Shown: one piece after another, positions 1-18,497 of the stretch | Layout of the letters: each line of letters starts with the position of its first letter | How positions within the stretch are numbered: the stretch's first letter is position 1 | Origin: Candidatus Heimdallarchaeota archaeon | Lineage (GTDB): Archaea; Asgardarchaeota; Heimdallarchaeia; JABLTI01 | Direction of reading: 5' to 3' | NCBI GenBank assembly: GCA_019056785.1 | Contig: DXJV01000011.1 | Span: 1-18,497 of the forward strand | Length of the DNA stretch: 18,497 nt | Program-made: the position numbers and the translations under genes | The notes under the pieces: model-generated | The model's database searches: none | Seen by the model: only the letters and a program-made list of their open reading frames with translations | Told to the model about the DNA's origin: nothing

Positions 1-1
1 C

Positions 2-463
2 CCTACAAGAATTGATCGCGCCCGTGCTTTAGGGTATCGAGCAAAACAAGGGTACATTGTTGTTCGTGCGAGAATTCGTAGGACCCGTCTTCGAAAAAGT
101 CGTCCTTCTCAAGGCCGTCATACGAGAGGACAAGCCATCCGTAAGATCCAACCGGGGAAAAACTTCCGATGGATTGCCGAGGAGAGGACCGCAAGAAAAT
201 ATCCAAATTTGGAAGTCTTGAATTCTTATCCTGTTGGCGAAGATGGCCGTTATAAATGGTATGAGATTATCCTCGTTGACCCTTCCCATCCTGTAATTAA
301 GAAGGACCCACGCATTAACTGGATTTGTAATCCGGCAAATAAACGACGGGTCTTCCGAGGATTAACAAGTGCAGGCAAAAAATCTCGTGGACTTCACAAG
401 AAGGGCATGGGAAGTGAGAAGATTCGTCCTTCTCTCCGGGCACACAAACGAGAAGGCAAATAA
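2..463 (+). CDS. rpl15e: 50S ribosomal protein L15e (5'-truncated by window)
   Basis: The frame of ORF 209..463 is open from base 2: [17 protein letters not shown]...[19 protein letters not shown]...WYEIILVDP...[16 protein letters not shown], typical eL15 signatures. Confidence 0.97.
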
Positions 464-470
464 GCACTTA

Positions 471-506
471 TTTTGCTTCTCCCTTTCTTTTCTTTTCTTT
501 CTTTTC
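471..506 (+). terminator. Pyrimidine/oligo-T tract, archaeal-type terminator after rpl15e
   Basis: TTTTGCTTCTCCCTTTCTTTTCTTTTCTTTCTTTTC directly after the stop codon. Confidence 0.55.
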
Positions 507-509
507 ACT

Positions 510-523
510 GAAAAAGCTTAAAA
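510..523 (+). promoter_or_regulatory. Putative BRE/TATA promoter of the DUF54 and Rpp30-Pop5 genes
   Basis: GAAAAAGCTTAAAA about 45 nt upstream of the TTG start. An SD-like GAGGT/AGGTG lies just before the start. Confidence 0.45.
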
Positions 524-565
524 CTCTTCGGTAGTAAGAGTTATCCGAGGTAGGTGTTGTAATAA

Positions 566-1039
566 TTGCCGGTAAAAGAAGACCCTATACAAATTAAAGA
601 AATACAATTTTCAACCAGTGCACATGCAACAGAGGACTTACAAAAAGTTCGAGAAGCATTGCTTAATTTATTACCTGAACATTTGCGAGAAAAGGTGGAA
701 GTCAGAGACACGTTAATTACCGGCCACGCTGGAAATGAAATTCATCTCCTTGAGTTAAAAGTTAGCCAAAAAAAAGCCGTAAAAGAGATTTTGACTTATC
801 TGGGCGAACAATTAAACGAGTATGATGCAGAAAAACTGGGAGAGGAATTTGAAGCGCGAATCGACCAGGCAAATTGCTTCTATCTTAGATTAAATAAACA
901 AGCAGCCTATACAGGACAATTAGTTGTAGATGATAGCGATAACACAATACGATTAATGATAAAATTCATTATCTACAAACCAAACCCCACTCTCATCCCA
1001 AAAACACTCGCAGCATTTGGAATTATCAAAAAAGATTGA
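566..1039 (+). CDS. Predicted RNA-binding protein, DUF54 family (exosome-superoperon associated)
   Basis: HATEDLQKVREAL, GHAGNEI and FYLRLNKQAAY motifs. It occupies the canonical position between rpl15e and rpp30. Confidence 0.88.
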   Translation: MPVKEDPIQIKEIQFSTSAHATEDLQKVREALLNLLPEHLREKVEVRDTLITGHAGNEIHLLELKVSQKKAVKEILTYLGEQLNEYDAEKLGEEFEARIDQANCFYLRLNKQAAYTGQLVVDDSDNTIRLMIKFIIYKPNPTLIPKTLAAFGIIKKD

Positions 1040-1046
1040 TGTAAAA

Positions 1047-2174
1047 ATGATCCCCATCATCGAGCCCCAAGTCCATCTTGGAAAGAATTTCTCATTGGAG
1101 AGAGCGGATGCTCTTGCAGCTCGAGTTGGTTTGGAGGGGTTTCTGCTCACTGAGAAAAAGTTTGGTAAGCCCTTTTTAAAGCAAACCAGTAATTGTTCTA
1201 TGGCTGTTTATAGTCGAGTAACCATCGCTGGATCAAAGGTAGCAACTGTCCGGCGCCTTCTAGCAAAAGTACGAAAATCATTTGATGTTGTTGCCGTCCA
1301 AACAGCCGAGGCAAAAGTAGCACATTGGGTTGCAAAGGATAATCGTGTTGATATTCTTTCAATGCCTTCTTCATCAATGAAAGAACTCTTAACAAAACAA
1401 TTGACAAATGTTGCAGCACAAATACCTCTCTTCTTTGAAATCGATTTGAAGCCTTTTCTGGAAGAAAAAGCCCCCCCAGAAGTTAATTCAATTTATCTTA
1501 GACAAATCTCTCGTGCTCTTAATATTCTGTTACGAGAACGAGCGCCTTTCATCTTTACTTTAAATGTTGGTGAGCCATTTGCTTTTAAAGATGCGAGAAG
1601 CATTATTTCTTTTGCAAAAGTACTGGGTATTCCTTATCTTTCCTTAAAAGAAAATTATTTGAAATTCAAAGAACGGTTGGAGCGGAATCGGAAAAGGCTA
1701 ACCGAAGGGTTTGTTGCCCCGGGCATATGGAAAGTACCGGCGGAAGAGAAAAAATACCTGCCTAAGAAACAGAAAGAAACAGTCGAGAATACATTTGTGC
1801 TTTTGGAGGAGTTAAAACCGCAATCATTAAATGAGAAAAGACTCGAGAGACAGCGATATTTACTCTTTGAGATTATTAGTGAGAAAGAATTTGAGCTTTC
1901 GGAAAAAGAATTGATGAACATTTTCTGGAGTAAATTCCAAAAGCTCTTCGGAGAAATCAATAGTTCACGAGCAGGCATTTATTTGTCCTATTATTCAGCA
2001 GAAAAAAGAGTGGGCATTCTTCGAACCACCCATAAAATGGTTGATCCCGTTCGTGCAACGCTTTTAACAATTGGTGCTTTAAAAACAGAAAAAGTCATTG
2101 TTAATGTTCTCAAAATTTCGGGCACAATTTCAAATCTTCTTGCAACTGCGAAACAAAAATCGACTTCAAACTAA
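1047..2174 (+). CDS. Fused RNase P protein subunits Rpp30 (N-terminal) and Pop5 (C-terminal)
   Basis: Rpp30 TIM-barrel motifs (FDVVAVQ, AKDNRVDILS, FEIDLKPFL, C-terminal FVAPGIWKV) are followed in frame by Pop5 motifs (RQRYLLFEI, KLFGE, GILRTTH, VLKISGTI). ATG 1047 is preferred over TTG 1017, which overlaps the upstream gene. Confidence 0.88.
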   Translation: MIPIIEPQVHLGKNFSLERADALAARVGLEGFLLTEKKFGKPFLKQTSNCSMAVYSRVTIAGSKVATVRRLLAKVRKSFDVVAVQTAEAKVAHWVAKDNRVDILSMPSSSMKELLTKQLTNVAAQIPLFFEIDLKPFLEEKAPPEVNSIYLRQISRALNILLRERAPFIFTLNVGEPFAFKDARSIISFAKVLGIPYLSLKENYLKFKERLERNRKRLTEGFVAPGIWKVPAEEKKYLPKKQKETVENTFVLLEELKPQSLNEKRLERQRYLLFEIISEKEFELSEKELMNIFWSKFQKLFGEINSSRAGIYLSYYSAEKRVGILRTTHKMVDPVRATLLTIGALKTEKVIVNVLKISGTISNLLATAKQKSTSN

Positions 2175-2234
2175 CTGCTCTCAGATAATCGTTAGCTCTT
2201 AGAGTGAGGGTGTTTTGAATTAGAGGTTCTCATT

Positions 2235-2846
2235 TCAAAGGAGCTTTTTATCATTAAAATACGTAACCTTCCAAGGTGCCGATCGTTTCTCCCGTTCAAT
2301 GACAGTTGGCTCACAATTTCCAAACCATTCATCCAACTGCTCGGGAAGAACCTTCAGGATTCGAACTAAAATGTGATACAAGGTTCCCCCATGTGCTACT
2401 ATAAGAATAGTCTCATTTTCTTTATGTTGTGCAATAATTTCAAAAAAGACTTCCTGCACCCTTTCCAGCATTTCTCTATTACTTTCTCCCTCGGGAATTT
2501 TTTTATCAAGATCATTTAATGTCATTTCGCGAAAAGCTACTTCCTCAGGGGTCAAGCTTTGTGAACATCGACCGGTAAATATGCCGGCATCTCGTTCACG
2601 GAGTCTTTTGTCAAAAAAACAGTTTTTAATCTGGAGCATTTTACAAATAATTGCTGTAGTTTCGGCTGCTCGCTGGAGATCAGAAGAATAAACAGCATCA
2701 AAAAGGATTTTTCGGTTTCGAAGTTTCTTCCCCAGATTTTTTGCTTGTTTTTTTCCCAAAGAAGTTAAAGACACGGCCCGGTGCCCTGAAATGATTTTGT
2801 GAAGGTTATCTTTACTTTCTCCATGTCGTATCAAGAAAACTCGCAT
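2235..2846 (-). CDS. Histidine phosphatase superfamily protein (phosphoglycerate mutase-like)
   Basis: LIRHGES, YSSDLQRAAET, RLRERDAG, PEGES and VAHGG motifs. Confidence 0.93.
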   Translation of the reverse strand: MRVFLIRHGESKDNLHKIISGHRAVSLTSLGKKQAKNLGKKLRNRKILFDAVYSSDLQRAAETTAIICKMLQIKNCFFDKRLRERDAGIFTGRCSQSLTPEEVAFREMTLNDLDKKIPEGESNREMLERVQEVFFEIIAQHKENETILIVAHGGTLYHILVRILKVLPEQLDEWFGNCEPTVIEREKRSAPWKVTYFNDKKLL

Positions 2847-2950
2847 ACCTTAACCTCAAGATATTTTCCTTGAAAAAGTTCTTTCACTATAAAAAAATTT
2901 CCTTCCCATTTTTTAGTTGTTTATACAGAAGAAGAACCAGAAAGGAAAAA

Positions 2951-3095
2951 ATAGTGGGAACTATACGGGAGTTAATGACAACTATGAGAAACTTTTAGGA
3001 AAGAAATAATTAACAACCAAATAAGGATAATTGAAACAATTATAGCTCAGATAGATATACGTTGGGCAGAATCAGAACGATTCAGAAAATATTAG
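2951..3095 (+). pseudogene. 3' remnant of a gene ending in the same DHp-like domain as 6767..8530
   Basis: 2988-3095 translates ETFRKEIINNQIRIIETIIAQIDIRWAESERFRKY*. This aligns without gaps to IAEQAKLIDETLQQLDRRWLES of the 6767..8530 protein. An in-frame TGA lies at 2985 and there is no start codon. Confidence 0.7.
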
Positions 3096-3201
3096 TTGAG
3101 ACTTTCAATTAAATAATAGTAAGAGCGCATGTTTTGATTTCGATTTAATTGCCGGTATAGTTAGACTATTTTAGTTAAAGGTATAATTGAACCTGAGACT
3201 T

Positions 3202-3468
3202 ATGACTATAAGTAATAATATTTTATTCTGTGATCATCGAAAGTATTGCGTTTCTTGTCATGAGAATTATTGGGTTTCAGATGAAACTAATTTGAGAAAA
3301 TATTACCATTGTAAGTATTGTCATATGGATATTTTATGTAAATTTGGTTTGGCTATTTCTTTCGAGTATGATGAATTTTCTATTAATAAGACTATCAGAT
3401 GTAACGTTTGTCACGAAATTGTTGAAGAACGTATTTGGCCTGAAGTTAAGCAAAAAGTAAAAGATTAA
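3202..3468 (+). CDS. Small Cys/His-rich metal-binding protein with three CxxCH motifs
   Basis: 88 aa from ATG 3202, with CDH, CVSCH, CKYCH and CNVCH. No signal peptide or TM segment is visible. A T9 tract follows at 3502-3510. Confidence 0.7.
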   Translation: MTISNNILFCDHRKYCVSCHENYWVSDETNLRKYYHCKYCHMDILCKFGLAISFEYDEFSINKTIRCNVCHEIVEERIWPEVKQKVKD

Positions 3469-3523
3469 GAGTTAATTTCATACGATAAAAGTCAAAAGGT
3501 GTTTTTTTTTCATTTGCCTAAAT

Positions 3524-3540
3524 AATGAGATTTATATATT
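3524..3540 (+). promoter_or_regulatory. Putative BRE/TATA promoter of the GTPase gene
   Basis: AATGAGA-TTTATATA about 45 nt upstream of ATG 3583. Confidence 0.5.
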
Positions 3541-3582
3541 CTAAAGCGAAAAAAGTATAAGATTAATTGTGGGGATTAGAAA

Positions 3583-4512
3583 ATGTCTAGAAAACCGATA
3601 GGCTGGTTACGAAAAGGTAAATCAGTTGTGATAATGGGCTTAGATTATGCAGGAAAATCCACTTTAGTAAATCAATGGACAAAAGGTGTTATGGAAAAAA
3701 CCGTTACAACAATTGGTTTAGATATAGAACATGTGGAAATTCAAGGAGAGACATTTAACTTAATTGATCTTGGTGGTCAACAGCCGTTTAGATTAACTAT
3801 TTGGAAAACATATGCACAAATGGCACAAGGAATAATATTTGTTTTCGATATAACAGATAAACGAAGAGTTGAAGAAGCAGTAGAGTGGTTCTGGAAAGTT
3901 ATTGAATGGTTAAGAGAAGATGCTCCTATTGTCTTCTGTGCAAATAAAATTGATTTAAGAGATGAAAAGAAAAAAGAAGCAATGAGTTTGGAAGAAATAA
4001 TCAATACATTTCAACTTGATAAATTAAGCCAAGAAGAATTTAATCAACATTCATTTAGGATTTTTGAAATATCTGCAAAAACCGGAGAAAATGTTCAGGA
4101 GGCTATGCAATGGATATTTGGTAGAGTTATTGGCTCAGATGAAAAATCAAAAATTAAAGCTGTCCAAATCTATTCCATTGAGAAAAACAAGTCAATTTTA
4201 GAATTGCCATTTAGTGAAGAATTTAATGAAATGCGGTATGATGAAAGCTTAATTGAAATTATAGATTATAACATTAAACTCTATAATAAAAGTCAATCTA
4301 CAATGCAATATTATGAACAAAATAAGTATGATGTATATATTTTTGCTCAAAAAGGATATTTATGTTTAATTGTAACTGATAAAGATGCTGAATATAATTC
4401 AATTCGAATAACAAGTCAAAGTATATTATCAGTTGTTGATGTACTTGAACAGGAAGGTAATCTAACACCTGAATTTTTAAAATGGGTCATAAAGGAAAGT
4501 TTTGGTGCTTAA
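3583..4512 (+). CDS. Arf/Sar-family small GTPase fused to a C-terminal longin-like domain
   Basis: G1 GLDYAGKST, G2 TTIG, G3 DLGGQ, IWKTY, G4 ANKID, G5 SAK. The C-terminal ~120 aa has a beta-beta-alpha-beta-beta-beta-alpha-alpha pattern (IKAVQIYS...YDVYIFAQKGYLCLIVTD); the longin assignment is inferred. Confidence 0.88.
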   Translation: MSRKPIGWLRKGKSVVIMGLDYAGKSTLVNQWTKGVMEKTVTTIGLDIEHVEIQGETFNLIDLGGQQPFRLTIWKTYAQMAQGIIFVFDITDKRRVEEAVEWFWKVIEWLREDAPIVFCANKIDLRDEKKKEAMSLEEIINTFQLDKLSQEEFNQHSFRIFEISAKTGENVQEAMQWIFGRVIGSDEKSKIKAVQIYSIEKNKSILELPFSEEFNEMRYDESLIEIIDYNIKLYNKSQSTMQYYEQNKYDVYIFAQKGYLCLIVTDKDAEYNSIRITSQSILSVVDVLEQEGNLTPEFLKWVIKESFGA

Positions 4513-4538
4513 ATCAAAAGTATAATTATTGAAATTAA

Positions 4539-5085
4539 ATGGTTCTTGAAGGTTTAATTCAATGCTTGTTGATGTATTAATATATGTCATTTAGATGACA
4601 AAGAGTTAATTTTAAGCGATTCAAAAACCTATGCAGATAATTTACTAAAGATAAACCTAAAATCAAAGATTGGTAAGAAACTTGAAGTTGTATTTCCGAT
4701 TTTAGAACATACTGAATTGATTAAACAATACAGAAAAGCAGAGATATGATGAAGATGGAGGATTTATTAGTCTGAAAATTTTTCAGATAAAATAACGAGA
4801 ATTTTTGGCATTAAAATATATCAAATAAAACCATGTTATCTAATCGTTCTCTTTCCGGATACTTCTGATAGAAGAGGAGTCTACTAGAAGGGAAGAAGCT
4901 TAAAACTAAGGGAATAGGATTTTCTATCGATAACAGCAATTCAACTTAATAACATGGATAACTCGAAAACACTTATCTTTGAGTTTATTAATATCACTAA
5001 AAATGATTAAAGTTTAGAGGGATAGACTTGAACTAAAAAAAAGGGCAATAAATGCACAACTATATCTATTTATTTAACTCGATAG
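4539..5085 (+). pseudogene. Degraded PAS-domain / histidine kinase gene
   Basis: Fragments interrupted by stops and shifts: ELILSDSKTYADNLLKINLKSKIGKKLEVVFPILEHTELIKQYRKA (PAS-like, within 4573-4749), IKIYQIKPCYLIVLFPDTSDRR (PAC-like), TKGIGFLSI (G2-box-like) and GNKCTTISIYLTR* (HATPase C-terminal strand-like). Confidence 0.65.
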
Positions 5086-5166
5086 TTTAATTGTTAATTA
5101 GTAAACATTTTAAATTAGTGTTGATAATTCGAAATCAGAAATCGTTATTATATGAAGTGATAGTCA

Positions 5167-6267
5167 TTGACTGACGAATTATCAATCATTGCTCTTTTAA
5201 AAGATCAAAATGAAGGAAAAAGATTAAGTGTTTTTCTTTCAAAACAAGAGTATCAAACAATAATACTATCAGATAGAAAAAATTTTAATTCACTGGTAGG
5301 GAAATATCGGCCACATATCGTAATTGTAGAACTTGAAAATCAAATAACAAGCGATCTCTCTTTTGTAAATTCAATGTGTGAGTTATCTAGCTCGACTTAT
5401 ATTATACTATTATATGAGCATTTTAACTCTGATTTCATGGAAAATATATTAACAATGGGATTTACATTTGGAATTATAAAAAAACCTGTTAAAAAACAAG
5501 AATTACTATATCTTCTAAGAAAATATAAATCAAGAAATAAAATTCAAATTGAAATTCAAAATGAGTTAAAGGAGCTATATGACTCTTATAATTACATTGA
5601 ATTCTTAAATACTATTTTAATTAACAATGTTGGAAACAATACTGATATTTTATCTGAGCTAGTCAATGAGTTGAATAATAAAGTTAGTAAAGAAAAAATG
5701 TTGAATAAAATAAAACTCATTCAGCAAAACAATAAGCTTCTTCTAAATAGAATTAATTTTATGCAGAAAATTGAGGAATATGATAGAGTTCAAAATACAA
5801 AGGTTGAATTGTTAGAGATTTTTAATAATGTAATTAAACAAATCAAAGAAGAGGAAAGCAATTTTACTACGGAATATTATATAAAGAACTCTGAAAATGC
5901 ATATGAAGTGATTGCTGTAAAAGAATTAATAGAAATCCTCGTTTATGAGGTAGTATATTCATTATCTGTGCCATATAATCAGCTTTGTAAGAAATTGGAA
6001 ATAGACTTCCGCTTTACAAATGATTTAAAAGATAAAGATGGAAAGCCAATTCCAACAATAGAATTTGATGTTAGATCAATTCTGGATAACCCCAATACAT
6101 CAGATGAAGAAATAACAATTAATCCAACTTTCCAACAATATGGCTTCGGGTTTTTTCTAATAAGGAGTATTATGGATAGATTAAATGGAGTAATTCAATT
6201 AAGAGATGAACCAAAAGAAGATTCCATTGAAACAATTCTAACTATCTTATTGCCAAGAAGTGTATAA
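5167..6267 (+). CDS. Pseudo-receiver plus degenerate histidine-kinase-like protein
   Basis: REC-like N-terminus (RPHIVIVEL, with E at the phospho-Asp site; IKKPV). The H-box region lacks His (FLNTILINNVGN) and there is no N-box. A HATPase C-terminus is retained (YGFGFFLIRSIMDRLNGVI...TILTILLP). Confidence 0.75.
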   Translation: MTDELSIIALLKDQNEGKRLSVFLSKQEYQTIILSDRKNFNSLVGKYRPHIVIVELENQITSDLSFVNSMCELSSSTYIILLYEHFNSDFMENILTMGFTFGIIKKPVKKQELLYLLRKYKSRNKIQIEIQNELKELYDSYNYIEFLNTILINNVGNNTDILSELVNELNNKVSKEKMLNKIKLIQQNNKLLLNRINFMQKIEEYDRVQNTKVELLEIFNNVIKQIKEEESNFTTEYYIKNSENAYEVIAVKELIEILVYEVVYSLSVPYNQLCKKLEIDFRFTNDLKDKDGKPIPTIEFDVRSILDNPNTSDEEITINPTFQQYGFGFFLIRSIMDRLNGVIQLRDEPKEDSIETILTILLPRSV

Positions 6268-6333
6268 TTGCTAATGCCTATTTCACAAAGCTTTTGAATC
6301 ATTAGAGGTTAGTACTTGATTAGGTGTGGGGAA

Positions 6334-6681
6334 ATGATGAAAAGTATATTGATAGTAGATGATAATGATAAGTTAAGATTAATATTCAAACTCATGCTTA
6401 AAGACTATGAAGTTGTAGAAGCTCAAAATGGAAAGGTAGCTTTAGAAATTGTTCGAAAAAGGAAATTTAACTTAGTCCTAATGGATATCTTAATGCCCGA
6501 AATGAATGGAATTATCGCTACACAAAAAATACTAGAAATTAGACCAAATTTGAATATTCTTGCAATAACTGCATATATTTCAAAAGCCAATGAAATATTA
6601 AAAGCAGGTGCAAAAGAAGTCTTAAAGAAACCGATAAGAAAACAATCATTACTTCAAAAAGTAGAAGAATATGTAAATTGA
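6334..6681 (+). CDS. Single-domain CheY-like response regulator
   Basis: ILIVDD, LVLMDILMPEMNG, AITAY and LKKP: all catalytic residues intact. SD-like AGGTG before ATG 6334. Confidence 0.95.
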   Translation: MMKSILIVDDNDKLRLIFKLMLKDYEVVEAQNGKVALEIVRKRKFNLVLMDILMPEMNGIIATQKILEIRPNLNILAITAYISKANEILKAGAKEVLKKPIRKQSLLQKVEEYVN

Positions 6682-6766
6682 ACTCCTGTTAAATATATTA
6701 TTACTATTTAATTCTTTTCTTACAGAAAAGATTGCAATAAATATCTCAGAAAAGGAAAAGATTTCG

Positions 6767-8530
6767 ATGAAATTCAGTAAAATACTACTTATTGATAATA
6801 ATAAGTCAATAAAAAAGTTGATACAAAAGATATTTCATGCAAGTAAATATAAAACACAAATTATTTTATGCAAAGATAAAAAGAATCTTATCGAGCAATT
6901 AAATACTCATAATTTTGATTTAATACTAATTAATAATGAATTAACGTGGACTTGTTCGAAAGCACTAATTGATCTCTTGATTGTGGAAAAACCATATGTT
7001 GGGAAGATAGTTTTTAGTCATAATTGTATTAATCAATTATCAAATGATCTATTATCAAAAGTAGAATTCGTAATTAATAAAATAAGAAAAAATAAAGAGA
7101 ATCTCTTGGCCACATTTACCTTTGCTTTTAATAGAGCCAAGGAAAAAAGAAAACTCGGGCGAATTAATGAAGAATTTCTAGCACTTTTTAACAATGTTCA
7201 CATTGGTTTATTTAAGCTTGATACTATAGGAAAAATACAAACTTGTAATGATACACTGGTTAAATTATTAGGATTTAACAGTAAAAGTGAACTAATAGGA
7301 CGTGAATTAAAGGATTTTATTATAGTTCAACATAATAAAAATCTTGATAATTTATCCAAAATTAATAATAAACAAGAAAATTTGCCATTTATTCAGGGTA
7401 AAGTCAAAATAAAACGGAAAGATGGCGAAATTATCTGGACAGCAATAGATACAAAGCCAATTTATTTTGAGAATAATATTTTCCTTAATTTGTATGGTAG
7501 TGTTAAAGATATTAGTGATGAAGTTAAACTAATTCAAGAAAAAAAAGACAGGCAAACTAATTTACAACTATTCATAGATTCTGCTAACACTTATTTTGTT
7601 GTTCTGGATAAAAATGGTTTAATTTTAATGGTTAATAAAAAATTAGCTGATTTCTATGGCTTGTCAAAAGAAGAATTAATCGGTAATAAATGGAGTGATG
7701 TTATTTTAAATAAAAAACAAAGAGAACGTTTTGAAGTTGCATTTAAAAATATTCTATCAGGTAATATCGAACATTACTTGCATACTGAAACACGTAGAAT
7801 TAATTCTCAAGGTGAAGAAATAGTCATTTTATGGCATAATACTGTTATAAAAAACGGGTATGAAATAACTGCCATAATAAGCTCTGGTATCGATATAACA
7901 GAAAGGAAAAAGTTAGAAGAAGCATTAAAAAACTCTGTAGAACTTTATCGAAGAGTTTTTGAAAATACCGGAACATCAATGGTTGTTGTTGAGGACAAGG
8001 AAACAATCATAGCATGTAATTCAAAATTTCAATTATTATCAGGTTATTCTCATGGAGAAATTATAAACAGTAAATGGAGTAAGTTTATTCATAAAAATGA
8101 TTTAGATTATCTAAATTTAATTGCAAAAGAAAGGTTTGAGAAACCAGAAAGCTTTCCAAGAAACATCAACTTCCGCATAATAACTTTAGATAATCAAAGT
8201 AAAACGATTTGGGCTGTAATTGATGCAATACCTAATACTCATAGAAGTGTTATTTCTATGCAGGATATAACTGATAAAATAATACTCGAGCAAGTAAAAG
8301 AAATGTCTTATCAACAGCTAGAAATGAATATAGAACAATTCGCAATTCTTATCGATAGTATTCGAAATCCAATTTCAGTTATCATGGGTCTTACAGATAT
8401 AGAAGAGAATGAAATAACTGCACAAATAGCAGAACAAGCAAAATTAATTGATGAGACACTACAACAGTTAGATAGACGATGGCTTGAATCAATAAATGTT
8501 AAAAATTTCTTATCAAAATATGAGAGCTAA
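6767..8530 (+). CDS. Pseudo-receiver plus three PAS domains plus C-terminal DHp/HisKA-like domain (no ATPase domain)
   Basis: REC-like (ILLID; FDLILINN, with N at the phospho-Asp site). Three PAS/PAC repeats end in VKDISD, GIDITERK and MQDITD. The tail is NIEQFAILIDSIRNPISVIMG...LDRRWLES. Confidence 0.85.
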   Translation: MKFSKILLIDNNKSIKKLIQKIFHASKYKTQIILCKDKKNLIEQLNTHNFDLILINNELTWTCSKALIDLLIVEKPYVGKIVFSHNCINQLSNDLLSKVEFVINKIRKNKENLLATFTFAFNRAKEKRKLGRINEEFLALFNNVHIGLFKLDTIGKIQTCNDTLVKLLGFNSKSELIGRELKDFIIVQHNKNLDNLSKINNKQENLPFIQGKVKIKRKDGEIIWTAIDTKPIYFENNIFLNLYGSVKDISDEVKLIQEKKDRQTNLQLFIDSANTYFVVLDKNGLILMVNKKLADFYGLSKEELIGNKWSDVILNKKQRERFEVAFKNILSGNIEHYLHTETRRINSQGEEIVILWHNTVIKNGYEITAIISSGIDITERKKLEEALKNSVELYRRVFENTGTSMVVVEDKETIIACNSKFQLLSGYSHGEIINSKWSKFIHKNDLDYLNLIAKERFEKPESFPRNINFRIITLDNQSKTIWAVIDAIPNTHRSVISMQDITDKIILEQVKEMSYQQLEMNIEQFAILIDSIRNPISVIMGLTDIEENEITAQIAEQAKLIDETLQQLDRRWLESINVKNFLSKYES

Positions 8531-8588
8531 TAGAGCTACAACTATTTTTGTTTTCTAGTTTTTTATATGAATATGTAAAAAAGTAGTA

Positions 8589-8660
8589 GGAGTCAGATCG
8601 TCGCATGCACATCACTTTGTGGTGTGGAATCCTCAGTCTGGGGCGTCTTCATCATTCTCC
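8589..8660 (-). ncRNA. Box C/D 2'-O-methylation guide sRNA
   Basis: Minus strand reads GGAG-A-[C box AUGAUGA]-AGACGCCCCAGA-[D' CUGA]-17 nt-[C' GUGAUGU]-GCAUGCGACGAU-[D CUGA]-CUCC. It has a 4-bp terminal stem and two 12-nt guides, with a TATA-like TTTTTAGA about 25 nt upstream. Confidence 0.9.
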
Positions 8661-8862
8661 GTGATTGTTATTCTATTTGCGTTCTAAAAATCTTTGGATG
8701 CTTTGTTAATCCATACAAATGTGACAAAATAGTGGTTCTTTAGAAAGCCATACTGGTTTTGCAAACCTTGAGGAGTGCTTTCTCATTGGGGAGAATCCAA
8801 ATGTCAGTGTATTTATTTGGATGATAAAACATTTTATAATGGTGCGGTTCTGTAGAATAAGT

Positions 8863-9663
8863 ATGGAACGACAATTTCCTTTGACCGAAGAAGAAAAGCA
8901 GATGCGCCGCTTAAAAAACCAACAACTCGTAGAGGCAGCCTTATATCTCGCAGGGCGACCGGTACAGCAACTCGAGCTTGCGCAAGTAACTGGCATTGAC
9001 ACAACAGAAATAGGGCAACTCATTCGTGACCTTCAAGAAAAATACCGGCAGTATTTTAGTGGCTTTGAAATTGTCGAGCTTCCCGGAAAGAAATTTGTCT
9101 TTCAAGTTCGACATGACGTGGCTGAACATGTGAAGGAGATCACTCTGCAACCGCTTTTATCTCTCGCAGAATTACGTACTTTAGCAATGATTGCCTATCA
9201 GCAACCGATTCTCCAATCTTCCGTTGCAAAGGTTCGAGGGCAACAGGCTTATGCTCATATTAAAAATCTAATTCGAAATGGTTTTGTCAAAGCGACGCGA
9301 GTGAAACAAACGTTGGAGCTTCGCACTACGCCGATGTTTTCTGATTATTTTGGCCTTTCACACGACACCGGGGTACTTAAACGACAACTTGGCTGGCGAA
9401 CAAAGCGCATGATAAAAGAGAAGAAAATAAAAGAGCGCGATTCCTATTCAATTGATTCCTTTATGGAAAAGTTGGGCTTAAGCGATAAAGCAGAAGGGGC
9501 GACCTCTAAAGAGGACCTGGAGGCTAAAATTCCGGTAGACAAAGATTCAGCCCGGGATCTTTTCACTACTGTTCTCGATGACCTCGAGGGACCAGATCCA
9601 TTTGAGAACGAAGAACTCACAGGAAATACTGATGAAAAGAAAAGCGAAGAAAAAGAAAATTAA
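8863..9663 (+). CDS. scpB: SMC-Scp complex subunit ScpB (kite, tandem winged helix) with charged C-terminal tail
   Basis: LVEAALYLAGRP, LSLAELRTLAMIAYQQPI, VRG, YAHIKNL and TTPMFSDYFGL motifs. ATG 8863 follows the TATA-like TTTTATAA at 8832. Confidence 0.93.
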   Translation: MERQFPLTEEEKQMRRLKNQQLVEAALYLAGRPVQQLELAQVTGIDTTEIGQLIRDLQEKYRQYFSGFEIVELPGKKFVFQVRHDVAEHVKEITLQPLLSLAELRTLAMIAYQQPILQSSVAKVRGQQAYAHIKNLIRNGFVKATRVKQTLELRTTPMFSDYFGLSHDTGVLKRQLGWRTKRMIKEKKIKERDSYSIDSFMEKLGLSDKAEGATSKEDLEAKIPVDKDSARDLFTTVLDDLEGPDPFENEELTGNTDEKKSEEKEN

Positions 9664-9697
9664 AAAAAATTCCCCCCTCTTTGTGGGGATTATTTTT
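9662..9697. terminator. Bidirectional terminator-like hairpin between convergent scpB and PRC-barrel genes
   Basis: A8-TT-CCCC...GGGGA-TTATTTTT. Confidence 0.45.
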
Positions 9698-10406
9698 GAT
9701 AGAGATAGCAACTAAAGTCTCGATGTTCCTCAATGGAGCGTTTACATAAGAGCTGTATTTTTCCTTGCTTTGGTGCCTTTAACGAATTGAAATATTCTTG
9801 TTGTGTTTCTTCATCTAAAGGTAAATTATCTTTAGTTAAATGTAAGTCTGCGTAGCTAATTGTTAGATGTAGCTTTCCTTTTTCTATTCTGTCAATGAAC
9901 TCAATTGGGAGAAACAAATCAACATTTTCTTTCAGTTTCAATTGCTCGGAGAGCTCCTCAAATCGTGTCCCCCCTAATACAAATCCAACTTCTCCTGATG
10001 GGAGGAGTACAAAATTAACCACCCGGGCGAATTTGTTGCCATTTGCATCTACCACCCGTTTTCGTTTGAGTTCGTTATAATAAATAACATCATCTGGTAG
10101 AACATCTTCTTCTAGTTTATGTTTTAATCGTGACTTTGTAATGTTTAATTCAATAATTTCATCAGTGATGTTTACGATATTTTTGACTAAAATGACTGGG
10201 TCAATATCATCCACAACCCCAAGAGCTTCTCTGAACTCTTCCCAGCGGGAGCCACCGATAAGGAAGGAATGAAGTTCCAAATCCTCTGTAAAAACAGCTT
10301 CAATTATTGTCCCAATTTTATATTCATCTTTACTTATCACTGATCGTTTTTTCAACTCGCTCATAGTAACGGCATTTGGAAGTTCAAACTGTAACATTTC
10401 TTTCAC
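9690..10406 (-). CDS. Tandem PRC-barrel domain protein
   Basis: Two internal repeats: MSELKKRSVISKDEYKIGTIIEAVF...LIGGSRWEE...VILVKNI and YNELKRKRVVDANGNKFARVVNFVL...VLGGTRFEE...FLPIEFI. The start is either GTG 10406 or ATG 10397. Confidence 0.82.
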   Translation of the reverse strand: MKEMLQFELPNAVTMSELKKRSVISKDEYKIGTIIEAVFTEDLELHSFLIGGSRWEEFREALGVVDDIDPVILVKNIVNITDEIIELNITKSRLKHKLEEDVLPDDVIYYNELKRKRVVDANGNKFARVVNFVLLPSGEVGFVLGGTRFEELSEQLKLKENVDLFLPIEFIDRIEKGKLHLTISYADLHLTKDNLPLDEETQQEYFNSLKAPKQGKIQLLCKRSIEEHRDFSCYLYQK

Positions 10407-10500
10407 GAAGACAGTTATTTGTCTTTACCAATTTAAATTTTAGTTTATTATCAAAAAAGTGTTGAATAACTAGTGAACTACTTGTTGTAAAATCCTTCCA

Positions 10501-10559
10501 AAAGCTTTTAATGTAGAAGTTTTTTTTGTGGGAATAGTTCTTCAAAATTTTTTGAAGAA
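10501..10559 (+). promoter_or_regulatory. sucCD promoter (BRE/TATA) followed by a perfect 10-bp inverted repeat
   Basis: AAAGC-TTTTAAT at 10501-10512 and TTCTTCAAAA-TT-TTTTGAAGAA at 10538-10559. Confidence 0.5.
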
Positions 10560-10598
10560 AAAACCAGAAAAAGATAAACTAACAAGGAGTCTAGTCAC

Positions 10599-11756
10599 TT
10601 GGGACTATTATTAGAACACGAAGGAAAGCAAATTTTCCAGAAGTTAGGAATACCTCTCTTACCTGGGAAAGTAGCAAGAGATCTTTCAGAGGCAGAACAA
10701 GCCGCGAAAGAGCTAGGTTATCCTGTTGTCGTGAAAGGGCAAATCCTTCATGGCGGCCGTGGAAAGGCAGGATTGATCAAAGTAGTGAAGAATGAGGACG
10801 AGCTTAAAGAGGTCACACCCACTATCCTCGCCGGAACAATTAAGAACATGAAAGTTCAGTGCCTTCTTATCGAGAAGGCTGCAAAGATCATCAATGAGCT
10901 CTATATTAGTGCTATGTTTGACACCTTTGCTCGTGAGATAATTTTCATTATGAGCACAGAAGGTGGCGTTGATATAGAAAGCGTCGCAGCTAAGACGCCA
11001 GAGAAAGTTCAAAAGAAACGGTTTCCCATTGATTATCCTCTCAAAACAGAGGAAGCAGCAAAACTCGCAGAAGCACTTGGCTTTAAGGGCGATGAATTGA
11101 ACCAGTTAACCGACATTTTAATGAAAATTTGGACGGGTTTACATACTCTCGATTTACAATTAATTGAGATAAATCCCCTTGCTGTTTTAGAAGGCGGTAA
11201 AATTATTGCTTTGGATTCAAAGGTTATTATTGATGACAACGCCATTTTTCGCCATCCACTCTACCAAGAATTCATGGAAAAACGCATTCCAGATGATCCA
11301 CTCGAGGAGAAAGCTAAGAATTATGGTGTTGCCTTTGTTCGTTTAGATGGGGACATCGGCATTATTGGTAACGGTGCAGGGTTGGTCATGGGAACGACTG
11401 ACTTAATCCAGGAATTTGGCGGTAAACCGGCGAACTTTCTTGATGTAGGTGGTGGTGCTTCTACTGAGCGTGTCCTAAATGCTCTGAGCATTGTTAAAGA
11501 GGTAGGTGAGACAGGAGAGCCCATTGATGTTTTGCTTGTCAACATTTTTGGCGGCATCACTCGGTGCGATCATGTTGCAGAAGCAGTCGTAGAAGTACGT
11601 GATAAGCTAGGATTAAAGATGCCTTTTGTTGTTCGACTTGTAGGTACCAAACAAAAAGAGGGCATGACAATCCTGGAAAAAGCCGGAATGAATGCTTTTA
11701 CAGAGATGGAAGCTGCTGTGAAAAAAGCAGTGGAAATTGCCAACGCGAAAAAATAG
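10599..11756 (+). CDS. sucC: Succinyl-CoA synthetase beta subunit
   Basis: LLEHEGK, GGRGKAG, EINPL, GNGAGL, PANFLDVGGGA, NIFGGITRCD and VVRLVGT motifs. TTG start with AGGAG upstream. Confidence 0.97.
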   Translation: MGLLLEHEGKQIFQKLGIPLLPGKVARDLSEAEQAAKELGYPVVVKGQILHGGRGKAGLIKVVKNEDELKEVTPTILAGTIKNMKVQCLLIEKAAKIINELYISAMFDTFAREIIFIMSTEGGVDIESVAAKTPEKVQKKRFPIDYPLKTEEAAKLAEALGFKGDELNQLTDILMKIWTGLHTLDLQLIEINPLAVLEGGKIIALDSKVIIDDNAIFRHPLYQEFMEKRIPDDPLEEKAKNYGVAFVRLDGDIGIIGNGAGLVMGTTDLIQEFGGKPANFLDVGGGASTERVLNALSIVKEVGETGEPIDVLLVNIFGGITRCDHVAEAVVEVRDKLGLKMPFVVRLVGTKQKEGMTILEKAGMNAFTEMEAAVKKAVEIANAKK

Positions 11757-11770
11757 TGGTGGTATGAAGA

Positions 11771-12637
11771 ATGAAGATTTTAATTGATAAGAATACTCGA
11801 GTATTAGTACAGGGAATTACCGGAACACAGGGTTCCTTCCATACTAAAGCGATGCTGGATTTCGGCACTAAAGTTGTTGCAGGTGTGACACCCAAAAAAG
11901 GCGGACAAGAAGTTCATGGAGTGCCTGTCTACAATACCATTGCTGAGGCAAAAGAAAAACACGAGATTGACGCATCGGTTATTTTTGTTCCGGCAAAATA
12001 TACCGCCGGTGCTTTAAATGAAGCGATCGATGCTGACATCCCCCTAATTGTCGTTATTACAGAGCATGTCCCTGTTTGGGATGCTGCTCGAGCCGTTGAA
12101 AAAGCAAAGCAGAAAGGAATCACAATAATTGGCCCCAATACTCCTGGCCTTGTGTCGACAGATGGCTGTAAAATCGGTATAATGCCGAACCAGATTTTCA
12201 AACGAGGAAAAGTAGGTGTTATTGCTCGTAGTGGAACTCTGTCTTACGAGGTAATTTTGGCATTAACAAACAAAGGCTTTGGTGAAACAACGTGCATTGG
12301 AATTGGTGGTGACCCGGCTCACGGGTTTGGTTTTGTAGATGGTCTGGCACTCTTCGAAAAGGACCCTGAAACAGAAGCCATTGTCTTGATCGGTGAAATT
12401 GGTGGAACAGAAGAAGAACATGCTGCAGAATACATCAAAAAGAGCGTGACAAAACCTGTTGTTGCCTTTATCGGCGGTCGAACGGCTCCCCCTGGAAAGA
12501 AAATGGGCCACGCCGGTGCAATTGTTTCTGGTGGCAAAGGCACTGCTGCATCCAAGATTAAGGTTCTTGAAGAAGCAGGTGTTTCTGTCGCACGACTCAT
12601 TAGTGATATCCCGAAAATCCTCAAAGAGAAGTTATAA
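11771..12637 (+). CDS. sucD: Succinyl-CoA synthetase alpha subunit
   Basis: [37 protein letters not shown] and the phospho-His motif MGHAGAI. Confidence 0.97.
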
Positions 12638-12673
12638 TTCTCTTTTCCCCTCTTTTTTCCTTCTTTTTTCTTT
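12638..12673 (+). terminator. Pyrimidine-rich terminator after sucD
   Basis: TTCTCTTTTCCCCTCTTTTTTCCTTCTTTTTTCTTT. Confidence 0.55.
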
Positions 12674-12823
12674 CGAAAAATCACCAATGGTGACAATGCA
12701 AAGATTTTTTGCCAAGTTCCACTTAAGAGTAAAACGAGAAAAACTAAAAAGTTTGCAAAGAATAGAGTTATAAATTCATGTTGCAAATAAAATATAAGAA
12801 AGATTCTCTTTGGAGCGACAGAA

Positions 12824-13315
12824 ATGCCACAAGAATGGGTAATGTATATCAGTGTTGTAGCTATTGGCGTTCTAACTATTGCAGGTGTGACTTTGACTTT
12901 TAACTCAATTAATACCACTACTCTCGAGAATACAATTGAAGTTGGCTTGAATGAGGTGGCGTTTTCGGTTGCTCAAGAGATTAAAAATGTCTTGGAGTTA
13001 GGCTTGCAGCAGGACCTAACCGGTCGAGTGATCATTAATCGTTCTCTCATTCTGCCGCTTGACCTTTCGAGCCATGACTATCAAATTACCTTCCGTATTT
13101 TACCCGGGGCAAACCATTGGTTTATCGAAGCGTCTGACCTTACAGATTCAAATATTCAAGAAGTCGTTTTTGAAACTACCATCCCATGGCGCAATGTCAC
13201 CCTTGTCAGCCCTTCCGGTCTTGGCCTGCCAGTAATTACAAGCACTCTTGACCAGCATTATGTTGCTTTTCAGAGTCTCGAGGGAACGGAAGCTTTTAGA
13301 ATAATTATACTATAA
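12824..13315 (+). CDS. Archaeal type IV pilin-like protein
   Basis: An N-terminal hydrophobic helix (EWVMYISVVAIGVLTIAGV) continues into a long amphipathic helix and then a beta-rich domain. It lies directly upstream of a pilus ATPase. TATA-like TTATAAAT at 12768. Confidence 0.6.
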   Translation: MPQEWVMYISVVAIGVLTIAGVTLTFNSINTTTLENTIEVGLNEVAFSVAQEIKNVLELGLQQDLTGRVIINRSLILPLDLSSHDYQITFRILPGANHWFIEASDLTDSNIQEVVFETTIPWRNVTLVSPSGLGLPVITSTLDQHYVAFQSLEGTEAFRIIIL

Positions 13316-13334
13316 GTATTAGGTGTGCAGTAAA

Positions 13335-14882
13335 ATGACTGAAAAGAGCCCACAAGATAAAGACCTTAAACCAGTCTCCTCCATCGACTCAGCGCCCTTA
13401 TTGGAAGAGACTTACCCTCTCATTCCTCCCTTCAGCTATTGTTTGATTCAGACAGACCCCATCTCCAATAGAACACAGTACATTGTGGTTGAAGTTCCAT
13501 TGGAGCAGAAAGAGGAGGAAAAGTTCAAGATCATTAAGCAGATTCTCATCGAAGAGCTCGACGTGGACTTTTCTCTCTTGAAAGAAAAGGACCGTGCCGC
13601 AGAATATTTGAGAAGAAAGGTTTTCGATATCGTTAAAGATTATAACCTCAAATTGAAAGATGATTCATTTGATCGAATCCTCTATTATGTACAGCGTGAT
13701 TTGTTAGGGTTTGGGAAAATTGAACCATTGTTAAAGGACCATATGATTGAAGACATCTCCTGCGATGGCGTTGGTGTTCCTATTTATGTCTGGCACCGGA
13801 AACATGAGTCTATCCCGACGAACATTGTCTTTGATGACGCGGAAGAACTCGACTCGTTTGTTATCAAACTTGCTCAAAGGTCCGGCCGACATATCAGCGT
13901 TGCTAATCCCATTGTTGACGCTTCGCTTGCAGACGGAAGCCGTATCAACATTACTTACGGGAAAGAAGTCACTCAAAGAGGTTCAACCTTCACTATCCGG
14001 AAATTCCGCTCAGACCCAATGACTATTACTGACCTTATCATGCTGAATACTATCGATCCTTTGATAGGGGCGTTCTATTGGTTTGTCATTGAGAATCGAC
14101 ATTCGGTCATGATTTCAGGTGGTGTGGCTTCCGGAAAAACCACCCTCTTGAACTGTATCTCTATGTTCATTCTACCAGATGCTAAGATTATCTCTATTGA
14201 AGATACCGCTGAAATTAATCTCCCCCACGAGAATTGGATTCCTTCGGTCTCGAGATTGGGGTTTGGTGGCATAGAAAAAGATGGCAAAAAGCGAGGAGAA
14301 ATCTCAATGTTCGACCTCCTCAAAGCAGCTTTGCGACAAAGGCCAGATTATATCCTCGTAGGTGAAATCCGTGGTGAGGAGGCGTATATGCTCTTCCAGT
14401 CAATGGCAACAGGGCATCTCGGTTTGGCAACCATTCATGGTGACTCTGTCGAATCAGTCATTCATCGTCTCGAGTCAGAACCAATGAATATTCCCCGAAC
14501 ATTATTACGTTCCCTTGACATTGTCGCTGTGCAAGCAAAAGTACGCTTGGGCGGGAAATTCATGCGCCGAACTGTTGAGGTCACAGAAATTGCCGGCGTA
14601 GATCCAGTTACTAATGAGTTGTTAACTAATCCTGTCTTCAAATGGAATCCCAGAGAAGACAATTTCACCTTCTATGGTCGTTCCTATATTGTTGAACGTA
14701 TTCGCGACCAATTAGGATGGACCGACCAAGAATGTTGGGATGAAATTGAGAAACGGAAAACCGTTCTCCGCTGGATGGTCAAGAAGAAGATCCGCCACTG
14801 GCAAGATGTGGCTACTGTCGTTAGAGAATATTATAGTAATCCACAACGAACTTATGATAGGGCTGTTAAAGGTTTGGAATAA
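13335..14882 (+). CDS. Type IV pilus/archaellum-type assembly ATPase (PilB/ArlI/TadA family)
   Basis: IEDISCDG, STFTIRKF, Walker A GGVASGKT, SIEDTAE, ALRQRPDYILVGEIRG and MATGH...TIH motifs. The start may instead be GTG 13323. Confidence 0.95.
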   Translation: MTEKSPQDKDLKPVSSIDSAPLLEETYPLIPPFSYCLIQTDPISNRTQYIVVEVPLEQKEEEKFKIIKQILIEELDVDFSLLKEKDRAAEYLRRKVFDIVKDYNLKLKDDSFDRILYYVQRDLLGFGKIEPLLKDHMIEDISCDGVGVPIYVWHRKHESIPTNIVFDDAEELDSFVIKLAQRSGRHISVANPIVDASLADGSRINITYGKEVTQRGSTFTIRKFRSDPMTITDLIMLNTIDPLIGAFYWFVIENRHSVMISGGVASGKTTLLNCISMFILPDAKIISIEDTAEINLPHENWIPSVSRLGFGGIEKDGKKRGEISMFDLLKAALRQRPDYILVGEIRGEEAYMLFQSMATGHLGLATIHGDSVESVIHRLESEPMNIPRTLLRSLDIVAVQAKVRLGGKFMRRTVEVTEIAGVDPVTNELLTNPVFKWNPREDNFTFYGRSYIVERIRDQLGWTDQECWDEIEKRKTVLRWMVKKKIRHWQDVATVVREYYSNPQRTYDRAVKGLE

Positions 14883-14920
14883 AAGAAAAACCAACTCCCG
14901 CTACCCCTCACAAAGAGTGC

Positions 14921-14951
14921 CCTCTTTTTCCATTTTTTCTCTTTTCACCTC
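14921..14951 (+). terminator. Pyrimidine-rich terminator-like tract after the ATPase
   Basis: CCTCTTTTTCCATTTTTTCTCTTTTCACCTC. Confidence 0.45.
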
Positions 14952-15036
14952 TTAAAAGGCGTTTTTCTTATATGAGTACTAGAACATTAAATTTTAAAAT
15001 GAAGAAAGTCTAATACTTTTAGAGGAAGGTAAGCAC

Positions 15037-15912
15037 ATGAGTAAAGGATTTCGAAGAATTGCGTATTTGCGTTTTGGTAAGATGATGGAGCCGCTCTTAC
15101 CTCGTTTCAGTGAATTGGGGAAAACGTTGAGAAAAGCAGGGATGGAAGTCAGCCTTCGAATGTATCTCTCTACAAGTTTTCTCACAATTATAATCTCTTT
15201 AATTTTGGCTTTCCCGGCAACATTGGGTATTCTATATGCCTTCAATGGCGCTTTGACCGGAACCGTTTGGTTCAGCGCAACAATCATCGGTTTATTGGTC
15301 CCATTTGTCGTTGCTATGGGATTTCTAGTCTATCCACGATATGTTGCCAGTAACCGTAAACGTGCCCTTGAATCCTCGCTGCCGACAGCAAGCTCGTTCC
15401 TAGCCGCAATGGCTTCCGCTGGCGTGGCACCAGATAAGGCGTTTCTAGCACTCGCCAATGAAAATATTCAATTGGAGATTGCCAAAGAAGCCGAGAAAAT
15501 TTCTCGAAATATCGAAATCCTAGGATATGACCTACTGACTGCAATAGAAATTGCTGCAGAGAACTCACCATCAAAAGTTTACTCAGCCTTTCTCGAGGGA
15601 TTAATTTCAGTAATCAATTCCGGTGGAGACCTGACAAGCTATCTCACAAATGAAACCAAGTCTTTGATGCGCGATAAAATTAGAGAAGAAAAAGAGTTCA
15701 TTGAAGGCCTTGGCGTAATAGCAGAGCTTTTCCTCGTTATCGGTGTTGTGTCACCTATCTTCTTCATCATAATGCTCGCAGTCTTAGCGATAATGTCTAC
15801 CGATGCAAGTAATCAAGGAACAATCCTGATGACTCTCTTAACGTATGTCCTTATACCAATCGGAATGTCAATTATTATTATTCTCATAGATGGAATGCAA
15901 CCATCAGAATAA
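15037..15912 (+). CDS. Type II secretion F / TadC-like membrane platform protein
   Basis: LRKAGM, YP...RKRALESSLP...MASAG, GYDLLTAI, SPS...FLEG...SGGDL motifs and about four TM segments. Confidence 0.92.
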   Translation: MSKGFRRIAYLRFGKMMEPLLPRFSELGKTLRKAGMEVSLRMYLSTSFLTIIISLILAFPATLGILYAFNGALTGTVWFSATIIGLLVPFVVAMGFLVYPRYVASNRKRALESSLPTASSFLAAMASAGVAPDKAFLALANENIQLEIAKEAEKISRNIEILGYDLLTAIEIAAENSPSKVYSAFLEGLISVINSGGDLTSYLTNETKSLMRDKIREEKEFIEGLGVIAELFLVIGVVSPIFFIIMLAVLAIMSTDASNQGTILMTLLTYVLIPIGMSIIIILIDGMQPSE

Positions 15913-15918
15913 AATAAG

Positions 15919-15943
15919 AAAAAAAAGGTTTGGCCTTTTTTTT
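15919..15943. terminator. Bidirectional terminator hairpin
   Basis: AAAAAAAAGG-TTTGG-CCTTTTTTTT between convergent genes. Confidence 0.65.
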
Positions 15944-16331
15944 AATTCTTTTTTATACTGGCCATGAATTTTTCTTTGTTAACAATGAAACGTTCGTGAG
16001 TTCCTTCTCCAATTTTCTCGTCACCATGAAAAGCTGCAACATCAAAAACAAGCCGGCGACGATCCCTCTCCTTTAACTTTGCAACAATTCGTACCGTTTC
16101 TCCCTTTGGTGTAGCTTTTAAATGACGAATGTTAACTAAAATCCCAACAGTGATCCATCCTTCCGGAAGATAGTCTTGAACCGCAAGCAATGCTGTCTGT
16201 TCCATCATAAGAATCATCGAGGGTGTCGATAACACTTCAACTTTCCCGCTTCCAAGAAAATCGGCTGCATGTTTTGCTTCAACGAGATATTCCCGCGTCT
16301 TTTCAAGAGTCTCAGGTATTTCAAATTCCAT
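15942..16331 (-). CDS. Hot-dog fold thioesterase, fluoroacetyl-CoA thioesterase (FlK)-like
   Basis: GSG..VLSTPSMILMME, TVG..VNIRHLKATP and GEGTHERFIV, with the FlK-type Thr/Glu/His residues present. Confidence 0.9.
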   Translation of the reverse strand: MEFEIPETLEKTREYLVEAKHAADFLGSGKVEVLSTPSMILMMEQTALLAVQDYLPEGWITVGILVNIRHLKATPKGETVRIVAKLKERDRRRLVFDVAAFHGDEKIGEGTHERFIVNKEKFMASIKKN

Positions 16332-16442
16332 GCTGTTTTCACCGCATGGAAAGCACTTGTTTTCCCTTAAAAAAGTTACAAAAAGTCTTGTGAAAAATAG
16401 AAAATGATTAAGGGGAAAAATAACCCCTAAGCTATTCCTCTC

Positions 16443-16712
16443 TTATTCTGTTTGAAGTGCTCTAGTCTCTTTTATGGCCAATTTTCGCAAACAGGTAGTA
16501 CAAAGATAATTGCCATATGGTCGGTTGGTTCGCACAGAACTCTTTGCTCGTTTGAAATTCTCTCGGGCTAAATTTCGTTTGGCACTATTTATCGGCTTTT
16601 TACAGACTGCACACTTTGCTTTCCCAATTTTATTTGGAATCTTATGCTGTTTGGATTTTTGTTTTGGCGGTTTTCTCCATACCTTCTTTTGGAAACGTTG
16701 ACTAGGCTTCAT
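16443..16712 (-). CDS. rpl34e: 50S ribosomal protein L34e
   Basis: Basic 89-aa protein with AKCAVCKKP...KS..RTNRPYGNYLCTTCLR, the eL34 zinc-binding pattern. Confidence 0.88.
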   Translation of the reverse strand: MKPSQRFQKKVWRKPPKQKSKQHKIPNKIGKAKCAVCKKPINSAKRNLARENFKRAKSSVRTNRPYGNYLCTTCLRKLAIKETRALQTE

Positions 16713-17030
16713 TTATTTCACAGCTCGAATTATTTTAACTAATTAATGCGCATTTTCTTCTATTTTTGAATGTTGTGTTTAGGCTGAAGTTAAAAGTTTT
16801 TCTTTCAGCATAATTTTTTCAAGTCGGTATCTTAGATTTATTAAACATATTTTTTAAAAACCTTTACTACATTTTTAGAGCATTATAGTTATAATATGCG
16901 TTTGAATATTTTGTCGACTTCCCCCCTACTATCATTAACTTTTTTTATCCTAAAAATAATTAAAATGTTCACAATAATTTTAAGTTTTGACTCGTATCTT
17001 TTTAATCAAATATCTTAGGGATTGCGGGTT

Positions 17031-18497
17031 ATGAGTCGTTCAAACGTGAGAAAGGGCTCCAATTGGATTCTACTGAAGATATTCATAAAGTCAAACAACC
17101 TGAAGTTTATCTTTCTCATTTTAAACACGATTTTTATTTTCTTAATTTTGAATGCTTTTTTCATACTTTGGTATTCAAAACAAAATTCCATGCTTCAGAA
17201 GTATTTTTCTAACCAAAAGGATTGGAATGATGATTTAGATATTAATGCTTATTACAGCACCATATCAAGTAATTTTACTCAAGGGTTTGAGCACGATTAT
17301 CTTGAAAAAGTCACTTCAGAATTGACTGATACTTTAAACTATTTTATCCCATCATTGGCGTCAAATTGCACCTCGTTATTTAGTGTGGAATTTTTACACC
17401 GCAATCAAAGCCTTCTACAAAGGTTTCAGGTGAATGGATACCTTGCTTCTCTAAGCGAGGTTTTCTATGAGAGTTTAATTGAAGGAAGGTTACCCAATAA
17501 TTCTACAGAGCTTTTGTATTATCAAATCTCCACCTTAAATCCTACTTACCATATAAATGATACTCTCTCTTTACAAAGTGACAGCTCTCAAAATGCTTTT
17601 ACAATGAATTTTACTATTGTTGGAATTCTTTCTAATCTTGAAAGGAGTTTCCGTGAAAACAGCTTGTCAACCGATGTTCTAAATTGGACTTCGAATATTA
17701 AATACTGGCGGTATAAATACACCCCTCAAGAAAGGTTCTTTACCACAAGTTCATTTCTTGTAGACATTGCAAATTCTTTTCCTTTTTTGTCCACCGGAAG
17801 AGCGGTAATCATTGATTTTGATTATAATACCAAAGCTATCAGGGCTGTGAAAATAAGTAAATGCCTCTCCTACTTTCAAGAACACTTGTTCACTTTCCAG
17901 GGACTCCTTTCTGAACCTCGAGAAACTTTTACCATTGGTTTGGATCTATATGAGTCTCTAAGAACCTTTCAAAGCAATTGGCGTTCGAAAACCATTATTG
18001 TCCTGGCAGCAATTTTTCCCTTAAGCCTTTTACTAATCTTTGTTTGCTATGAAGGTTTCAATTACCATCAAAAAGAATATCTCGCTTCTCTGAGTTTATT
18101 GCAAACCCTTGGAGTAAATAAGAAAAGACTTTCTTGGTTAGTGTTTATTGAAGTTATTGGGATTCTGTTTTTCAGTTCAATTGTTGGAAGTTTTTGCAGT
18201 TTATTAATAAGCTTAATTGTCTCGCTTTCTGATCCTAATGGCTACCAAGATGCCTTTTCTTTTCTTACTGCTCCTCTCTTTTTATTCGTCATGTTTTCAT
18301 TTTTAATTCTATACTTCTTACTAGGTCTAATAATCGAGTTAAGAAAAGTTAGAACTCTTCCTGCTATTAAATCACTTTCTTTGGTTAATTATCAGAAAAA
18401 TCGATTTCAACAACTCTTTTCAAAAGTGGAATTACTATTAAGCTTTCCCGGTATAATCTTAACGAGCTTGGGAATTTTCATTCTAAAATTCACAGCA
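17031..18497 (+). CDS. FtsX/MacB-like ABC transporter permease (3'-truncated by window)
   Basis: Open from ATG 17031 to the window end (489 codons, not in the ORF track). It has an N-terminal TM, an extracellular domain with IEGRLPNNSTE and FTIVGIL plus many N-x-S/T sequons, then TMs with LLQTLGVNKKRL...FIE. Confidence 0.85.
   Translation, partial: MSRSNVRKGSNWILLKIFIKSNNLKFIFLILNTIFIFLILNAFFILWYSKQNSMLQKYFSNQKDWNDDLDINAYYSTISSNFTQGFEHDYLEKVTSELTDTLNYFIPSLASNCTSLFSVEFLHRNQSLLQRFQVNGYLASLSEVFYESLIEGRLPNNSTELLYYQISTLNPTYHINDTLSLQSDSSQNAFTMNFTIVGILSNLERSFRENSLSTDVLNWTSNIKYWRYKYTPQERFFTTSSFLVDIANSFPFLSTGRAVIIDFDYNTKAIRAVKISKCLSYFQEHLFTFQGLLSEPRETFTIGLDLYESLRTFQSNWRSKTIIVLAAIFPLSLLLIFVCYEGFNYHQKEYLASLSLLQTLGVNKKRLSWLVFIEVIGILFFSSIVGSFCSLLISLIVSLSDPNGYQDAFSFLTAPLFLFVMFSFLILYFLLGLIIELRKVRTLPAIKSLSLVNYQKNRFQQLFSKVELLLSFPGIILTSLGIFILKFTA

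Follow-up and report, generated by a model that had tools for sequence, protein, structure and literature searches.

The DNA analysed here, an 18,497-bp stretch of the genome of a Heimdallarchaeota archaeon (hereafter the window), carries a small GTPase gene close to genes that resemble a two-component system lacking most of its phosphotransfer residues. This arrangement raises the question of whether the two-component-derived proteins act on the GTPase or simply lie beside it. We suggest, tentatively and with slightly less than even confidence, that these neighbours control the GTPase by binding, not by phosphotransfer, on a laterally acquired island.

The cluster is compositionally distinct from its surroundings. 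GC content is 25-30% over ~2900-8600 versus 38-44% in the flanks, GC3 is 0.18-0.23 in the island genes versus 0.30-0.45 in the flanking genes, and no 5-kb segment of the 2.87-Mb genome is poorer in GC than the island (0.273 versus a mean of 0.386, sd 0.021). Since all five island ORFs also lie on the + strand, these data confirm the AT-rich, co-oriented cluster described in the initial annotation. In contigs of other runs, the match to the window sequence breaks off at 3006 and 8545, in approximate agreement with borders at about 2900..8600, and the same island with its junctions is also present in GCA_021498085.1, GCA_054386155.1 and Logan contigs of several studies. The island genes were not found at the corresponding site of the sister-species genome G005, where RNase P is followed by ~0.9 kb and then ScpB. 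The ~5.7-kb island was probably acquired laterally, and the locus as a whole is best explained, provisionally, as an accessory island for signalling that occurs only in a single genus-level clade of Heimdallarchaeia. The native flank ~5 kb downstream of the cluster contains T2SSE/T2SSF genes at 13323-15912.

The small GTPase (309 aa; 3583..4512, + strand) combines an Arf-like G domain at residues ~10-185 (Pfam Arf, E 3.5e-33) with a C-terminal longin/roadblock-type domain at residues ~190-307. The G1-G5 residues, including DxxGQ, are invariant among its orthologues, and from these intact residues the protein is predicted to be catalytically competent; purifying selection on it is strong (dN/dS 0.10). 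Sequence-profile searches with the C-terminal domain gave no significant match. The AlphaFold model (pLDDT 81) shows the element order ββαβββαα for this domain, and Foldseek and VIA-align matched the model to Asgard ArfR1, LokiRagO, LokiRagM and Gtr1, with the LokiRagO alignment reaching Z 19.6 over 251 residues. The modelled architecture is thus predicted to be Rag/Gtr-like, although the G domain is Arf-like by sequence. Most likely, the C-terminal domain serves dimerisation or regulator docking. The GTPase-longin fusion proposed earlier is therefore upheld by the Pfam match, the invariant G motifs, the predicted fold and the Rag-like alignments.

Three two-component-like genes follow on the same strand. 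The first encodes a 366-aa receiver–pseudo-histidine-kinase (5167..6267; dN/dS 0.39), whose family profile matches PDB receivers (E 2.5e-13) and which can be aligned over its full length with true REC-HisKA-HATPase_c proteins. Its REC acceptor Asp is replaced by Glu and its DHp H-box His by Asn, and its ATPase-like domain lacks the N box and the G1 box. Every pseudo-kinase adjoining an orthologous GTPase has Asn at the H-box position; more distant family members have Arg or Gln there. The second gene (6337..6681, with an alternative TTG start at 6316) encodes a single-domain CheY-like receiver (Pfam Response_reg, E 6.9e-25), in which DD, D, T and K are all present and conserved; its orthologues in sister clusters are ~60% identical. 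The third gene (6767..8530) encodes a 587-aa protein consisting of a pseudo-receiver, three PAS domains (Pfam PAS families, E 1e-22 to 1e-29) and a DHp-like tail, with REC (E 3.6e-4) and HisKA (E 4.4e-3) both below the Pfam cut-off. The receiver Asp is replaced by Asn, a substitution conserved in its orthologues, and the His of the HisKA-like tail by Asp; of three orthologues compared, two carry the tail motif D-x-I-R-N-P and one carries D-K-I-R-N-S. An ATPase domain is absent from this protein, and Pfam found HATPase_c in none of its orthologues. These results bear out all three descriptions in the initial annotation, as well as its conclusion that only one of the three receivers can be phosphorylated. 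Because identical inactivating substitutions are common to orthologues that are just 23-35% identical, the loss of phosphotransfer is old and has been maintained. The window contains no intact histidine kinase, as had been noted: all 8 HATPase_c matches of the genome, 5 of them strong and HK-like, lie on other contigs.

Of the six genes originally described, five are real; the sixth, a PAS/kinase pseudogene placed at 4513..5166, was not confirmed, since the ORFs of this 654-bp spacer reach 42 aa at most and Pfam, Rfam, phmmer and tblastx searches with it gave no match. The spacer is single copy in the genome, and its high identity to the sister strain falls within a larger low-divergence block (4400-5700). 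Because of this gap, co-transcription of the GTPase with the three downstream genes is unlikely in the window. At the left edge, 3009..3092 (+ strand) may be what is left of a second PAS-type gene, namely part of its C-terminal DHp-like tail; the tblastn match to the tail of the 587-aa protein is weak (9/28 identical; E 0.002 for a search space of 340 bp), and the remnant fits the orthologue consensus Q-I-x-I-I...Q-x-D-x-R-W-x-E-S. Between this remnant and the GTPase, 3187..3468 (+ strand) encodes a 93-aa protein with three CxxCH motifs, as reported, which are lineage-specific. A cytochrome or heme protein was considered and rejected: the 8 Cys are invariant among orthologues, the His after each CxxC is not conserved, and Pfam matches to cytochrome c3/c7 are all below cut-off. 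The protein is best read from this conserved 8-Cys pattern as zinc-ribbon-like, and its gene adjoins the cluster in L019, L015 and L031.

We hypothesize that the GTPase is the core switch and that binding of the neighbouring two-component-derived proteins would control it without phosphotransfer; all protein-protein contacts and the direction of signalling are ones that we infer. The genome encodes roughly five histidine kinases away from the island, one of which would phosphorylate the CheY-like receiver. The helical DHp surface that normally docks receivers may be retained in both the receiver–pseudo-kinase and the PAS–DHp-like protein. With this surface kept and autophosphorylation impossible, the two proteins would sense whether CheY is phosphorylated, together with the signal perceived by PAS, and might relay this information to the nucleotide state or location of the GTPase. 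Signal flow would thus run in reverse, a pattern known from Caulobacter, where the pseudokinase DivL reads DivK~P. A candidate GAP in the clusters of sister species is a folliculin-like longin protein (PF11704 above cut-off in L013, L025 and L015) with invariant "GP" and "RG" motifs. In this genome (G000), the folliculin-like gene lies outside the window and is unlinked to the island (C31:78845-80191). The absence of this partner from the island counts against the proposed control.

The strongest evidence for coupling is the conservation of the neighbourhood. We compared eight orthologous GTPase loci at 70-80% identity, and the receiver–pseudo-kinase adjoins the GTPase in all eight, in at least three gene arrangements: the two genes share an orientation in the window and L019, and they converge across gaps of 17-60 bp in L013, L014, L015, L021, L025 and L031. 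Where the contig permits a judgement, the CheY gene is one or two genes away in 5 loci and ~8 kb away in L014. Moreover, the GTPase orthologue and a cluster-type pseudo-kinase occur together in 4 of 11 genus genomes and are both absent from the other 7. Because the pairing recurs in sister species, a link between the GTPase and the two-component proteins is likely, yet it stands as a proposal. The neighbourhood suggested by the initial annotation holds at this level of identity but not beyond it, since the neighbourhoods of GTPase relatives at 48-61% identity contain no REC/PAS genes; likewise, those of distant pseudo-kinase relatives lack the GTPase. Confinement of the association to one shallow clade means that shared descent on a mobile island could explain the pairing. 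It is possible, though somewhat less probable than control by binding, that one of ~38 GTPase paralogues merely travels with a phosphorylation-independent PAS/receiver module and that the two serve separate pathways. The whole block shifts between genomic contexts, Asgard GTPase genes generally lie outside operons of their regulators (Tran et al., PMC10933270), and the 654-bp gap separates the GTPase from the next gene in the window. Additionally, receivers near GTPases are not enriched genome-wide (a receiver lies within 3 kb of 1 of the 38 GTPase ORFs, versus 0.7 expected by chance). However, mere travelling together fits poorly with an adjacency that outlasted one or more inversions and several changes of context in which other neighbours were replaced, with the very short gaps of the convergent arrangement and with strict phyletic co-occurrence (4/4 present, 0/7 absent). 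Receivers throughout the genus are also paired with the folliculin-like candidate GTPase regulator: one of the 11 receiver matches of this genome is so paired, and the FLCN-like/REC pair was found in 12/12 assessable loci of the genus.

It is unlikely that the two-component-like genes form a working unit with an output other than the GTPase, for example one in which the DHp-like proteins sequester or dephosphorylate CheY~P and so adjust a different pathway, with the type IV pilus/archaellum-like ATPase genes 5 kb downstream as one possible target. An H+4 Asn is part of the phosphatase motif in HisKA kinases. The tail sequence D-S-I-R-N-P keeps this residue and, like the T2SSE/T2SSF genes, would suit such an output; however, the pilus genes lie in native flanking DNA outside the island and are near the cluster in no sister locus, and within this clade the pseudo-kinase has no constant neighbour but the GTPase. 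Decay of foreign DNA under loss, with the "dead" genes becoming functionless pseudogenes, is more improbable still: the atypical composition, the truncated remnant, the gene-free stretch and the dN/dS of 0.33-0.45 in the three two-component-like genes (versus 0.01-0.20 in the flanks) would suit it, but the five frames are open across three assemblies and two strains, every island gene has a dN/dS below 1 (0.10 for the GTPase), and the dead residues common to distant orthologues indicate a maintained design, not recent decay.

Control of the GTPase by binding, our preferred reading, can be set against several known systems. Caulobacter DivL is a pseudo-histidine kinase that reads a receiver state, DivK~P; it retains its ATP-binding domain and regulates another kinase. 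The island likewise encodes an HK-like protein without the phospho-acceptor His beside an intact single-domain receiver. It differs from DivL in that the ATPase-like domain has lost the N and G1 boxes and the proposed target is a GTPase, and the sequence relationship is limited to the HK fold.

Functional analogues in bacteria are the conservon and MglA/RomR. The actinobacterial conservon comprises the histidine kinase CvnA, the roadblock protein CvnB, CvnC and the Ras-like GTPase CvnD (PMC4316618). Both systems encode a kinase-type protein, a roadblock-superfamily module and a small GTPase together, with the GTPase, not a response regulator, as the proposed output. Unlike the conservon, the island has its roadblock/longin module fused to the GTPase, a soluble kinase-like protein with a receiver and without His, N box and G1, and an additional intact receiver and PAS protein; compared by domain families only, its GTPase is Arf-like, not MglA-like. 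In Myxococcus, MglA is controlled jointly by MglB and the receivers RomR and FrzX/FrzZ (PMC4316618, PMC3441718, PMC9481161). Both cases combine receiver and roadblock modules with a small GTPase, joint control being proposed for the island. In contrast to the island, the Myxococcus receiver genes are not clustered with mglA (PMC4316618), and the receivers are phosphorylated by a Che-type kinase, with no pseudo-kinase involved.

On the eukaryotic side, the Rag layout of the island GTPase recalls Rag GTPases with their folliculin–FNIP longin-DENN GAP. Asgard FLCN/SMCR8-type longins carry a GP motif and an Arg finger (PMC12290439), and the sister clusters hold a protein passing Pfam Folliculin with "GP" and "RG", a candidate GAP and putative partner; in this genome, that gene lies outside the window.

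"Candidate new system", as the locus was first called, is too strong: GTPase-longin fusions in Asgard archaea have been published (Tran et al. 2024, PMC10933270; Liu et al. 2020, bioRxiv 10.1101/2020.10.19.343400), as have Asgard longin regulators coupled or fused to two-component domains (bioRxiv 10.1101/2020.10.19.343400), and bacterial HK/roadblock/GTPase modules are known. As in the Asgard Rag-like/Arf-like fusions, the G domain of the island GTPase precedes a C-terminal αβ domain of ~120 aa. The whole model of the protein aligns over 246-251 residues with the solved Rag-like structures LokiRagO (8yl2) and LokiRagM (9m28), to which it is only ~15-20% identical. The term "response regulator" occurs 0 times in PMC10933270. 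What sets the island GTPase apart from the published fusions is its conserved pseudo-kinase/receiver neighbourhood, which those papers do not describe.

The protein encoded at 3583-4512 (309 aa) carries all the Arf-family G motifs that were scored, namely the P-loop GxxxxGK[ST], the switch I Thr, DxxGQ with its catalytic Gln, NKxD and SAK, and matches Pfam Arf (PF00025) at E 3.5e-33. G19/G24/K25, T43, D62/G65/Q66, N121/K122/D124 and S164/A165 are invariant among 54 sequences. Unlike the Arf family, the protein has neither an N-terminal myristoylated Gly2 nor the accompanying amphipathic helix. Its N-terminus, MSRKPIGWLRKGK, lacks Gly2, and residues 1-12 are unstructured in the AlphaFold model, with a short basic/aromatic stretch.

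A single-sequence model of the GTPase was unusable (pLDDT 42), and an alignment-based model (pLDDT 81) was used instead. The predicted structure has the Rag/Gtr architecture, in which a single chain carries the G domain and, C-terminal to it, a roadblock-type domain. Foldseek placed the G domain nearest to Asgard ArfR1 and eukaryotic Arf/Arl, and the full-length model aligned to Rag/Gtr GTPases and to LokiRagO (8yl2; Z 19.6, 251 residues) and LokiRagM (9m28); entries 4arz, 6u62 and 8fw5 also aligned over the full length. Gtr1_RagA (PF04670) was absent among the Pfam matches of the window protein at E <= 0.01; some orthologues have weak precomputed matches to it. According to DSSP on the model, the C-terminal domain has strands at 191-198, 203-209, 240-245, 250-256 and 259-265 and helices at 221-236, 271-291 and 296-307. 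This order, ββαβββαα with no N-terminal helix, is that of a longin domain, and the model favors the Arf-like GTPase–longin fusion proposed in the initial annotation. Sequence profiles did not recognize the domain: a profile of 22 C-terminal domains found nothing better than E 0.3 in the PDB, Pfam Longin matched 2 of these 22 members weakly (E 0.019), and an atlas feature search returned Fuz_longin_1 and Robl_LC7 as weak leads (scores 0.76-0.81). Since the VIA wide search was dominated by G-domain matches, the C-terminal domain alone is not classable as longin or roadblock. The GTPase belongs to the class of Rag-like proteins, often annotated as Arf and fused to longin or roadblock, that was described by Tran et al. 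(PMC10933270) and is also listed by Liu et al. (bioRxiv 10.1101/2020.10.19.343400). This architecture is already known and has been structurally solved in Lokiarchaeia.

The protein encoded at 5167-6267 (366 aa) is a receiver–pseudo-kinase. A word-based homologue search recovered near-identical sequences only, and an exhaustive profile search was needed. The family profile matches Spo0F-type receivers (E 2.5e-13) and, in the exhaustive search, aligns in one stretch, end to end, with the REC-HisKA-HATPase_c proteins P0231, P0223 and P0137, while HATPase_c itself stays below threshold within the family (E 0.13 to 1.3e-4). The acceptor Asp of the receiver is replaced by Glu (IVIVEL). At the position of the H-box His, all copies adjoining an orthologous GTPase have Asn, and more distant members have Arg or Gln. 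Alignment A5 also shows other residues in place of the N-box Asn residues and the loss of G1 DxGxG, with only part of G2 (YGFGF) retained. Because the His, the N box and G1 are all lost, the 366-aa protein is a pseudo-kinase and not a kinase. More distant family members, at L028:4605-7116 and L030:3252-4355, have an intact acceptor Asp and Arg or Gln for the His; they share a conserved neighborhood of GT4 glycosyltransferase, acetyltransferase, VTT-domain and ArsA genes, with an actin-family gene in L028.

The CheY-like receiver at 6337-6681 is intact, with DD, D (LMDILMP), T (AITAY) and K (KKP) all present and invariant in 7 orthologues. The product of 6767-8530 (587 aa) comprises a receiver, three PAS domains and a weak HisKA-like tail whose His is replaced by Asp, and it has no ATPase domain. 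Its acceptor Asp is Asn (LILINN), and this Asn is kept in the orthologues at L014 and L021; the orthologues have the same substitutions and likewise no HATPase_c. These assignments agree with the initial annotation, which had described a pseudo-receiver/pseudo-kinase, an intact CheY-like receiver and a pseudo-receiver–3×PAS–DHp-like protein, with only one of the three receivers phosphorylatable and no intact His kinase. No kinase domain was found on the window contig; the genome has five strong HK-like HATPase_c matches, all on other contigs.

The loss of phosphotransfer does not look like recent decay. Because the "dead" residues are common to orthologues just 23-35% identical, the loss is an old and maintained state. 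In comparison with the 96%-identical strain, dN/dS is 0.10 for the GTPase, 0.39 for the pseudo-kinase, 0.33 for CheY and 0.45 for the PAS protein, against 0.01-0.20 for the flanking genes. Judged by these substitution rates, constraint on the two-component-like genes is weaker but real.

The GTPase and the pseudo-kinase are conserved as neighbors. Eight distinct loci contain full-length GTPase orthologues of 70-80% identity: the window lineage, L019, L021, L013 (G008), L025, L014 (G010), L015 (G002) and L031. The immediate neighbor of the GTPase is the receiver–pseudo-kinase in all eight; the two genes are co-oriented in the window and L019, and convergent with gaps of 17-60 bp in the other loci. 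CheY is one or two genes away in five loci and about 8 kb off in L014, while three loci encode pseudo-receiver–PAS proteins and four have the zinc-ribbon gene. Moreover, the GTPase orthologue and the cluster-type pseudo-kinase occupy the same 4 of the 11 genomes of the genus. The pairing is confined to this narrow clade. GTPase relatives of 48-61% identity have unrelated neighbors (RNA polymerase, Vps4/ESCRT-II/TPR, β-lactamase and lactate permease), and around the distant pseudo-kinase relatives, with their actin, glycosyltransferase and ArsA genes, the GTPase link is gone. Of the 38 GTPase ORFs in the window's genome, only 1 lies within 3 kb of a receiver, where chance would give 0.7. The conserved GTPase–REC/PAS neighborhoods that the initial annotation suggested looking for hold among the eight loci but vanish beyond that clade. 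A complex prediction of the pseudo-kinase and CheY with the GTPase as partner scored 0.00 and weighs neither way. On another Heimdall-group contig, two GTPase-longin paralogues that share about 40-50% identity with the window GTPase flank two large TPR proteins (L024:480-9088) and adjoin Vps4-like and ESCRT-II genes.

In three of these loci (L013, L025 and L015), CheY adjoins a gene for a 412-417-aa protein that passes the Pfam Folliculin cut-off and has a weak C9orf72-like match. A second folliculin-like gene is present in every genome of the genus and is convergent with a single-domain receiver in 12/12 assessable loci. In the window's genome, this pair lies at C31:78845-80191 (+) for the folliculin-like gene and C31:80214-80582 (-) for the receiver; the loci concerned include L037-L046, L065 and L066. 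The L025 and L013 paralogues match PF11704 above cut-off. The 'FDD..GP' and 'RG' motifs are invariant in the folliculin-like proteins, with a presumed match to human FLCN Arg164. Distant homologues, from another family of the class, have no receiver neighbor.

The window is the full 18.5-kb contig (C78) of a 2.87-Mb genome in 102 contigs, estimated as 82.5% complete, and the named relatives of its proteins are Heimdallarchaeota/Heimdallarchaeaceae MAGs. The island is flanked by housekeeping genes: on the left for an RNA-binding protein, a fused Rpp30–Pop5 RNase P subunit and a histidine phosphatase (minus strand), and on the right by ScpB, a PRC-barrel protein, succinyl-CoA synthetase β and α and T2SSE/T2SSF-type ATPase/platform genes. 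At 1017-2174 (+), the RNase P p30 and Rpp14/Pop5 Pfam domains lie in a single ORF, so the two RNase P protein subunits are fused. The 99%-identical assembly GCA_021498085.1 (L017) differs by one additional gene at 17013-19262, which encodes 749 aa without a Pfam match and separates the PRC-barrel gene from succinyl-CoA synthetase; neither the window nor L026 has it.

GC is 25-30% in the island (~2900-8600) against 38-44% in both flanks, and GC3 is 0.18-0.23 in island genes against 0.30-0.45 in flanking genes. The island is also the 5-kb window of lowest GC genome-wide (0.273 against a mean of 0.386, sd 0.021), which bears out the AT-rich cluster noted earlier. An assembly chimera can be dismissed as its source, since the island recurs with the same flanks in independent assemblies (a 549-kb contig of GCA_021498085.1, a Logan assembly and the 96%-identical strain GCA_054386155.1); contigs of four public runs from four studies span both junctions. 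In the sister genome G005, RNase P and ScpB are separated by ~0.9 kb that holds none of the island genes, and the orthologous clusters of sister species sit in quite different genomic contexts. Most sister loci have 29-31% GC throughout. In the closest, L019 (31% GC), the GTPase is 80% identical and the order CxxC→GTPase→REC is the same. In our reading, the island came by lateral transfer from an unsampled congener of low GC. A search of its ends found no tRNA and no integrase, and flanking direct or inverted repeats did not exceed the AT-rich matches that arise by chance.

Against L026, the 96%-identical strain, divergence is concentrated in blocks (3400-3900, 4000-4400, 5700-6200 and 7700-8100) with near identity between them, and the dS of individual genes spans 0.006-0.35. 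This stretch is a recombination mosaic, and its blockwise divergence points to ongoing recombination. At the borders, Logan contigs from three runs of different studies depart from the window at 3006 and share the 30 nt that follow, and one joins at 8545; these may represent an alternative allele or an empty site. A search of the genome and of all fetched loci found neither continuation. The left edge holds a short remnant of a DHp-like tail (3009-3092). At the right edge (8590-8659, minus strand), the archaeal C/D box sRNA model snoPyro_CD of Rfam matches below threshold, with 24.7 bits where the gathering score is 45 (E 0.068).

Two further elements of the island were read differently before. 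The product of 3187-3468 does have CxxCH motifs, three in all, and the heme reading fails because only its eight Cys, and not the His residues, are invariant across five homologues. The His after each CxxC is unconserved in 3 of 4 orthologues, Pfam cytochrome c3/c7 scores are 16-17 bits against cut-offs of about 25, and no signal-like N-terminal segment was seen in the sequence, and a c-type cytochrome was therefore rejected. We take it for a zinc-ribbon-like protein. The supposed PAS/kinase pseudogene at 4513-5166 was not confirmed; no recognizable gene was found there. Six-frame reading, Pfam on stop-free fragments and Rfam gave no match; neither did phmmer with all cluster and neighbor proteins or tblastx/blastn against the region downstream in L019, and the genome holds no second copy. 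The spacer is 99.2% identical to the sister strain. Constraint was dropped as the cause, since the low-divergence block to which it belongs (4400-5700) extends beyond it.

Taken together, in the best-supported mechanism a competent Rag-layout GTPase would be controlled through binding and not through phosphotransfer, and its controllers would be the pseudo-kinase and the PAS–DHp protein, sensing the state of the one live receiver. The observations cover anatomy, selection and neighborhood, and every protein contact in this mechanism is our inference. A more far-reaching reading, which we consider unlikely, is that a phosphotransfer-dead scaffold (the receiver–pseudo-kinase together with the pseudo-receiver–PAS–DHp protein) reads a live CheY-type receiver and regulates the Rag-architecture Arf-like GTPase, and that in sister species it works together with a folliculin-like GAP. 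If true, nutrient signaling of the Rag–folliculin type would have here an archaeal forerunner with prokaryotic sensors still wired in, and the GTPase partner sought in PMC12290439, which asks which Asgard GTPases are partners of these FLCN-type longins, would be identified.

Heimdallarchaeia are among the closest known relatives of eukaryotes, and the roles and regulators of their Rag/Arf-like GTPases are a posed question (PMC10933270, PMC12290439). Most Asgard GTPase genes lack informative neighbors; this clade supplies a small conserved set of candidate partners, namely the pseudo-kinase, the live receiver, the PAS sensor and, in sister species, the folliculin-like protein. The conserved pairing of a Rag-like GTPase with the receiver–pseudo-kinase family and a live CheY appears to be new, and no mention of it was found in the literature searched. 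If the link is true, an Asgard Rag-like switch would for the first time have a concrete input pathway, and the link would show eukaryote-type GTPase control grafted onto two-component signaling, as Liu et al. proposed in general. If it is false, what remains is a laterally moving island with an interesting, unlinked pseudo-kinase family.

Asgard growth signaling that joins eukaryote-like longin regulators to two-component domains has been published (Liu et al., 10.1101/2020.10.19.343400), and both HK/roadblock/GTPase conservons and the MglA/RomR/Frz network are known from bacteria (PMC4316618). A conservon is a four-gene set of membrane HK with an LPxR tail, MglB-type roadblock, CvnC and MglA-type GTPase. 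The island has no membrane kinase, separate roadblock gene or CvnC-like gene, and its GTPase is Arf-like; the likeness is best taken as functional analogy only. The folliculin-like longin(-DENN) gene of a Rag–folliculin module is missing from the window, where the GTPase–pseudo-kinase pairing has a reduced, laterally acquired form; the gene is present in the sister clusters L013, L025 and L015.

Follow-up and report, generated by a model that had tools for sequence, protein, structure and literature searches.

A conserved dual-guide box C/D sRNA of Heimdallarchaeia with predicted targets in the P-loop and helix 89 of 23S rRNA

The 2′-O-methylated guanosine of the 23S rRNA P-loop (Gm2251 in E. 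coli numbering) is shared by archaea, bacteria and eukaryotes (PMC11542601). In E. coli, it is made by RlmB, a stand-alone SPOUT methyltransferase (PMC11542601). The snoRNAs of Rfam clan CL00053, U31/SNORD31, snR67 and the plant U31b/snoR35, guide 2′-O-methylation of the same P-loop G, which is numbered Gm2619 in yeast, Gm2610/2620 in Arabidopsis and Gm4166/4196 in human. U31, snR67 and AtsnoR35 trace to LECA; no homology between them and archaeal sRNAs could be established, and for RNAs this short it cannot be demonstrated (Hoeppner and Poole 2012). Dennis et al. (2015, PMC4644070) examined seven archaea and predicted sRNA-guided methylation of the G2251 equivalent in three of them; in the same study, other sRNAs with different partner guides are predicted to direct methylation of the U2460 and G2459 equivalents (U2734 and G2733 of the alignment). 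Among the C/D sRNAs identified there by RNA-seq is Sac-sR110 of Sulfolobus acidocaldarius (supplementary file 1 of PMC4644070), which reads ..UGAUGA CGCCGCUCCAGU CUGC AGUA UGAUGU CAACGCGACGAG CUGA.. and was listed without a predicted target. Our literature searches found no dedicated study of Asgard C/D sRNAs.

Here, we describe a real, conserved dual-guide C/D sRNA at positions 8589 to 8660 of an 18,497-nt stretch of DNA, the whole of which is referred to below as the window. The window belongs to a Heimdallarchaeial MAG of 2.87 Mb (38.6% G+C, 82.5% complete, 102 contigs). The sRNA comprises 72 nt of the minus strand, running from position 8660 to position 8589, and reads GGAG-A-AUGAUGA-AGACGCCCCAGA-CUGA-GGAUUCCACACCACAAA-GUGAUGU-GCAUGCGACGAU-CUGA-CUCC. 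Its terminal stem is formed by GGAG (8657 to 8660) pairing with CUCC (8589 to 8592), the latter assigned by reading of the sequence and by stem covariation, and the 5′ half is followed by a 3-nt bulge AAU, so that the C and D boxes lie beside the stem and bulge of a K-turn. The C box, AUGAUGA (8649 to 8655, read from the sequence), is located near the 5′ end and the D box, CUGA (8593 to 8596, placed by sequence and by comparison within the family), near the 3′ end, as in archaeal box C/D sRNAs. The 12-nt D′ guide AGACGCCCCAGA (8637 to 8648), whose N+5 nucleotide is the C at 8641, precedes the D′ box CUGA (8633 to 8636). A 17-nt spacer, GGAUUCCACACCACAAA (8616 to 8632), separates the latter from the C′ box GUGAUGU (8609 to 8615), which is followed by the 12-nt D guide GCAUGCGACGAU (8597 to 8608) with its N+5 at the A at 8601; all of these features are on the minus strand. 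The four boxes, the two 12-nt guides and the terminal stem had been proposed for this interval in an initial annotation, and direct reading located every one of them. We then expressed the architecture as a regular expression requiring the four boxes, guides of 10–14 nt and a terminal stem no shorter than 4 bp. It matched the 2.87-Mb genome once, at 8589 to 8660, and gave no match in 10 block-shuffled genomes.

No Rfam family matched the window at its gathering threshold. Permissive scans yielded C/D matches below threshold only; among these, the sRNA was the best match in the genome to snoPyro_CD (RF00095), with 24.7 bits against a cut-off of 45. This model represents Pyrococcus sRNAs in general, and the long spacer lowers the score. 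All other snoPyro_CD matches in the genome stayed within noise and did not exceed 14.8 bits. Canonical C/D sRNAs may be very few in this mesophile-like Heimdall genome, or the remaining ones may have boxes that are degenerate.

The sRNA is localized between two plus-strand genes that lie 290 bp apart and encode a REC-PAS sensor (6767 to 8530) and ScpB (8821 to 9663); it is therefore an antisense-oriented, free-standing gene. Upstream of it on the minus strand lies a candidate archaeal promoter (8683 to 8697), recognized by block conservation and made of a purine-rich CCAAAGA followed by a TATA-like TTTTTAGA. The latter occupies positions 8690 to 8683, 23–30 nt upstream of the sRNA's first G. 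A YTTTTTAG block is found at the same distance in 11 of 11 loci of the window's family, with neighboring flanks that diverge, and we infer from this conservation that the block is the promoter. A run of six T (8577 to 8582, minus strand) begins 7 nt past the 3′ stem and is likely an oligo-T terminator, judging from its letters and its position; T-rich tracts also occur downstream of the sRNA in most relatives. In a search of public RNA sequencing runs, none was listed as containing this DNA. A 105-codon ORF (8706 to 9023, minus strand) lies just upstream of the sRNA and antisense to the start of ScpB, and its 3′ end is where the candidate promoter is found. It has no Pfam match and is probably spurious. 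As for the protein partners of a C/D sRNP, L7Ae, Nop5 and fibrillarin are all encoded in the genome, by two L7Ae-family genes and by adjacent Nop5 and fibrillarin genes that form an operon at G000:C83:24846-26335.

We performed several searches for relatives of this RNA. A scan of GTDB species genomes with the exact pattern returned nine loci, eight in Heimdallarchaeota or Promethearchaeota/Promethearchaeati MAGs and one in Bathyarchaeia. By BLAST, the sRNA was found in eight of the 10 congeneric genomes and in a sister genus. It is present in 10 of the 12 genomes of the family, and ScpB adjoins it in several of them. Asgard families are labeled here by f-numbers, the window's genome belonging to f1. 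Among 11 distinct f1 sequences, no change is seen in the boxes, including the D′ CUGA and the UGAUG of C′, in the terminal stem or in the blocks CGCCCCAG and CAUGCGACGA. Variation is confined to guide bases outside these core blocks, to the spacer and to U5 of the C box, which reads AUGAAGA or AUGACGA in relatives with its GA dinucleotides unchanged. A covariance model built from the f1 sequences (R1) gave weak matches in two other Heimdall families, which proved to be C/D sRNAs of 64–73 nt with related guides. A second model (R2), built from alignment A4, detected the RNA as a single copy in 47 of the 83 class genomes, with 9/11 genomes in f1, 30/31 in f2, 1/1 in f5, 3/3 in f6 and 3/12 in f4, and no copy in f3 (0/22) or f7 (0/2). 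Across the phylum, R2 found the RNA in 69 of 151 sampled genomes, in 22 further families; the window's sRNA itself scores 85.8 bits. All 20 of 20 fetched examples fit the form ...CC(G/A)(U/C)CCCAG-N-CUGA ... C(G/A)(C/U)GAC(G/A)A-N-box.

The terminal stem covaries between families, reading GGAG/CUCC in f1 and GUGGC/GCCAC in f2. On alignment A4, it is 94% paired, four of its five pairs are changed on both sides between f1 and f2, and its score is attained by none of 500 shuffles, although shuffle statistics here overstate independence since the compared genomes are related. By eye, C-box position 6 and D-box position 1 also change in step, being G-C in f1 (UGAUGA/CUGA), U-A in f2 (UGAUU/AUGA) and A-U in f6 (UGAUA/UUGA), so that a Watson-Crick pair closing the non-canonical stem of the K-turn is kept. 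These observations bear on the view that short box-like motifs came together here by chance, or that the element is a functionless relic in decay. The Rfam score, 24.7 against a gathering threshold of 45 bits, and the degeneration of the internal hairpin in the window's copy (see below) would suit such a view. However, a single-copy orthologue at a syntenic locus within the family, with a conserved TATA-like block upstream, is not what it predicts, nor is conservation throughout the phylum with compensatory changes, and the pattern has no match in shuffled genomes. We thus regard it as extremely improbable and treat the element as a functional C/D sRNA.

In archaeal sRNAs, a K-loop of 3–9 nt usually separates the D′ and C′ boxes. 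The spacer of the window's copy lies outside this range with its 17 nt, and is flanked by internal boxes, CUGA and GUGAUGU, that are both present. Most f1 relatives harbor a 3–4-bp hairpin straight after D′, with a conserved YUCCAC loop, followed by about seven A/U-rich nucleotides; compensatory changes in its stem give GGCG/CGCC, GACG/CGUC, UGGC/GCCA and UGGU/ACCA. The spacer of the window's copy contains a remnant of this hairpin and of its loop motif, reduced to GG/CC with a folding energy of −0.6 kcal/mol, no better than shuffles. In many other Asgard members, the hairpin is flanked as a K-turn stem and ends 3 nt before the GA of C′. Family f2 differs from f1 in having no spacer hairpin, a UGAUU C box and an AUGA D box. 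The initial annotation also described an imperfect hairpin, CACACCAC-AAA-GUGAUGUG, overlapping the C′ box. This hairpin exists and belongs to the predicted MFE fold, in which the C′ box of the window's copy can be sequestered in a competing structure, but it is not conserved. As C′ would be blocked by it and relatives lack it, we regard it as incidental and reject it as a conserved feature of the RNA.

The spacer also contains AUUCCACACC (8621 to 8630, minus strand), a perfect 10-nt Watson-Crick complement of GGUGUGGAAU in helix 6 of the organism's own 16S rRNA, at about G000:C18:770-779. Such a match has a chance probability of about 0.05. It is broken in the three relatives with an assembled 16S (G005, G008 and G009), which carry GGUGCGGAAU or GGUAUGGAAU, and is probably a coincidence on the evidence of these sequences. 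No D-like box is placed to use this complement as a guide. The 16S gene itself is split over two contig ends (G000:C18:5-838 and G000:C1:28-744), unlinked to the 23S contig; this split seems to come from a break in the assembly and not to be biological. GUGGAG, the complement of the f1 loop YUCCAC, is present at two places in the LSU (one of them E. coli ~2067-2072), which is about the chance number, and the rRNA is invariant there.

We searched the organism's own 23S rRNA gene (G000:C99:38470-42544, or L001:1501-5575) for the targets of the two guides. Domain V was aligned to the E. coli 23S rRNA and the numbering checked against A2058, A2451, U2552 and known modified positions. The best LSU match of the D′ guide is GCUGGGGCGGCU at 3230 to 3241, in the P-loop, with eight contiguous Watson-Crick pairs, a mismatch and two more pairs. 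The N+5 nucleotide of the guide faces LSU G3234, which corresponds to E. coli G2251, the second G of the P-loop target. The assignment of this guide to G2251 by the initial annotation thus agrees with both the pairing in the organism's own LSU and the alignment. The best match of the D guide is GUCGUCGCAGGC at 3440 to 3451, where helix 89 begins, with nine contiguous pairs (one of them G-U), a mismatch and two more pairs, and its N+5 faces U3444, or E. coli U2460, in the 5′ strand of helix 89. Here, the anticipated helix and nucleotide were found, but not the perfect target UCGUCGCAUGC, as the organism's own rRNA reads UCGUCGCAGGC and leaves one mismatch. This mismatch involves the A at N10 of the guide, which faces G2465 in every family member, a U being needed for pairing. 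Both target sites are ~210 nt apart and, as had been proposed, are located at the peptidyl transferase centre, which they flank.

Within this single genome, the complementarity does not exceed chance. The guides were shuffled 2000 times and scored by the N+5-covering duplex that they form anywhere in the rRNAs; the real guides score 8 and 8.5 pair-equivalents, and shuffled guides do equally well or better in 43% (D′) and 34% (D) of cases. An rRNA lacking complementarity to the guides had been named beforehand as grounds for abandoning the target assignment: pairing of 8–9 bp is present, although shuffled guides pair just as well. The target call therefore rests on comparative evidence instead.

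The D guide tracks the helix-89 sequence of each lineage, which is the most informative case of covariation. With helix-89 strings taken from a pattern scan of the rRNAs, the 5′ strand GUCGUCGCAGGC in f1 is accompanied by the D guide CAUGCGACGA, GUUGUCGUGGGU in f2 by ACUCACGACGAA, GUUGUCGCGGGC in f5 by CACGCGACAA and GUUGUCACGGGC in f23 by CCCGUGACAA, and the strand GUCGUCGCGGGC, found in both f8 and f18, by CCUGCGACGA and CCCGCGACGA, respectively. Clean double substitutions between the D guide and helix 89 include several changes (2458, 2462, 2463, 2464, 2467). In the P-loop, position 2257 is a C in f1, facing a guide G, and a U in f2, facing a guide A. Summed over 19 genome pairs, duplexes with the own rRNA score 172, versus 141 ± 6 when helix-89 variants are randomly reassigned (0/5000), with the same overstatement of independence as for the stem. 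The predicted assignment of both guides to their targets is thus supported by guide-rRNA covariation and not by the single genome. The helix-89 N+5 falls on U2460 in 12 of these 19 genomes, on G2459 in four and on U2457 in three. Because this base drifts as the paired segment stays, the segment is conserved more strictly than the exact methylated base, and the nucleotide predicted to be methylated in helix 89 is not fixed across Asgard families.

A real C/D sRNA might also direct one or both of its guides to another RNA (a tRNA, an mRNA or another sRNA) rather than to these 23S sites. The chance level of complementarity in the single genome would allow for this, as would three further genomic sites that are perfect 10-nt complements of the D-guide core. 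Yet three such sites are what chance would give, the guide cores likewise have perfect complements outside stable RNAs at chance level only, and none of these sites is in the rRNA genes or the 14 located tRNA genes. Moreover, the invariant cores of the guides are the blocks that pair with rRNA, and the D guide follows the lineage-specific changes of helix 89. Targets elsewhere are thus very unlikely, and most likely, on the comparative evidence, the D′ guide addresses G2251 and the D guide U2460, for sugar methylation of both.

The rRNA genes show several peculiarities in the vicinity of these targets. The organism's own 23S gene is 4075 nt long, against 2987 positions in the archaeal model. 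A stem-forming insertion of ~67 nt is found at the tip of helix 89 (LSU about 3463-3530, L001 about 4963-5030), ~20 nt downstream of the D-guide target. This insertion, either an expansion segment or a small intron, is present in f1, f3, f4, f5 and f6 and absent in f2. In other genomes, an interruption of the 23S gene lies within the PTC ring, with GGGGUAAC on one side and AACAGAG on the other (E. coli ~2450-2452), immediately 5′ of the helix-89 target of the sRNA; the window's own genome has no interruption there. The interruption measures ~190-200 nt in two congeners, L043 (G005) and L044 (G009), and ~390 nt in family f2, at L051-L054 (G028, G016, G026 and G012). These PTC-ring interruptions are probably rRNA introns. 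One of the f2 genomes, L053 (G026), also carries a long (CTTCT)n-type simple repeat directly downstream of its 23S gene, at about 2790-3065.

We consider it very likely, from these sequence comparisons, that the RNA is a dual-guide box C/D sRNA with its own minus-strand transcript that would install Gm2251 and Um2460 via L7Ae, Nop5 and fibrillarin. The sRNA would be transcribed on its own from the minus strand. The C and D boxes together with the 4-bp terminal stem would form a K-turn, the C′ and D′ boxes would form a second L7Ae site, and L7Ae, Nop5 and fibrillarin would assemble on the RNA. The D′ guide would then pair with the P-loop (E. coli 2248-2255), allowing fibrillarin to 2′-O-methylate G2251, and pairing of the D guide with the 5′ strand of helix 89 (2456-2464) would lead to methylation of U2460. 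What the analysis shows of this model is the motif architecture, the single-copy conservation and the covariation of the stem and of guides with rRNA.

The same sRNP might instead act mainly as an assembly chaperone that holds the P-loop and the 5′ strand of helix 89 together and guides the folding of domain V, with methylation being secondary or partial; such a role is compatible with methylation guiding. Both guides address one rRNA domain, this combination of targets is kept from Sulfolobus to Asgard archaea, and in some lineages introns or an insertion lie right beside the helix-89 target. The drift of the helix-89 N+5 between lineages (U2460, G2459, U2457) over a paired segment that stays in place would also be in keeping with a chaperone. 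On the other hand, nothing in the analysis separates this role from methylation, the P-loop N+5 falls on G2251 in all families worked out by hand (f1, f2, f4 and f6) and in Sac-sR110, and G2251 is methylated in all three domains (PMC11542601). We therefore find a principal role in assembly unlikely and retain guided methylation as the preferred reading.

Very few rRNA methylations are common to the three domains. Gm2251 is among these, and is made by RlmB in bacteria and with a snoRNA in eukaryotes. The present comparisons suggest that a single-copy guide RNA serves for it in those archaea that are most closely related to eukaryotes. Guide sets of archaeal C/D sRNAs normally turn over fast, and a guide RNA traceable from Sulfolobus through the whole Asgard phylum is unusual among them. 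The P-loop/helix-89 sRNA and its covariance model provide a concrete marker for the annotation of Asgard genomes, and the two sites are a testable pair for the first maps of Asgard ribosome modification.

Compared with RlmB, the window's sRNA would address the same nucleotide, but RlmB is a protein-only enzyme that works without a guide RNA. The window's sRNA and the U31/snR67 clan share a CGCCCCAG-N-box core, carried by the guide in the 5′ (D′) position. Against the snoU31b model (RF01285), the window's sRNA scores 23.7 bits, below the Rfam threshold of 37; this score results from the shared guide, the likeness being confined to the guide and boxes. The second target of snR67 is Um2724, which is located outside helix 89. 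The clan also differs from the window's sRNA in that eukaryotic C′ and D′ boxes are degenerate. With a score below threshold and a different second target, the window's sRNA falls outside clan CL00053. In most copies from Asgard archaea and Sulfolobus, the core reads CCGUCCCAG or CCGCUCCAG and includes a G-U wobble, and the exact CGCCCCAG identity with U31 is best read, from these sequences, as a derived state of Heimdall family f1, forced by an invariant target. As such, it is no evidence of direct descent or special kinship. The description of this RNA as a counterpart of snR67/SNORD31 thus holds as a functional analogy, concerning the same G and the D′ position, but does not extend to the derived CGCCCCAG identity or to the second target.

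A bolder proposal would make the Sulfolobus-to-Asgard lineage the direct ancestor of U31/snR67/SNORD31, and the f1 spacer a third, accessory element that binds rRNA. It would cover the constant position of the P-loop guide in D′, the f1 loop YUCCAC and the 10-nt complement of 16S helix 6, and extra base-pairing has been described for eukaryotic snoRNAs. We judge this combined proposal decidedly unlikely.

The closest described relative is Sac-sR110, for which we worked out the pairing with the Sac 23S rRNA by hand. Its two guides are equivalent to those of the window's sRNA and stand in the same order, the D′ guide CGCCGCUCCAGU facing G2251 and the D guide CAACGCGACGAG facing U2460, and an A at N10 mismatches G2465 in both RNAs. 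Since Sac-sR110 has both guides in this order, the sRNA family predates the Asgard archaea. Sac-sR110 differs in belonging to the phylum Thermoproteota, in having a 4-nt K-loop against a 17-nt spacer, and in the G-U wobble of its P-loop guide (CCGCUCCAG) where the window's CGCCCCAG is all Watson-Crick. Other Asgard copies share with the window's sRNA the single copy, both guides and the covarying terminal stem, and often have a stem-closed C′/D′ motif. Family f1 has its own variants, namely the cores CGCCCCAG and CAUGCGACGA, the YUCCAC-loop hairpin and a distance of ~7 nt, rather than 3, from the hairpin to the GA of C′. Only the long spacer with its decayed hairpin and the all-Watson-Crick P-loop guide are local peculiarities of the window's copy. 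It adds one more member to the family and changes no concept: the window's sRNA is an ordinary member of an Asgard-wide guide-RNA family with a published Sulfolobus member.
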